NCBI GenBank assembly: GCA_963674705.1
Contig: OY771506.1
Location: forward strand, 1,184,001-1,248,000
Source of the DNA: Phycisphaeraceae bacterium
GTDB taxonomy: Bacteria; Planctomycetota; Phycisphaerae; Phycisphaerales; Phycisphaeraceae
Direction: 5' to 3'
DNA: 64,000 nt
In this document: positions 1-64,000 of the stretch, piece after piece
Layout: the number at the start of each line of letters is the position of its first letter
How positions within the stretch are numbered: position 1 is the stretch's first letter
Translations under genes and position numbers: made by a program
The notes under the pieces: model-generated
The model's input: the letters and a program-made list of their open reading frames with translations, nothing else
Databases searched by the model: none
What the model was told of the DNA's origin: nothing

Positions 1-26
1 CATAACCCCGAAACGGGAGGCTTGCG

Positions 27-605
27 ATGAAGATGACCGGCCTGCTTATGTCGGCGGTTGCTGTGGGGCTCGTGAGTAATGTTGCACTGGGCAGCATCAG
101 CATTAATCAGATTGACGATCCGAACGTGCCCGCCGGATATGTGGCCAACGAGATTGTCTGGAACGGTCCGGCCGACTGGACCAGTGCTAATCTCTGGATC
201 AACCTGCCGACGGGTACGGCTTATCAGGACGCCTTCGGTGGTGACGGCCCGTACACCCCCGCCCTGCTGGTTCCGTTTCCGAGTGTTGAGTTCGATACGT
301 ATGTCGGGATTGTTGGTGGTGAAGGCAACGGCATCCATGGGCCTTACACAGACGCTGGTGTAGTAAACGACTTAAGCATGAATGCTCCCCAGATCGGTGT
401 TTACTGGTACAACACCGGCACGCAGGACACCGGCCCGGTGCGTATCGGGATGATCACGCTCAGTGAAGATGCGACGGGCGACTGGAAGTTGTTATCCGCC
501 AACGTGCTCTACAGCGGAGATGTAGTAAACGGCGCGATGGTGCCGGAGCCGGCGTCGCTGGGGCTACTCTGTGTTGGTGGTTTGGCGCTACTGCGTCGGC
601 GTTGA
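27..605 (+). CDS. PEP-CTERM sorting domain protein
   Basis: Signal peptide; C-terminus VPEPASLGLLCVGGLALLRRR; GGAGG upstream. Confidence 0.9.
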   Translation: MKMTGLLMSAVAVGLVSNVALGSISINQIDDPNVPAGYVANEIVWNGPADWTSANLWINLPTGTAYQDAFGGDGPYTPALLVPFPSVEFDTYVGIVGGEGNGIHGPYTDAGVVNDLSMNAPQIGVYWYNTGTQDTGPVRIGMITLSEDATGDWKLLSANVLYSGDVVNGAMVPEPASLGLLCVGGLALLRRR

Positions 606-637
606 TGAATTAGAAACTTTCATGGGATAGATTGATT

Positions 638-672
638 GCGGCCGCTCGCTTTGTGTGGGCGGTCGTTTTTTA
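638..672 (+). terminator. Probable intrinsic terminator
   Basis: GC stem GCGGCCGCTC/GGGCGGTCGT followed by a T run after the PEP-CTERM gene. Confidence 0.6.
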
Positions 673-688
673 TTGGGCAGAAGTACGC

Positions 689-713
689 GGCGATCTGCGA
701 TCGCCCGCTAAAC
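689..713. repeat. REP-like palindrome GGCGATC-N3-GATCGYCCGCTAAAC, copy 1
   Basis: Matches 4266..4290 at 22 of 25 positions. Confidence 0.6.
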
Positions 714-835
714 GTTCAGGGGTGGATTGGGGGGCGAAGGTGTAATACATGGGGGTTGGTTACGTCTTTATGTATGTGTGGGTGTTTCTGTTAGACTGCT
801 GGTGAACACAACTCCTTTAGATACGGGGCACTACG

Positions 836-3049
836 ATGCAAAAACTGATATCGGCGATGCTGCTTGTTTTGTTGACGGTGACGACGGCGTGGGCCCAGCC
901 TTTGGTTGAGCGTGTGCCGGGGGATGCGGTGGTGTATGTGGGTTGGCGCGGGGCGGACGATCCGGATTTGGGGTATGCCGGGTCGAACCTGGAGGCGATC
1001 ACCGCGTCGACGGATTTGCCGGGGGCGCTGAATCGGACATTGATGGTCATCCAGCAGGCCAACCCGGGTAACCCGTGGGTCGGCCTGGTGACGGGGCTGG
1101 TCGATTCGATCAGCTCGGCAAGCTGGCATCATCCGACGGCGGCGTATGTGCAGGCGTCGGGAGAGCCGCAGATGCCGGTGCGGTTGACGGTGATGTGGGA
1201 GGTTGAAGGCGAAGCGGCGCAGAAGCTGTTGATGTCATTGGAAGACCTGGTGGCGCAGGTTCCACCTGATGCACCGCTGATGGTCGGGCAGGAAGACGGA
1301 CTGGTGTCGCTCACGATCGGCCCCGCCCCCGGAAGTAATACCGCCCCCGAGGGTGAAGCGGCCGAGATGGAGGCCGGGCTGCTTGGGCAAGCGGAAGGTT
1401 TCAAGCGTGCGATGAAGCAGGTTGATGCCGAGGGCTTGATGGTGGTTTACGTCGATGCGCAGGGGTTGCTTAATTTGATCGACGATTTTGCCGCGACCGA
1501 GTCGCCGCGTGAGCAGCAGCAGTGGATGACACTGCGTGCGGCGCTGGGGCTTGAAGGTTTGAACGGCCTGGCGGTGTCGGCGGGGTTTGATGGTAAGGAC
1601 TGGCGGTGCGATTCGTTCATCGATGCGCCCTCGCCGCGCACGGGTTTGCTGGCGCTGTTGGACGGCGAGCCGATCACGGATGCGGAGTTGAGGGTGGTGC
1701 CTGCCGAGGCGACGTGTGTCACGGTGTTCCGCCTTGATCTTGGCATGCTTCTGGATGAGGTGAGGCGCGTCGCCGGTGAGATCGATCCGGAGGCGCTGGA
1801 AGAACTCAACCAGGCGCTGATGCAGGCGGACGAGATGACGGGCGTGAACATCGAGGGCGACCTGATCCGCGCGTTGGGTTCTGGCTGGGTGTTGTACACC
1901 GATCCGGGCGCGACCGGCAGCGGGATCATGGGCCTGACGCTGGTGAATCAGTTGAAGGATGCGGATGCGGCGGAGCGTTCGCTGACTTCGCTTCAGGCGC
2001 TGGCTAACGCGATGATGGGCCAGGCGGGCGGCCGATCGGGGATACGTGTGCGGTTCCACACGGTGGAAGAGAACGGGATGACGATGTACACGTTGGGCAT
2101 CCCGTTTGTTGCGCCGACGTGGTCGGTGCATGACGGGAAGCTGTACGCGGGTTTGTATCAGCAGACGGTGAGTCAGGCCGGGACGCGTGCGACGGCCGGG
2201 GGCAAGAGCATTCTGGATAACAAGGGATTCAGGCGGGTGATGGATCGGCTGGATGCGGGGAGTCGGCCGAACAAGATTGTCTTCACCGATCTGCCGCGAA
2301 CGGCGGAGGATTCGTACGCCAACATGGTGATGATCACGCAGATGGGTACGGGCTTCCTGTCGATGTTCGGCGGGCAGCACGTGCCGCCGATGTTGCCGCC
2401 TTACGCTCAGATCGAGCCGGTGCTTTCGCCGTCGGGCGAGGTGGCGTGGGCGGATGCCGCGGGATATCACGGCCGAATGATCAGCCCCTTCCCGGGTTCG
2501 GCATTCCTCGGCCCGCAGGGGAGTATGAACTCGATGTCGACGGCGCCGGTACTGGTCGGGACGATGTTGCCGGCGCTGGGTGCGGCTCGGCGCTCTGCAC
2601 GGCAGATGAAGAGCACAACGCAGTGCCGGGGGATCGTGCAGACGCAGGTCATGTATGGTTCGTCTCACAAAGACGTGATGGCGAACGACATCGCGGAACT
2701 GGCTCAAGGCAATTACTTCTCGGTTGAGTATGTGATCTCACCCAGCGTGGGGATTTCTATTCCGTGGGACTACAAGCAATGGGATGAACAGAAGCAGAAC
2801 GAGTGGGTTCGGCAGAACGCTTCGTATGTGTTGATTCCCGATCTTAAGGTGGATATCGATCGTAATACGGTATGTGTATTTGAACGGCCGGATCATTCAG
2901 GCGGCGGCGGGATTGCCGTCGGTTTTAATGATGGCAGCGCGCAGTTCATGGACGAATGGGAAGCGCGTCAGATGATTGAAGCACAGACCGGCAAGACGTT
3001 GGAGGAATTGGTTCAGCGTCAGCAGAACTACAAGCCGGCGTCCGAGTAA
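836..3049 (+). CDS. Secreted DUF3352-like protein with C-terminal DUF1559/H-X9-DG pseudopilin-like module
   Basis: Signal peptide; internal LVGTMLPALGAARRSARQMKS; C-terminal HSGGGGIAVGFNDG. Confidence 0.7.
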   Translation: MQKLISAMLLVLLTVTTAWAQPLVERVPGDAVVYVGWRGADDPDLGYAGSNLEAITASTDLPGALNRTLMVIQQANPGNPWVGLVTGLVDSISSASWHHPTAAYVQASGEPQMPVRLTVMWEVEGEAAQKLLMSLEDLVAQVPPDAPLMVGQEDGLVSLTIGPAPGSNTAPEGEAAEMEAGLLGQAEGFKRAMKQVDAEGLMVVYVDAQGLLNLIDDFAATESPREQQQWMTLRAALGLEGLNGLAVSAGFDGKDWRCDSFIDAPSPRTGLLALLDGEPITDAELRVVPAEATCVTVFRLDLGMLLDEVRRVAGEIDPEALEELNQALMQADEMTGVNIEGDLIRALGSGWVLYTDPGATGSGIMGLTLVNQLKDADAAERSLTSLQALANAMMGQAGGRSGIRVRFHTVEENGMTMYTLGIPFVAPTWSVHDGKLYAGLYQQTVSQAGTRATAGGKSILDNKGFRRVMDRLDAGSRPNKIVFTDLPRTAEDSYANMVMITQMGTGFLSMFGGQHVPPMLPPYAQIEPVLSPSGEVAWADAAGYHGRMISPFPGSAFLGPQGSMNSMSTAPVLVGTMLPALGAARRSARQMKSTTQCRGIVQTQVMYGSSHKDVMANDIAELAQGNYFSVEYVISPSVGISIPWDYKQWDEQKQNEWVRQNASYVLIPDLKVDIDRNTVCVFERPDHSGGGGIAVGFNDGSAQFMDEWEARQMIEAQTGKTLEELVQRQQNYKPASE

Positions 3050-3073
3050 TTTTTAAAAAGTTATTGAGTCAAT

Positions 3074-3171
3074 AAAAAACAGCCCCCGGCGGTAACCGGG
3101 GGTTTTTGTTTGTTTTACAGTGAGCGTAAGGCTTATGTTTAAGAAAACCCCACCCTTCCGGGTGGGGCTAT
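3074..3171. terminator. Inverted pair of AGCCCC...GGGG hairpins between convergent genes (terminator/REP-like)
   Basis: AGCCCCCGGCGGTAACCGGGGGTTTTT (3081-3107) and AAAACCCCACCCTTCCGGGTGGGGCTAT (3144-3171). Confidence 0.65.
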
Positions 3172-3224
3172 TGTGTGTTTTTCTTGAAGTTGAGGCGTTC
3201 AAGAACGCTCAACCGATACTATCG

Positions 3225-3257
3225 CCCGAACCCCGAACCCCGAACCCCGAACCCCGA
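3225..3257 (-). repeat. Heptamer array (GTTCGGG)n immediately after epimerase stop
   Basis: Plus strand CCCGAAC x4 + CCCGA abutting CTA at 3258. Confidence 0.95.
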
Positions 3258-4214
3258 CTATAGGTATTGCTTCTGGTACCACGCCCAGAGTTTAGCCAGG
3301 CCATCGGCGACGGGGATTTTCGGCGCGTAGCCCAACAGATTGCGTGCCTTGTCGATGTTGGCGAAGGTGATCTTCGGTTCGCTCGCCGGGGCGGGCGGGG
3401 TTTCGAGGATTGCTTTTTTACCGATGAGGTCTTCGACGATGGTGACGAAGTCTTTCATGAGGACGGGTTCGCCTCGTCCGAGGTTGATGACCTCGTAGCC
3501 GAGCGGTTTATCCATCGCGGCGCTGACACCGGAGACGATGTCTTCGACAAAGGTCCAGTCGCGTTTCATGTCGCCGCCGTCGAAGAGGGTGATTGGTTCA
3601 GCCCGTACGATGCGGTCGGTGATCATGAAGGGCATCATGTCGGGCCTGGCGCGTGGGCCGTAGACGCTGAAGAATCGCAGGGCGGTGAAGTTCATGCCGT
3701 GCAGGTTGTGATAGGTGTAGCCCATCAGCTCGATGGCTTTTTTGCTTGCAGGGTAAGCGGAGAGCGGCAGGTTACAGGCGTCGGTCTCGATGAACGGCAG
3801 GTTCTGGGTTTTGCCGTAGATGCTGCTGGTGCTGGCGAAGGCGAAGACTTGCACATCGTTATGATGCGCCGCTTCGAGGAGGTTGACCGAGCCGGTGATG
3901 TTGACGTCCGTGTAAAGCGGGGCGCGTCCGATGGAGTAGCGGACGTTCGCCATCGCGGCGAGGTGCGCGACGGCGCGCGGCTTATGATCGGCGAAGATAG
4001 CTTTGACCGCTTCGTTATCGCGGATGTCCACTTCCCAGAGCGTGAAGTTTTTGTCGTCGATAAAGTTGGCGACGTTAGCGTGCTTCTGTTCGACGCTGTA
4101 GTAGTCGTTGAAGTTGTCGATGCCGATGACGTGACAGCCCTGCGCGAGTTTGACCTGGCAGAGGTGGGAGCCGATGAGGCCGGCTGCGCCGGTGATTAGT
4201 ACGGTGTTGGACAT
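3258..4214 (-). CDS. NAD-dependent epimerase/dehydratase (UDP-glucuronate 4-epimerase-like)
   Basis: GAAGLIG Rossmann motif, YPASK, RFFSVYGPRARPDM; start at MSNTVLITG. Confidence 0.9.
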   Translation of the reverse strand: MSNTVLITGAAGLIGSHLCQVKLAQGCHVIGIDNFNDYYSVEQKHANVANFIDDKNFTLWEVDIRDNEAVKAIFADHKPRAVAHLAAMANVRYSIGRAPLYTDVNITGSVNLLEAAHHNDVQVFAFASTSSIYGKTQNLPFIETDACNLPLSAYPASKKAIELMGYTYHNLHGMNFTALRFFSVYGPRARPDMMPFMITDRIVRAEPITLFDGGDMKRDWTFVEDIVSGVSAAMDKPLGYEVINLGRGEPVLMKDFVTIVEDLIGKKAILETPPAPASEPKITFANIDKARNLLGYAPKIPVADGLAKLWAWYQKQYL

Positions 4215-4246
4215 ATCGGGTTTCGGGTATCGGGTTTCGGGTATCG
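4215..4246 (-). repeat. Heptamer array (ACCCGAW)n immediately before epimerase ATG
   Basis: mRNA sense CGAT ACCCGAA ACCCGAT ACCCGAA ACCCGAT ATG. Confidence 0.95.
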
Positions 4247-4265
4247 TAAAAACATCTACAAGCAA

Positions 4266-4290
4266 GGCGATCCGAGATCGTCCGCTAAAC
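4266..4290. repeat. REP-like palindrome, copy 2 (see 689..713)
   Basis: GGCGATCCGAGATCGTCCGCTAAAC. Confidence 0.6.
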
Positions 4291-4323
4291 ATCGTAGCAG
4301 AAGACTATGGGCTAACAGGTTTC

Positions 4324-5169
4324 TCACCTCACCGGATTGGTAAAGCGGTTGTCTTTTCGCAGGCCTTCGCGGTATCGGCCGTGAGCGCCGTTGAGGGTGG
4401 ATTTACGGATGGCGTCGGTGAGTGCTTTGACCATCCAGTTGCCGTTGTATTGCGCATCCAATTCATCCAGCGCGGTAAAGCTGGCACCGCCGGTATCTTC
4501 GCTGGCGCGTTTGAACAGCACTTTCCACGCTTCTTTCAGACATTTTTCGTCATCGGGCGAGAAGCCGTGGCGTTTCAGGCCGATTGCATTGACGCCGCGG
4601 ATGCGCGAGGGGTTGCCCTCGGCGATCATGAAGGGCGGCACATCGTAGACGATGCGTGTCATCCCGCCGACGTAGGCGTACTGTCCGATGGTGACGAAGT
4701 GATGGCAGGCGGTAGCGCCGCCGACGGTGGCGTGGTCGTCGATATGGACGTGGCCGGCGAACTGGACGCCGTTGCAGATGACGGTGTGGTTCCCGACGAC
4801 GCAGTCGTGGCCGAGGTGGGCGTAGGCCATGATCAGGTTGTGGTCGCCGACGGTGGTGACGCTCTGGTCGTTATGCGTGCCTTTATGGATGGTGACGTTT
4901 TCGCGGATGTCGTTGTGGTCGCCGATGATCAGTTCGCTGTCTTCGCCCTTGAACTTCAGGTCCTGTGGATCGGCGCCGAGTGTTGTGAAGGGCCAGACCG
5001 TGTTGTCTGTTCCAAGCGTTGTGCGTCCGAGGACGCAGACGTGGCTGACCAGCCGTGTGCCGGGGCCAAGTGTTGTTTGAGGCCCGACCCGACAGAACGG
5101 CCCGATGACCACATCCTCAGCGAGTGTGGCGCCGTCTTCAACTACCGAACTGTCGTGGATGGTGGGCAT
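4324..5169 (-). CDS. lpxA: Acyl-ACP--UDP-N-acetylglucosamine O-acyltransferase
   Basis: Hexapeptide repeats, PQDLKF, IRENVTIHKGT, HLGHDC; lipid A operon context. Confidence 0.95.
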   Translation of the reverse strand: MPTIHDSSVVEDGATLAEDVVIGPFCRVGPQTTLGPGTRLVSHVCVLGRTTLGTDNTVWPFTTLGADPQDLKFKGEDSELIIGDHNDIRENVTIHKGTHNDQSVTTVGDHNLIMAYAHLGHDCVVGNHTVICNGVQFAGHVHIDDHATVGGATACHHFVTIGQYAYVGGMTRIVYDVPPFMIAEGNPSRIRGVNAIGLKRHGFSPDDEKCLKEAWKVLFKRASEDTGGASFTALDELDAQYNGNWMVKALTDAIRKSTLNGAHGRYREGLRKDNRFTNPVR

Positions 5170-5210
5170 GGGCAAAAGCAGGACAGCAGAAAATTAGGAA
5201 AGCAGGAAAT
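5170..5210 (-). repeat. Degenerate pyrimidine-rich ~9-mer array before lpxA ATG
   Basis: mRNA ATTTCCTGCTTTCCTAATTTTCTGCTGTCCTGCTTTTGCCC-ATG. Confidence 0.6.
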
Positions 5211-5238
5211 AAAGCCGGGGTTAAAGATCGTTTTCTTT

Positions 5239-5287
5239 CGATACCCGATACCCGATACCCGATACCCGATACCCGATACCCAGACCC
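5239..5287 (-). repeat. Heptamer array (GGTATCG)x6 immediately after lpxC-fabZ stop
   Basis: Plus strand CGATACC x6 + CAGACCC abutting CTA at 5288. Confidence 0.95.
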
Positions 5288-6604
5288 CTACTTTCCTTGA
5301 TCGTCATCGACCAGCATGAATTTGACCTCGGCTTCGGCGGCGAGGTCCTCCGCGACGTAAGCCCGGCATCGCATGTGGACGATCCGGCCGCGCATCTTGA
5401 CGCTGACGGCCTCCATCATGAGTTGGTCGCCCGGGGTTACGGGACGGCGCAGTTTCACGCGGTCCAGAGATAACAGGACGGCCAGCTTGCCGGTGTGTTC
5501 CAGTTTCTGTCCGATCAGGACGCCGGAAAGTTGCGCCATCGCTTCGACGACGAGCACGCCGGGCATGATCGGTGTCCCGGGGTAATGTCCCTGGAAGAAA
5601 GGTTCGTTGATCGACACATTCTTGATGCCAACCGCGCGGCGGTCGCCGTCGATTTCGACGACACGATCGACCAGCAGCATGGGGTAGCGGTGTGGCAGGA
5701 ACTTGTGGATCTTGCGGATGTCGAAGACGCTTTGGTGTGAGCCGATGTAGTTGCGGACGCTGGCTTCGTGCGTCTTGATCAGTTGCCGGACGAGTTGGTG
5801 ATTCATCGCGTGCCCGGATTTGTGTGCGATGATTCGGCCCTTGATCGGGCAGCCGAGCAGGTAGAGGTCGCCGATCAGGTCCAGCAGTTTGTGTCGGGCC
5901 GGCTCGTCCTCGAAGCGCATCTGGTTACTGCCCATCGGGCCGTTGTCGCCGATGACCAGCACGTCGTCTTCGGAGAGGTGTGAGCCTTGTCCGGTTTCAC
6001 GCAGTGCGCGGGCTTCGCGTTCGAGGATGTAGGTTCTTGCTGGGGCGATTTCGTGAGCGTAGTTGCCGTTCTGGAAGCTGAACTGATGGGTTTGTCGACC
6101 GAGCGGATTATTCGGGCCGTAGTCCAGCTCGTAGAGCAACTGGGTGTCGTCGGTTTCATTGCATGGCATGGCGGCGACCATGGCATCATCCTGCTGAACG
6201 ACGACGGGATACCGAACGACAAGGCAATGCTTGGGCTGGTCGCTGGATTCGGTGCCCGCCTCGGTCAGGGCGTCGAGGAACGGTTTTGCCGAGCCGTCCA
6301 TCGCGGGCAGTTCGGGGGCATCGATCTCGATCTGGAGGTTGTCGATGCCGAGGCCGGCGATGGCGGAGAGGCAGTGTTCGCAGGTTTCGATGATGGCGTC
6401 GCCGGAGCGTAGCGCGGTTCTGCGTGGCCGACGGACGACGTGGGAGACCAGAGCGGGGACTTCGATGCCGCCGAGGTCGGTACGGATAAAGCGCACGCCG
6501 TGATTGGGCTCGGCGGGCTTGAAAGTGACCTTCGCCGGCTGTCCGTGGAACAGCCCCGGGCCGGAGAGGGAAACGGGTTTGCAGATGGTCTGCTGGCCTG
6601 ACAT
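5288..6604 (-). CDS. lpxC-fabZ: Bifunctional LpxC deacetylase / FabZ dehydratase
   Basis: ETCEHCLSA and HKLLDLIGD (LpxC); LPHRYPMLLVD and FFQGHYPG (FabZ). Confidence 0.95.
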   Translation of the reverse strand: MSGQQTICKPVSLSGPGLFHGQPAKVTFKPAEPNHGVRFIRTDLGGIEVPALVSHVVRRPRRTALRSGDAIIETCEHCLSAIAGLGIDNLQIEIDAPELPAMDGSAKPFLDALTEAGTESSDQPKHCLVVRYPVVVQQDDAMVAAMPCNETDDTQLLYELDYGPNNPLGRQTHQFSFQNGNYAHEIAPARTYILEREARALRETGQGSHLSEDDVLVIGDNGPMGSNQMRFEDEPARHKLLDLIGDLYLLGCPIKGRIIAHKSGHAMNHQLVRQLIKTHEASVRNYIGSHQSVFDIRKIHKFLPHRYPMLLVDRVVEIDGDRRAVGIKNVSINEPFFQGHYPGTPIMPGVLVVEAMAQLSGVLIGQKLEHTGKLAVLLSLDRVKLRRPVTPGDQLMMEAVSVKMRGRIVHMRCRAYVAEDLAAEAEVKFMLVDDDQGK

Positions 6605-6697
6605 AACTCAATGATACCCGGGCACGGCCGTTGTCGGCCCGGCATACCGGCTACGCGCCGGGATCAGTAGAACATTTTGATTCCACCGGGGTCTATT

Positions 6698-7729
6698 CTA
6701 ACGGCGTCTGAGTTCTTTCAAAAGATCGGGCAGGCGTTTCAGGGCCTGAACCTCACGCATCGCCTCCCGGATGGGTCTGGCGGGCATGCCGCCGCAGATC
6801 GCCCCATCGGGGATCTCGGTGGCGACCATCGACCCGCCGGCAAGCTGTACGCCTTTGCCGATCACGACGTGGTCCGCGATGGCCCCGTGGCCGCCGATCA
6901 TGGTACCGTCGCCGATGACGGTGGAGCCGCCAATACCGGTGCAGCCGGAGACCACGACCAATCTGCCCAGTTGGCAGTTGTGGCCGATCTGGACGAGATT
7001 ATCAATCTTGCAGCCGTCGCCGATGACGGTGGCGTTGCACTTGGCGCGGTCGATGCAGGCGCCCGCTCCGACTTCCACGTCGTTGCCTATCTGGACGGTG
7101 CCGATCTGCGGGGTCTTGACGATGGTCGGGCCGTTTTCTGTCATTTCCGGGCGGTAGCCGAATCCATCAGCGCCGATGACGGCGTTGGGATGGAACGCAC
7201 AGCGGTCGCCGATGGTGCAGCGGTCTCGGATGACGACGCCGGGCCAGAAAATGCAGTCTTTGCCGACCGTGGTTTCGTCGAGGATGGTGACGTTGTTGTG
7301 CAGGACGCAGTTCTCACCGAGCGTGACGCCGGACCCGATCACGCAGAACGGGCCGATCTTCACGCTGTCGGGGACTCGTGCGGTTTCGCTGACGATAGCG
7401 GTTGGGTGGATGCCGGAGTTCGTATGAACGGGCGGTGGTGCGAATAGCGATAACGTCTTATTAAATGCGAGGTCGGCGTTGTCGACCCAGATAATGGTTT
7501 TGTTATCCGGGTTGGTGCATTTCAGGCCGCGTTTGATCAGCGCTGTTGTGGCGGGACAATCGACCCATCGATCGGCGTATCGCTGTGTGCCGATGAGCGT
7601 GAGATGGCCGGCCTCTGCTTGATCGAAGTCGCTGACGCCGCTGACCTGGATATCTTCGGCGCCTTGTAATTCACCACCGACAAGCTTGGCGATAGTGGCG
7701 GCGGTTTGTGAAGGCGTGTGGGGGCTCAA
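6698..7729 (-). CDS. lpxD: UDP-3-O-(3-hydroxyacyl)glucosamine N-acyltransferase
   Basis: IGADGFGY, KIDNLVQIGHN, hexapeptide repeats; start uncertain (TTG at 7729). Confidence 0.92.
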   Translation of the reverse strand: MSPHTPSQTAATIAKLVGGELQGAEDIQVSGVSDFDQAEAGHLTLIGTQRYADRWVDCPATTALIKRGLKCTNPDNKTIIWVDNADLAFNKTLSLFAPPPVHTNSGIHPTAIVSETARVPDSVKIGPFCVIGSGVTLGENCVLHNNVTILDETTVGKDCIFWPGVVIRDRCTIGDRCAFHPNAVIGADGFGYRPEMTENGPTIVKTPQIGTVQIGNDVEVGAGACIDRAKCNATVIGDGCKIDNLVQIGHNCQLGRLVVVSGCTGIGGSTVIGDGTMIGGHGAIADHVVIGKGVQLAGGSMVATEIPDGAICGGMPARPIREAMREVQALKRLPDLLKELRRR

Positions 7730-7755
7730 GGCTCGGCCTTTGGTTGGGTAATACG

Positions 7756-7783
7756 AAACCCCGGGCACGGAGCCCGGGGCTAT
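7756..7783. repeat. TAGCCCC...GGGG palindrome (REP-like)
   Basis: AAACCCCGGGCACGGAGCCCGGGGCTAT, same layout as 3144..3171. Confidence 0.55.
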
Positions 7784-7828
7784 GGGGGGTCATTACAGGG
7801 GGTCGCTCATCAGGACAGTAGAGTCTGA

Positions 7829-8443
7829 TCAGCGGCTGTTTTCAAACGCGTTGTTCATGTACTTGGCCACCGCGTCGGTGATGTCAACGCTGTCGCTAGA
7901 CCACGCCACGATGTTGATGTTCGCGGCCTGAACGCGGCCCTGCTGATTGGTGCCCAGACGGATCGTCTGCTGCTTGAACAGGACCATGTCGATGTTCTGG
8001 GCTTCGGCGACAGCCTGGATCGCTTCGCCGGCCTTATTGGTCAACGCTTCGATCTTGGCGCCGTTTTCACGGCCGACTTTGTTCTGTTCGTAAGCGGCCC
8101 AGAGCTGGTAATCGAGGGCGGCCTTTTCATACTTCTCTAAAGCCTCGGCGTAGGGCGGTGTGCCCGGGACCAGCATGTCCATGTCCTGCTGAAGTTGCGC
8201 GATTTCCTTTTGACGATCGTCGCGCTCGGCGGTCAGCTTGGTGCGGATGGTTTCCATATCCGCATCCATCTGCTGTTTCTCACGCAGGGCATCGTAAAGG
8301 GTGCGCAGGTCGACGACGGCGACGGAGGTGGGCTCACCGCTGAGCACGCCCTGGGCCTTGACGCCCACCAGCCCCACCGCCAGCACTACCAGGGCGGCCG
8401 AGGTGATCAGAATATTTCGTTTGATGTGCATGTGTCTCTCCAT
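7829..8443 (-). CDS. skp: OmpH/Skp periplasmic chaperone
   Basis: Signal peptide, VAVVD, coiled coil, C-terminal DITDAV; lies between bamA and lpxD. Confidence 0.85.
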   Translation of the reverse strand: MERHMHIKRNILITSAALVVLAVGLVGVKAQGVLSGEPTSVAVVDLRTLYDALREKQQMDADMETIRTKLTAERDDRQKEIAQLQQDMDMLVPGTPPYAEALEKYEKAALDYQLWAAYEQNKVGRENGAKIEALTNKAGEAIQAVAEAQNIDMVLFKQQTIRLGTNQQGRVQAANINIVAWSSDSVDITDAVAKYMNNAFENSR

Positions 8444-8591
8444 GGCTTGGCGGGCTTTCGGCCAACCGGCGTGCCGGCCCGCGGGTGTTCTAAACTCGAC
8501 AATTACAGGGATTATATCCGGATGTAACGCGTCGTATTGGTTAACTCATCATACGTCTGGTGATCATGTTGTGTTCGTGAATCCACTGGAC

Positions 8592-10967
8592 TCAACGTAA
8601 TGGCAGGTCCAGGCTGAAGCTGACGATCTGAGTCTGGTCTCCATCCTCCTTCATGATCGGGGCCGCCACATCCAGGGCAAACGGCGCCGAGCCAAAGAAA
8701 GGCACTTTGATCCGCAGACCCGTGCCCACGGAGACGCGCCAGTCGTCCACGCTAGGTTCATCGGTGAGCGTGCCCATATCCGTGAAAAATACGCCACGGA
8801 GCACTTCGCTGTAGATCGGGTAGTTGTATTCCAGGCCAGTGGTCAGCAGCCATTCATCGCCGACCGCATCGTCGCCATATTGTCCGTTGTCGCTGCGGAT
8901 GCCGCGTTGGCCTACGCCACGGAATTCAAAACCGCGGAACGTGTTGTGACCGCCAAGGTACAGGCGTTCGAAGAACGGGGCCTCATCATCTTCAGGGATC
9001 CACGATGCGCCGATGCGCCAGCTCAGGACGGTGCGCCGGCCGAAGAAGTCTTCATCGACGGTCCAGAACTGCTTGAATTCGGAGCTGATCCTGGAGAAGT
9101 CGTAATCGCCGCCGATCAGGCCGACCCGTTCGACATTGAATTGCCATTGGTTACCGCGCGTCGGGAACAGCCGGCTGTCGGTGGTGTTGCGTACGAACCC
9201 GAAGCCGACCGCGGTCACATTGCTCTTGCCTTCGACCGCGTAGACATCGACCGGGGCGTCTTCTTCGATATCGGTGATATCAACGTTCGCGGTTCGTAGC
9301 GATGTGGATGCCGACCAGACGTCGCCGAAGCTGCGTCCGAACGAGAAGCTGGTGCCGAGGCGTTCTTCGTCGTAGGCGTTGTACTGGCGATTGTAGAGGA
9401 ACAGTGAAGTGCCGAACGAATAATCTGATTCCATGAGGTGTGGTTCGCGGAACGAGACGGAGTATCGGCTGACTTCACTACCGGGTTGCAGCGAGAGGGC
9501 GAATGACTGACCCGCGCCGCGAAAGGCCCGGCCGGTCAATAGCTCTTTAGGCGTCTGCGGCACGTCGGTGATATCAAAGTTGCGCTGATTCAGATCGATC
9601 GCACCGAGCAGGCCGGCGTCGGAACTCAGCCCCGCGCCGAAGCTGACCGAGCCGGTGGTGGCTTCTGTCACATCAATAAGCACGTCGCGTGAACCGTCGC
9701 GCGGTTCGCCGAGGATGGTGACTGTGCCCTCGCTGAACAGTCGGCCGTCGGTCAGTAAACGACGTGTCCGATCGACGCCGGTTGCGTCGAAGTTTCTGCC
9801 GGGGTCCATCCCGCGCAGTTCACGGAGCACGACCTTCTGACGCGTCAATTCGTTACCGGTGATGCTGACCTTGCCGACGACTGAGGGCAGGCCCTGATTG
9901 ATGCGCACGACCAGGTCGACCAGCGCATCGTTTTCGTGTGGCAAGGCGGTGATGCCGACGCGCACATCCAGGTAACCGAGTTGGCCCAGCAGGCTTTCGA
10001 TGTTCTCGGCTGATTTTCCGACTTGATCCTGCGAGAACACATCACCCGGCGAGAGCGTCATGTTCTGACGGATCTGTGCGTCCGGCAGCAGGCGATCATC
10101 ATCCTGATCCGGCGGTTCGATGCGGACTTCCGAGACCAGGTATCGCCGACCTTCTTCGACCAGGAACGTGACGACCGCGTTTTTTTCATCCGGCGACAGG
10201 TCGATACGTCGGCCGACCTGTGCATCGAGATAACCCCGCGCCTGGTAGAACTCGCGTACGCCTGCGGCATCCAACTCCAACTGCTCGCGGTTCAGGTCGC
10301 CCTTCTGCAAGATGAAGAAGTATTCCTTGCTGCGCAGTTTGCTCTTGAGTTGTTTCTTGGTGTAGCTGGTATTGCCTTCGAAGCGGATGCCCTTGATCTT
10401 GACGCGCGGGCCTTCACGGATGGTATAGACCAGGGCCTTGGATTCCTCCAGCAGCTCTTTATCAACGGAAACATCCGCGACGAAGTATCCCTTGTCATGG
10501 TAGGCGCTGACGATCCGGTCCAGGCCCTGCTGAATCAGGAACGGGTCGGAAGGATCGCCCGGCCTAAGCAGCACCATCTTCAGGATTTCGGCGTCATTGA
10601 TGGCCTTATTGCCGACGACTTGCACGTCGCTGAGCACGGGTTGCTCGGAGACGTCGAAGATGAGGATGACCGAGCCGTCGGGCCAGGGCTCGACGCGTGC
10701 GGTGATTTTGTCGAACCGGCCGAGGTGCGTCAGTCGGACGATATCGTTGGAGACGGTGCTTGAGTTGTAGGGTTGGCCGACCTCGGAGCGTAGCTGGTTG
10801 CGGACCAGTTGCTCGGAGACTTCTTTCAGGCCGTCGATGCGGATCTGGGCGATGGGCCGGTTTTCGGGATCGATACCCTGTGCGTTGGCTTGGCCGGCTG
10901 TTAGCACCAGGCTCAGGATCAGCCCCACAATGACCGTGATCTGCCGCGTGATGGTCGGATGATTCAT
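8592..10967 (-). CDS. bamA: Outer membrane protein assembly factor BamA
   Basis: POTRA repeats, FRGFEFRG motif, C-terminal beta-barrel. Confidence 0.95.
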   Translation of the reverse strand: MNHPTITRQITVIVGLILSLVLTAGQANAQGIDPENRPIAQIRIDGLKEVSEQLVRNQLRSEVGQPYNSSTVSNDIVRLTHLGRFDKITARVEPWPDGSVILIFDVSEQPVLSDVQVVGNKAINDAEILKMVLLRPGDPSDPFLIQQGLDRIVSAYHDKGYFVADVSVDKELLEESKALVYTIREGPRVKIKGIRFEGNTSYTKKQLKSKLRSKEYFFILQKGDLNREQLELDAAGVREFYQARGYLDAQVGRRIDLSPDEKNAVVTFLVEEGRRYLVSEVRIEPPDQDDDRLLPDAQIRQNMTLSPGDVFSQDQVGKSAENIESLLGQLGYLDVRVGITALPHENDALVDLVVRINQGLPSVVGKVSITGNELTRQKVVLRELRGMDPGRNFDATGVDRTRRLLTDGRLFSEGTVTILGEPRDGSRDVLIDVTEATTGSVSFGAGLSSDAGLLGAIDLNQRNFDITDVPQTPKELLTGRAFRGAGQSFALSLQPGSEVSRYSVSFREPHLMESDYSFGTSLFLYNRQYNAYDEERLGTSFSFGRSFGDVWSASTSLRTANVDITDIEEDAPVDVYAVEGKSNVTAVGFGFVRNTTDSRLFPTRGNQWQFNVERVGLIGGDYDFSRISSEFKQFWTVDEDFFGRRTVLSWRIGASWIPEDDEAPFFERLYLGGHNTFRGFEFRGVGQRGIRSDNGQYGDDAVGDEWLLTTGLEYNYPIYSEVLRGVFFTDMGTLTDEPSVDDWRVSVGTGLRIKVPFFGSAPFALDVAAPIMKEDGDQTQIVSFSLDLPLR

Positions 10968-11366
10968 ATAGAAGACAGCCTGATCGTGTGCTACCTACCG
11001 GGTCAAAGCGAGAGTGTAATCGAAAGGACCCGGTTATGGCGAGCCAAGGCTGTCTATGGCAGTTGTCGGGGCTTACGCTTGTCCTGATCCGATAGATACT
11101 TGCCGCTGAGGGATGCGGTCCCTAGACTAATGAGCCTCAACAGGGATCGTTGAGGTGGGTGCGGGACTCCACCTAGCAGCGCCGTGACCTTTCCGGGCCC
11201 CAGGGCCGACCGCGACGAACCGGTGTTATCGGCCTGTGAAGCGCTTGCGTGCGTTTTGTCGATTATAAGCCAATAATAAAACTAAGGTTATCAATGTGTA
11301 CCGGGTGGCTGGGGTTGACGCTCGCCCAGGTTCGATAGCCGGAAGTCAAGAATCGAAGGACCCTCG

Positions 11367-12473
11367 ATGACCACCACCACTGAGGACAAGGTGATGCCCA
11401 TGGCCTCGGACCAGCTACCGACCGACAAACTGATGGACATGCTCTATCAGATGATGCTCATCCGCCGATTCGAAGAGCGGACGATGCAGGCGTACCAGCA
11501 GGCGAAGATCGGCGGGTTCTGCCACATCTACATCGGCCAGGAGGCCACCGCAGTCGGGGCGATCGCCGCCCTGAAGGATGACGACCCGGTGATCACCGCC
11601 TACCGCGATCACGGCCACGCCCTGGCACGCGGGATGCACCCCAACTACTGCATGGCGGAGATGTACGGCAAGATCACCGGTTGTGCCAAGGGTAAGGGCG
11701 GGTCGATGCATATGTTCGACAAGCCTCACCACATGTACGGCGGCCACGCGATCGTCGGCGGGCAGTGTCCGCTGGGTGTCGGGCTGGCGTTCGCTTCTCA
11801 GTATGAAAAGAAAGACAACGTCACGGTCTGCTTCTTCGGCGACGGTGCGATCAACCAGGGCGCGTTCCACGAAGCGATGAACCTCGCGGCGATCTGGAAC
11901 CTGCCGATCCTCTTTGTGGTTGAGAACAACGGCTACTCGATGGGTACCGCGATCAACCGCGGGACCGCTGCGGCCGACAATCTCGGCGCGAAGGCGGCGG
12001 CGTACGGCATGCGTTACGCCGAGTGCGACGGCATGGACGTGCTGGACACGTACAAAGTCTTCAAACGCGAAGCCGATGCGTCGCGAGGCAGCACGAGCAG
12101 CGCCCTCGGCCTTGAAGATGCCGGCGGAGGCCCCTGCTTCATCAACGCCAAGACCTACCGCTATCAAGGCCACTCCATGAGCGACCCGCAGAAGTACCGC
12201 TCGAAGGATGAGGTCAACGAGCGCAAGGAAAAAGACTGCATCAACACGCTGGTCAACTACCTGGTCGAAAACGATCTGGCGTCACAGGATCAGATCAACG
12301 AACTGGACAAGAAAGCCAAGGTCGCCTCACGCGACGCCATCACCTACGCCGAGCGATCTCCCGACCTGCCGATGTCCGAGATGTACACGGATATCTACGC
12401 CCAACCGTACGGCCCACCGTTCGTGAAGGGCGGACTGCCGAAGATGATCACGGATGGGAATTCGGGGGAGTAG
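11367..12473 (+). CDS. pdhA: Pyruvate dehydrogenase E1 alpha
   Basis: GFCHIYIGQEA, GKGGSMH, GDGAINQG TPP motif, YRYQGHSMSDP. Confidence 0.95.
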   Translation: MTTTTEDKVMPMASDQLPTDKLMDMLYQMMLIRRFEERTMQAYQQAKIGGFCHIYIGQEATAVGAIAALKDDDPVITAYRDHGHALARGMHPNYCMAEMYGKITGCAKGKGGSMHMFDKPHHMYGGHAIVGGQCPLGVGLAFASQYEKKDNVTVCFFGDGAINQGAFHEAMNLAAIWNLPILFVVENNGYSMGTAINRGTAAADNLGAKAAAYGMRYAECDGMDVLDTYKVFKREADASRGSTSSALGLEDAGGGPCFINAKTYRYQGHSMSDPQKYRSKDEVNERKEKDCINTLVNYLVENDLASQDQINELDKKAKVASRDAITYAERSPDLPMSEMYTDIYAQPYGPPFVKGGLPKMITDGNSGE

Positions 12474-12508
12474 ATCGGGTATCGGGGTTCGGGTGTCGGG
12501 TATCGGGA
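12474..12508 (+). repeat. Left heptamer array (NTCGGGN)x5 starting at the base after pdhA TAG
   Basis: ATCGGGT ATCGGGG TTCGGGT GTCGGGT ATCGGGA. Confidence 0.95.
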
Positions 12509-12518
12509 AGATAACCGC

Positions 12519-12893
12519 ATGATGGATAACGATTCATACCGGGGTTTGGAGGTCTGGCAGGTTGCCATGGACCTCGTTGAAGAGGTTTACCGTGTAACAG
12601 CGTTGTTGCCGGAGGCCGAGAAATACGGACTAACTAGCCAATTACGAAGGGCGACTACATCCATACCCGCCAACATCGCAGAGGGTTACGGCCGATCACA
12701 CCGGGGTGATTACTTGCGCCACCTGTCGATCGCACGCGGTTCGCTAATGGAGATAGAGACTCACCTGATGATCGCGGTGAGGCTCAAACAACTGGAACGT
12801 GAGATGGCCATCCCTGCATGGCAACTCACTCAACGCGTCGGCCAGATGCTTACGAAACTCATCCAGGCCTTGAAACAAAGCGAACAGGGTTAA
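12519..12893 (+). CDS. Four helix bundle protein (23S rRNA intervening-sequence protein family)
   Basis: YRGLEVWQ..EKYGLTSQLRRA..SIPANIAEG..IARGSLMEIET signature. Confidence 0.92.
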   Translation: MMDNDSYRGLEVWQVAMDLVEEVYRVTALLPEAEKYGLTSQLRRATTSIPANIAEGYGRSHRGDYLRHLSIARGSLMEIETHLMIAVRLKQLEREMAIPAWQLTQRVGQMLTKLIQALKQSEQG

Positions 12894-12902
12894 CACACCC
12901 TC

Positions 12903-12937
12903 TTCCGATACCCGACACCCGATACCCGAAACCCGAC
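12903..12937 (+). repeat. Right heptamer array (ACCCGAN)x5 ending at the base before pdhB ATG
   Basis: TTCCGAT ACCCGAC ACCCGAT ACCCGAA ACCCGAC ATG; near reverse complement of the left array. Confidence 0.95.
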
Positions 12938-13972
12938 ATGAGAACCATCCAATATAGAGAAGCCCTCCGTGAAGCCATGCAGGAAGAGATGCGGCGTGAT
13001 GACCGTGTGTTCCTGATGGGTGAAGAGGTGGCGCAATACAACGGTGCTTACAAGGTCAGCCAGGGGATGCTCGATGAATTCGGGCCTCGGCGTGTGGTTG
13101 ACTCGCCGATCAGTGAGACCGGATTCTCCGGGCTGGGCATCGGCGCGGCGATGTACGGGCTTCGGCCGATCATCGAGTTTATGAGCTGGTCGTTCTGCCT
13201 CGTCGCGGCCGACCAGATCATCAACAACGCGCCGAAGATGCTATACATGTCAGGTGGACAATTCGGCTGCCCCGCTGTCTTCCGCGGCAACAACGGCGCG
13301 GGCGGTCAGCTTGGGTCGACGCACTCGTGGTGTGTGGAGTCGATGTTCTCCAGTGTGCCGGGGTTGAAGGTGGCGATCCCTTCGACGCCGCGTGATGCCA
13401 AGGGTTTGTTGAAGACGGCTATCCGGGATGAAGACCCTGTGTTCAATCTCGAATCCGAACGCATGCTCGGTTTGGGCGCGCGTGGCGAGAAGGATTTTTC
13501 TCGGTATATCAAGGACAATTGGGCCCCGCCGACGGTTGAAGAGGATGAGGATTTTAAGATCCCGTTCGGTGTCGCGGACATCAAGAAGCCCGGCAAGGAC
13601 GTCACCATCGTCGCCGCCGGCCGGCCGGTGCACTTTGCATTAGAAGCTGCTGAAGAACTTGAGAAGCAAGGCATCGATTGCGAAGTCATTGACCCGCGTA
13701 CGTATCGGCCGCTCGACATCGACACGATTGTACGAAGCGTACGTAAGACGAACTACTGCGTCGTCGTCGATCAGAGTTGGCCATTTGCGAGCGTCGGCGC
13801 GGAGATCGCGGCGCAGGTATATGAAAACGCGCTCGATGATTTGGATAACAAGGTGATCCGCGTCAACAACGACGACATCCCCGCCCCCTACAACCGCACG
13901 ATGGAACAGGAGATGCTCCCGAACGCGAAGAAGATCGTGGAGGCGGTGAAAGCGGTGACGTATAACAACTGA
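12938..13972 (+). CDS. pdhB: Pyruvate dehydrogenase E1 beta
   Basis: MRTIQYREAL, GEEVAQYNGAYK, PISETGF, RPIIEFM. Confidence 0.95.
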   Translation: MRTIQYREALREAMQEEMRRDDRVFLMGEEVAQYNGAYKVSQGMLDEFGPRRVVDSPISETGFSGLGIGAAMYGLRPIIEFMSWSFCLVAADQIINNAPKMLYMSGGQFGCPAVFRGNNGAGGQLGSTHSWCVESMFSSVPGLKVAIPSTPRDAKGLLKTAIRDEDPVFNLESERMLGLGARGEKDFSRYIKDNWAPPTVEEDEDFKIPFGVADIKKPGKDVTIVAAGRPVHFALEAAEELEKQGIDCEVIDPRTYRPLDIDTIVRSVRKTNYCVVVDQSWPFASVGAEIAAQVYENALDDLDNKVIRVNNDDIPAPYNRTMEQEMLPNAKKIVEAVKAVTYNN

Positions 13973-14065
13973 GCGCGTTACGTTCACACCTTATCCGAGC
14001 CGCGTCGCCCCCGATGCGGTCCGCCGTGGGGGCACGGCGGCTCAGTTATGTGATGTATTTTCCAC

Positions 14066-15370
14066 CTAATCACTCGGCCACAGTTTCTCCTGCAAGTCGC
14101 CGAAGGTGAACGTGATATCTGTGCCTTCCTCATTTTGCACACCCCGGGCACTTTTGCGTCTTCCCCCGTTGTCAACGGCGTCATAACCCGTGCTGTAAAC
14201 AATAGCGCCGTCACCTTCCAAACGGTAACACAGCGGTTGGTTGGTAAACGGATCATCCGGCAAGGCATCAATAAAAGCCGGGACAAGGTCTTGAAGGCGG
14301 GCCGGTAGTTGCCCGTGTGCCTGCCGGTACTGTTCCACGGCGATACCGACCAGGGTCACACGGCGGCGCGATTCATTCTCGAAGCAGTGTCTGTGTAATT
14401 CTGCAAACGCGTGAACGATGTGGCGTGAGATCCTGCAATACGCGGGCAATTGATCAGGCAGATTCAACGGTGTAGGTGAGGGCCAATAAGGGTCCTTGAT
14501 GTAGTCAGCCTGTGACTGCATCAGCTTGAGAAAGTAGCTTTTGTCAAAGTCCTCCAAACCCAGAAGTCGATGTATCAGGGTGCCTGCTTCAGATAGTTTG
14601 TGGCCAGAGGGAATTGTTCCGGGATTGTCAAAAGCGTTCATCCCGAAGCACCGCTCCCCCACCACCGCCCGTGCTATCACTGTCCACGTATCGATCGAAT
14701 CAATCACTTCGGCCAACCTCTTCAGCATACCCTTGCTCACACAACCACTAGCGACAACGACCTCGGCCTGTTCAAACATCATTTCGTAGATGGCGCGACC
14801 AGCCGAGTTGGATATGAGTATGGGTTCATTACGTAACGAATTGCCAAGTGCGATCCCAGTAAGGCAATCCTCGGCGGCGTGATCGTATTCACCACGCAAC
14901 GAATGCAAAACCGATTGCATCCTCAAGATGCGCGCCCCTTTCATTAAACAACCCAGGTGCGGCAACAGCAGAGCATACCCTTCTTCTACGTTGCCCGGGT
15001 AGCGGCAGCCTTCAATCTTTGCCGCGTCAGTCAACAGGGCAATCACATCGGTGAACTGTGCTAGATAAGACTCAAGCCGCTGAGTCGTGTCGTGATCAAA
15101 CGACTTGTCCGATCGGTATTGGCATACAGCGAGTTCAAGAGATTGGGTGTCGTCGGAATTCAAATTTTCGGGTATACCTTCGAAAGCCCGGCAATACACA
15201 TCGGCGGCGTTTTGGCCCTCTGGCTTGGTATACCAGTCGTTCAGTTCCGCCAGCGTGATCGGCAAGCCAGCTTCGCGTATGGCGGCAACATGCCGTTGCA
15301 ATAAGCAGCGCAGCACGAGCCCGTACACGACGAACAGAACGCTCAATGTCGCTACGATATAAAGGAACAT
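14066..15370 (-). CDS. Membrane-anchored hypothetical protein with GspG-like C-terminus
   Basis: N-terminal TM helix; C-terminal YRQAHGQLP..LVP..LPDDPF..YSTGYDAVDNGG. Confidence 0.7.
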   Translation of the reverse strand: MFLYIVATLSVLFVVYGLVLRCLLQRHVAAIREAGLPITLAELNDWYTKPEGQNAADVYCRAFEGIPENLNSDDTQSLELAVCQYRSDKSFDHDTTQRLESYLAQFTDVIALLTDAAKIEGCRYPGNVEEGYALLLPHLGCLMKGARILRMQSVLHSLRGEYDHAAEDCLTGIALGNSLRNEPILISNSAGRAIYEMMFEQAEVVVASGCVSKGMLKRLAEVIDSIDTWTVIARAVVGERCFGMNAFDNPGTIPSGHKLSEAGTLIHRLLGLEDFDKSYFLKLMQSQADYIKDPYWPSPTPLNLPDQLPAYCRISRHIVHAFAELHRHCFENESRRRVTLVGIAVEQYRQAHGQLPARLQDLVPAFIDALPDDPFTNQPLCYRLEGDGAIVYSTGYDAVDNGGRRKSARGVQNEEGTDITFTFGDLQEKLWPSD

Positions 15371-15477
15371 ACGGCCCCCTTTAACATGTGTATTCCGCAA
15401 ACGCCCAGCACCATTCGTGTCTGGTCATATTGCCGTTGCATACGCGACGCCGCCTCTTGCTGATCCGGCGGCGATGT

Positions 15478-16431
15478 TCAGAGCAATACCACGTCCGGGT
15501 CAACCATCTCGTCGCGTCCGGCGGTTTTGGCCGCGGTGCGGTAGCCTTGGCGCAGGGAGCCGTGCGACCATAGGCCGTCCGGGGCGAGAACGATCAGGCC
15601 GATCTGGTGCTCCTCTTTTAAGACGTAGGCCTCGGCGGCGCGTTGCAGGACGGCTTGAACGGCTTGCCGGGGTGTGCCGCCGCGTCTTAGTTCTTCGACG
15701 GCCAGAAAAGAAGCGTTGATGCCCATGATCAGTTCGCCCGTGCCGGTGGCGACGGCGGCACCGTGTTTGGGGTCGACGTACAGGCCGTGGCCGATAATGG
15801 GTGAGTCACCGACGCGGCCGGGGCGTTTGAAGGCGAGGCCGCTGGTGGTGCAGGCACCGGCGAGCGTACCGCTTTGTTCGAGCGCAAGGCAACCGATGGT
15901 GTCGTGATGGCGGTTGTGCGGCAGCGATTCGCCGCCGTCCGCGGCAGGCGGCGGTAAACTCGATTCTTCAAAGTTGGATGCCTGTGTGTGCAGGCGTTGA
16001 CGCGCCTCGTCGGGGTGTTCGGCGAGCCACTTCTGATAAGCCTGACGCGCGCGATCTGTGAGCAACTCGGTTGGTTTCAGGCCGTGCATCGCGGCGAGGC
16101 GTTCAGCGCCTTCACCGACGAGCATGACGTGGCTGGTGTGTTCCATGACGAGGCGGGCGATGGTGACGGGATTTTTGTAGCGTTTGACAGCGGCGACCGA
16201 CCCGCAGCGATCGGGGCCGAGCATAATCGACGCGTCAAGTGAGACTTCGCCCGCGGCATCGGGGAAACCACCGAATCCGACAGTGGTGACGGCCGGGTCG
16301 TCCTCCGCGGTGCGACACGCTTGTTCCACAGCATCGAGCGCGCCTATTTTCGGATCAATCAGTATCGGCCAAGCGATATGGTTGGCGCGCTGTCCGAAGG
16401 ACCATGTGCTCAGGAGGATAGGCTGCGGCAT
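15478..16431 (-). CDS. N(4)-(beta-N-acetylglucosaminyl)-L-asparaginase / Ntn asparaginase-2 family
   Basis: STW start, HDTIG autoproteolysis site, TTSGLAFKRPGRVGDSPIIG. Confidence 0.9.
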   Translation of the reverse strand: MPQPILLSTWSFGQRANHIAWPILIDPKIGALDAVEQACRTAEDDPAVTTVGFGGFPDAAGEVSLDASIMLGPDRCGSVAAVKRYKNPVTIARLVMEHTSHVMLVGEGAERLAAMHGLKPTELLTDRARQAYQKWLAEHPDEARQRLHTQASNFEESSLPPPAADGGESLPHNRHHDTIGCLALEQSGTLAGACTTSGLAFKRPGRVGDSPIIGHGLYVDPKHGAAVATGTGELIMGINASFLAVEELRRGGTPRQAVQAVLQRAAEAYVLKEEHQIGLIVLAPDGLWSHGSLRQGYRTAAKTAGRDEMVDPDVVLL

Positions 16432-16485
16432 CGAGGCATTATCTGGGGCGCAGATGCCGATGCAAAATTTGGTGATGTTTCGCAA

Positions 16486-17439
16486 TCAAGCGGGGCTGAG
16501 GTCTCCCAGCGCGTGTGGGAACCGACCTTGGGCGCGGCGGGTCTGTTCGTTGATCACGCGGTTGCGTGTGTCAAGGATTCTGTTTCTGTATTTGTTGGCA
16601 AGGCGCATGATGACGGGGTTGTTGCTGTCGCGTGTATTCAGTTCGAGATACCACGCGGGCACATTGGCGCTATCAATGCGTAGTGTGTCTTTGAGTTGTG
16701 TCAGGTTCTGGTCTGTCAGTTGGCCACTGGCCAGAAGCCGCTCCGCCAGATTGCGGGCGTCTTCGCGGATGCGGAATGACGTGTAGGCCGAGATGAGTGT
16801 GGGCTCCTGATAGATGGCATCGGCGATACACATGATCTGGCCTACGCGTTGGCAGGCCTCGGCAGTACGGTTGCGGTCGAGTTCGGATAAAGCCGCCATG
16901 CACAGCAAACGAGCGGCGATCCGCATGTTCTGGTGGTGGTACGAAAGGTAAGGCTCGCCGTTGTCGCAGATACAGACATCGAACCGGCACTGTTTGATGC
17001 CGGTGGCCTGCTCGATCAACGTAAGTGATTCGCTGTTTTGGTTAATCAGCTCGAGGATGCGTTTGGCTTGAGAGCGTGAAAGCTGATTGGGCAGATCAGG
17101 CAGATAGTCGTTCATGATCAGTTCGAAGTTCCGGCCGTCTTCGTCTTCCTGGTATTCCCGGAAAGCGCGCACGTAGATGTTCGCGGCGTTGGGTCCCTCC
17201 ACGGCGGGGTACCAGGTATCGAGCCGTTGCCAAGTCAGTTGATGTTCCGGGTAGCCGAAGTCGCTGTGTTGAGCCAGCGGGTTGTAGCCAGTAAAGATCA
17301 GGCACGCGATGAAACCAGCGGCGATGGAGCAAACGAACAACGAAACGAAACCGGTGCAGCATGGACCGGATAGCGGAAGAGGATCAGTATGGTCCGATCG
17401 GAATTTGCGTTTGATCCCAGACAAGCAAATCTGTGGCAT
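16486..17439 (-). CDS. Shorter paralog of 14066..15370, possibly degenerate
   Basis: Shares WY..EG.NAA..Y.RAF, EP.LIS and EQ.R.A.G..P..L.DL.PA; C-terminal part absent. Confidence 0.55.
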   Translation of the reverse strand: MPQICLSGIKRKFRSDHTDPLPLSGPCCTGFVSLFVCSIAAGFIACLIFTGYNPLAQHSDFGYPEHQLTWQRLDTWYPAVEGPNAANIYVRAFREYQEDEDGRNFELIMNDYLPDLPNQLSRSQAKRILELINQNSESLTLIEQATGIKQCRFDVCICDNGEPYLSYHHQNMRIAARLLCMAALSELDRNRTAEACQRVGQIMCIADAIYQEPTLISAYTSFRIREDARNLAERLLASGQLTDQNLTQLKDTLRIDSANVPAWYLELNTRDSNNPVIMRLANKYRNRILDTRNRVINEQTRRAQGRFPHALGDLSPA

Positions 17440-17744
17440 GACACACCCCCTGGCGACGAAAGATCGGGACAGGCGACTCCGGTTTTATTTTTGGACCCCC
17501 AATACCCCCGGGCGGTTCCACCTAATGGGTCGTCCAGCCAATCATTAGGCCCTTCTATCCTGATAGACGCAGCCAAACAGATTTTTGACTTGCCGATTTG
17601 CAGGAAATGTTAGAAATCATGAGATTGGCTGTGAATCCTCGCTCGGGTCAACGTGCCGGAGGGGGATTCTTCGGCTACGATATGGCGACTGGGCGGATGC
17701 CCAAACTCTAATAATAAACCCCCAACGCACAGGAGCCCCACCGG

Positions 17745-19067
17745 ATGTCGATTGAGATCACCATGCCACGCCTCTCGGACACCATGGAAGAGGGAACGCT
17801 GGTCAAATGGCGGGTCAAACCCGGTGATGAGGTTGCCTCCGGAGACCACCTGGCGGACGTCGAGACCGATAAGGCGACGATGGAGCTTCAGGCGTTCGAT
17901 GATGGCAAGGTAGCGGCCTTGGCGGTCGAGGAAGGCGATACGGTGCCCGTCGGCAGCCCGATCCTGGTGCTGGCTGAGGACGGGGAATCCCTGGACGACG
18001 CGGCAGCGGCCTTGGATGGGGCGTCAGTAAGTTCTGGTGGGGACTCCGCCTCGGTTGCGGCGTCTGAAGGTGGCGTGGCAGTCGCGGACCCACCCCAAAC
18101 AGATACGGCGACCACCATCTCGGGCAGGCCGTCCGAATCGACCGGAAGCCGGCTGCGTGTCAGCCCGGTGGCGAGAAAGATCGCTGAAGAGCACGGTGTT
18201 GATGTGACCGTTCTGAAAGGCACGGGGCCTGACGGGCGGATCATCAAGCGGGACGTGCTGGCGGTGGTTGAGGGGCAATCAACTCAGGCCGCCGCCCCGG
18301 CGCCGACCCAGGCCGCTAAAGCGAAAGCCGCGACGACACCGAGCGTGCCCGTGGCAGCGGTCGGGATGGAAGCCAAGACGATCAATCTCACGAACATGCG
18401 TAAGACGATCGCCCGTCGGCTGGTCGAGTCCAAGACGACGGTCCCCCACTTCCAGGTCTCGATGTCCATCAACATGGATCCGTTGATGGATCTGCGTAAG
18501 ACGCTCAATGTTCAGCTCGAAGCTCAAGGTGTGAAGCTCTCGGTCAATGACTTCATTACCCGGGCGACGGCGCTGGCATGCCTGAGCCATCCGGCGGCCA
18601 ACAGCTCGTGGAACGGTGACACGATCATCCAGCACGGGACGGTGAATGTCGGTGTGGCGGTGTCGCTGCCGGAAGAACGCGGCGGCGGACTGGTGGTGCC
18701 GGTGATCCGCGATGCACAGAACAAGGGTCTGCGCCAGATCAGCGAAGAAACCAAGCGATTAGCCAAGAAGGCGCGTGAGACCGGCCTGAGCCCCGAGGAG
18801 ATGGCCGACGGCACGATTACGCTGAGCAACCTCGGGATGTATGGCGTGGATCAGTTCACCGCGATCATCAATCCACCGCAGTCTGTGATCCTGGCGGTAG
18901 GCGGCGCGATCGAGAAGCCGGTCGTGCGTGATGGTCAGATCGTGGTCGGCCACGTAATGAGCGCGACGCTTTCAGGCGACCACCGCGTGATAGACGGCGC
19001 CCAAGGCGCGGAATATCTCGCCAGCTTCAAGCAGTTGCTGGAAAACCCGGCGTCGTTGCTTGTGTAA
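17745..19067 (+). CDS. pdhC: Pyruvate dehydrogenase E2 dihydrolipoamide acetyltransferase
   Basis: Lipoyl ETDKA, E3-binding GTGPDGRI, catalytic DHRVIDG. Confidence 0.95.
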   Translation: MSIEITMPRLSDTMEEGTLVKWRVKPGDEVASGDHLADVETDKATMELQAFDDGKVAALAVEEGDTVPVGSPILVLAEDGESLDDAAAALDGASVSSGGDSASVAASEGGVAVADPPQTDTATTISGRPSESTGSRLRVSPVARKIAEEHGVDVTVLKGTGPDGRIIKRDVLAVVEGQSTQAAAPAPTQAAKAKAATTPSVPVAAVGMEAKTINLTNMRKTIARRLVESKTTVPHFQVSMSINMDPLMDLRKTLNVQLEAQGVKLSVNDFITRATALACLSHPAANSSWNGDTIIQHGTVNVGVAVSLPEERGGGLVVPVIRDAQNKGLRQISEETKRLAKKARETGLSPEEMADGTITLSNLGMYGVDQFTAIINPPQSVILAVGGAIEKPVVRDGQIVVGHVMSATLSGDHRVIDGAQGAEYLASFKQLLENPASLLV

Positions 19068-19097
19068 CACTTTCCGGACCTGCCGGACAGATCATTA

Positions 19098-19871
19098 TCA
19101 GGCCGCGGAATCGTGCTGGTTGATGACGCCGGCCGGTGCATGTTGCTTTTCGTCTCGCTCCAGTCGAAGTATGACGGGCGAGCCGAAGGCGTATGTGAGA
19201 CCCAAGGCGTGGCTGGTGGCCTCCATGGCGTGTGAGAGGCCGGGGCGCTTCAGTGCGCGGTGCACGACCATGGGCCAGAAGAACTGTCGCCGTCGACCAT
19301 GCGGGATAAAGCCGTGTGCTTTGGTGACGGCGCTGATCTGCCTTGTGGAGAAACACCGGTACCAGCGGGTATTGCCTTCGATCTTCTTTTTCAAGCCGAA
19401 GAGCAGTTTCTCAACGAAGTTCACACTGAACAACGTGGGGTAATCAATAATGACAGCGTGTCGGGCGACACGTGTGGCTTCTGCGAGGAAGCGCGGATAG
19501 TCCTCGACGTGAGCCATCAGCCGTAAGGCAATGACGGTGTCGAAAGACTGGTCCTCGTAAGGCAGGTTCAGCAGGTCGCCGGTGTGGAAGGTGAATCGCT
19601 GGTGGTCGAGGAACGGTGTAAGCCGGTGGGCGCAGCTTGGGTCGCTGCCCATCACGGTCAGGTTGTAGTCGTGATCCAATAGCGACCCGGCCAATTGTGC
19701 ATGGCCGCCGCCCAACTCGAGGATGTGTTTGCCCGGGCAGTCTTGCAGCAGGTTATGCACGGCCTTCCATTGGACATCCAGCAGCCAGGTACCGACGGGT
19801 CCGGTAAACCGACGGGCGTAGTCGTCGGTTGATGTTTCGATATCCGGGGTTTCTCGCTGGATCGTTTCCAA
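19098..19871 (-). CDS. Class I SAM-dependent methyltransferase
   Basis: ILELGGGHA motif I; LPYEDQSFD. Confidence 0.85.
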   Translation of the reverse strand: METIQRETPDIETSTDDYARRFTGPVGTWLLDVQWKAVHNLLQDCPGKHILELGGGHAQLAGSLLDHDYNLTVMGSDPSCAHRLTPFLDHQRFTFHTGDLLNLPYEDQSFDTVIALRLMAHVEDYPRFLAEATRVARHAVIIDYPTLFSVNFVEKLLFGLKKKIEGNTRWYRCFSTRQISAVTKAHGFIPHGRRRQFFWPMVVHRALKRPGLSHAMEATSHALGLTYAFGSPVILRLERDEKQHAPAGVINQHDSAA

Positions 19872-19977
19872 GGTTATTTCTCGTAGCCGGCCGGCGTTGT
19901 ATGCGATCGGTGGTTTGTCGGCTGGTTCATATCATCATAGCACACGCACCAGTCAAGCCGCCAAGAAATATATCGCG

Positions 19978-21510
19978 TCATGAAGCCTTGGACATGCTCG
20001 GGTATTGGGTGAATGTAACTTGCCCGTTGGCGGCACGTTTGCTGATGTACATGGCTTCATCTGCTGCGGCGATCAGGTCGTTGATCAGGGTTTGTTTACC
20101 GGGGTTGTTACAGATCGTGGCCCCGATGCTCAGGCGGAGTGTGGCTTGTCTGTTTTGGCCCAGGTGCACAGTTTTACCGTTGCATGCCGCGGCAACACGC
20201 TCGATGATGTTTCTTGCTGTTTCTTCGTCAACGTTAAGCTGAAGGATGGCGAACTCGTCACCCCCAAGCCGACCGAACAGGTCGCTGGAGTCGATGTTGT
20301 TCCGGATCTGCTTGGCGACTTCTATAAGCATAATGTCGCCGGCGTCGTGGCCGAGTGTATCGTTGATGGCTTTGAAGCCGTCCAGGTCGATCATGACCGC
20401 ACAGATTGGCAGGCAACGTTCCGTGGCGGTATGTATCCGGCGTTCACCGAGGCGGTTGAAGCCGCGCCGGTTGAGCACCTGGGTCAGCGGATCGGTCATC
20501 GCCTCGAACTGCAAGGCGTGCAGTTGTTCGTGCTTACGGGTCAGTTGGGCTTCCAACTCACAAAGCTGGTGGACCATGCTGGCGGTGTCTACTTCAAGTT
20601 CATAAAGCATGCGCTGCCGGGTTGCCTCATCGATCCGGACCGAGGGGGCGGCGCCGTGAACTTCACGGGCCTGTTTCACAGCCTGCTTGATCATCTGTTC
20701 GGGGGAATCGAACATGGTGTCGAGGAACTGGCTGTGCGTTGCGGTCAACCATTCCATGCGATCCGGCGTCATGGTTTCGCAGTTGTGAGGCAGCATTCCC
20801 GCGATAAGGTTGCCCAGGTTAGAACCGGAGTAATCGTTCTGCGACAGCAACGGCTGATGATGGTTGAGTACCTCTTCGCATATCAGTGGAGATGCGTTCC
20901 ATGATTGCAACAGGTGATTGGCTGCCTGGGCGTGGTCAATGCCGAAGTGTTCCTGCTCGCGGATCGACAGCGGGTTCTGGTGGCGGTGATTCACACTCAC
21001 TTGCTCGTAGAACTGTGGATCGATTGCCACCAAAGCGGTGAGCCCGATGTCCTGGATCAATCCGAGCGTGTATGCGCGGTCGGCTTCCCGGGGATCGACT
21101 GCTTCGGCGACGAGTTTGGCGAGGTGTGCCTTTTCGAGGCTGTTGATCCATATCCGGTGCGCGACCTCCAGGTCGATCCCGCTGTCTTTGGAGAGCATAT
21201 GCAACCCGAAAGCCATCGCAATCGAACGGGCACGGCCTGCGCCCATGTGCAGGACAGCGCGACGGATATCGCTGATCTCACCGACCACCCCGATCGCAGC
21301 CGAATTGGTTACGCTCAGCACACGCGCGGACAACGTTGAGGATTGCATCAGGGCCTGCGTGACACGCTCGGGGTTGTCCGGTGGCGCCTCAAGCAGTGTC
21401 AGCAGCGGCCCGGGTTGGACATCCAGCCGATCCAGGCGCTGCAACGTCGAACACGCCAGGTTCCGCGGGTTGTCCGGGCTGCGGTCAGATTCGCTCTCGC
21501 GATTTTCCAT
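19978..21510 (-). CDS. HDOD + GGDEF diguanylate cyclase
   Basis: HDOD-like N-terminal half; TDPLTQVLNRR, IDLDGFK.IND..GH, intact GGDEF. Confidence 0.9.
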   Translation of the reverse strand: MENRESESDRSPDNPRNLACSTLQRLDRLDVQPGPLLTLLEAPPDNPERVTQALMQSSTLSARVLSVTNSAAIGVVGEISDIRRAVLHMGAGRARSIAMAFGLHMLSKDSGIDLEVAHRIWINSLEKAHLAKLVAEAVDPREADRAYTLGLIQDIGLTALVAIDPQFYEQVSVNHRHQNPLSIREQEHFGIDHAQAANHLLQSWNASPLICEEVLNHHQPLLSQNDYSGSNLGNLIAGMLPHNCETMTPDRMEWLTATHSQFLDTMFDSPEQMIKQAVKQAREVHGAAPSVRIDEATRQRMLYELEVDTASMVHQLCELEAQLTRKHEQLHALQFEAMTDPLTQVLNRRGFNRLGERRIHTATERCLPICAVMIDLDGFKAINDTLGHDAGDIMLIEVAKQIRNNIDSSDLFGRLGGDEFAILQLNVDEETARNIIERVAAACNGKTVHLGQNRQATLRLSIGATICNNPGKQTLINDLIAAADEAMYISKRAANGQVTFTQYPSMSKAS

Positions 21511-21626
21511 GATGTTTTTACACAAATCCTGTGTCAATGGCGGGCATGAAATACATTGCCCTATCTGCCTATGAATCGACAAGATAGCTTTGTAAATGAA
21601 GTAATTACCCGGATATTCCCGCCCGA

Positions 21627-22343
21627 TTAAGTGCCTTCTTGGGCGTGTTCTCGGGCCCTGAGCAGGACGCTGTACAGCATATCGGACGTGAGTCGGCCGG
21701 TGAATGTGTTTTGTTGGCTGGGGTGGTAGCAACAGCCCAAAAGCGGCGCGTTATCGAACCTGTACCAGGTATCGTGGCCAAAGGGGTATTGATTGATCTT
21801 CTGGAGGTGTCCAAGCCTCTGGTAAATCCCAAGCACCGAGCGGTGTGCGATGCCCCCCAGCGAGAGTACGACCCGGAGTTGAGTTAGTGCCTTAAACGTT
21901 CTGTCCAGGTACTCACTACAGTTGTGAAGCTCCTGATTGGTGGGTTTGTTATCCGGCGGAGCGCAGTGGCCTGCTGCGGTGATGACCGTATCGATCAGCT
22001 CAAGTCCGTCGCCCTGACCCGTTGATTCTGCCCGGTTAGAGAATCCTGCCCGGTGCATCGCGCTGAAGAGAAAGTCCCCCGAGCGGTCGCCGGTGAACAT
22101 CCGCCCGGTCCGGTTAGCTCCCTGCGCGCCCGGAGACAAGCCCACGATCAAAAGCCTGGCAGATCCGGGGTCATCTGAATCAGAGGGCAGGAAGTTGGGT
22201 ACGGGCTTGCCCCAATATGTTTGGTTTTTGTACCTGGCGGTCTTCTGTTTGGCGACACGTTGGCAGTGTTCAACCAGGCGTGGGCAGCGCCGACAGCGTG
22301 TGATGGCGTTATTTAGCACGATCAGTGGTGGTCTGCGTGACAT
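21627..22343 (-). CDS. Uracil-DNA glycosylase, family 5 type
   Basis: CRRCPRL, GLSPGAQGANRTGRMFTGD, HCAPPDNKP, YHPSQQNT. Confidence 0.9.
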   Translation of the reverse strand: MSRRPPLIVLNNAITRCRRCPRLVEHCQRVAKQKTARYKNQTYWGKPVPNFLPSDSDDPGSARLLIVGLSPGAQGANRTGRMFTGDRSGDFLFSAMHRAGFSNRAESTGQGDGLELIDTVITAAGHCAPPDNKPTNQELHNCSEYLDRTFKALTQLRVVLSLGGIAHRSVLGIYQRLGHLQKINQYPFGHDTWYRFDNAPLLGCCYHPSQQNTFTGRLTSDMLYSVLLRAREHAQEGT

Positions 22344-22481
22344 ATGGGGATTTTAACGAGGGTTCGTGTCTTGCTGGTTGCGCAATGTATGACTCCCGCC
22401 AGAGTGTTCAGGCGGACGATTATCGGTAATCCATCTCATCCGAGCTCATGAAGTCGCCGAAGTTACCCGCAGCAATCCTAT

Positions 22482-23222
22482 TTGGGGATCGTTATGCGCT
22501 GGTTGATTAACTGTATGACATGTGTGATGGTCGCCGTGATCGTGGTCGCGGCGATCGGCCATCAGCGCGCGATCAAGCACGACGAACTGAAAATGCGGAC
22601 CGTTCACCACGGCCTGGATCAGTTTGGTGAACAGCTTGCGCTGCAGGGGGTGCTCTGGCAGAGCGAGAATGAAGAGGCCGGGGCGTATCCGCCGCAAGTC
22701 ATGCCCGAATGGTTCAACCAGAACGTGCCTAACAACCCGTTCCTTTCCGAGGATCGGCCCTGGATCGATATCGCGCCGGCCGACGACTACAACGAACACC
22801 CGCCGGACCCCCTGGTTGACGCTGGTAACCAGGCTGCGTTCTGGTACAACCCGAACAACGGCATCGTCCGCGCCCGTGTGCCGAGGCAGGTTTCCGACCG
22901 GTTGACGCTGTCGCTGTATAACTCGATCAATCACACCGGGCTGTCTGCACTGCCGCACGACAATGATCCTGACCGTGTGCCGTTGGCGTTCAACCCCAAC
23001 CCGGTGACGACCGGCCGACATGCCAGCCCCTACAAGCTGATCACCGGCAGAGTGACGGCGATGGATTCCGAAGCTGCCCCCGATGACGCCGAATCATCTG
23101 CTGCTAAGCAGGACCAAGTGCCTTGGTATGAGAAACGGGTCGTGCCTGAAGAGCCTGTCGAGACGGTGACCGAGGTCGAGACGGAATCTGATCAGAAGCG
23201 GCCCTCGCTTCTGGGCCAGTAG
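22482..23222 (+). CDS. Hypothetical protein with N-terminal TM helix (pseudopilin-like)
   Basis: Hydrophobic N-terminus, YPP..PNNPF..WYNPNNG; start uncertain. Confidence 0.6.
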   Translation: MGIVMRWLINCMTCVMVAVIVVAAIGHQRAIKHDELKMRTVHHGLDQFGEQLALQGVLWQSENEEAGAYPPQVMPEWFNQNVPNNPFLSEDRPWIDIAPADDYNEHPPDPLVDAGNQAAFWYNPNNGIVRARVPRQVSDRLTLSLYNSINHTGLSALPHDNDPDRVPLAFNPNPVTTGRHASPYKLITGRVTAMDSEAAPDDAESSAAKQDQVPWYEKRVVPEEPVETVTEVETESDQKRPSLLGQ

Positions 23223-23263
23223 CTTTCAGCCGCTGCCTTCGTTCTCTCGCTACAATCGGGGGT

Positions 23264-24490
23264 ATGACCCAGATTTATCACGAACAGCTATCCAACGGTC
23301 TGTGGCTGGTTGCTGAACCCAGCACCTCGGCCCAGTCGTTATCGATGACGTTGTTGACACCCGCCGGGGTCGCCAGTGAGCCCGAGGGGTCCCAAGGCGC
23401 CTCCGCCCTGCTCGAAGAGATGATCACCCGCGGCGCAGGTGGGCTTGATGCACGGGCCCACAGCGAGGCGTTGGATCAACTCGGTATTCAGCGGGGGACC
23501 AATGTCGAAACCCGTCACCTTCGACTAAGCGCCACCATGATCGCGGAGAAGCTCGACAAGGCGCTGCCATTGTTACTGAACATGGTGACCGCTCCGAATT
23601 TGTCGGATGCGTCTCTGGAACCGAGCCGGGACCTGGCGCTTCAGGCGATCCAGTCGTTGAATGATGAACCGCAGCAACAGGTCATGTTAAAACTACGCAG
23701 CCAGCACCACCCCGCGCCGCTCGGGCGATCACCCTATGGCACGGAGGCCGGGGTCAAACAAGTTACGGCTGACGGCCTGCGTGAATTCTGGCGCACGACC
23801 TGCGTGCCCGATGGCTCGATCCTGAGTTTTGCCGGCAAACTCGACTGGCCTAAGCTGCGAGATCTTGTCAATCAGCATGTCGACGGCTGGCAAGGCAAAC
23901 ACGAAGAGTTACAGTCGGCCGATAGCGGTCCGCGTGGTTACGCCCACGACAAAGCGGAGACCGCGCAGGTGCATATCGCACTGGCATACGACGCGGTACC
24001 CGAGCCGAATGAAAACAGCATCCTCCAGCGTGCGGCGGTGGCGGCGCTTTCCGGCGGGATGTCGGGGCGGCTTTTCACTGAGGTGCGCGAAAAACGCGGG
24101 CTGTGTTACTCGGTGTACGCCACCTATGCGGCGGGCAAGGACCGCGGTGCAGTGTTTGGTTATGCCGGCACGACCACACCACGTGCACAGGAGACGCTGG
24201 ATGTGATGGCCGGCGAACTACGTCGACTCAGCAAAGGCATCGACCAGAGTGAATTTGAACGCTCGATCGTCGGCATGAAGTCGCACCTTGTCATGCAAGG
24301 TGAATCAACCGGAGCGCGGGCCGGGGCAATCGCGGTAGATCAGTATGTGCTTGGTCGGCCGCGCACACTGGATGAACTGGCCGAACGCGTTGACAAGGTG
24401 ACACTGGAAGCACTCAACAACTTCTTGCACGAACAACCGCCGGGAGATTTTACGATAGCTACGATTGGACCGGAAGAATTGAAGGTGTAA
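23264..24490 (+). CDS. M16 (pitrilysin) family peptidase, non-catalytic subunit
   Basis: GMSGRLFTEVREKRGLCYSV; HXXEH replaced by ALLEE. Confidence 0.88.
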   Translation: MTQIYHEQLSNGLWLVAEPSTSAQSLSMTLLTPAGVASEPEGSQGASALLEEMITRGAGGLDARAHSEALDQLGIQRGTNVETRHLRLSATMIAEKLDKALPLLLNMVTAPNLSDASLEPSRDLALQAIQSLNDEPQQQVMLKLRSQHHPAPLGRSPYGTEAGVKQVTADGLREFWRTTCVPDGSILSFAGKLDWPKLRDLVNQHVDGWQGKHEELQSADSGPRGYAHDKAETAQVHIALAYDAVPEPNENSILQRAAVAALSGGMSGRLFTEVREKRGLCYSVYATYAAGKDRGAVFGYAGTTTPRAQETLDVMAGELRRLSKGIDQSEFERSIVGMKSHLVMQGESTGARAGAIAVDQYVLGRPRTLDELAERVDKVTLEALNNFLHEQPPGDFTIATIGPEELKV

Positions 24491-24528
24491 GAAAGGTTTT
24501 TGGTTATGCAACATACAGTGGGTGCAGT

Positions 24529-24728
24529 GATTTGAGATTAGCGATTTGCGATGCATGATTAAGAGACCCGGCCCTTCGCTTCGCTCAGAACCGGCGTTGG
24601 GAAGACCAAGCCATTAGCCTTTAGCTATTAGCCATTAGCACAAATCCTAAATCATCAATCCGAAATCATAAATACAATTCCCTACACCCTACACCCTACA
24701 CCCTACACCCTACACCCTACACCCTACC
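24529..24728. repeat. Stack of heptamer arrays plus a 30-bp repeated element
   Basis: GATTTGN array 24529-24560; element 24567-24596; GCCATTA array 24610-24639; AAATCNN array 24642-24673; CCCTACA x6 + CCCTACC 24680-24728 abutting ATG. Confidence 0.9.
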
Positions 24729-25370
24729 ATGCGCCTTCTCATCACAGCAGGACCTACCCGTGAACCGATCGATGCGGTGCGATTTATCAGTAACCGTTCG
24801 AGTGGGAAGATGGGGATCGCGATCGCAGAGGCGGCGGCGGATGCGGGCCATGATGTGACACTGTTACTCGGTCCCGTGCCGGTGCTTGATTCACTGTATG
24901 AGCGGATGCGGATCTACCGTTTCGGCTCATCGGCTGAATTGAAGCAGTTACTCGAAGCACACTTCCCGGATTGTGAGTTGCTGGTGATGGCGGCGGCGGT
25001 GGCGGATTACCGCGTGCAGCAGGTAACGGACGGCAAGATCAAACGCGAATCCAAAGCCGGCGGTGACAAGGATCTGACACTGCGATTGCAGCCAACGCCC
25101 GACCTGGTTGCAGCGGTGGCATCAACACGGCGGCCGGAACAAAAGATTGTTGCATTCGCGCTGGAAGAGCCCGGGGAACTCGAACAGCGCGCGGTAGCAA
25201 AAATGAAACGCAAGGGTGTCAACGCCATTGTCGCAAATCCCCTGGGCACCATGGACGGGGACCATATCACGCCATTATGGCTGACCGCGGACGGCGGACG
25301 TACCGAACCGGGTTCGATGCCCAAACCAGAATTCGCACGCTGGCTGGTAGAGCGGTTGGCCGCGTTATAG
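24729..25370 (+). CDS. coaB: Phosphopantothenate--cysteine ligase (CoaB domain only)
   Basis: [37 protein letters not shown]. Confidence 0.88.
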
Positions 25371-25502
25371 TGCACTGCGATTGTGCAGTTTACACACGTA
25401 TTTAGCCGATTTTTCTTGAAGACGTGTCCCCGATGGGATACGCTTTAGTAGTTGGATTATTCGGGGGTGTGATGCCTCATTTCTATCAGGTGGGCCGACA
25501 AC

Positions 25503-26825
25503 ATGATGAACACCCATGTCGTACCTTGTCCGGCGTGTCAAACCCCGCTTAACGTCCCGCCCAGTGCGGGCGGCCGACGGGCCCGATGCCCCGCGTGCGG
25601 AGATCGTTTCATCATCCCGACGCGCACCGACCTGCTTGAAGACACCGTTTCGGGCTGGATCGAGCAGGATGTGGATGATGTGATCGATCACCGTGATCGC
25701 GAGTCAGATGAGCGGCAAGCCGAGATGCGGGCACAGGCTGCGGTCAAGGAAAAAGCGGAGCAAGCAAAGAATACCGAAACACTTGAGGAAGTCCCTTCCG
25801 GCGAGACGATCGTCGGCGTGCCGTTTGAACGACAGGAGAAACCTGTCTTGCAACCGCGCCCTGTTCCCGCGGCGCCTCGTCCAAGCATCAAGCCGACACA
25901 CATACACGATGAAGAGGATGAAGAAAGCGAATATCCACGCAACCTGCGCACGGACCCGAAGAGCCCGCACCTGGTCGTGCTCAAGTGCGGTAGCACTGGC
26001 GTGCGTTTTGCATTCGATGCCAAATGGCTTTCGCATGAAGGATTCCGCTCGTCGATGCCGACGCGCTGCGTTTATTCGGGTATTGCGGAACGCGCCAAGC
26101 TGATCTCCCGGCCGTTCGTGTTTGTCGATCGAACGCGGGGCGGAACGATCGATGCCGCTGAGATCAGTTCACATCACGACATCCGAAGCCTTGGCGATGC
26201 GGGACCAAGACAGATCATGCAGATGATGGGCACGATTGAGGGGATGCCCAATCCATTCCTGTACACGATGCCATACTACATCAGCACGCGCTACGCCAAC
26301 AAGATCGTGCACTGCATGACGCGGGATCGACCCAGCGGTGGGATTACCTGCGAGGTTGTGATCCCCGATGCGGTTTGTGCGCTCGAGTGGCTTTCGCGCG
26401 TCAATGGCGTATGTGGCAAGGAATACGAACTGCTTGAACGCGACACGTCTCTGTTGCATGGCGACAGATTCCAGGAGTTGTCGGAGATATGTCGGTCGCG
26501 CATCCAGAGTTGGTGCAAGCTGAGGCCACACGAGGTGTTTCAGGAGTATCTCAGTGATGCGGACTTCGGCCGGCTGGACGAGGGGCTTGCCGGTGTGATC
26601 ATCACCGATCAGCGTGTGGTCTATTGCAAGTACCACCACCGCGGCCAGGTCCGCCTGGACAGCGAGGAGGCAATGATCGTCATCAAGCCCGACGGCCGGT
26701 TCTACAGCCTGTCACTCGAGACCGGCAGCGAACGGGCCCGCATGTGTAAGCTGCATAAGGCGGACATCCCCAAGCTGGAGACAGCAATCGGCAAAGACGC
26801 TGCGTTGAAGGTTTTAGTGCGATAG
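25503..26825 (+). CDS. Zinc-ribbon domain hypothetical protein
   Basis: N-terminal CPAC..CPAC; 440-aa ORF. Confidence 0.75.
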   Translation: MMNTHVVPCPACQTPLNVPPSAGGRRARCPACGDRFIIPTRTDLLEDTVSGWIEQDVDDVIDHRDRESDERQAEMRAQAAVKEKAEQAKNTETLEEVPSGETIVGVPFERQEKPVLQPRPVPAAPRPSIKPTHIHDEEDEESEYPRNLRTDPKSPHLVVLKCGSTGVRFAFDAKWLSHEGFRSSMPTRCVYSGIAERAKLISRPFVFVDRTRGGTIDAAEISSHHDIRSLGDAGPRQIMQMMGTIEGMPNPFLYTMPYYISTRYANKIVHCMTRDRPSGGITCEVVIPDAVCALEWLSRVNGVCGKEYELLERDTSLLHGDRFQELSEICRSRIQSWCKLRPHEVFQEYLSDADFGRLDEGLAGVIITDQRVVYCKYHHRGQVRLDSEEAMIVIKPDGRFYSLSLETGSERARMCKLHKADIPKLETAIGKDAALKVLVR

Positions 26826-27025
26826 CAGTATGAGGCGAGTCATTGTTTCGAACGCGCAGGCTGGCAGCCTGCGGCTGTTACTTTTTATTGTTCTTCTTCA
26901 ACTTCTACGCTTCGGCACATCATGCCGGCCGGCTCGACTTGCGTTTCCCGTACGCGCCCGCCTACTCTATCCGGGTATCCAGATGTCTCGATCTCATTTT
27001 TCTAGGTTGCGTGAAGGAGCTTGAC

Positions 27026-27964
27026 GTGCGACGAACTCTCACCTCTCTATCGGCAGTCTGTCTGATCATCATCGCGGCGGTTACCCAACAGGCCTTGGCA
27101 CAGACGATGCCATCGGTCAACCTCGGGTTTACAAGCTTCCTGGACGGCGGCCCGCCGGCCGGACCGGGTATCTACTACCAGCAGTACGCTCAGTACTTCT
27201 CATCCGACACGTTCCGCGACGCGGATGGAAATGAACTGGATTACGATGTAGATGTTTTCGTGAGTTTGAACCAGTTCATCTATCAGTCCGATCAGCCTAT
27301 CTTCATGGATGGCAAGTGGGGTATCGATCTGATCGTCCCCGTGGTGCACCTGGACGGCGAAGGCACGTTGCCGCCACTGCGCGACAACGGCACGGGCCTC
27401 GGTGACCTGCTCGTTGGCCCGTTCATCCAGTGGGACCCGATCATGGGCGACAACGGCCCGGTCTTTATGCACCGCTTCGAGTTCCAGATCATCATGCCGA
27501 CCGGTAAGTATGATGCCGACCACGAACTCAATCCCGGATCGAATCACTTCTCGTTGAATCCGTACTGGGCCTGCACCTGGTTCTTCGCACCGGGATGGAC
27601 TACTTCGGCGCGTATCCACTACCTATACAACTTCGAGAACGACGACCCGAGCAATCGGTTGTATCCCACGGCCGATGACGTGCAGGCCGGCCAGGCGATC
27701 CACGCCAACTTTGCCGTGGCGTACGAACTGATCGAGAAGAAACTCCGCGTCGGTCTGAACGGTTACTACCTCGAACAGATCACTAAGAGCAAAGTCGATG
27801 GCTCCAAGATCGATGCGGAGGAAAGAGTGCTAGGCCTGGGCCCCGGCGCCGTCTGGCACATCTCGCAGGATGACCACCTGTTCTTCAACCTGTACTTCGA
27901 GACCGAAGCAGAGAACCGTCCGGAAGGCACGCGTGCCCAGATCCGCTGGACACACCACTTCTGA
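27026..27964 (+). CDS. SphA / MetA-pathway (phenol degradation-like) outer membrane barrel
   Basis: AAGGAG + GTG start, signal peptide, [17 protein letters not shown], terminal Phe. Confidence 0.8.
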
Positions 27965-28009
27965 TCCCAGGGCAGGCACCCCCGCCGACCGGCACCCCTA
28001 CTATTTACC

Positions 28010-28042
28010 GAAGCCCACGTTCATCGAACGTGGGCTTCTTTG
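28010..28042. terminator. Hairpin terminator between convergent genes
   Basis: GAAGCCCACGTTC-ATC-GAACGTGGGCTTC followed by TTT. Confidence 0.8.
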
Positions 28043-28065
28043 TTCATGAGTGAGTGAATACGGAA

Positions 28066-29442
28066 TCATCCCTGCGCGTCATCGGGAATTGCACGGTGGT
28101 CGCGGATGACGATCTTGATCGGGACTTCCGAATACGCCAGCTCTTCACGCAGGTGGTTGGTGAAGTAGCGCAGGTAGTTGTTGTCGAAGAGGTCCGGGGT
28201 ATTAACGAACAGCGCGATCGTCGGCGGGTCGATGTCGACCTGTGTGGCGTAGTAGATCTTCGGCTGTTTGCCGAGTTTGGATCGCGGTGCGCCCTGCGAC
28301 ATCACAGCCTGCACAACCTGGTTCAGTTCGCCGGTCGGTGTTCGGTGGCGCGCCTGCTCGTAGAGGTTCATTGCCATGCCGACGGCTTCACGCATACCCT
28401 CGCCCTTGTTGGCGCATGTGAAGACAATCGGGGCGAAGCTCAGGCCTCGCAGCTCTTTGTCCAGGTACTCGACGTACTCTTCCTGTGTGCTTTTTTCTTC
28501 GGCAAGGTCCCATTTGTTTACGACGATCACCGTCGGGCGGTGGTGTTCGAGAATTTCGTTGACCAGCTTCTTGTCGACCTGACTTACCGGCACGGCTGCA
28601 TCGATCAGCAGAAGACACACATCCGCCCGACGGACACTGCGCAGTGAACGGTGCATGGAGTAATACTCGATGTCGCCGTCCAGGCTCTTGCGTTTACGGA
28701 CACCGGCGGTATCGATCGCTGTGAATGTTTTGCCATCGATTTGAAAACGCACATCCACCGAATCGCGCGTTGTGCCTTCGATCTCGCTGACGATAACGCG
28801 CTGCTCGCCCGCCAGCGCGTTGACCATCGTGCTCTTGCCCGCATTGCGTTTGCCGACCAACGCGATGAGCGGTCCGCCGTCATCTGATCCTTTACCGGCA
28901 TCTAATTCATCGTGTCGATCGAAGTCGATCGCATCATTCAATCGTTCGTAGAGTTCAAACTTGTTCCGCCCGGTGATGGCCGCGAGCATGACGGGTTCGC
29001 CGTAGCCCAGTTGCATCGCTTCGTAGGCGAGCGATTCGTGCTTGCTGTCGTCGACCTTATTGGCGACCAGCAGGACCGGCGTCTTCGAGCCGCTGGTGCG
29101 GATCAGGCGCGCGACGGTCTCGTCCAACGGCGTGATCCCGGCCTGGGCATCTACCACAAAAAGCACAAGGTCGGCTTCACCAAGGCCTTGTGCGATCTGG
29201 CGTTCGATCTGGGGCGTGAGTTCGAGGTTATCTGTCAGCCCGTAACCGCCGGTGTCAACCAGCTCGATACGGTGGGCCTTACCTCCCTTGCTGGCTGGGG
29301 ACAGTTCGACGATGGTGCTGATGCGGTCGCGCGTCACCCCTGCCGTCGGTTCGACGATGCTGACCCGCTTGCCCGCTAACAGGTTCATCAGGCTGGACTT
29401 ACCGACGTTTGGTCGGCCGACGATAACGATCTTGGCAGGCAT
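28066..29442 (-). CDS. der: Ribosome biogenesis GTPase Der/EngA
   Basis: Two G domains (GRPNVGKSS, GKRNAGKST, DTAG, NKWD) and KH-like tail. Confidence 0.95.
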   Translation of the reverse strand: MPAKIVIVGRPNVGKSSLMNLLAGKRVSIVEPTAGVTRDRISTIVELSPASKGGKAHRIELVDTGGYGLTDNLELTPQIERQIAQGLGEADLVLFVVDAQAGITPLDETVARLIRTSGSKTPVLLVANKVDDSKHESLAYEAMQLGYGEPVMLAAITGRNKFELYERLNDAIDFDRHDELDAGKGSDDGGPLIALVGKRNAGKSTMVNALAGEQRVIVSEIEGTTRDSVDVRFQIDGKTFTAIDTAGVRKRKSLDGDIEYYSMHRSLRSVRRADVCLLLIDAAVPVSQVDKKLVNEILEHHRPTVIVVNKWDLAEEKSTQEEYVEYLDKELRGLSFAPIVFTCANKGEGMREAVGMAMNLYEQARHRTPTGELNQVVQAVMSQGAPRSKLGKQPKIYYATQVDIDPPTIALFVNTPDLFDNNYLRYFTNHLREELAYSEVPIKIVIRDHRAIPDDAQG

Positions 29443-29508
29443 GGCAGGGGTGGTTTTTCTGGGTTCAGGGATTGGGGGATCAGGGGGAAGATGATAGTGC
29501 AGGATGAA

Positions 29509-29621
29509 GCCATTAGCCATTAGCAGTTAGCAGTTAGCCATTAGCAAGAAGGCAAAGAGATACATGCTAAGGGCTCAAAACTGGACCCCTACGCCGGTCC
29601 TGAGCGCAGCGAAGGGCCGGG
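29509..29621. repeat. GCCATTA/GCAGTTA array plus second copy of the 30-bp element
   Basis: Array 29509-29545; reverse complement of 29592-29621 matches 24567-24596 at 28/30. Confidence 0.85.
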
Positions 29622-29639
29622 CTTCCTATCAACTATCTC

Positions 29640-30344
29640 CTACTGCCCTTCTTTTTTTAATTTCTCATCCCACAGCGAGACAGCTTCGGGTTCGCGGATA
29701 TACAGCGGGACGAGTTTCATCGGATCGTCGGCCCGGCGCGTCGCGGCGGCGATACGACCGAGCTTGTACACCGCTTGGCTTCGGCCGACCGCAGACTGGG
29801 CGGGCAGGATCGTGACACAGTTGGACAGATCATCCGGAACCTGCGGCAACGGGTCGCCGATCACACTCACGGGCCGCGGGCAGGCGCTCAGTAATTCCGC
29901 CATCGTCCGCAGCTTCGGTTCGACGATAATCGACCAGTTTTCGCTGTCGCGTTGATACACCGCACTATGCACGGTTTCACGTTTAAGATTCAAACATACC
30001 GCTACATGTTCCGTATGAAGCGGCGTGTTTTCAGCGAGCACGTCCAGCGTCGGGATGCCGAACACTTCAACACCGGTCGCCAGCGAGAGCATTTTTGCGG
30101 TGGTGACGCCGACACGTAGCCCGGAGAACGAGCCCGGCCCGAGCGAGACGTACACCTGCCCTATCGCATTGGGTGTCACGCCGTGTTTCCGGCAGACTTC
30201 ATGAATCGTCGGGATCAGCTCGACGTTGTGTCGGCGCTTGTTCTGAAGCGCGATGGTGTCGATCAGTTCATCGTCACGGCCGAGTGAAACCGAGCCGCTT
30301 CGGCCGGAGGTTTCGATCGCCAGGTTGTACGGCCGGTCGGGCAT
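29640..30344 (-). CDS. tsaB: tRNA threonylcarbamoyladenosine biosynthesis protein TsaB
   Basis: LAIETS, GPGSFSGLRVG, PLYIR. Confidence 0.92.
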   Translation of the reverse strand: MPDRPYNLAIETSGRSGSVSLGRDDELIDTIALQNKRRHNVELIPTIHEVCRKHGVTPNAIGQVYVSLGPGSFSGLRVGVTTAKMLSLATGVEVFGIPTLDVLAENTPLHTEHVAVCLNLKRETVHSAVYQRDSENWSIIVEPKLRTMAELLSACPRPVSVIGDPLPQVPDDLSNCVTILPAQSAVGRSQAVYKLGRIAAATRRADDPMKLVPLYIREPEAVSLWDEKLKKEGQ

Positions 30345-30363
30345 CGAAAAGATTCTACTTCCG

Positions 30364-30804
30364 TCAATTAATGGTCGTTGCCCGTTGCGTACTGGTGATG
30401 GCGTAGGTCAGGTAGCAGGCGATCGCATACATGAACAGTTTGAACAGGTCCAGCAACGCATTGATCGTGGCGGTCAATTCTGAACCGAACAATACCGACA
30501 GCGGTTTATTCTGAGCCAGCATGATCCAGGCGACGTCGCCGATCACACAACCGATCAACACGAACAGAAGCGAAATCCATCCGATACGTCGGCCAAAACC
30601 CCGACCCCCAAAACGCATGATCAGCCCCCCGATCCCACCGGCGCCTAATGGCGGAAGGATCATGCCAAGCGACATGCCGAGTTTCCATGCAAACACGTAG
30701 CCCAACATCGCCCACACGCCCGCGGCGGCAACCAGGGCAACCAGGCCCGCAGCAATCGCCAAAGGCAGGCTCGCAGAGTTCGGTTTGTTCGCTTCAGCTT
30801 CCAT
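30364..30804 (-). CDS. Hypothetical membrane protein (about 4 TM)
   Basis: Hydrophobic helices; in operon with trpD and tsaB. Confidence 0.7.
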   Translation of the reverse strand: MEAEANKPNSASLPLAIAAGLVALVAAAGVWAMLGYVFAWKLGMSLGMILPPLGAGGIGGLIMRFGGRGFGRRIGWISLLFVLIGCVIGDVAWIMLAQNKPLSVLFGSELTATINALLDLFKLFMYAIACYLTYAITSTQRATTIN

Positions 30805-30827
30805 GATCTGCCTGAGATAGTAGGCGC

Positions 30828-31898
30828 TTATGAGGGCTGGGGTGTCGGGTCGGCTTTGGTGATATGAACAAGTTTTTCCAGGGCGCGTTTGGCGTCGCCG
30901 GAGTCGATCGCGGCGGCGGCACGTTCCAGGCCGTCAACAAGGTCTTCGGCGATGTCGGAAACGACCAGGGCGGCGGCGGCATTCAGGCAGACGATATCAC
31001 GTGCCGGCCCGTGTGCGCCGTCCAGTATCTTCCGGATAATCCCCGCGCTTTCCTTGGGACCATCGGCGTGCAGGGCTTCGGGATGAGATAACGGCAGCCC
31101 CAGTTCCGCCGGGTCGACCTCGTAGGTTTTGATCTGCTCGCCCTTGACGTGGCTGATCTGGCTTGGGCCACAGGTACTCAGTTCGTCCAGCGCGCCCTTG
31201 GATTGGCCGGTGTTGGCCGGGAGCTGGCCGTGGACGACCATGGCGTGCTCGCAGCCGAGTTTCTTAAGCACATTGGCCAGCGTCACGGTCAGGCTGGGCT
31301 CGAACACGCCGATCACCTGCCGGGTTGCTCCCGCGGGGTTGGTCAGGGGGCCGAGGATGTTGAAGATCGTGCGGAACCCCAGGTCGGCCCGGATCGGCGC
31401 GGCATACTTCATGGCCGGGTGGTGCGCCGGGGCGAAGCAGAAGCAAATACCCGCATCGTCCAGGCAGCGGGTCAGCGTGTCGTGCTGGACCATCAGATGT
31501 ACGCCCAGCGTCTGGAGCACCTGGCTGGAGCCGGAGTTGCTGGTGACGGCCTTGTTCCCATGTTTGGCGACCGCGACGCCGTGAGGCCGAGCAGCGGCTG
31601 CTGCGACGAGGCTGGCGGCGGTGGAGATGTTGAACGTCCGGGCGTGGTCTCCGCCGGTGCCGACCAGGTCGATCGCCATCAGACCGTCCGGAACCGCGAC
31701 TTTCGTCGCACGCTCGCGCATCACACGTGCCGCCCCGACGATTTCATTAACACTCGGGCCCCGCTGCTGAATCATCGCCAGCAGCGCCGCGGTCTGTGCC
31801 GGGGTCGATTCGCCGGTCATAATCAGGTCGAACGCGGCGTAAGCCTGGTCAACGGTGAGGGTCTGGCCCTGAACTAGTTGTTGCAGCGTCGGCTTCAT
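30828..31898 (-). CDS. trpD: Anthranilate phosphoribosyltransferase
   Basis: GTGGD, FNIST, KHGN, RTIFNILGPLTNP. Confidence 0.95.
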   Translation of the reverse strand: MKPTLQQLVQGQTLTVDQAYAAFDLIMTGESTPAQTAALLAMIQQRGPSVNEIVGAARVMRERATKVAVPDGLMAIDLVGTGGDHARTFNISTAASLVAAAAARPHGVAVAKHGNKAVTSNSGSSQVLQTLGVHLMVQHDTLTRCLDDAGICFCFAPAHHPAMKYAAPIRADLGFRTIFNILGPLTNPAGATRQVIGVFEPSLTVTLANVLKKLGCEHAMVVHGQLPANTGQSKGALDELSTCGPSQISHVKGEQIKTYEVDPAELGLPLSHPEALHADGPKESAGIIRKILDGAHGPARDIVCLNAAAALVVSDIAEDLVDGLERAAAAIDSGDAKRALEKLVHITKADPTPQPS

Positions 31899-31945
31899 AT
31901 TTATTTTCAGTTTCTCAGGCTCTGGATCATCCATGGGCCGAGGGA

Positions 31946-32212
31946 TCAGACGAGTTCGGTAATCATCCACAACGCGAAGGCGGCCATGATCATGAAAGCG
32001 ATGATTTGCAGGGCCATTACCGTAGCTTCATACGGCAGCCGCTTCAGATTGCTCATTTTGATCGTTTTATAAACCACCGATATCCCCGCCACCAAGGGAA
32101 TCAACAGCAGAATCCAATACTTATCCAGCGGGATCGGCTCCATGAAGGGGCGGAAACCCAGGGTCAGGGTGCTACTCAAAGCCGCCAAGCTTAGGCCGAA
32201 GAATCCGATCAT
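31946..32212 (-). CDS. Small membrane protein
   Basis: Two to three TM helices; ATGA overlap with upstream gene. Confidence 0.7.
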   Translation of the reverse strand: MIGFFGLSLAALSSTLTLGFRPFMEPIPLDKYWILLLIPLVAGISVVYKTIKMSNLKRLPYEATVMALQIIAFMIMAAFALWMITELV

Positions 32213-32721
32213 GCCGTCCCCCCGCTGGTTTCCGTGGTCTCGGTGGTCGCTGCGGCGGCCAATTCCTTGGGCCCGGGTGCCACCGGAGCGGGCTTACGCG
32301 ATCGTACGGTCGGGTCCTGGTAGAGCACGTCCAAGATGGCCAGCAGGTTCAGCATGCCCGCCAGGGCGGTGTAGAGCACGCCCTGCTCATGGATGTGGCC
32401 GTAGCTGGGCTTGAAGGGGATCACGTCCGCATCAGGCCGTGGGGGGGCGGCATTGGGCCCCTCCAGCGAGGTGTGCCACTTCTCGACCAGGATGGACGGG
32501 GCGATCAGCATCTGGCCGACATACCAGATCGGGTGGGCTTTTCGGTCGAATATGCTGACCCCGCCGATAAAAAAGCCCCCCAGCCACAGGAAGTTGATGC
32601 TCAGGAACAGGATAATGGCCCGCTGCCGCTGGCCCAGCAGCCAATGGCCTAATCCGGGCACCAGCCAGGCCGCGATTGCACCGGCGACGTGCCACCGTGG
32701 GCTTACGTTTGTATCAGCCAA
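32209..32721 (-). CDS. DUF6677-like membrane protein
   Basis: AWLVPGLGHW, YTALAGMLNLLAILD; AGGAG before TTG at 32721. Confidence 0.7.
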   Translation of the reverse strand: MADTNVSPRWHVAGAIAAWLVPGLGHWLLGQRQRAIILFLSINFLWLGGFFIGGVSIFDRKAHPIWYVGQMLIAPSILVEKWHTSLEGPNAAPPRPDADVIPFKPSYGHIHEQGVLYTALAGMLNLLAILDVLYQDPTVRSRKPAPVAPGPKELAAAATTETTETSGGTA

Positions 32722-32801
32722 TTCCACGACTCCTGAGTGGTCGGTTTGGGGTGGGTATGACGTCTGGGCAAAAGTTTCCGCGCCCACCCTGCCGATGAGC
32801 A

Positions 32802-32829
32802 TTGACAAACCCCACGGCAAAGATAGTTT
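32802..32829 (+). promoter_or_regulatory. Candidate sigma70 promoter
   Basis: TTGACA-N16-TAGTTT upstream of the acidic-protein gene. Confidence 0.5.
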
Positions 32830-32916
32830 AACCGCCAGAAGGGCACCCGGCCACCAATGCCCGACCTGGACCTGATGTTACTAACCGGCCGGATTTGAAG
32901 CTGGGATTAGGAGATC

Positions 32917-33165
32917 GTGATGCTTGACCAACTGACAGATCTTGCCGATGTACTGATTGAGTCCGAAGCCGGTTATCCATTCGACTCGCAGCCCGCCACC
33001 GCCTGTCCGGTGAAGGCGTACGACGATGACGAGATGGAGGACGACGACTTTCTGGACGATGATGAAGATGACGACTTCGACGATGACGACGATGACTTCT
33101 TCGACGACGACGAAGAAGACGATCTGTTCGATGACGACGAAGATCTGCTGGACGAAGAAGATTAG
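32917..33165 (+). CDS. Small highly acidic protein
   Basis: AGGAG RBS; 37 of last 47 residues are D/E. Confidence 0.7.
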   Translation: MMLDQLTDLADVLIESEAGYPFDSQPATACPVKAYDDDEMEDDDFLDDDEDDDFDDDDDDFFDDDEEDDLFDDDEDLLDEED

Positions 33166-33224
33166 CTATAGGCCGACGGGATATGTTCGCTCCTGTCCGC
33201 CGAGGTGCTGACAGGAGTAAGATC

Positions 33225-33641
33225 ATGCCCGATTCTTCCAAGCAACCATCGCAAGGCCAGGACCCCCAGGATGAACGCCGAGGCAAGGGACCGGACCGCA
33301 GGCAGTCCGTAGTCGACCTGCGCCCGCCCGGTACCGGTCTGGAACGACGGCGGGGCCCCGGACGTCGACGCAGTGACTTCATGAAGGCGGCCGAAGAAGG
33401 CGAGATGACCCAGGAGCAGTTCCTGTTCATCAAGGCCATCGATGCCTACAAACGTGTCAACGATAAACCCTTCCCGACCTGGACCGAGGTGCTGGAAGTT
33501 ATCCGCAAACTCGGCTACCGCAAGACAACCGAGTCGATTCTGCAACTGGACGCTGCCGAAGACTGGACCGAACCCGCCGACGCCCCGGCGTTCCCGCCGT
33601 CAAACGATTACGACGACGATGACATCGAAGATGCGGCGTGA
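33225..33641 (+). CDS. Hypothetical protein with Arg-rich (D/E)RR repeats
   Basis: AGGAG RBS; ERRRGPGRRRSD..EEGEMT..FPTWTEVLEV..LGYRK. Confidence 0.8.
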   Translation: MPDSSKQPSQGQDPQDERRGKGPDRRQSVVDLRPPGTGLERRRGPGRRRSDFMKAAEEGEMTQEQFLFIKAIDAYKRVNDKPFPTWTEVLEVIRKLGYRKTTESILQLDAAEDWTEPADAPAFPPSNDYDDDDIEDAA

Positions 33642-33687
33642 TTCATTGCCATTGGCAGCGAACAAAGAACACGACCACTTGGATACA

Positions 33688-33716
33688 AGCCCTCGGCAAA
33701 AGCCGGGGGTTTTTTA
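33688..33716 (+). terminator. Intrinsic terminator
   Basis: AGCCCTCGGC-AAAA-GCCGGGGG followed by T6. Confidence 0.75.
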
Positions 33717-33954
33717 TTCGTGTCATTTATTCAATGACAAACAGACATAATCACGCACGCCGCACCGAACCGCCGCCGTTTTCCTGCGTATTAAGGGTGA
33801 CAACGATGGTGACAGACGAGTCGTCAACACTAATGCAAGGCACTCGCACACCGGTTTGTCTGACGGGGGACACACACTATTCGGTGGGCCGGCTTCCAGG
33901 GGCGCGTGTGGCGCCCCGGCCGACCGCCCTCGATTACCTGGAAAGGAGACCGTC

Positions 33955-34047
33955 ATGCTCAGACACTTCATGGTACGTGACTGCTGCGTATCCGACGTGA
34001 TGGTTGCGTCGGTAACCGAGGCGGTTTGGGTAGTCGTAGTCGACTAA
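33955..34047 (+). CDS. Candidate 30-aa Val-rich small peptide
   Basis: AAAGGAG 6 nt before ATG; MLRHFMVRDCCVSDVMVASVTEAVWVVVVD. Confidence 0.5.
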   Translation: MLRHFMVRDCCVSDVMVASVTEAVWVVVVD

Positions 34048-34178
34048 CCACCGATGTCTGCACGGGGTCTTTAGCTCGAAACGAGCGACGCGGCAGCGAC
34101 TCATCGGAGGGATGAGCCCCTACGGCAAGTCTTGTACCACCCGAATTACCATACACCATCAACACAAGACCACCCCAC

Positions 34179-34218
34179 ACAGGGCCTGTGCATCGTTGTG
34201 CAGGTTCTGTTTTTATAT
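34179..34218 (+). terminator. Probable intrinsic terminator
   Basis: ACAGGGCCTG..CAGGTTCTGT stem then TTTTATAT. Confidence 0.6.
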
Positions 34219-34321
34219 TTCAATACAACTCCAATCCCCACAGAAGGTCTGCCGTTATAGCGGTCAATGCGGTATCCTGTTGGGTGTTACTTAAAACGGT
34301 CCAACACAGGAGCCACGTCCG

Positions 34322-36163
34322 ATGCGACACATGCTTTTGATAGTAGCTCTGACATTGTTTACTCACATGACCGCATACGCGCAGGAAGTTCAGATGACAG
34401 GCGACAGGATGCTGGAAACGCTGCGATCGGGACACCCGAGATTATTCGTTGATGATGCAACATGGGACCGTATCCGGGAACGACGGAAAGTTGATTCAAA
34501 CTTTGACGCATTGGTCACCGGCATCGAGGCGGACGCGGCGGCGGTGCTCGAAACCGGGCCGGTCGTGTATCAGAAAACCGGCCTGAGGTTGCTTCATGTA
34601 TCTCGTGAAGCGTTAAGGCGGATCCTGCTCCTGGCATTTGTCTACAACCTCAACGGTGACGACGCGTATCTACAACGGGCCGAAGCCGAGATGCGCTCGG
34701 TGATGGCGTTCAAAGACTGGAACCCCTCGCACTTCCTGGATGTCGGGGAGATGGCTGCTGCGGTGGCGATCGGATACGACTGGCTGTACGACGGGCTCGA
34801 TCCCGCCTTCCGCGATGAGGTACGCGCGACGCTCTGGGACAAAGCATTGACGTATCCGTTCGATCCGCAGTGGACCAAGCGTTTATGGTGGATGCGCGGT
34901 GAAAACAATTGGAACTCGGTCTGTTACGGCGGGCTGACGATGGCGATGCTGGTCGTTGCCGAGGATGATCCGGCTCGTGCAGCCGAATGGCTTGAAATGG
35001 TCCGCAAAGGCAACCCGCTCGCGCTGGCCGAATACACGCCGGATGGTGTATACCCCGAGGGGCCGGGCTACTGGACGTACGGCACGTCGTACCAGGTGAT
35101 GCTGATCGCGGCGCTGGAGTCGGCGCTGGGCGATGACATGGGCCTGTGTGATCCGCCCGGATTCATGCAGACGGGGGCATATCCTTTGCAGGTGCTCGGG
35201 CCAACGGGCCTGTCGTACAACTATTCGGATGGCGGCGCCGGGCGCAGGATGGACCCGGCCTTGTTCTGGTTCGCGCAGCGCACCGACACACCCGCGCTCG
35301 TTGCCAAAGAGATACCACGCGATTGGTCGAGCACGGGCAAGGGTCGAGAACGACTGCTGCCATTGGCTGCGGTGTGGTGGTCGATGATGGGCCCGGTCGA
35401 CGATATCTCGATCGATCTGCCTCGCTACTGGCAAGGCCGAGGCAAACAGCCGATCGCGATCTTCCGCAGTTCGTGGACGGACCCCGATGCGCTGTTCCTG
35501 GCGACCAAGGGCGGCAGCGCCTCGCTCAACCACGGCCACATGGACGCCGGTTCGTTTGTGCTTGAAGCCAACGGCGTTCGCTGGGCTGCTGACCTGGGCG
35601 CACAAAACTACAACAGCCTGGAATCGCGAGGTATTGACCTGTGGAACAAAAAGCAGGACAGCGATCGTTGGCGCATCTATCGCATCGGCCCGTTCAGCCA
35701 TAACACGCTGACGATCGACGGCAAGTTACATCGTGTAGAGGGGCACGCGCCGATGATCGCGTTTTCCGATGATCAAAAATCACCCGGTGTGCGTTATGAC
35801 TTGTCGGAAGTGTTTGAAGGCGATACCGAGCGCGTGCTGCGTGCTTTTGAATACGACGAGAACAACAAGACTGTGATCGTCAACGACATATTATCCGGCC
35901 TGAAACCCGGCGCGGTAGTTCGTTGGGCAATGATGACACCTGCGGAGATTGAGTTGAACGGCACGTCGGCTCAATTAACTAAAGATAGCCATACACTCGC
36001 CGCTCGAATACTCGAACCTGACGCTGCGGTATTCGAGTCGATGTCTGCGGCGCCCCCTGCTGACTACGATGCACCAAACGATGGGTATCAACTATTGATT
36101 GTGAACATTCCTTCGCCGGAATCGGGAAAGATGGTGATCAGGATCAGTTTACAGGTTGAGTGA
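34322..36163 (+). CDS. Heparinase II/III family polysaccharide lyase-like protein
   Basis: Signal peptide, HPRL, NNWNSVC, YPEGPGYW, HGHMDAGSF, HNTLTID. Confidence 0.85.
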   Translation: MRHMLLIVALTLFTHMTAYAQEVQMTGDRMLETLRSGHPRLFVDDATWDRIRERRKVDSNFDALVTGIEADAAAVLETGPVVYQKTGLRLLHVSREALRRILLLAFVYNLNGDDAYLQRAEAEMRSVMAFKDWNPSHFLDVGEMAAAVAIGYDWLYDGLDPAFRDEVRATLWDKALTYPFDPQWTKRLWWMRGENNWNSVCYGGLTMAMLVVAEDDPARAAEWLEMVRKGNPLALAEYTPDGVYPEGPGYWTYGTSYQVMLIAALESALGDDMGLCDPPGFMQTGAYPLQVLGPTGLSYNYSDGGAGRRMDPALFWFAQRTDTPALVAKEIPRDWSSTGKGRERLLPLAAVWWSMMGPVDDISIDLPRYWQGRGKQPIAIFRSSWTDPDALFLATKGGSASLNHGHMDAGSFVLEANGVRWAADLGAQNYNSLESRGIDLWNKKQDSDRWRIYRIGPFSHNTLTIDGKLHRVEGHAPMIAFSDDQKSPGVRYDLSEVFEGDTERVLRAFEYDENNKTVIVNDILSGLKPGAVVRWAMMTPAEIELNGTSAQLTKDSHTLAARILEPDAAVFESMSAAPPADYDAPNDGYQLLIVNIPSPESGKMVIRISLQVE

Positions 36164-36179
36164 CTAAGTCAGGTTGAAC

Positions 36180-36623
36180 CTATTCGGGTGGCCCCACGTT
36201 TACCACCCCCCAGTACAGGCTCAGGTCGTGCACCATCGCCTGAAAGCCGTTGCTGCTGATCGGCTTGACGACGTAGCTGTTGGCGTTATGCATATAAGCC
36301 TTCGCTCGATCCGATTCGGATTCGGATGTTGTCAGAACGACAACGGGGATGCTGTGCAGTGACGGATCGGACTTGATTATTTTAAGCACCTCGTGCCCGT
36401 CGACTTTAGGCAGCTTCAGGTCGAGCAGGATGATGTCCGGCCTGGTGCTGTTGTCGGTGTACTCGCCACGCATGTAAAGATAGTCAAGCGCTGCCTGGCC
36501 ATCCTTGACCCGATCGACGGTGTTGATGATACGGTTGGACTTCAGATTCCGATTGATCAGGAAGGCGTGATCATCATCATCCTCGACCAACAGCATGTGT
36601 ATGAGATTTGCTTTTACATTCAT
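36180..36623 (-). CDS. Single-domain response regulator (Rcp1-like)
   Basis: LLVEDD, PDIILLDLKLP, VLTTS, ANSYVVKP. Confidence 0.9.
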   Translation of the reverse strand: MNVKANLIHMLLVEDDDDHAFLINRNLKSNRIINTVDRVKDGQAALDYLYMRGEYTDNSTRPDIILLDLKLPKVDGHEVLKIIKSDPSLHSIPVVVLTTSESESDRAKAYMHNANSYVVKPISSNGFQAMVHDLSLYWGVVNVGPPE

Positions 36624-37351
36624 CTGGCCGCGTCCAATCGTAAGTGATGTGCAGATGAGGCGGTTTATGCTATCGGGATAGTATAAACCACAAATGATCG
36701 GGCTTGCATGTGTTTTTATTCATGCTGTCGACAGAACTTCTTATTCCGCCCGGCTAGCCCGTACGCCGTCGAAGCTCAACACCAAGTGTAATCTGATTGT
36801 TTGTTCAGCGCCTGAAGTACGCCATTATTGATTTATCTGCTGCACGTGTGTTTAAGGCAAAGGTTGTTCTGGCTTAGACTTGGGCAACGAAATCTGTGAT
36901 CGGTTCTTGTGTCCCAACACCATCTTGTCAATGTCATCTCGTGATGCAGTGAGGATCGGTCCTCTGGCTTTTAATCACGCTCGAATGAACACATTGATTG
37001 TTCCAAAGCAAACATTGAGCAACACCAGTTATCCCCACCACGCCATCTTCGGCTCAAACATTGTTGCGGGGCCACGAGCCAACAGGTTTGACCTCTATCA
37101 CGATTATGCAAATCGGCATTGCCGAGGTTAGCCTTGGTATCCCGATTTTAGCAGACACCGGTATCCTCAGAAATCTTTCCGAATCCTTACACGCACCACC
37201 ATTGTCATACGCCACCAACTTCATCAATCTTCTTTCGCCAAGAATTCACGTCGACCGATTAGCTGGCCGCAACCTGCCGATAGGCACCAAGTGATGGATT
37301 GCTGGCGGTAGCTTTCATTACGTGTTGCATCAAGTGCAAACGAGGCGGACT

Positions 37352-38932
37352 ATGTCGGGACCTTTACACGTCACAGAGTTCATCATCATCGACGATGATG
37401 ATGATCAGGCTAGCCTCTTCGAGCGCGCACTACGCAAGGGTAACTATCTGTCTACTCAAAACGGGCAAGCGGTAGCTATCCGAAAATTCGACAATCCGAC
37501 GGAAGCAATCACGGAATTGCCGACCGAAGGGCCCGTCGTCGTCATCTGCGATTACAACCTCAGTGAATCCACAGGACTCGACTGGTTACCCCATCTTGTT
37601 AAAGAAGGCCTCGGCCCCGTCATTATGGCTAGTTCACAAGGCGACGAACGGATCGCGTCCGAAGCCTTCAAGGCAGGCGCCAGTGATTACCTGGTGAAAA
37701 TGGATGTCTTCCAGGACCCGACCATCCTGCACCGGGCTATCCGTGAAGGATTACTGCAATACAAGCTGGAACGCAGTAACCATGATCTGTCACGCAAACT
37801 TAAAAACGCCAACATCGCACTGCAATCCAAGAACGAGCGCCTGCATGAGCTGACCGAGACCGCCCATCGTTTTGTCGAAGATGTCGCTCATGAATTCCGT
37901 ACACCCCTTACCGTTATCAAGGAGTTCGCCTCTTTAATCAAAGACGGGCTGGGTGGGGAAGTAACCGACCGACAGGTTGAGTTCCTGGGGCATATCGAAA
38001 CCAGTGTGACCAGCCTGGCTAACCTGGTGGACGATTTTCTTGATACCAGCAAACTGCGCGCAAAGCTGATGCGTGTTGATCGCCGCGAGCATGCGGTTGA
38101 AGAGCTGTTTGGCTCGATCCGTGCCGTATTAAACACACGCGCGGCATCAAAATCGATCCGGTTTACCGAATACATACAACCAGACCTGCCTCATGTGTTC
38201 TGCGACCGCGAAAAGGCTGGGCGCGTCATCATCAATCTTGCGATAAACGCCTTCAAATTCTCCGCGGACAACGGCGAAGTCGAACTGTGGGCCAGAAAGC
38301 ATTCGGACGGTGGTGTCGAGATCGGTGTAACCGATCACGGCCCGGGGATCACCGAAGACGATCTGGCCAAGCTGGGCAACCGCTTGACACAGACCGGCGC
38401 AGGGCAGCGCTGCAGCGTGAAAGGTTTTGGCCTCGGTCTGAATATCGCGATGGACCTGGTGCGCGTGAACCTGGGAAGCATGAATGTCAGCAGCCGCTAC
38501 GGAGAAGGAAGTACGTTTGCTTTTACACTGCCGCGTTGCGACCGTGCGGATATCCTTGACCATTACTTCGACACGGTTACCCAGCAATCACCGGAATTGA
38601 GTTCAACGGTCCTTCAGGCAATCCCAATCGATCAAAACGTAGATATGGAGAAAGCCCGGCAGTTCCTGGCAAGCAATTGCCAGTCTTTCGACCTGTTGTT
38701 GCCCGACTCGGACGGCCGATCGGTTGTGCTGGTCGGAACCACCAACGAGCCGGACAGTTGGGTGCGTTCGCTGCAGAAGCACATCGAGCAATCTCGTTCG
38801 CAGATGAAGATCGATAGTTTCGGCGTAGATATGAACATCCGCTGGGTCGGCACGTGGTCAACCCCTCAGTCAAGAAGTGCGATCGTTACCAGTGTCACAC
38901 AATTACTTCAAGGAGTGCGTAACTGTGCCTGA
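37352..38932 (+). CDS. Hybrid histidine kinase (REC-HisKA-HATPase + C-terminal extension)
   Basis: IIDDD/CDYNL receiver, AHEFRTPL, NLAINAFKF, DHGPGI, GFGLGL. Confidence 0.9.
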   Translation: MSGPLHVTEFIIIDDDDDQASLFERALRKGNYLSTQNGQAVAIRKFDNPTEAITELPTEGPVVVICDYNLSESTGLDWLPHLVKEGLGPVIMASSQGDERIASEAFKAGASDYLVKMDVFQDPTILHRAIREGLLQYKLERSNHDLSRKLKNANIALQSKNERLHELTETAHRFVEDVAHEFRTPLTVIKEFASLIKDGLGGEVTDRQVEFLGHIETSVTSLANLVDDFLDTSKLRAKLMRVDRREHAVEELFGSIRAVLNTRAASKSIRFTEYIQPDLPHVFCDREKAGRVIINLAINAFKFSADNGEVELWARKHSDGGVEIGVTDHGPGITEDDLAKLGNRLTQTGAGQRCSVKGFGLGLNIAMDLVRVNLGSMNVSSRYGEGSTFAFTLPRCDRADILDHYFDTVTQQSPELSSTVLQAIPIDQNVDMEKARQFLASNCQSFDLLLPDSDGRSVVLVGTTNEPDSWVRSLQKHIEQSRSQMKIDSFGVDMNIRWVGTWSTPQSRSAIVTSVTQLLQGVRNCA

Positions 38933-39311
38933 TTGTAAGGTCCTGATCATCGAAGATGAGGTTGCGATCGCCACCGCGCTGGAAGTGCGCCTTTCGGCCA
39001 TGGGGTATCAGACAATGGCCGCTCACGACGCGCGTTCCGGGATGACCGCGGCCTCAACATTCCAGCCCGATGTTCTGATCCTGGATATCCGGCTTCCCGA
39101 TCTGGACGGCATCGAGGTCTGCCGCAGGATCAAGGAAGACCCGGACCTCCAGACCATACAAGTTGTGTTGCTTTCGGCGAATATCAACGATGTTTCACGT
39201 GGCGAGGCCGAGGACGCCGGTGCGTTCGCCTGCCTCGCTAAACCCTATGAGATCCAGGATGTGGTTGCCGCGATCGAAGCGGCCGCCTCCTACAGTACGA
39301 CCGAGGCATAA
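38925..39311 (+). CDS. Single-domain response regulator
   Basis: IIEDE, LILDIRLP, KP; AAGGAG + GTG start. Confidence 0.88.
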   Translation: MPDCKVLIIEDEVAIATALEVRLSAMGYQTMAAHDARSGMTAASTFQPDVLILDIRLPDLDGIEVCRRIKEDPDLQTIQVVLLSANINDVSRGEAEDAGAFACLAKPYEIQDVVAAIEAAASYSTTEA

Positions 39312-39322
39312 CGGAGCGTCCC

Positions 39323-39709
39323 ATGGAATATGAACACACGCCAACCGTCCTGATCATCGATAACGATGAGGGGTTACTCAAAGCTATCTCCACGCGCATC
39401 GAAATGATGGGCTATCGATGCATCACCGCCGGCACCGGGGCGCAGGGCATGAGCGAGTTTGAAGCCGACCGTATCGACCTGGTCATCACGGATATGAACA
39501 TGCCTTCCCTTGACGGGATGGGCGTTATCCAGCAGATCCGCAATCAGTGCGATACACCGATCATCGTGGTCACCGGCTTCAAGCAGGCATACGTATCAGC
39601 CCTGAGTGAAATGCACGATATCCAGATCCTTGAAAAACCGTTCCACAGCCAGGACCTGATGGACGCGGTGGAGTCTGAGATCTTTCTCAGACAGGCCAGG
39701 GCCGCTTGA
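39323..39709 (+). CDS. Single-domain response regulator
   Basis: IIDND, VITDMNMP, VTG, KPF. Confidence 0.88.
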   Translation: MEYEHTPTVLIIDNDEGLLKAISTRIEMMGYRCITAGTGAQGMSEFEADRIDLVITDMNMPSLDGMGVIQQIRNQCDTPIIVVTGFKQAYVSALSEMHDIQILEKPFHSQDLMDAVESEIFLRQARAA

Positions 39710-39775
39710 CGTTAATCACATAACCAACCCACGTGCACTGCTACTCAAATCGCACATTGACTTCGGAGACAAACC

Positions 39776-40162
39776 ATGGCTCGAAAACCACGAATCCTAT
39801 TGGCAGACGATGACAGGCCTTTGCTTGAAGCGATCAAGGTGCGCCTGGAAGCCTTGAACGTAGAAATCATCACCGCAACCGACGGCTACACCAGCCTGTC
39901 CAAGGCCATCGAGGAAAAACCCGACCTCCTGATCCTGGACGTCAACATGCCGGCCGGCGACGGCTTCAGCGTACAGGAACGCTTGGCCAGCGCGTCAAAG
40001 GAAATGGGTAGCGTCCCGGTGATCTACCTGACCGGCGATCAATCAGAACGACTCGACAAGATCGCCAGTGAACTCGGCGCGTTCGCCGTCCACCACAAAC
40101 CCTTCAAGATCCAGGACCTGGTCGTAAGTATCCACGACGCGCTGTTGCCCAAGGCCGCGTAG
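39776..40162 (+). CDS. Single-domain response regulator
   Basis: LADDD, LILDVNMP, LTG, KPF. Confidence 0.88.
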   Translation: MARKPRILLADDDRPLLEAIKVRLEALNVEIITATDGYTSLSKAIEEKPDLLILDVNMPAGDGFSVQERLASASKEMGSVPVIYLTGDQSERLDKIASELGAFAVHHKPFKIQDLVVSIHDALLPKAA

Positions 40163-40234
40163 CCCCAAGCCTGCAGCACAATAGTACTTAAGCCCCGACC
40201 AAAGCCTCCGGACTCTGGCCGGGCTTTTTTTGTT

Positions 40235-43200
40235 TTAATGACGGCGGTAAGCAAACGTGAGCCCTAGCGCCAGCAACACAAACGTGGTCGGCTCGGGGAT
40301 ATTCGCGTTCGACCCTGGCGGCGTGCCCGCGTTCCAATTAGCTAACACGATATCCAGATCGTCCAGCCCGACGTAACCATCACCCGATGGATCTGCACGC
40401 GAGTCGCTAGGCGGAACGCTCTGGTTCCAGTTTGCCAGCACGATGTCCAGATCGTCCAGCCCGACGAAACCATCGCTGTTCAGGTCGCCCAGGATGGCGG
40501 TGAAGTTGGCGAGGATGATCTGCATATCTTCGAAACCTGTCGTGCCGTCGTTGTTCATGTCGCCCGTGGCCCAGCCGGTCCCGGTCACGCCGTTGTATTG
40601 CATCGCGATATCCAGGTCCTGCTGATCGACATCGCCGTCCAGGTCCACATCGCCGTACGTCGTTTTGAAGATGTTTTCCAGCAACACGACTTCATCATCA
40701 CTGTCGGTGAGGCCGTTGACATCAAGGTCATAAAGCCAGTCTGTCGAGCCGAACTGTAGACGCAGCATATCGATGTCGCTTGCATCGGTCAGGCTGTCGT
40801 TGTTCAGATCGCCCCGGCCAAGCAGCACCTGCTCGAAGGCGTCCATCGTGGATTGATCCGCCCCACCGCTGAGAAGTTCATCTTCAAGCGCGAACAGGTC
40901 GCGGTTGTCCACCAGCCCGTCGCCAGTGACATCCGCTGCGGCGTGGAACTTGTCGTTCTGGCTGTAGAGGATGTCTTCAAATCCGCCCGGCGCAGCCGTC
41001 AGATCGCTCGGCGATAGAACATTGTCGGAATTAAGATCGCCGAAACCCGCGCCGTTTGCGCCGCTCGTGTACATACCGGCGAAGCGTTGAATGTTGTACG
41101 TGCCTGTGGATTCAACCGTCAGCAGTGTGATGACATGGTTGCCATCTTTCACGTTGAGGAACTCACGCCGGAACAGATCGCGATCGATCTGGAGCGTGGC
41201 GTTTTGTGAAGGATTGATGTCGAGGATGTCTTCTTCGCTTATATTAGCAGGCAAGTCGATGTAAACGAAGATCGCCGCCGCGGTCAGATCGACACTGCTC
41301 ATGACAAGGTCCATGTCGCCTGTGCCGCCGCCGTTCAATTCAAAACTGTCGATCGCGGATTCCGGCGGCAAAAGATCGATGTAGACCACGCGTTTCTGAT
41401 CGTCATAGATCGCCGGGCCGGAATCACGATGGCGGAACGTTCGGCCGGTGATGTAGTGATAGCCCTCGGATAACTGCGTGGCGTCGATAACCTGTTCGTA
41501 TACACCCGTGCCCGTGCCGATGTTTGTTCCCGAACCGTTGTCGATGTAGCCGGGCGTGTTGGTGGTCAGGAACCTCTCGAACCCGTAGACGACTGATCCG
41601 GGTGTGACAAAGTCCACGGCCCCATTTCCGTTGGCGTCATACCCTTCATCAATCTTGAACGCGGCGAAGTCGCCGTCGGCATCGTAATCTCGCCAACCGT
41701 CAGGCAGCGTCACAGCACTGCTGTCCAGCCGGATCGTAAAGGTGCTCGATTTAATGACATCAACATCGCCGATCACCGCGGTTGCGCTCGTGGATGCGGA
41801 GCCCACGCCTGCATCCGTACTGTCGACATTGGTCAGGCTCATGCTGACTTCGGGCGCCGCCAGGCCGTAGATCACGTAACCCTTGCCATGCGTAGCATTC
41901 GCCGGGATTTTGATTGTGACCTGTCCGCTGCCGTCCACGACGATCGTATTGGGGATGTTGTCACCAGGATCGATATTGACATCATCCGCGTTGCCGGTCA
42001 GCTCAACCAGGTGTACACCGGGTTCAAAACCGGTCTGCACGCCGCTGCGCGTTTCGATGTAGTTATCAAGCCGGCTACTCAAACCAATGATCGCGGAGTT
42101 CTCTCGTTCGTAGATGTAGATGTTGGAAAATCCACTGGGATTGAACGCATCATCGAGCCAGCGTTCATGGAAGTCGCCCCGGCCGTGTGAGTTTCGGATA
42201 TCCAGCAGCGTGGTGATCGTGTCGGAACTGTACCCGCCGAGCGCATCATCGCGCCCATCATTGGGGAATTCTCGCCCTCCACCGAATTCTTCGGCGTTGT
42301 GATAAACGATGGCTTGGCCCGGCAGCATGAGTGTGTAGGCATAAGCGACGTTTTCAAGATAAGGGAACCCACCGGCAAGATCATCATGGCTGCCGACAAA
42401 ACTCACGCCTTGGCTGCCGTTGCGCAGCCCGTCGTCGGCCAAGTCCTGCCCGGCATTGCGGATGTTGTGCCAGTTATTCGCGTAGCCGTTACCCGTGAGG
42501 TTGTTCCGCAACGCGAAGAACAATGAGAAGTCCAGCGCGTCGCGGTTACCTTGAACCTCGTTGTCCGAAGTATCGATGCCGTACTGATTCGTTAACCCGC
42601 GATTGATGTATGTCTGAACCGTCCCGGTATTGCCGTCGAGCACTTCGCTGAACGAGTAGATCGGCTTGATCGTTCCATCGTGCTGGATCGTGTTGCTCGC
42701 CGCGTATACCGCCTGGTCCAGCATGTCGAGCGTGGATTCGGGGAAGTGTTTGGCCGCGTCGATACGGAAACCGTCCACACCGATGACCTGGATCATCCAT
42801 TGCGAGTACCGCATGAGCATCTGCTCAGCCGTCTCGACGGTCGCGTCGCCGGCCATCGGGTCGGACGTGTTGAAGTTATATCGCGTGATCAGGTATTCAC
42901 CCGGCCCCGGATCGACATCCAGCACGGTGCCGGGCGAATCCAGGTCCGGGTAGTACTGGGCGTTGGATGCGGTCGGGACATTCGCGATGCGGCCAAACGC
43001 GGGCGTCGTTCCTGCCGGGATGTTGTTCGGATCATCCGGATCGACAGGATGCCGAATGTAAGCGATCGTTTTTTCCTGTGCGATGTCGATCAAACCCGAG
43101 AGCCGGCCGTTCAGATCACCCGATTCATATGCACCGTGAAAGTCGCCATCAACATCACCATCCGTTGATAACACGAAACCGGGGTACCCGCCGGCATCCA

Positions 43201-43654
43201 GGAAGGAGTTGCTGCCGTCGTAGGTCGACAGGTCGCTGAAGCCGTTGTGGTTCAGGATCAGGTCGGTGTAGACACTGATACCGGCGTTGTGTGCCGATTC
43301 GATCGCGGTCTTCAAACCCGTTTCTGTGCCGTATCCCGTGGACCGGTTTTCATCACCCAGGTCGAAACGATCGTACACGTCGTAGCCTACCGACTGATCG
43401 CCCGAATCCGCACGTCCCGGCGGGGGCAGCCAGATCGCGCCGTAACCGGCGTAGAACATATCGACGGACCGCTGCTCAACCGTTTCCCACGAGGCATCAA
43501 AGATCTGGAGTATGGTCGTCTGCGAAACATCCTCGGCATGAGTAAGCGTCGGACACAGACAGCACACCATGGCCGCTATCGCGCCAGTGATAAGCCGCTC
43601 GCGTCTGGATGATGTTGTGATGTTGATCGAACGCTTCTCCACCGCTTGGTGCAT
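40235..43654 (-). CDS. GH13 alpha-amylase with dockerin-like repeats and PEP-CTERM
   Basis: GYDVYD, LNHN, GFRIDAAKH, FSEV, FVGSHD; repeated GDLNxDG; C-terminal IPEPTTFVLLALG..RRH. Confidence 0.9.
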   Translation of the reverse strand: MHQAVEKRSINITTSSRRERLITGAIAAMVCCLCPTLTHAEDVSQTTILQIFDASWETVEQRSVDMFYAGYGAIWLPPPGRADSGDQSVGYDVYDRFDLGDENRSTGYGTETGLKTAIESAHNAGISVYTDLILNHNGFSDLSTYDGSNSFLDAGGYPGFVLSTDGDVDGDFHGAYESGDLNGRLSGLIDIAQEKTIAYIRHPVDPDDPNNIPAGTTPAFGRIANVPTASNAQYYPDLDSPGTVLDVDPGPGEYLITRYNFNTSDPMAGDATVETAEQMLMRYSQWMIQVIGVDGFRIDAAKHFPESTLDMLDQAVYAASNTIQHDGTIKPIYSFSEVLDGNTGTVQTYINRGLTNQYGIDTSDNEVQGNRDALDFSLFFALRNNLTGNGYANNWHNIRNAGQDLADDGLRNGSQGVSFVGSHDDLAGGFPYLENVAYAYTLMLPGQAIVYHNAEEFGGGREFPNDGRDDALGGYSSDTITTLLDIRNSHGRGDFHERWLDDAFNPSGFSNIYIYERENSAIIGLSSRLDNYIETRSGVQTGFEPGVHLVELTGNADDVNIDPGDNIPNTIVVDGSGQVTIKIPANATHGKGYVIYGLAAPEVSMSLTNVDSTDAGVGSASTSATAVIGDVDVIKSSTFTIRLDSSAVTLPDGWRDYDADGDFAAFKIDEGYDANGNGAVDFVTPGSVVYGFERFLTTNTPGYIDNGSGTNIGTGTGVYEQVIDATQLSEGYHYITGRTFRHRDSGPAIYDDQKRVVYIDLLPPESAIDSFELNGGGTGDMDLVMSSVDLTAAAIFVYIDLPANISEEDILDINPSQNATLQIDRDLFRREFLNVKDGNHVITLLTVESTGTYNIQRFAGMYTSGANGAGFGDLNSDNVLSPSDLTAAPGGFEDILYSQNDKFHAAADVTGDGLVDNRDLFALEDELLSGGADQSTMDAFEQVLLGRGDLNNDSLTDASDIDMLRLQFGSTDWLYDLDVNGLTDSDDEVVLLENIFKTTYGDVDLDGDVDQQDLDIAMQYNGVTGTGWATGDMNNDGTTGFEDMQIILANFTAILGDLNSDGFVGLDDLDIVLANWNQSVPPSDSRADPSGDGYVGLDDLDIVLANWNAGTPPGSNANIPEPTTFVLLALGLTFAYRRH

Positions 43655-43861
43655 GTTTCACTCCTGACTCATGCCGATCTCAAGTAGGCCGATCGCGCGA
43701 CGACGGGGCGATCAACCTGTTTTCCAGAGCTTGATACACCGGTCCACACGCATGAAGGGCCATCGCAATCAGCTCGTTGTTGAAAACCACGGCACGGCGG
43801 TCAGGCCGCGCCGCGGGAGGAATGTCACACACGATGGATCAATGGTCCATCGAACCCATCA

Positions 43862-44830
43862 TCAGCGGCGGCGAAGCATCGCCAGTGCACCCAGACCGAG
43901 CAGCGCCATGCTGGCCGGTTCGGGGATCACAAAGTACTGATCACCCGCGTACTGGTTGAAGTTGATGCCGGCCAGGTTGCCGGTGAAGTTGCCGCCACCA
44001 TCGCCACCGAGGTTGCCCTGCGGGGGGGTAAGCCCGCCGAGGACCTGGTTGGAGTGGTAGTTGTTGTCGCCGTTGCCGTAGACAGCGTGGATCTTGATGT
44101 CGCCACCGGTGTAGCCGAGGTCGGCCAGTGCGATGGAGAATTCAAGACCGGTGGTTACAGCAGCGGCCGCGACGGGATCAGAAGCCTGATCGCCACCGAT
44201 GACACCGGCGATGTTGGTGTTGTTGAAGCCGAAGTACACGTCACTGGTCAGGAACGTACCGGCATCAGCGCCGGTGGTGGCGGTGCCGCCGGCCAGGACC
44301 GTGCCGGTCTGAACACCGGTTCCCACACCGGTGTCTGCGGCGCCGTAGTTACCGAGTTCCGCGCCCGGGGTGCTGTTTGAGCGATCGACGACGTCCATCT
44401 CAAATGCGCCACCGTTCCAGCGACCAAACAGGTGGTAGTCAGCCTCGAAGCCTGTATCAAAGGTCAGGCCGCCGAAGTTCGACGAGACGTCGGAGAAGTC
44501 GTAGGCCAGTGAGCCGTCGAGGGTGTTCTCGCCGCCGGCCTTCGAGTCGATGAAGACGCTGACCTTGTTGAAGTTGGGCTCGATGTTGCCTGTGAGCATG
44601 ACGTACAACCGGCCGCCGCTGATCACCGCATAGCCTGCGTCCAGTTCACCGCCACCGCCGGCGCCCATCCCGGTCGGGTCGCTGGCGTCACCGAACTGTG
44701 TCTGTACGGTCTGCACCGCCAACGCGGAGCCATAACCCGCATCGACCGTGCCGTCGACCACAATCGCTTGCGCGTTGCCGGCCACTGCCAACAACGCTGC
44801 GGTCGAAAATGCTGTTACGTAGCCTTTCAT
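43862..44830 (-). CDS. PEP-CTERM secreted protein
   Basis: AGGAGG RBS, signal peptide, IPEPASMALLGLGALAMLRRR. Confidence 0.9.
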   Translation of the reverse strand: MKGYVTAFSTAALLAVAGNAQAIVVDGTVDAGYGSALAVQTVQTQFGDASDPTGMGAGGGGELDAGYAVISGGRLYVMLTGNIEPNFNKVSVFIDSKAGGENTLDGSLAYDFSDVSSNFGGLTFDTGFEADYHLFGRWNGGAFEMDVVDRSNSTPGAELGNYGAADTGVGTGVQTGTVLAGGTATTGADAGTFLTSDVYFGFNNTNIAGVIGGDQASDPVAAAAVTTGLEFSIALADLGYTGGDIKIHAVYGNGDNNYHSNQVLGGLTPPQGNLGGDGGGNFTGNLAGINFNQYAGDQYFVIPEPASMALLGLGALAMLRRR

Positions 44831-45328
44831 ACCATCCTCCTTTTAAAGTGATTATAAATGCGTCTCACGTGTTAAAGGCCCGGCAAGTTCGCCGAACCAT
44901 CTGGTTCAGTAATGGTGTTGACTGGTTTTCTCGACTTGCTTAACCGTTTTAATCTGTTTCCCAAATAATAGTCCCGCGAAGGACGGTTGTCTTCGGAAGC
45001 GTGTGGGGGATGCATCGCAGAAAGGTGTTTATTTTCTCCTGGCCCGCCCAGCCTCCAAGCGATACGGGTTCTCCTCCGTTGCTGAATATACCCTCAAGCC
45101 GTTTCATGTCAAGCATATATCCCGTATTATCGCTGTAAATGTCATTATCACAAACGTTTTCAATGCAAACAGCTATGCCGGCAAACATCACACATATTAG
45201 TACAATGTTAGGTATTTTTCACCACCTGGCCGTCGGCCTGTTTTTTACTGTCGCACACAAACCACGAATTGGACTACATTAATCTGCATCTGCCACTGGT
45301 TTTTCTCACTTCTTTCGTCCATACTTAC

Positions 45329-45378
45329 TTGACGCTGTTCAACGATCCGTTAAACTGTTTAAGCAGTTAACGGTTTAG
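45329..45378 (+). promoter_or_regulatory. Candidate sigma70 promoter overlapped by LacI-type operator palindromes
   Basis: TTGACG-N16-TAAACT; TTAAACTGTTTAA and TTAACGGTTTAG; similar TTAACCGTTTTAA at 44940. Confidence 0.55.
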
Positions 45379-45422
45379 CAGCCGTTGCGGGGGCCTTGGA
45401 GGTTTTGTACAACCCGGATGCG

Positions 45423-46556
45423 ATGGATATGCCCGACAGTCAGGCTGACATGCTGAATGAACTGGTAGCCAAGCCAGATACACCCGGACAAGTCCGTGGC
45501 CGTCAAGGCAATGGCTCGCGAGCCGGTGGCGCTCGCCGCGTCTCTATGCGCGAGGTCGCACAGCAGGCCAGCGTCTCTGTCGCCACCGTCTCCATGGTCC
45601 TCAACGACAATCCTCGCATCAGCAAGGCCACCCAGATCAAAGTCCGCCGGATCATCGACAAGCTGGGCTATCGGCCGAACCGACTCGCTCAGAGCCTCTC
45701 CAGCCAATACACACGCGTCCTGGCAGTGCTTTTGCCACCGCTTCGCCACGCCTTCAGCGACCCTTACTTCGGCGAACTGCTCAGCGGTATCTGCGACCGT
45801 GCCGACAAGCTCGGCCACAAGATCATGCTCGAAAGCGCCAAGCCCGACTTCCTGCGCGAACGCAAGCACATGGAACTGTTCGAACGCCGCTTCGTTGATG
45901 GCATGTTCTGCCTCGGCGTCAACGACCGCCATCACTGGGTCCGCGACTTCTCTGATGCGGGCTTCCCGATGCTCTGCGTCAATAACTACTTCCCCGAACT
46001 CAACCTCGACTATGTCGTCGCGGATTACCGCAGCGGTGCTGAGCAGGTCATGAACGTTCTGCTGCAGCTTGGTCATAAGCAGATCGCCCTGATCAACGGC
46101 GCCCCCGAAGCCCAGACCGCTCGTGACGTCTTGGAGGTTTACACCGCTCGGATGCAGGATGCCGGCCTGGAATGTGACACAAGCTGGACCGCTGACGGCC
46201 GATTCACAGAGGAAGGCGGCGCCGCGGCGCTTAACGAAATAATCGACAGGCACCCCGACGTCTCCGCAATCTTTGCCGGCAACGACAAAATGGCTCTCGG
46301 TGCCATGCACCAGCTTGTCGAACGCGGCCGGCGCGTACCCGGCGACGTCTCGGTTGTTGGTTTCGATGATATTCAGCAGATGGCGTTCGTGAACCCGAGC
46401 CTGACCACTGTTCACCTGCCGCTTTACGAGGTAGGTGCCCGGGCTTGCGAACTACTGGTCCAACGCATCCGCGGCAAGACGGAAAACGTCGCCGAACGGC
46501 TGGCGACGCACCTGGTCCTGCGTGACTCGACGTCCATCGTCCCCGGCAGACGTTAG
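45423..46556 (+). CDS. LacI-family transcriptional regulator
   Basis: SMREVAQQASVSVATVSMVLN HTH, LGYRPN, VVGFDD, LTTV; start uncertain. Confidence 0.92.
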   Translation: MDMPDSQADMLNELVAKPDTPGQVRGRQGNGSRAGGARRVSMREVAQQASVSVATVSMVLNDNPRISKATQIKVRRIIDKLGYRPNRLAQSLSSQYTRVLAVLLPPLRHAFSDPYFGELLSGICDRADKLGHKIMLESAKPDFLRERKHMELFERRFVDGMFCLGVNDRHHWVRDFSDAGFPMLCVNNYFPELNLDYVVADYRSGAEQVMNVLLQLGHKQIALINGAPEAQTARDVLEVYTARMQDAGLECDTSWTADGRFTEEGGAAALNEIIDRHPDVSAIFAGNDKMALGAMHQLVERGRRVPGDVSVVGFDDIQQMAFVNPSLTTVHLPLYEVGARACELLVQRIRGKTENVAERLATHLVLRDSTSIVPGRR

Positions 46557-46661
46557 ACCGAACTGCGTTTCAACTTTTGATCCATGGGTTGTGGTCCGGG
46601 TCGACACGTTCGTGTCCGATCCATCAGCACCACCCGATTCAGGGAAAGGCGAGGCAACTTG

Positions 46662-49595
46662 ATGATACGGCGTGCACTCCTGGCTTGGTTGGGTGTGTGG
46701 CTGTTGTGTTGCGCAGCCGTCAGCGCGGAATTCAAACCCCCCGCGCTCACTGAAGGCAAGACCGCTGAAGACTTCGGCGGCAAGACCGTTCTGATCGTCC
46801 ACTACCGCCGAGACGCTGCGGACTACGCCGGTTGGAACCTCTGGGCGTGGCACGGGCAGGCCGAAGGCGCCGCCTATGACTTCACCGGTTCGGACGACTA
46901 CGGCCTCTACGCCGTCGCCGTCTACGAAGAGCCCCAACAAAAGATCGGCTTCATCATCCGACGAGGTGACTGGCTCGAAAAAGATGTTGATGAGGACCGG
47001 ATGGTCGAAGCCAACGCCGACGGTATCGCCGAGATATGGGTCCGTCAGGACCGGCTATCTTTTGATACGACCCCCCCACTGATCGATGAAGTCCAAAACG
47101 TCAAACCGGCGGGCCAATCCGGTGACCTCGATCAACTGGACTTCCCGTCTATCGCCCCACCCTCGGCCGAGGCGGTTGGGGCTGAGGGTGTTGTGATCTT
47201 GCACTACCATCGGCCGGACGGCCGATACGACGAGTGGAATGCCTGGGTCTGGGCGGAAGGCAACCAGGGCGGAGCTTATCCTATGCAAGGCAGGGATAAC
47301 TTCGGCGTGTACGCCCAGGTTTTACTCAATGAGCCGGCAGATCGTGTAGGCTTTATCATCCGCCATGGTGATTGGCAGGAACGAGAGGGCGACCAGGATC
47401 GTTTTGTATCCTTAAACGCCTCGGGGGTGGCGGAAGTGTGGATTTTGGCCGGTGAGGAACGTGTGTATATGGACCCCGCGAACCTGGAATTTTCATTACG
47501 TATTCAACGGGCATTGCTTGACGCTCCGGACAAGCTGTACGTCCGCTTGAACCGTCCGGCCAAGGCCGACCAACTCAGCGACCCGCCCGGTTGGATCGAA
47601 GCCGACGGCAAACGTTACCCGGTCGGCGAACTGCGGACCCTGGGGCACGGCGAGGCCGGCTCACGTGACCTGATGATCACCCTCACCGAGCCGATCGCAC
47701 TCGACGCGGTTTCACGTTCGATGATACTCACGCTGCCGGGGCTCGAACCAGCCATCGTCTACGCTCGTGATATTCTCACGGATAAAGCCTTCCACGATCT
47801 CGGCGCCACACTCGGCAGCGATCACACGCCACAAGCCACCGCATTCGCGACATGGTCACCTGTCGCGGATCAGGTTGAACTGCTGCTGTACAAGTCGGCG
47901 GACGATACCGAGCCTTACGAAGTCCACGACATGCACAAAGGCACCGGTTCGGTCTGGCGCACGCGCGTAGAGGGCGATCTGGACGGTGTGTATTACCTCT
48001 ACCGGTTCACATCCTACGATGAAGTCCGCGAGGTCCCGGATATCTACTGCAAGGCCGCGACCAGCGACAGCAGTCGTTCGATGGTCATCAACCTCGACCG
48101 CACCGATCCGCCCGGCTGGGATGAAGATAAGTCACCTACGCCCGCAAGCCCGACGGATGAAGTCATCTACGAAATCCACGTGCGTGACTACTCGATCGCA
48201 GACAAGTCCTGCCCACCCGAGCAGCGCGGCAAGTACCTGGGGCTGATACATAAAAACGATGCCGAACTTGCCACGGGTATTTCACATCTCAAGCAACTCG
48301 GCGTAACGACCGTGCACCTGCTGCCCGTGCAGGACTTCACCGCCACGATGGATGAATACAACTGGGGCTACTGGACCGCCCTGTTCAACGTGCCCGAAGC
48401 GCAGTATTCGACCGACTACGACGACCCGGCCCAGGCGATCAAAGACTTCAAGACAATGGTCAAGGGGCTGCACGATGCGGGTATCCGTGTTGTGATGGAT
48501 GTGGTGTACAACCACACGAGTTCGTCCTTCGCCGCCTCGCCATTCGATCAGACCGTGCCGTGGTATTACTTCCGCACGACGCCGGGCGGACGGCTGCGTA
48601 ACGAATCAGGTACGGGCAACGCCATCGCAGACGAACGTCCGATGGTCCGCAAGTACATCGTGGATTCGTTGGTTTACTGGGTCGAGGAATACCACATCGA
48701 CGGCTTCCGTTTCGACCTGCTGGGCATGACCCATAAGGAAACTGTCGAGAAGATCGAAAGAACGCTGCACGAGATACGCCCGGACATCCTGATCTACGGC
48801 GAACCCTGGACCGGCGGCGGCCCGACCTACTTCCCCAAAGGCGCGCAGAAGAAAATGCACGTCGCCGTCTTCAACGACCACTTCCGCAACGCCATCCGCG
48901 GCGACCTCGACGGTGTCGCGCAGGGCTTTGCCATGGGCGGCGGACACGATCGCGAAATCCGTAACGGCCTCGCCGGTGCGATCGACGACTTCGCCGAAAA
49001 CCCCACCGAAACCATCAACTACGTCTCCGCGCACGACAACCGCACGCTCTGGGATAAACTCACGCACACACTTCCGGATGCGGACGATGCTACAAAACGT
49101 GACATACAAAAGCTCTCGCTCGGTCTGGTCCTGACCGCACAAGGCATCCCCTTCCTGCATGGCGGCAGCGACTTCTGCCGAACCAAACTCGGCAACCACA
49201 ACTCCTACAACGCCGGCGACGCGGTCAACAGGTTCGACTGGCAACGCAAGGCCGAGTACCGCGATGTCTTCGACTATGTCAGCGGCCTGATCACGTTGCG
49301 CCGCGAACACCCCGCGTTCCGCATGACCCAACGCAAACAGATCCGCAAACACATGAACTTCCACGACGGGCCCGGCCCGGTCTGGTATGAACTTGATGGC
49401 GCCGCGGTGGGCGACTCATGGCCTGCCATCATCGCGGCATACAACGGCTCGGTGGACCCGCAGTCGATCAAACTGCCCGAAGGTACATGGAAGATTGTTG
49501 TCAACCACGAACGGGCCGGCGTCGAAACACTCGGTGAAACCTCCGGCAAAGTCGAACTGCCCCCCCACTCCATGATGGTGCTCTATCGTGATTGA
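46662..49595 (+). CDS. pulA: Type I pullulanase (GH13) with two CBM41-like domains
   Basis: Signal peptide; two HY.R....Y..WN.W.W modules; IYEIHVRD, YNWGY, DVVYNH, GFRFDLLG, GEPW, SAHDN. Confidence 0.88.
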   Translation: MIRRALLAWLGVWLLCCAAVSAEFKPPALTEGKTAEDFGGKTVLIVHYRRDAADYAGWNLWAWHGQAEGAAYDFTGSDDYGLYAVAVYEEPQQKIGFIIRRGDWLEKDVDEDRMVEANADGIAEIWVRQDRLSFDTTPPLIDEVQNVKPAGQSGDLDQLDFPSIAPPSAEAVGAEGVVILHYHRPDGRYDEWNAWVWAEGNQGGAYPMQGRDNFGVYAQVLLNEPADRVGFIIRHGDWQEREGDQDRFVSLNASGVAEVWILAGEERVYMDPANLEFSLRIQRALLDAPDKLYVRLNRPAKADQLSDPPGWIEADGKRYPVGELRTLGHGEAGSRDLMITLTEPIALDAVSRSMILTLPGLEPAIVYARDILTDKAFHDLGATLGSDHTPQATAFATWSPVADQVELLLYKSADDTEPYEVHDMHKGTGSVWRTRVEGDLDGVYYLYRFTSYDEVREVPDIYCKAATSDSSRSMVINLDRTDPPGWDEDKSPTPASPTDEVIYEIHVRDYSIADKSCPPEQRGKYLGLIHKNDAELATGISHLKQLGVTTVHLLPVQDFTATMDEYNWGYWTALFNVPEAQYSTDYDDPAQAIKDFKTMVKGLHDAGIRVVMDVVYNHTSSSFAASPFDQTVPWYYFRTTPGGRLRNESGTGNAIADERPMVRKYIVDSLVYWVEEYHIDGFRFDLLGMTHKETVEKIERTLHEIRPDILIYGEPWTGGGPTYFPKGAQKKMHVAVFNDHFRNAIRGDLDGVAQGFAMGGGHDREIRNGLAGAIDDFAENPTETINYVSAHDNRTLWDKLTHTLPDADDATKRDIQKLSLGLVLTAQGIPFLHGGSDFCRTKLGNHNSYNAGDAVNRFDWQRKAEYRDVFDYVSGLITLRREHPAFRMTQRKQIRKHMNFHDGPGPVWYELDGAAVGDSWPAIIAAYNGSVDPQSIKLPEGTWKIVVNHERAGVETLGETSGKVELPPHSMMVLYRD

Positions 49596-49645
49596 TCGGG
49601 ATGTGCGCAACGAGATTGTGACTGACTGATGGAGCACGAACAGCC

Positions 49646-52408
49646 ATGCTGATGACGGTTCGCCAAAGCGCTCGCAAGTTGAAGCGATTAAACACGATCG
49701 TGCTGCTTTGCATGATCGGTTTGTCGCTGGCCGCGTGCGCGTCGGCGATGCGCGTCTCAAAACAGCACACGCTCTCTTTAAATGAATCAGACGCGCCACC
49801 CGCGCTGCGAATGATTCCAACCGAAACCGAAAACGGCCTCGTTTATCGCTATCGCTTCCAGGATCTGGACAAATCAACATGGGTTGGCGTACGCACGGAC
49901 ACCGGCATAGATAAGCTTCTCCTCAAGCCTGTCCATGGCAGTGCAATTGTTGAGTATCGACCCGACACAGATGAATTGCTGCAACTCTCAGGTACGTGGC
50001 ATCTGTTTGAATACAAGCCCGCCGATGATGTTGAACCACAAACGGTTCACCTGGCCGGTTCTTTCAACGGCTGGTCGACCCACGCGCTACCGATGTTCAA
50101 CCGTGGCGATGATGTTTACCTCGCCCTGTTGAAACTGCCCGAGGGTGTGCACTGGTACAAGTTTGTCGTCAACGGCGGCACGTGGATCAACGACCCGGCC
50201 AGCGACAAGGAATTCGAGCAGCCGGATGGGAACTACGGCGTGAACTCCGCGGTGCTCGTCGGTGTCGATGCCCGTCACCTGCCTGCGCCGCAGCCGAACC
50301 ACATCGAAGCCTCGGCGGTTATTCATGATCCGGGCGATGTCCCAGACCGGGCGGCGGCTTCGCAATCACTATTGCGTCTGAGTATCCGTGTGCAGGCCGG
50401 CGATGTGGATCGCGTGTCGGCGCTCGTCGCGGCCGGCGACACGAAAGATTGGCAACACTACACGCTGCAACCCTGCGGCGAACAGGTCGGCCTCGAACGT
50501 TACGGCGCATTGATCCAGGTCGACGACCGACCGGTCAGCTACCTCTTCGAGTTGGTCGATGGCGACTTTACCCAATACCGCTCTGCCGACGGCCTCTTTG
50601 ACTCACTCGAACAGGCAAAACATTCCGCCTATACCTGCAAGATGTTGCCGTCCTTCGTCACGCCTGATTGGGCGAAGGATGCAGTGTGGTACCAGGTTTT
50701 CCCCGAACGCTTCCGCAATGGCGAAACATCCAACGACCCGCCGGACATGCAGCGGTGGCAGGCCGACTGGTGGGCCACATTGCCCGGCGAGGTTGAAGGC
50801 GAAGAAAACTTCTACCGCGGCCACGGTAACGTCTGGCGCAGACGCTTCGGCGGCGACATCCAGGGCGCTCGCGAAGCACTGCCCTACCTGCGCAAACTCG
50901 GTGTCAACACGCTCTACTTCAACCCGCTCTTTGAAGCCCGGAGCATGCACAAGTACGACACCAGCGACTTCCGCCACATCGACGACAACTTCACACTCAA
51001 GTATGACCCCGCCATCCTCGAAAACGAAACCGACGACCCCGCCACCTGGGTCTGGACGCCCGGCGATCAACTCTTCCTCGACTTCATCGAAGAAGCACAC
51101 CGCCAGGGATTCAAAGTCGTCATAGACGGCGTCTTCAATCACGTCGGCGAATGGCACTACGCGTTCCGCGATGTTTTAGAGAACGGCAAAGACTCTCGCT
51201 ACGCCGACTGGTTCGAGATCATCGACTGGGGCGATGGCGGCGAACCCGGCAAGCCCGGCGGCATCCAGTGGCGCGGCTGGGATCGCGACAATGGCCAACT
51301 GCCGTTACTGAAAAAAGACCCGGTGCATGGCCTGGCCGACGGCCCGCGTCAACACATCTTCGATATCACAACGCGGTGGATGGCGCCCAACGGCGATCCG
51401 TCCAAGGGTATCGACGGCTGGCGCCTCGACGTCGCGCCCGATATCCCGCACCCCTTCTGGATCGAGTGGCGCAAACACGTCAAGTCCATCAATCCCGATG
51501 CCATCATCACCGGCGAGGTCTGGACGTGGGCGCAGCCCTGGCTCGAAGGCGATCAGTTCGATGCGGTGATGAACTACCAGTTCGCCATCCCCGCGCAGGA
51601 CTTCTTCGTCGATGTGAAAACGTGCATTAGTCCAAGTGAGTTTTCTGCGCTGCTCAATCAGTTGGTCTATGCCTACCCGTTGCAGGCCGCGCTGGTCATG
51701 CAGAACATGCTCGACAGCCACGACACCGACCGCCTTGCATCCATGTTCGTCAATCCCGACCGCGGTTACGACACCACCAACCGCATGCAGGATACCGGCC
51801 CCGACTACAGCCTCGATAAACCCAACACCGAGCAACGCAAGCGCATGAAGCAGCAGCTCGTCTGCCAGATGACATTTGTCGGCGCTCCGATGATCTACTA
51901 CGGCACGGAAGCCGGCATGTGGGGCCCGGATGATCCCTCCAACCGCATGCCCATGATATGGCAGGACCTGATGCCTTACGACGATCCGAACGTCACCTTC
52001 GACCAGGACCTGTTCGATTGGTATCAGCGCCTGATCGCTCTTCGCCACGGTCTGCCCCCGCTGCGCCGCGGCTTCTTCCGCACACTCATCGCGGATGATG
52101 AAACCGGCGTTCTGGCTTACGCCCGCGACCTCGACAACGACCACGTCTACATCGTCCTTAACCGCTCGGCTGAGTCGCGGCAGGTTACGCTGAACCTCGC
52201 CGCGAATGGTGAGGGCGTGCAGCTGATCGACTGGCTCGATCCCACCCAGGCCCACATTGTGCCGGCCGACCCCGCCGACCCGACCGCGCGGCCGAAGCTG
52301 ATTGTGAACGAAGACAACGGCGATAAACTTATATATAACAGCACCGTTATACTTACGCTCCCGGCCTACGGGTCGGCGGTACTGTCAGACAGGCAGCAGA
52401 TGAGATAA
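49646..52408 (+). CDS. GH13 neopullulanase/cyclomaltodextrinase-like alpha-amylase with CBM48
   Basis: LAGSFNGW..YKFVVNG, WYQVFPERF, DGVFNH, GWRLDVA, GEVW, LDSHD. Confidence 0.9.
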   Translation: MLMTVRQSARKLKRLNTIVLLCMIGLSLAACASAMRVSKQHTLSLNESDAPPALRMIPTETENGLVYRYRFQDLDKSTWVGVRTDTGIDKLLLKPVHGSAIVEYRPDTDELLQLSGTWHLFEYKPADDVEPQTVHLAGSFNGWSTHALPMFNRGDDVYLALLKLPEGVHWYKFVVNGGTWINDPASDKEFEQPDGNYGVNSAVLVGVDARHLPAPQPNHIEASAVIHDPGDVPDRAAASQSLLRLSIRVQAGDVDRVSALVAAGDTKDWQHYTLQPCGEQVGLERYGALIQVDDRPVSYLFELVDGDFTQYRSADGLFDSLEQAKHSAYTCKMLPSFVTPDWAKDAVWYQVFPERFRNGETSNDPPDMQRWQADWWATLPGEVEGEENFYRGHGNVWRRRFGGDIQGAREALPYLRKLGVNTLYFNPLFEARSMHKYDTSDFRHIDDNFTLKYDPAILENETDDPATWVWTPGDQLFLDFIEEAHRQGFKVVIDGVFNHVGEWHYAFRDVLENGKDSRYADWFEIIDWGDGGEPGKPGGIQWRGWDRDNGQLPLLKKDPVHGLADGPRQHIFDITTRWMAPNGDPSKGIDGWRLDVAPDIPHPFWIEWRKHVKSINPDAIITGEVWTWAQPWLEGDQFDAVMNYQFAIPAQDFFVDVKTCISPSEFSALLNQLVYAYPLQAALVMQNMLDSHDTDRLASMFVNPDRGYDTTNRMQDTGPDYSLDKPNTEQRKRMKQQLVCQMTFVGAPMIYYGTEAGMWGPDDPSNRMPMIWQDLMPYDDPNVTFDQDLFDWYQRLIALRHGLPPLRRGFFRTLIADDETGVLAYARDLDNDHVYIVLNRSAESRQVTLNLAANGEGVQLIDWLDPTQAHIVPADPADPTARPKLIVNEDNGDKLIYNSTVILTLPAYGSAVLSDRQQMR

Positions 52409-52521
52409 ATCCCCGCCAGCAGGCTCCAGGCACGGTTGGTGGTAGAAAAATATAGCAAATATGCTATAGTAAACAAAATCAGACCCACCGCTCGCATGCG
52501 GCACCTTTGGAGGTAAACACC

Positions 52522-54981
52522 ATGACCCTGGCCCGCGTACTTCGATGGCTCCTGGCCTTCGCGGCGGCGCTGGTCATCGTCTGGTCGTTCTTCGACGTCG
52601 GCATCCGGGCCGTCAAACGCTGGGACCTCACCAACAGCGACACACGTACCGAACTGACCATCCTCCACTGGGGCGACAACGACGAAATCGAGATCGTCCA
52701 GAAACTCGTCGACCAGTTCGAGGCCGAGCACCCGGATATCAAGATCAACCGGCTGCACGCTTCGGACTACATGACCAAGCTCAACACCATGTTTGCTGCG
52801 GGCGATCCGCCGGACCTGTTCTACCTTCCAGCAGAAGAAGTGCCCAAGATGGCGGGCATGGGACTGCTCGCCCCGATCGACGACCGCATCGATCAGGATG
52901 TTAAAGAAACCGGCAACGACTGGATCAGCGACTTCTTCCCTGTCATCGTCAACGCCTACCGCTTCCAGGACGGTGTCATCGGCGAGGGGCCTCTCTACGG
53001 CATCCCTAAAGACTTCACGCCCATGGTCATGTACGCCAACCTCCAGCTCTTCCAAAGGGCCGGCGTCAAAGTGCCATACGACGGCTGGACGTGGGATGAG
53101 TTCGAAGAGGACATGAAGAAGATCAGCGCCCTGGAAGACCCCAACGGCAAGGTCTACGGCTCGGTCATCGCAAGCTGGGCGCTGGTCCTCCGTGACATCG
53201 TCTGGTCGCATGGCGGGGACTACTTCAATGGCAGCGACTTCGAAGACGTCACCGTCGATGAACCCGAAGCCGTCGCCGCCCTCGAACGCATCCGCCGGAT
53301 GCGCTTTGTTGATAAGACCGCCTACAACGCATCCAGCGGCGACGCACAGGGCCTCGGTGAACAGGAGTTCTACACCGGCCGCGTCGGTGTCGTCGGACCG
53401 ATCGGTCGATGGAAGACGCCTCGCTTCCGCTCGATCGACAGCTTCGACTGGGATGTCGTTCCCATGCCGCACACGCCCGGCGTACCTCGTGCTACCGCGA
53501 TCGCGACCACTGCATGGTCCATGTCGTCTACTACGGAACACCCGGATGAAGCCTTCGAGTTATTGAAGTTCCTCTGCGGGCCCGACGGCCAGGTACTCAC
53601 CGCCCAGTCCGGCCTCGCCGTGCCTTGCATCCGCTCGGTTGCGGAAAGCGATGACTTCCTTCAACTCAACCAGCGCCCCGCCAACGCGAAACTTTTCGTC
53701 GACTTGATCGACGTCAGCCGACTCGGGCAGTTGCCTGCTGAATCCGAGTTTGTCCGCATCCTTCAGGACGAGACCGAACGCGCGATCCGTTTGAATCAGA
53801 AAACACCGCAGCAGGCCGCGAAAGATATCCAGTCGCGCTGGCTCGAGGAATTGAAGTCGCCGTTGCGTAACCGCTCTTATCCGAAGATGCCCTGGAAGAT
53901 CGTGACATCTTCCGCGGCGGGGCTGCTTTTCGTAGCCATCGTCGTCTTGTTCCTCTGGTTGCGTCGCGAAAAACTCGGCGCGATCGATCGTGCTCAAGAA
54001 CGTGCGGGCTGGATATTTATCTCGCCTTGGATCATCGGCTTCCTGCTCTTGACCTTCGGCCCGATGCTGATATCGCTGCTGCTGGCGCTTTCGCGCTGGA
54101 CGAGTATGCAGCCATTACACGAAGCCGAATTCGTCGGCCTGGCGAACTTCGGCCACATGGTCAACTACGACTCCAACTTCCTTACCAGTGTGTGGGTCAC
54201 CACCTATTACGCACTGCTGGCCGTGCCGTTCGGCCAGGTACTGGCGTTACTCGTTGCTGTGCTGATGAACCAGAAAGTCCGCGGCATCGCGGTCTACCGC
54301 ACCATCTTCTTCGTCCCCTCCGTCGTCTCCGGCGTCGCGCTGGCGACGTTGTGGGTGATGATGTTCGATGACCAGAAAGGCATCATCAACCGGATACTGG
54401 CACCGTTTTGTGGGGTGATTAATAGTCCGGGTTGGATTCGATCCTATTTTGATTTAAGCAAAGATGCACTAGAACAGTTGTGGTACTGGGGCATTGGCCC
54501 ACACAATCCAGTTCATATCGCCCCCCCCGACTGGTTCGGCCAGGATGCGCAATACTTCGCGATCCCCGCATACGTCATCATGGCCCTGTGGGGCGTCGGC
54601 GCCGGCATGGTGATCTACCTTGCGGGCCTCAAGGGCATCCCCGAATCGCTCTACGAAGCCGCGACCATCGACGGGGCCGGCCGCATGCGTGCGTTTTTCA
54701 ATGTCACGCTCCCGCAGCTATCGCCGTTGATCTTCTTCAACCTCGTCATGGGCATCATTGGTTCGTTCCAGGTTTTCACGCAGGTCTACGTCATGACTAA
54801 CGGCGGACCCGGCAACGCAACACTCGTCTACGTCCTGAAGCTCTACCGCGAAGCCTTCGAATACCACAAGATGGGTTACGCCTCCGCGATGGCGTGGGTC
54901 CTGTTCCTTGTTCTGCTTGTACTCACCCTCTTCGTCGTCAAGACAAGCAAGAGCTGGGTCCATTATGAGGGGCTCAAATAA
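52522..54981 (+). CDS. Fused sugar ABC solute-binding protein + permease
   Basis: GGAGG RBS; SBP region then TM helices with LYEAATIDGA. Confidence 0.9.
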   Translation: MTLARVLRWLLAFAAALVIVWSFFDVGIRAVKRWDLTNSDTRTELTILHWGDNDEIEIVQKLVDQFEAEHPDIKINRLHASDYMTKLNTMFAAGDPPDLFYLPAEEVPKMAGMGLLAPIDDRIDQDVKETGNDWISDFFPVIVNAYRFQDGVIGEGPLYGIPKDFTPMVMYANLQLFQRAGVKVPYDGWTWDEFEEDMKKISALEDPNGKVYGSVIASWALVLRDIVWSHGGDYFNGSDFEDVTVDEPEAVAALERIRRMRFVDKTAYNASSGDAQGLGEQEFYTGRVGVVGPIGRWKTPRFRSIDSFDWDVVPMPHTPGVPRATAIATTAWSMSSTTEHPDEAFELLKFLCGPDGQVLTAQSGLAVPCIRSVAESDDFLQLNQRPANAKLFVDLIDVSRLGQLPAESEFVRILQDETERAIRLNQKTPQQAAKDIQSRWLEELKSPLRNRSYPKMPWKIVTSSAAGLLFVAIVVLFLWLRREKLGAIDRAQERAGWIFISPWIIGFLLLTFGPMLISLLLALSRWTSMQPLHEAEFVGLANFGHMVNYDSNFLTSVWVTTYYALLAVPFGQVLALLVAVLMNQKVRGIAVYRTIFFVPSVVSGVALATLWVMMFDDQKGIINRILAPFCGVINSPGWIRSYFDLSKDALEQLWYWGIGPHNPVHIAPPDWFGQDAQYFAIPAYVIMALWGVGAGMVIYLAGLKGIPESLYEAATIDGAGRMRAFFNVTLPQLSPLIFFNLVMGIIGSFQVFTQVYVMTNGGPGNATLVYVLKLYREAFEYHKMGYASAMAWVLFLVLLVLTLFVVKTSKSWVHYEGLK

Positions 54982-54982
54982 A

Positions 54983-56065
54983 ATGGCGAATGACGAAGCA
55001 CGAATGTCGAAAGAATGTCCAAATGATGAAAATCAAATGGCGGTAGAGTCGGCTCATTCGTCATTCGAGCCCCGCTCCCGCAGGCGCCCCGACGGTCATA
55101 CCATTCTGGTCTATTCCCTGCTCTTCTTCGGCGCTTTCCTGCTGCTGGTCCCGTTCTACTGGATGATCTCTAACAGCCTGAAGACCGAAGCCGAAGCAAG
55201 CAAGATCCCGCCGACGCTGCTGCCCATGGCGTCCTACATCAATGTTGAAGGTGAATCCATCGAAGTCGCGCTCGGCGAAAAGTTCGACGACGGCACGATC
55301 CGCGTCACACTCAAAGCAGGCGAAAACGATCCTCGCACGGGTAGCGAATACATCGTTCAGGAATCGGACATCGAGCGTAAACTCACACCGCGCTGGGAGA
55401 ACTACCCCAACTCGCTGAAGCACATGAAGTTCACGAACGCCTTGGCGAACACCACCGTCATCACCGTGCTCTGCGTGATCGGTCAGATCCTCTCATCGAG
55501 CCTCGTTGGCTTCGGCTTTGCACGATTCCGTTTCCGCGGACGTAACTTCCTGTTCATGTTGATGCTTTCGACGATGATGCTCCCGCCGCAGGTCAGCATG
55601 ATCCCGCTGTTTATCATCTTCCGTCATCTGGGCATGATCGATTCGATCTGGCCGCTGGTCATCCCGATGTGGTTGGGTTCGCCGTTCTACGTCTTCATGT
55701 TCCGCCAGTTCTTCACGCAGGTCCCCGAAGAATTGGTCGAAGCGGCGCGCATCGACGGCGCGGGCAACCGGAAGATCTACTGGTGGCTGATGCTGCCGCT
55801 ATCCGGCCCCGTCATCGCGATCGTCGCGATCTACACGTTCATGTTTACGTGGAACGACTTCCTCGGCCCGCTGATCTACCTCAACAGCCCCGAGAACCGC
55901 ACACTCACCCTCGCGCTCAACGCATTCAACGGCCAGTACGGCACCACCAGCGTGCAACTGCTCATGGCCGCAAGCTTCGTCACCATGCTCCCCTGCATCC
56001 TCCTGTTCTTCGCCGCCCAACGCTACTTCGTGCAGAGCACCGCAAGCAGCGGGTTGAAGGGCTGA
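54983..56065 (+). CDS. Carbohydrate ABC transporter permease (MalG-like)
   Basis: ELVEAARIDGA, WNDFLGPL; start 54983 or 55037. Confidence 0.9.
   Translation: MANDEARMSKECPNDENQMAVESAHSSFEPRSRRRPDGHTILVYSLLFFGAFLLLVPFYWMISNSLKTEAEASKIPPTLLPMASYINVEGESIEVALGEKFDDGTIRVTLKAGENDPRTGSEYIVQESDIERKLTPRWENYPNSLKHMKFTNALANTTVITVLCVIGQILSSSLVGFGFARFRFRGRNFLFMLMLSTMMLPPQVSMIPLFIIFRHLGMIDSIWPLVIPMWLGSPFYVFMFRQFFTQVPEELVEAARIDGAGNRKIYWWLMLPLSGPVIAIVAIYTFMFTWNDFLGPLIYLNSPENRTLTLALNAFNGQYGTTSVQLLMAASFVTMLPCILLFFAAQRYFVQSTASSGLKG
54987..55067. repeat. Inverted CGAATGA/TCATTCG heptamer arrays
   Basis: CGAATGACGAA (54987-54997) is the exact reverse complement of TTCGTCATTCG (55057-55067). Confidence 0.75.
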
Positions 56066-56211
56066 TGCGCTCTGCGCTCAGCGCGGGTCTCCCGCCCCCG
56101 CCGTAAAACATGACCGAAGGTCTCCATGGCTCAAGAACCGCGCCGAGCCAAGAAAAACCTTTACATGTAACCCGCCGCCCCATACCATCGTATGAGTTGG
56201 CGGGAGCTTTC

Positions 56212-57846
56212 ATGCGCACTGATTGTTTACGAATCCACCGTATTTTTCGGCACACCGTGCTATGCATGGTTTGTCTGCTGTGCATGTCAACACCGCTGCA
56301 TGCCGACGACACACTCACCGATCACCAGCTGGCACGCCACGTCCTGACACGCATGGGATTCGGCCCGGCGCCCGGTGAAGTCGACAAGGTTGTCGAAATC
56401 GGCTGGGAAACCTGGGTCCGCCAGCAACTTGATCCGGATTCGATCGACAACGATGCATGCAATGATTACGTCCGCAAACACTATCCATCGTTAACCATGA
56501 CGATGGACCAGGTGTTCTACGAATATCAGCCCGCATACGAAAACAATCCGCCGACTCAGGACGAGATCAGGAAACGCAATGAGCTGCGCTATAAACTCAA
56601 CCGCGAGTTGACTGCTTCAGTTCTCTATCGTGCGACGCACAGCGAATGCCGCTTTGAAGAAGTCATGGCCGAGTTCTGGCGCAACCACTTCAATATCGAT
56701 CAGAACAAAGATGAGGTGCAATACCTCGCCGCCAACTACGAGCAGACGGTGATCCGCCGACACATGTTCGGCAAGTTCTCCAACATGCTGCTCGCCTCCG
56801 CACGCCACCCGGCGATGCTCATCTACCTCGACAACGATGTCAGCCAGAAACCATTGAGCGAACGCGAACAGAGCCTGATGACACGCTTCGAGAGCAAGCG
56901 TTACCAGCCGCGCATCGTCCAGTCACTCGGCCGACAACGCGGGCTCAACGAAAACTACGCTCGCGAGGTGATGGAACTGCATACGCTCGGCGTCGACAAC
57001 GAAAACCGTAAGGGCGGCTACTCTCAGCACGACGTCACCGAGTTGGCACGCCTACTCACAGGCTGGACGGCCGGGCGGACCGGCGAATCCATGACCATGA
57101 TGAGCGACGGCGCAGGCTACGGCTTCCGCTTCCGCCCGGAAGTCCACGACGACAAACCCAAGAACGTCCTCGGCATGTATTTTGACGGTGACGAGGGCGA
57201 GGCCGGCGGCGTACGCTTCCTCAAAGCACTCGGTGAACACAAACAGACCGCACGCTTCATGTCTTTCAAACTCTGCCGATACCTTATCTGTGACGATCCA
57301 CCTGAAAAACTCGTCGATCACATCGCGCAAGTATTCGAAGAAACCGACGGCGACCTGACACGCGTCTACGAAGCGATCCTCTTCAGTGATGCATTCAAAG
57401 ACCCCGCCAACTACCGCGCCAAGTTCCGCACGCCTTTCGAGTTTGTCATCGCTTCATTGCGTGCAACCGATGCGCAGGTGACGAACTACAACGGCACACG
57501 CGAAGCGCTTCGCCGGATGGGTCAGCCCGTGTATAGCTGCGTCGATCCGACCGGTTACGCCGACACCGCCGAGGCATGGCTCGACCCCGGCGTGTTGATG
57601 TATCGCTGGGACTTCGCCCTGCGACTTGCCGAGGACAGACTCGCCGGCGTGAAACTGCCCAAGACATTCTTCAGTGATTTGAAAGCCGATGACCCCGCCA
57701 TCCTGAAACGCACGCTTGCTGAAAAACTCTTAGGCGGCAGCGACATCAACGGCTGGGATGACCTGGAAAATGCGTTGGGTGATAAACCAGAAGCCAAGAA
57801 TGCCACGGGCCTGGTGCTTGGCTCACCGATGTTTCAGCAGCAGTAG
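56212..57846 (+). CDS. DUF1800 family protein
   Basis: FWRNHFN, PAMLIYLDN, NENYAREVMELHTLG, LGSPMFQ; start uncertain. Confidence 0.9.
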   Translation: MRTDCLRIHRIFRHTVLCMVCLLCMSTPLHADDTLTDHQLARHVLTRMGFGPAPGEVDKVVEIGWETWVRQQLDPDSIDNDACNDYVRKHYPSLTMTMDQVFYEYQPAYENNPPTQDEIRKRNELRYKLNRELTASVLYRATHSECRFEEVMAEFWRNHFNIDQNKDEVQYLAANYEQTVIRRHMFGKFSNMLLASARHPAMLIYLDNDVSQKPLSEREQSLMTRFESKRYQPRIVQSLGRQRGLNENYAREVMELHTLGVDNENRKGGYSQHDVTELARLLTGWTAGRTGESMTMMSDGAGYGFRFRPEVHDDKPKNVLGMYFDGDEGEAGGVRFLKALGEHKQTARFMSFKLCRYLICDDPPEKLVDHIAQVFEETDGDLTRVYEAILFSDAFKDPANYRAKFRTPFEFVIASLRATDAQVTNYNGTREALRRMGQPVYSCVDPTGYADTAEAWLDPGVLMYRWDFALRLAEDRLAGVKLPKTFFSDLKADDPAILKRTLAEKLLGGSDINGWDDLENALGDKPEAKNATGLVLGSPMFQQQ

Positions 57847-57873
57847 AATGAACCGCGAAGGCGCGAAGAAGTG

Positions 57874-57945
57874 AGCCGCAAATGAACGCTAATGCACGCA
57901 AATGTTGAATCCCTTATTCGCGTCCATTAGCGTTCATTCGCGGCT
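57874..57945. repeat. 30-bp inverted repeat with 10-nt internal periodicity
   Basis: AGCCGCAAATGAACGCTAATGCACGCAAAT vs ATTCGCGTCCATTAGCGTTCATTCGCGGCT (27/30 complementary). Confidence 0.85.
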
Positions 57946-57961
57946 AAAAATCGGAGTTCAC

Positions 57962-59263
57962 ATGCCATCAACACGCAGGCAATTCATGAAGACCACCGGC
58001 TCGCTCGCCTTGGGCGCTGCCGGGCTCGGTACGTTCGGGCCGTACAACGTCTTCGGCGCAAACGCCGCCGAGGCTGCCGGCAAACCGACACTCGTCGTGC
58101 TCTACCTGCGCGGCGGATCCGATCCGCTTAGCACGCTTATCCCCTACGGCGACCAAACGTACTACAACCTCCGCCCCACCATCGCCATCCCCGCACCCGG
58201 CGAATCAAACAACAATCAATCCGTCATCGCCTTCAGCCGTTACTTCGGTTTTCATCCGTCCATGGCAGGCCTCGCACGGCTGTACAAAAAGAAACTCATG
58301 GCCGCAGTCGTCAACGCGGGTTCCACACACCCGACGCGCAGCCACTTCGACGCACAGGACTTCATGGAACGCGCCGCCCCCGGGATCAAGAGCGTCACCG
58401 AAGGTTGGCTCAACCGTTATCTCTATCTTACCAAGTCCACCAACGACTCCGACCTGCGCGCGGTTACTTTCCAGCCCGTGCTCCCCCGCAGCATGCGAGG
58501 CCAATACCCCGCCCTTGCCGTGCCCGATCCAGAAGCACAAAAAGCCGCCAGCGCATTTGCGAGCCTCTACGGCTGTGATGATGAAAAAGACACAGCCAAG
58601 GATCAGACACCCGCCACCGATCAAACAACCGACGCGCCATCCACCGGCCAACAACGCATCGTCGAAGCCGGCTCACTTGGCATCACGCGCCTCAACCGTC
58701 TCAACGAGGTACTCAACAACGAAGCGTACAACACCACGGCCAAATACCCCGAGACGAACCTCGGCAGACAGTTCCGCGATGTGGCGCGGCTCATCAAAGC
58801 AGGCGTCGGCCTGGAAGTTACGGCAATCGATTACAACGGCTGGGACCACCACGCCATGCAGGGCGGCAGCGCCGGCGTCTTCGGCCAGATGATGGGCAAC
58901 GTCTCGCAGTCCATCGAAGCGTTCGTCGAAGATATCGGCCCGGCGATCGACCGCACGGTCGTCATGACCATGAGCGAGTTCGGCCGAACCGCGCGCGAAA
59001 ACGGCAACAGCGGTTCGGATCACGGCCACGGCGGATACATGCTGCTGGTCGGCGGGCCCATCAACGGCGGCAAGGTCTTCGGCAAGTGGACCGGCCTCGG
59101 CAGCCGCAACCTCTACGAAGGGCGCGACCTGCCCGTATACACCGACTTCCGCGACGTCTTCGCCGAAGTCCTCGCCGGGCTCTACGGCTTCCAGGCCGAC
59201 AGCCACCAGTTCTTCCCCGAATATGATGCCAACGACAAACCCATGGGGCTCATCAAATCCTAA
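57962..59263 (+). CDS. DUF1501 family Tat-exported protein
   Basis: TRRQFMK Tat motif, LRGGSD, RSHFDAQ, GWDHH, SEFGRT, DHGHG. Confidence 0.9.
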   Translation: MPSTRRQFMKTTGSLALGAAGLGTFGPYNVFGANAAEAAGKPTLVVLYLRGGSDPLSTLIPYGDQTYYNLRPTIAIPAPGESNNNQSVIAFSRYFGFHPSMAGLARLYKKKLMAAVVNAGSTHPTRSHFDAQDFMERAAPGIKSVTEGWLNRYLYLTKSTNDSDLRAVTFQPVLPRSMRGQYPALAVPDPEAQKAASAFASLYGCDDEKDTAKDQTPATDQTTDAPSTGQQRIVEAGSLGITRLNRLNEVLNNEAYNTTAKYPETNLGRQFRDVARLIKAGVGLEVTAIDYNGWDHHAMQGGSAGVFGQMMGNVSQSIEAFVEDIGPAIDRTVVMTMSEFGRTARENGNSGSDHGHGGYMLLVGGPINGGKVFGKWTGLGSRNLYEGRDLPVYTDFRDVFAEVLAGLYGFQADSHQFFPEYDANDKPMGLIKS

Positions 59264-59458
59264 TTTTCTGACGCCGCCTCTAAGAATATTGTTTGAAGAT
59301 GGTTATGGTTGTATTACTGTTCTGATGGCGGATAAACTTCCATTACGCGCTTGACCGCGAATCATAAACACCGACACTGTAAGGCTCTGTCGTCATGCCG
59401 TGTCTGTGGCTGACGTGCGTACGAATGGTTACATATCCAAGCTGACGAGGTTTCTGCA

Positions 59459-60538
59459 ATGACCGAATCCCAACAAGACGGCGCGAAAGGACAAAAGATT
59501 TCAATGGCACGGCTGATGGTAAGCATCATTGTTGTGATCATCATCGCGATCGTTGCGTTCCAGATCGGTAAGCAACGCTTGCCACAGGTCGATGCTTCAC
59601 GAACCAAAAAGATCTTCGGCCTCAGCGACCCGCACCCGCGCGAAATGGCCGAGGGCCTGACCGATGCCGACGGCGATCTCGTCGCTGATCCACCCGCCGA
59701 ACAAACCAAGTGGATCGACCCGCAGGCTCTGCTTTTCTCCTTCGTCGCTTCGCCCGAAGCCGAGAAGTCTGAACAGGCCTGGCAGCCGTTGGTCGAGCAC
59801 CTCGCGCAGGTGACAGGCAAGCCCGTGCAGTACATCCGTTTTGAAAATGCGCCCGATCAACTCAAAGCCATCGAAGAAGGACGCCTGCACATCACCGCGA
59901 TCAACACCGGCAACATCCCCGAAGCCGTCGCGTCCTGTGGTTTCGTCCCTATCGCCACACCGGCGGTCGGTGAGCAGAAACAAACCTACACCATGAAGAT
60001 CATCGTCCCGGCCAACAGCCCTATCAAGAAGCCGGAAGACCTCAAGGGGAAGGAAATCGCCTTCACCACCGCCGGGTCCAACTCCGGCTGCAAGGCCCCG
60101 ATGGAAGTGCTGCTGCGCCAGTTCAAGCTCAACCCGGACGCCGACTACCACTTCATCTTCTCGCGCGGCCACGAACAATCCATCAAGGGGATCGCCGAAG
60201 GCAAGTACCAGGCAGCCGCCGTCGCCAGCGACCTGCTGGACCAGGCCGTCGCCGCCGGTGACATCGAAGAGTCGGCCTTCAACACGATCTACACCTCCGA
60301 GCACTTCCCGCCGCTCGCGATGGGGTACGTCTACAACCTCAAACCCGAACTGGCAGACAAGATCAAGTCCGCCATCATGGACTTCAACCCGCAAGGCACC
60401 TCCGCCGCCTCGCAACTGACCGGAGACGTCACCGGCTTCGCACCCGTCTCCTACAAAGACGACTGGGCGCTGGTCCGCCGCATCGACGAATCCTTCCGCC
60501 CCGCAGCAGGCAAAGCGACGGAAGAGGACAAAAGCTGA
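59459..60538 (+). CDS. PhnD-like phosphate/phosphonate-binding protein
   Basis: N-terminal TM anchor; DLKGKEIAF..SNSG..P, GHEQSI. Confidence 0.82.
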   Translation: MTESQQDGAKGQKISMARLMVSIIVVIIIAIVAFQIGKQRLPQVDASRTKKIFGLSDPHPREMAEGLTDADGDLVADPPAEQTKWIDPQALLFSFVASPEAEKSEQAWQPLVEHLAQVTGKPVQYIRFENAPDQLKAIEEGRLHITAINTGNIPEAVASCGFVPIATPAVGEQKQTYTMKIIVPANSPIKKPEDLKGKEIAFTTAGSNSGCKAPMEVLLRQFKLNPDADYHFIFSRGHEQSIKGIAEGKYQAAAVASDLLDQAVAAGDIEESAFNTIYTSEHFPPLAMGYVYNLKPELADKIKSAIMDFNPQGTSAASQLTGDVTGFAPVSYKDDWALVRRIDESFRPAAGKATEEDKS

Positions 60539-60559
60539 ATCTCAATTACCGAACACCCA

Positions 60560-60634
60560 ATAGCCGCGACCTGCCAGGTCGCGCGCCTGTTAGTCAATAG
60601 ATCAACGTCGCGCACGCTGGCAGCGTGCGGCTAT
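60560..60634. repeat. Inverted pair of ATAGCC-headed REP-like palindromes
   Basis: ATAGCC-GCGACCT-GCC-AGGTCGC and, on the minus strand, ATAGCC-GCACGCT-GCC-AGCGTGC. Confidence 0.75.
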
Positions 60635-60657
60635 AAGGCGTGCATCGATAGGTCTAT

Positions 60658-63600
60658 TCACGCCCCGACGTGCTCTTCCATCGGCGGGCAGGTACAGACC
60701 AGGTGGCGGTCGCCGTACGGATTGTCTACGCGCCCGACGGGCGGCCAATATTTGTATTCGCGCAAGCGGTCAACAGGATACGCACCCAGGCTGCGCGGGT
60801 ACGTGTGTGGCCAATGGTCACCACTCACCGCTTCCGCGGTATGTGGGGCGTGCTTCAGCGGGTTGTCATCCTGATCGAGTTCGCCCGATTCGATCTTGCG
60901 GATTTCATCGCGGATTGAAATCAACGCATCACACAACCGGTCCAACTCCGCTTTCGATTCGCTTTCTGTCGGCTCGATCATCAACGTGCCCGCGACGGGC
61001 CAGCTCATCGTTGGGCTGTGGAAACCGTAATCCATCAGGCGCTTGGCGATGTCTTCGACGCGCACATGCGCCGACTTCTCGAACGGCCGACAGTCGATGA
61101 TAAATTCGTGCGCGACGCGCCCATTCTCGCCGGTATACAAAACGTCGTAATGGCCACGCAGCCGCGCCGCCATGTAGTTCGCGTTAAGGATCGCGCCCTC
61201 GGTCGCCTGCTTCAAACCGTCGCCGCCCATCATCGCGATGTACATCCACGAGATCGGCAAAATCGATGCACTGCCATACATCGCGGCGCTGACGGGCATG
61301 TCACCGGTTAACGGATCGCCCGGCAAGAACGGCGCAAGCGCCTCTGTACATGCGATCGGCCCCATGCCCGGCCCGCCCCCGCCGTGCGGGATGCAGAACG
61401 TCTTGTGCAGGTTCAGGTGACACACATCCGCGCCGATATCACCGGGCCTGCACAGCCCGACCTGCGCGTTCATGTTCGCACCGTCCATGTAAACCATCCC
61501 GCCGTTGTCGTGGATGATCTTGCAGACTTCCTTGATGGTTGTCTCGAACACGCCGTGCGTCGAAGGATACGTGATCATCAGCGCGGCGAGTTTGTCTTTG
61601 TGCTCTTCCGCCTTAGCTCGCAGGTCGTCGACATCGATGTCGCCGTTATCCTTGCAGTTAACTGCCACAACGCGCATCCCCGCGATCACCGCGGATGCCG
61701 GGTTTGTCCCGTGCGCGCTGACGGGAATCAAGCAGATATCGCGTACCGCCTGGTTGTTTGCACCGTCTCCCGATGGCTTGTCTCGCCCATCCGCTATCCG
61801 CGATCCACCATCCGCCATTGCTTTGGCTTCGTGATACCGACGGATCGAAAGCAGCCCCGCGTATTCGCCCTGCGAGCCGGCGTTTGGCTGCAGCGATACC
61901 GCAGCAAAGCCGGTGATCTCCGCAAGCCACATCTCAAGATCAGCGAACAGCTTCGCATAACCCCCCGCCTGATTCTTCGGCGCAAACGGATGCAGGTTCG
62001 CAAACTCCGGCCACGTGATGGGAAGCATCTCGCTCGCCGCGTTCAGCTTCATCGTGCACGAACCCAGCGGGATCATACTGTTCGCCAGGGTGATGTCCTT
62101 TGAAGCAAGGCGCGTCGTGTAACGCAGGAATTCGTGTTCAGCGTGGTATTGGTTGAAGACCGGGTGCGTGAGGATCGGCGAGGTGCGCTTTTGAAATACA
62201 GTCGATCCCGAGTTCGCTTGTTTCACAAGCCCGAGAACATATGCGCGATGCGCATCCGAATCCCAGAATTGTCTTGTGGGAATATCGCCCATGAATCTGG
62301 GTCGTCCGAATTTGTCCAGGGATCGAGCCAGATGTTCTTTTGCTTCTTGACGCGCTTCTTCTACTCCCGGGTCGGGGTGGGTGCCTTTGTTAAAGTAAAG
62401 GATCAGGTCATTGATGACACGAGCGTCGGATAATTCATCAAATGTGATCGCTACACATCGTGGATTGACTTCTCGAACAAGTATCCCCGAAGGCAACGCA
62501 AGCTGGTCCACGACCAGGTTGGCTGTGGTCGGTGATTCGATGTGGATTCTAACTGTGTCGAAAAACTCGCCCGGCTCAACTTTGTACCCAAGCTGTTCCA
62601 TGCCCAGTGCAAATGCGCGGGCATATTGATGCACACGTGTTGCAATCCGCGTCAACCCCTCAGGCCCGTGATACACCGCGTACATCCCCGCAATCACCGC
62701 AAGCAACACCTGTGCGGTGCATATATTCGATGTCGCGCGATCTCGCTTGATGTGTTGTTCACGTGTCTGGATCGCGAGTCGATACGCCGGGTTGCCGTGT
62801 GCATCTTTGGATACGCCGACGATACGCCCGGGCATCTTGCGTGCGTGTTGTTCATGTGTTGCCATGTACGCCGCGTGCGGTCCGCCGAAACCCATCGGGA
62901 CGCCGAACCGCTGCGTGCTGCCGATCGCGATGTCCGCCCCCCACTCGCCCGGCGGCTTGAGCAACACCAGCGACAAAATATCGCACGCCGCCACCAGCAG
63001 CCCCCCCGCCTCATGCACCTTCTCCGCCAACGGGACATAATCCTCAACCCGCCCATCCGTCGTCGGATACTGCACCAACACCCCGCACGCATCGGTAAAG
63101 CCCACGTTTTCAAAACGTGCGTTTTGCACGCGCACTTCTACCCCCATTGTCATCGCGCGCGTCTTCACCACCGCGATCGTCTGCGGATGACAATCATCGG
63201 CCACATAGAAAACAGGCTTCTTGTGTCGCGCGATCGCGTGACACATCGCCATCGCCTCCGCCGCCGCCGTCGCCTCATCCAAGAGCGACGCATTCGCCAA
63301 AGGCAACCCCGTCAGGTCGCTGACCATCGTCTGGAAGTTCAGGAGCGCTTCGAGCCGGCCCTGGCTGATCTCAGGCTGGTACGGCGTGTAGGCCGTGTAC
63401 CAGAGCGGGTTCTCTAAAATGTTCCGCAGGATCGGCGCGGGCGTGATCGTGCCGTGATACCCCATCCCGATCATCGACCGGGCGATCGTGTTCGAACCGG
63501 CGATCGCTTTCAACTGCGCCAACGCCTCATCTTCGCGCATCGGCTCGCCGAGCTTCAGCGGCTCTTTTAAGCGGATATCCTTCGGCACGGTCTGGTCGAT

Positions 63601-63741
63601 CAGTTCATCGATCGATGCGCAACCGATCTGCTCTAGCATCAGCTTGCGGTCATCAGCGCTCGGACCGATGTGCCGGTGTGCGAACGGATTGCTTTGTTCG
63701 GTTGGGTTTTGCGGATGGGTGGAATCGGGCTTGTTGGCCAT
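60658..63741 (-). CDS. gcvP: Glycine dehydrogenase (decarboxylating), GCS P protein
   Basis: [42 protein letters not shown] site; start 63741 or 63750. Confidence 0.96.
61787..61818 (-). repeat. Heptamer array (GCGGATN) inside gcvP coding sequence
   Basis: Plus strand CCATCCG CTATCCG CGATCCA CCATCCG CCAT; encodes [11 protein letters not shown]. Confidence 0.75.
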
Positions 63742-63894
63742 GGGCGTCATGCTTTGGCTCATTTGTGAAAATAGCCTGTTGGGGGATTGTTGGGGGGTGT
63801 GTCTCCGACACGCTTGGTTCAGTCTATGGCCAGCCCGGTATCGAATCAACGCACCCCCACCTGCTCGACACCAGACCCCCGACTCACCTGTCGC

Positions 63895-64000
63895 TTAGCC
63901 ATCCACCGGCTCACTCGGCGTATCCAGCACCCGTTGCATCAGGCACAGGTCAAGCCACCTGCCGAACTTGAACCCGACTTGCGGGATCGTCGCCACGTTT
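63895..64000 (-). CDS. 3' end of GNAT N-acetyltransferase (phosphinothricin acetyltransferase-like), partial
   Basis: Minus strand reads NVATIPQVGFKFGRWLDLCLMQRVLDTPSEPVDG*; not in the ORF track. Confidence 0.75.
   Translation of the reverse strand, partial: NVATIPQVGFKFGRWLDLCLMQRVLDTPSEPVDG

Follow-up and report, generated by a model that had tools for sequence, protein, structure and literature searches.

A four-helix-bundle gene framed by inverted heptamer arms between pdhA and pdhB: a likely mobile cassette in Phycisphaeraceae

Results

The pdhA-pdhB cassette

The window is the whole stretch of DNA analyzed, 64,000 nt from the genome of a Phycisphaeraceae bacterium (G000). On its forward strand, a cassette at 12474 to 12937 separates pdhA, which encodes pyruvate dehydrogenase E1 alpha (11367 to 12473; TIGR03182 over cut-off), from pdhB, which encodes E1 beta (12938 to 13972; NF006667 over cut-off, with a start that agrees with relatives). 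The 5' arm (12474 to 12508) directly follows the pdhA TAG, which ends at 12473, and is made of five G-rich heptamers with an invariant TCGGG core and two variable positions. The 3' arm (12903 to 12937) is the inverse of the 5' arm, with five C-rich heptamers, and abuts the pdhB ATG at 12938. The two arms enclose a gene for a four-helix-bundle protein of 124 aa (12519 to 12893). The purine-rich inner end of the 5' arm and the spacer behind it (12505 to 12518) are predicted to be partly paired and hold a weak Shine-Dalgarno (SD)-like word that may serve the cassette gene. The arms are complementary at 30 of 35 positions by Watson-Crick pairing, with one G-T pair (G-U in RNA) and four mismatches, and taking the cassette out leaves TAG-ATG. 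On all of these points, from the placement of the heptamers to the TAG-ATG remainder, the preliminary description of this DNA was correct. No transposase is encoded in the cassette, no rRNA lies at pdhA-pdhB or in 20 other loci scanned, and the only Rfam match in the cassette locus is at chance level. In public DNA contigs of a sister strain, the arms at the pdh junction have 7 and 6 units, and the gene is unchanged.

The predicted fold pairs the arms in register (-194.8 kcal/mol; z, -5.8; 0 of 100 shuffles as stable), with pair probabilities of about 1 for 12475 to 12504. When a terminating ribosome was simulated by blocking 12458 to 12488, the mean unpaired probability predicted for 12923 to 12949 rose from 0.41 to 0.70. 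By this prediction, a ribosome that terminates on pdhA would make the pdhB start accessible, and coupling by unwinding of the stem is possible. Two features that had been taken as signals lost their weight. The variant unit that faces its complement in register is at chance level, since 25% of the 120 unit permutations reach 30 matches. The missing pdhB SD is usual in this genome, where an SD-like word precedes 515 of 1716 called ATG genes, or about 30% (starts from a simple gene caller); no SD-like word was seen in the short cassette-free pdhA-pdhB spacers of the genus.

The cassette protein and its paralogs

The open reading frame at 12519 to 12893 matches TIGR02436 (E = 1.8e-34) and PF05635 over the full model, with scores above the curated cut-offs (118 bits versus 24 and 121 versus 33.8, respectively). 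Its best solved relative is PDB 2gsc (E = 9e-26), which has five chains, and the cassette protein is by analogy predicted to have five subunits. The dN/dS ratio was about 0.07 and 0.11 in the two pairs of relatives with measurable dS, and four further pairs were saturated; these ratios indicate purifying selection on the cassette gene in the pairs measured. The Avd profile scored 19.7 against a cut-off of 80. An association between residues 56 to 58 and 66 and the bases of the unit was left with 2 independent pairs when supported branches were counted (P = 1), a comparison that is inseparable from descent and underpowered.

There are six TIGR02436 genes in G000. Five of them carry inverted 7- or 8-mer arms by eye (the automatic test scored four), and each of the five has its own unit and lies between a stop and a start within an operon. 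An armless paralog (L006; orthologs L107 to L114) occupies the same site throughout the genus; it is possibly a domesticated copy and offers a natural negative control. Four-helix genes that lack paired arms also form a clade (L061, L064, L084, and L088) located near tRNA genes, with three of the four behind a small upstream hairpin.

Arms and heptamer arrays beyond the pdh locus

Inverted 7- to 8-mer arms were found at 55 of 79 GTDB loci of close relatives (from the best 80 of 538 confirmed) and at 40 of 77 loci in the relatives' genomes (the best 77 of 81 matches). Among control small genes drawn from a set of 883, 4 of 450 were armed; two of these belong to the TIGR02436/PF05635 family, and one is a PF13366 gene. 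Most 5' arms begin no farther than about 10 nt from the upstream stop, which is often included in the first unit. The family-wide survey for codon-anchored inverted arrays that had been suggested earlier supports such anchoring as a trait of the family. Arms around genes mostly have 4 or 5 units, and the cassettes read in the host-operon sense wherever an upstream gene was found. The pdh cassette is one copy of a general, widespread design.

The TCGGG repeat family also occurs away from cassette genes. We found 62 strict arrays in G000 versus 0 in each of five block shuffles, and the strict pattern at periods 6, 8, 9, and 10 gave 0 to 4 arrays; the family is therefore beyond chance. A relaxed pattern gave 76 arrays versus 18 in the reversed genome, a control that we replaced by the block shuffles on the strict pattern. 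Of the 55 intergenic arrays found with the relaxed pattern, 28 come to 16 nt or less from a called stop (11) or start (17) with their outer end. The inner end is this close to a called stop or start in only 3, two of these at the pdh cassette gene. Arms join a REP-like repeat at 23 of the 76 arrays. Gene-less hairpins or solo arms also lie in frame within 13 G000 genes, which we take from their motifs to be tilS, mnmA, parA, dnaE, carB, rsmA, dnaG, a fabF-like gene, pgl, mutS, priA, tgt, and lipB. In G000, five units make up 17 of 21 in-gene arms and 30 of 53 non-REP arms.

The array search placed three solo arms on the reverse strand of the window: a G-rich arm of the TCGGG family at a stop codon (3225 to 3259), an arm that is C-rich on the sense strand and ends at a start codon (4214 to 4248), and a G-rich arm 9 nt past a stop codon (5237 to 5278). 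We considered 5244 to 5278 together with 4214 to 4241 as a cassette with swapped cargo and rejected this candidate; these are two independent solo arms that flank an ordinary operon gene. Elsewhere in the window, a mosaic in which heptamer arms of three different families are stacked with a REP-like repeat precedes a start codon (24560 to 24728), a gene-less hairpin of the GxxExxY arm type is intergenic (57845 to 57945), and five-unit arrays of other heptamer families lie at 29508 to 29545 and, apparently within a coding region, at 61787 to 61818.

Variation within the arms

Across 93 armed loci, the arm mismatches comprise 108 G-U and 111 A-C, whereas 78 tRNA acceptor stems, used as a control, have 32 G-U and 3 A-C. 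Interior units gave 1040 matches versus 1039.7 in shuffled order, so they show no in-register covariation. With the end units included, arm order beats the shuffles (2268 versus 2214 matches; 0 of 2000). The same unit positions vary in both arms (11.3 versus 3.0 to 5.0 when rotated), and the TCGGG core is retained. Arm variation thus looks strand symmetric and constrained by the core rather than by pairing. Given the mismatch, order, and position data, two inverted sets of sequence-specific sites fit better than a selected RNA helix. A role of the stem alongside such sites is possible.

The pdh junction in relatives

We matched pdhB in 34 of 41 genomes; 30 loci were returned, and pdhA was present in 26 of them, G000 included. 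Within the genus, G004 has an identical cassette at this junction, and the gene of G009 is 66% identical and has arms of a different unit. The junction is filled by a gene-less hairpin of 129 bp in G001, by a solo 3' arm in G003 and G008, and by spacers of 36 to 40 nt in G002, G005, G006, and G007. The gene is thus at the junction in 3 of the 10 genus genomes read. G014, from another genus, has a broken copy, and three further Phycisphaeraceae loci (L173, L174, and L181) have the gene. Altogether the cassette gene is at the pdh junction in seven genomes of the family, with changing arm units. Given this occupancy and the varied alleles of the genus, the site is old in the family and its content turns over. 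The preliminary description had named vertical conservation of the gene at this site as a finding that would refute it; the occupancy in seven genomes, with changing arm units, bears out that objection in part.

The empty sites that had been expected in relatives were not found: none of 25 relative junctions has a stop-ATG fusion, and three outgroup loci have a 4-nt pdhA/pdhB overlap. From their sequence, the "empty" pdh alleles look like decay products. As for target-site duplication against a pre-insertion allele, the empty alleles resemble decayed arms, and one possible duplicated overlap was seen, at L058. No joint of 12473 to 12938 occurred in four DNA-type contig runs, where the joints listed belong to other arrays.

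Movement and swapping of cassettes

The cassettes of L173, at pdhA-pdhB, and L058, at a glutamate-synthase junction of the family member G019, have the same unit and align over 429 nt, from one outer arm to the other, with 84% identity. Their flanks gave no alignment, and the two are sisters in a quick tree. Between G000 and G004, 5.7% of the 327 kb aligned (from 400 kb of G004) is different, yet the two do not have the same content at six junctions (flhB, moxR, kdsD, argB, fabH, and pre-carB). The gene names flhB/flhA, fabH/fabD, lepA, moxR, kdsD/kdsC, argB/argF, gltB/gltD, and dnaE2 are our assumption from motifs. Across these slots, a four-helix cassette in one genome stands against a GxxExxY-motif cassette, a gene-less hairpin of another family, or a different four-helix cassette in the other. 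At swapped junctions, the two genomes diverge from the last codons or the stop onward and agree again near the next start. The in-gene carB slot has a 60-nt difference between the two genomes. Both the unit shared by L173 and L058 and the swaps favor the mobile cassette that the preliminary description had put forward.

Not all of the history is movement. Within the genus, protein clades often follow the site in the tree; together with the occupancy of the pdh junction in seven family genomes, this means that much of the cassette history is vertical. We also considered a recent sweep of the pdh cassette between G000 and G004 and rejected it. Its 688-nt identical run is unexceptional, since it ranks fifth and 16 runs reach 500 nt in the 327 kb.

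Several further observations were made at these slots. The genes of L142, L145, and L161 (G004 and G009; flhB-flhA and moxR), in slots that hold four-helix cassettes in G000, have the GxxExxY motif and their own inverted 9- to 10-mer arms. At the six swapped junctions, the first 60 to 180 nt past the downstream anchor are nearly mismatch-free, and G000 and G004 use synonymous codons for the last ten residues at kdsD; both may be traces of an exchange process. In L055, L056, and L079 (G010, G001, and G004), the downstream kdsC-like gene lacks an ATG, GTG, or TTG past the 3' arm and is in frame with the cassette gene behind a TGA, and in G009 (L083) there is a normal overlapping GTG. Readthrough, a frameshift, or an unusual start is possible. 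Near 2284765 of G000:C1, a helicase-like gene has an insertion of about 1 kb without a counterpart in G004 (L256, about 3682), which resembles an intein.

Cassettes nested in coding genes

In 17 cases (15 of 79 and 2 of 77 loci), a full cassette lies inside a coding gene, and the host +2 frame is open in all of them, in a set that was itself found by its open frame: of the 15, 11 have a frame open for 300 nt on either side, and four were added by inspection. Among the 68 loci that the automatic test did not flag, 12 have an open +2 frame, including the 4 nested by inspection; among 38 armed intergenic relatives, 1 does. In 12 of 15 nested cases, the host frame matches restriction-methylase, CarB, or CobN families. 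Two nested cassettes lie in dnaE2, at the loop where the dnaE of G000 bears a gene-less hairpin. These two (L057 of G030 and L059 of G013, at about locus position 1400 to 1900) come from two families, and the polymerase frame is open throughout. The exceptions to an intact frame were the tgt gene of G007, which is frameshifted after its hairpin (1 of 11), and, among the loci listed, L175, with a stop inside a second gene-less hairpin. The open frames suggest that the cassette likely stays in the mRNA and is not cut out. Because the same unit is found at other junctions, swapped for others, or nested in frame, the pdh unit is likely a mobile cassette.

Discussion

Origin and function of the cassette

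We put at roughly 55% the probability that the pdh locus holds a selfish cassette bounded by its arms, with a ring protein that reads the arm cores, with tolerance that comes from position and frame rather than from excision, and with movement by host recombination. On this model, 12474 to 12937 would be a likely selfish mobile unit, exchanged between relatives across gene junctions, and its predicted five-subunit protein would likely read the conserved cores of its own 4- to 5-unit arms. Gene-less hairpins, solo arms, and short spacers are found at sites where relatives carry the full unit and may be its decay products. At stop/start junctions, the unit would be tolerated because it falls between genes and has its own start signal; a unit within a gene would be tolerated because its +2 frame leaves the host reading frame open. 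As no transposase is encoded, we propose that the unit moves by host recombination, either at sequence resembling the arms or via the conserved flanking genes. This step, and a bound protein ring that might guide or protect the recombination, are the least secure. The cassette itself we regard as quite probable, and the recognition and movement steps as tentative, somewhat short of an even chance. Several observations speak against the model. Arm length is not fixed, since arms of 4 and of 5 units are equally common around genes and the sister strain has 7 and 6 units at the pdh junction. Much of the history is vertical, and neither a pre-insertion allele nor a target duplication was pinned down. 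The stem is predicted to be very stable, arm order beats the shuffles once end units are counted, the tgt gene of G007 and the second hairpin of L175 break the frame rule, and the residue-to-base association is inseparable from descent.

One alternative is a nonautonomous element moved in trans, in which an enzyme encoded elsewhere, either a Y1/RAYT-type transposase or a reverse transcriptase recruited by the Avd-like protein, would recognize the arms and insert the unit. There are 14 matches to Y1_Tnp and a single reverse transcriptase in the genome, REP-like repeats are joined to arms at almost a third of the arrays, the cassettes keep the host-operon sense wherever an upstream gene was found, and PF05635 is reported to be homologous to Avd in the available text of PMC10053308. 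Yet neither enzyme adjoins the pdh cassette, the sole reverse transcriptase match is about 750 kb away, the Avd model falls far short (19.7 versus 80), a single enzyme would need to tolerate widely differing arm units, and the orientation is explicable by selection; we consider this reading unlikely. Alternatively, the arms could pair as RNA: RNase III would cut the resulting stem, or the stem would loop out the cassette, and the pdhA stop and the pdhB start would act as adjacent. The attraction of this reading lies in the very stable predicted stem, paired in register with probabilities near 1, in the predicted opening of the pdhB start region when a ribosome blocks 12458 to 12488, in the RNase III gene of the genome, in the 4-nt overlap at the three outgroup loci, and in the Coxiella intervening sequence, which has heptamers and is cut by RNase III according to the available text of PMC4990558. 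Against this, the mismatches have no G-U bias and the interior units no covariation, and cleavage without ligation would break the nested dnaE, carB, and methylase genes. An open +2 frame would be needless if splicing were efficient, solo arms and 36- to 51-nt spacers suffice at the pdh junction in six genus genomes, and no fused empty site was found among the 25 relative junctions. We judge it improbable. The preliminary description had offered looping out or processing as the reason why insertion is harmless; the lack of a fused junction, the nested open frames, and the lack of a pairing constraint all weigh against that reason.

A host-beneficial regulator, finally, would be an old, mostly vertical, autoregulated module that tunes downstream genes, with its slots reshuffled by strain recombination only. 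The same site is used in seven family genomes, clades are linked to sites, the gene appears to be under purifying selection, and a polarity of heptamers near stops and starts is published (PMC4692102, in its available text). These observations favor such a module, but the gene is at the pdh junction in only 3 of 10 genus genomes and broken in G014, unrelated cargo replaces the cassette at other slots, and the neighbor genes share no function, which makes this the least probable of the readings considered.

The selfish, arm-bounded cassette links a very large protein family without known function, the 7-base repeats that abound near bacterial stops and starts, and the question of how ORF-bearing intervening sequences of rRNA arose, and it opens the function of the family to direct testing. 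The pdh cassette itself is one of very many copies. The five armed G000 paralogs, with five different units, are a built-in panel of cognate and noncognate arms for binding. A wider and rather doubtful extension is that such units form a large, undescribed class of selfish cassettes that have no transposase; each would encode a ring of five subunits that reads five cores per side through a coevolving code of protein and repeat. From this class would derive the bacterial heptamer repeats, long without explanation, as well as the low-complexity loops that lie in frame in core enzymes and the rRNA intervening sequences that carry ORFs; its rivals for operon junctions would be cassettes that encode nucleases. 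A ring protein whose repeat code can be tuned, or an insertion unit that essential genes tolerate, would be of practical use.

Comparison with known systems

In a literature search outside most subscription journals and supplements, we found no link between TIGR02436/PF05635 and inverted heptamer arms outside rRNA. Within the literature searched, the design appears to be undescribed outside 23S rRNA; the Geobacter supplements list repeat-adjacent genes and could bear on this. REP/RAYT elements (REPINs), MITEs, and Rickettsia palindromic elements are small palindromic multicopy elements that are intergenic or in frame within genes. The cassettes differ from them in that the arms are tandem 7- to 8-mers, differ by cassette clade, and enclose a gene that is not a transposase.

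The Avd protein of diversity-generating retroelements (DGRs) compares with the cassette protein in that PF05635 (2GSC) is reported to be homologous to it (PMC10053308, available text) and the cassette protein has a weak HMM match. Unlike in a DGR, the profile match is far below cut-off, and no reverse transcriptase, template, or variable repeat lies beside the cassette. Dispersed heptamers in Xanthomonas and Nostoc (PMC4692102) and in Geobacter metallireducens (PMC2700814) are linked, in the available parts of these papers, to G-quadruplexes or putative regulator sites. Like the arms here, they come in 4 to 5 units and often in inverted pairs, are rich in G behind stops and in C ahead of starts, and also occur within genes. 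In the same parts they are not tied to a cassette gene, whereas the heptamers here are the arms of a cassette.

The nearest system is the S23p intervening sequence of Coxiella burnetii 23S rRNA, which has heptamers and is cut by RNase III; its ORF is reported as decaying, and a Leptospira intervening sequence is cited along with it (PMC4990558, available text). Unlike it, the pdh cassette sits in an mRNA operon between pdhA and pdhB, its excision is disfavored by the nested in-frame copies, and its gene appears to be under purifying selection in the pairs measured. The likenesses are a PF05635 gene within terminal inverted repeats, tandem heptamers before the start, and a length of about 430 to 460 nt. 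The kinship claimed in the preliminary description holds: the pdh cassette is akin to the ORF-bearing intervening sequence, of which it is a variant.
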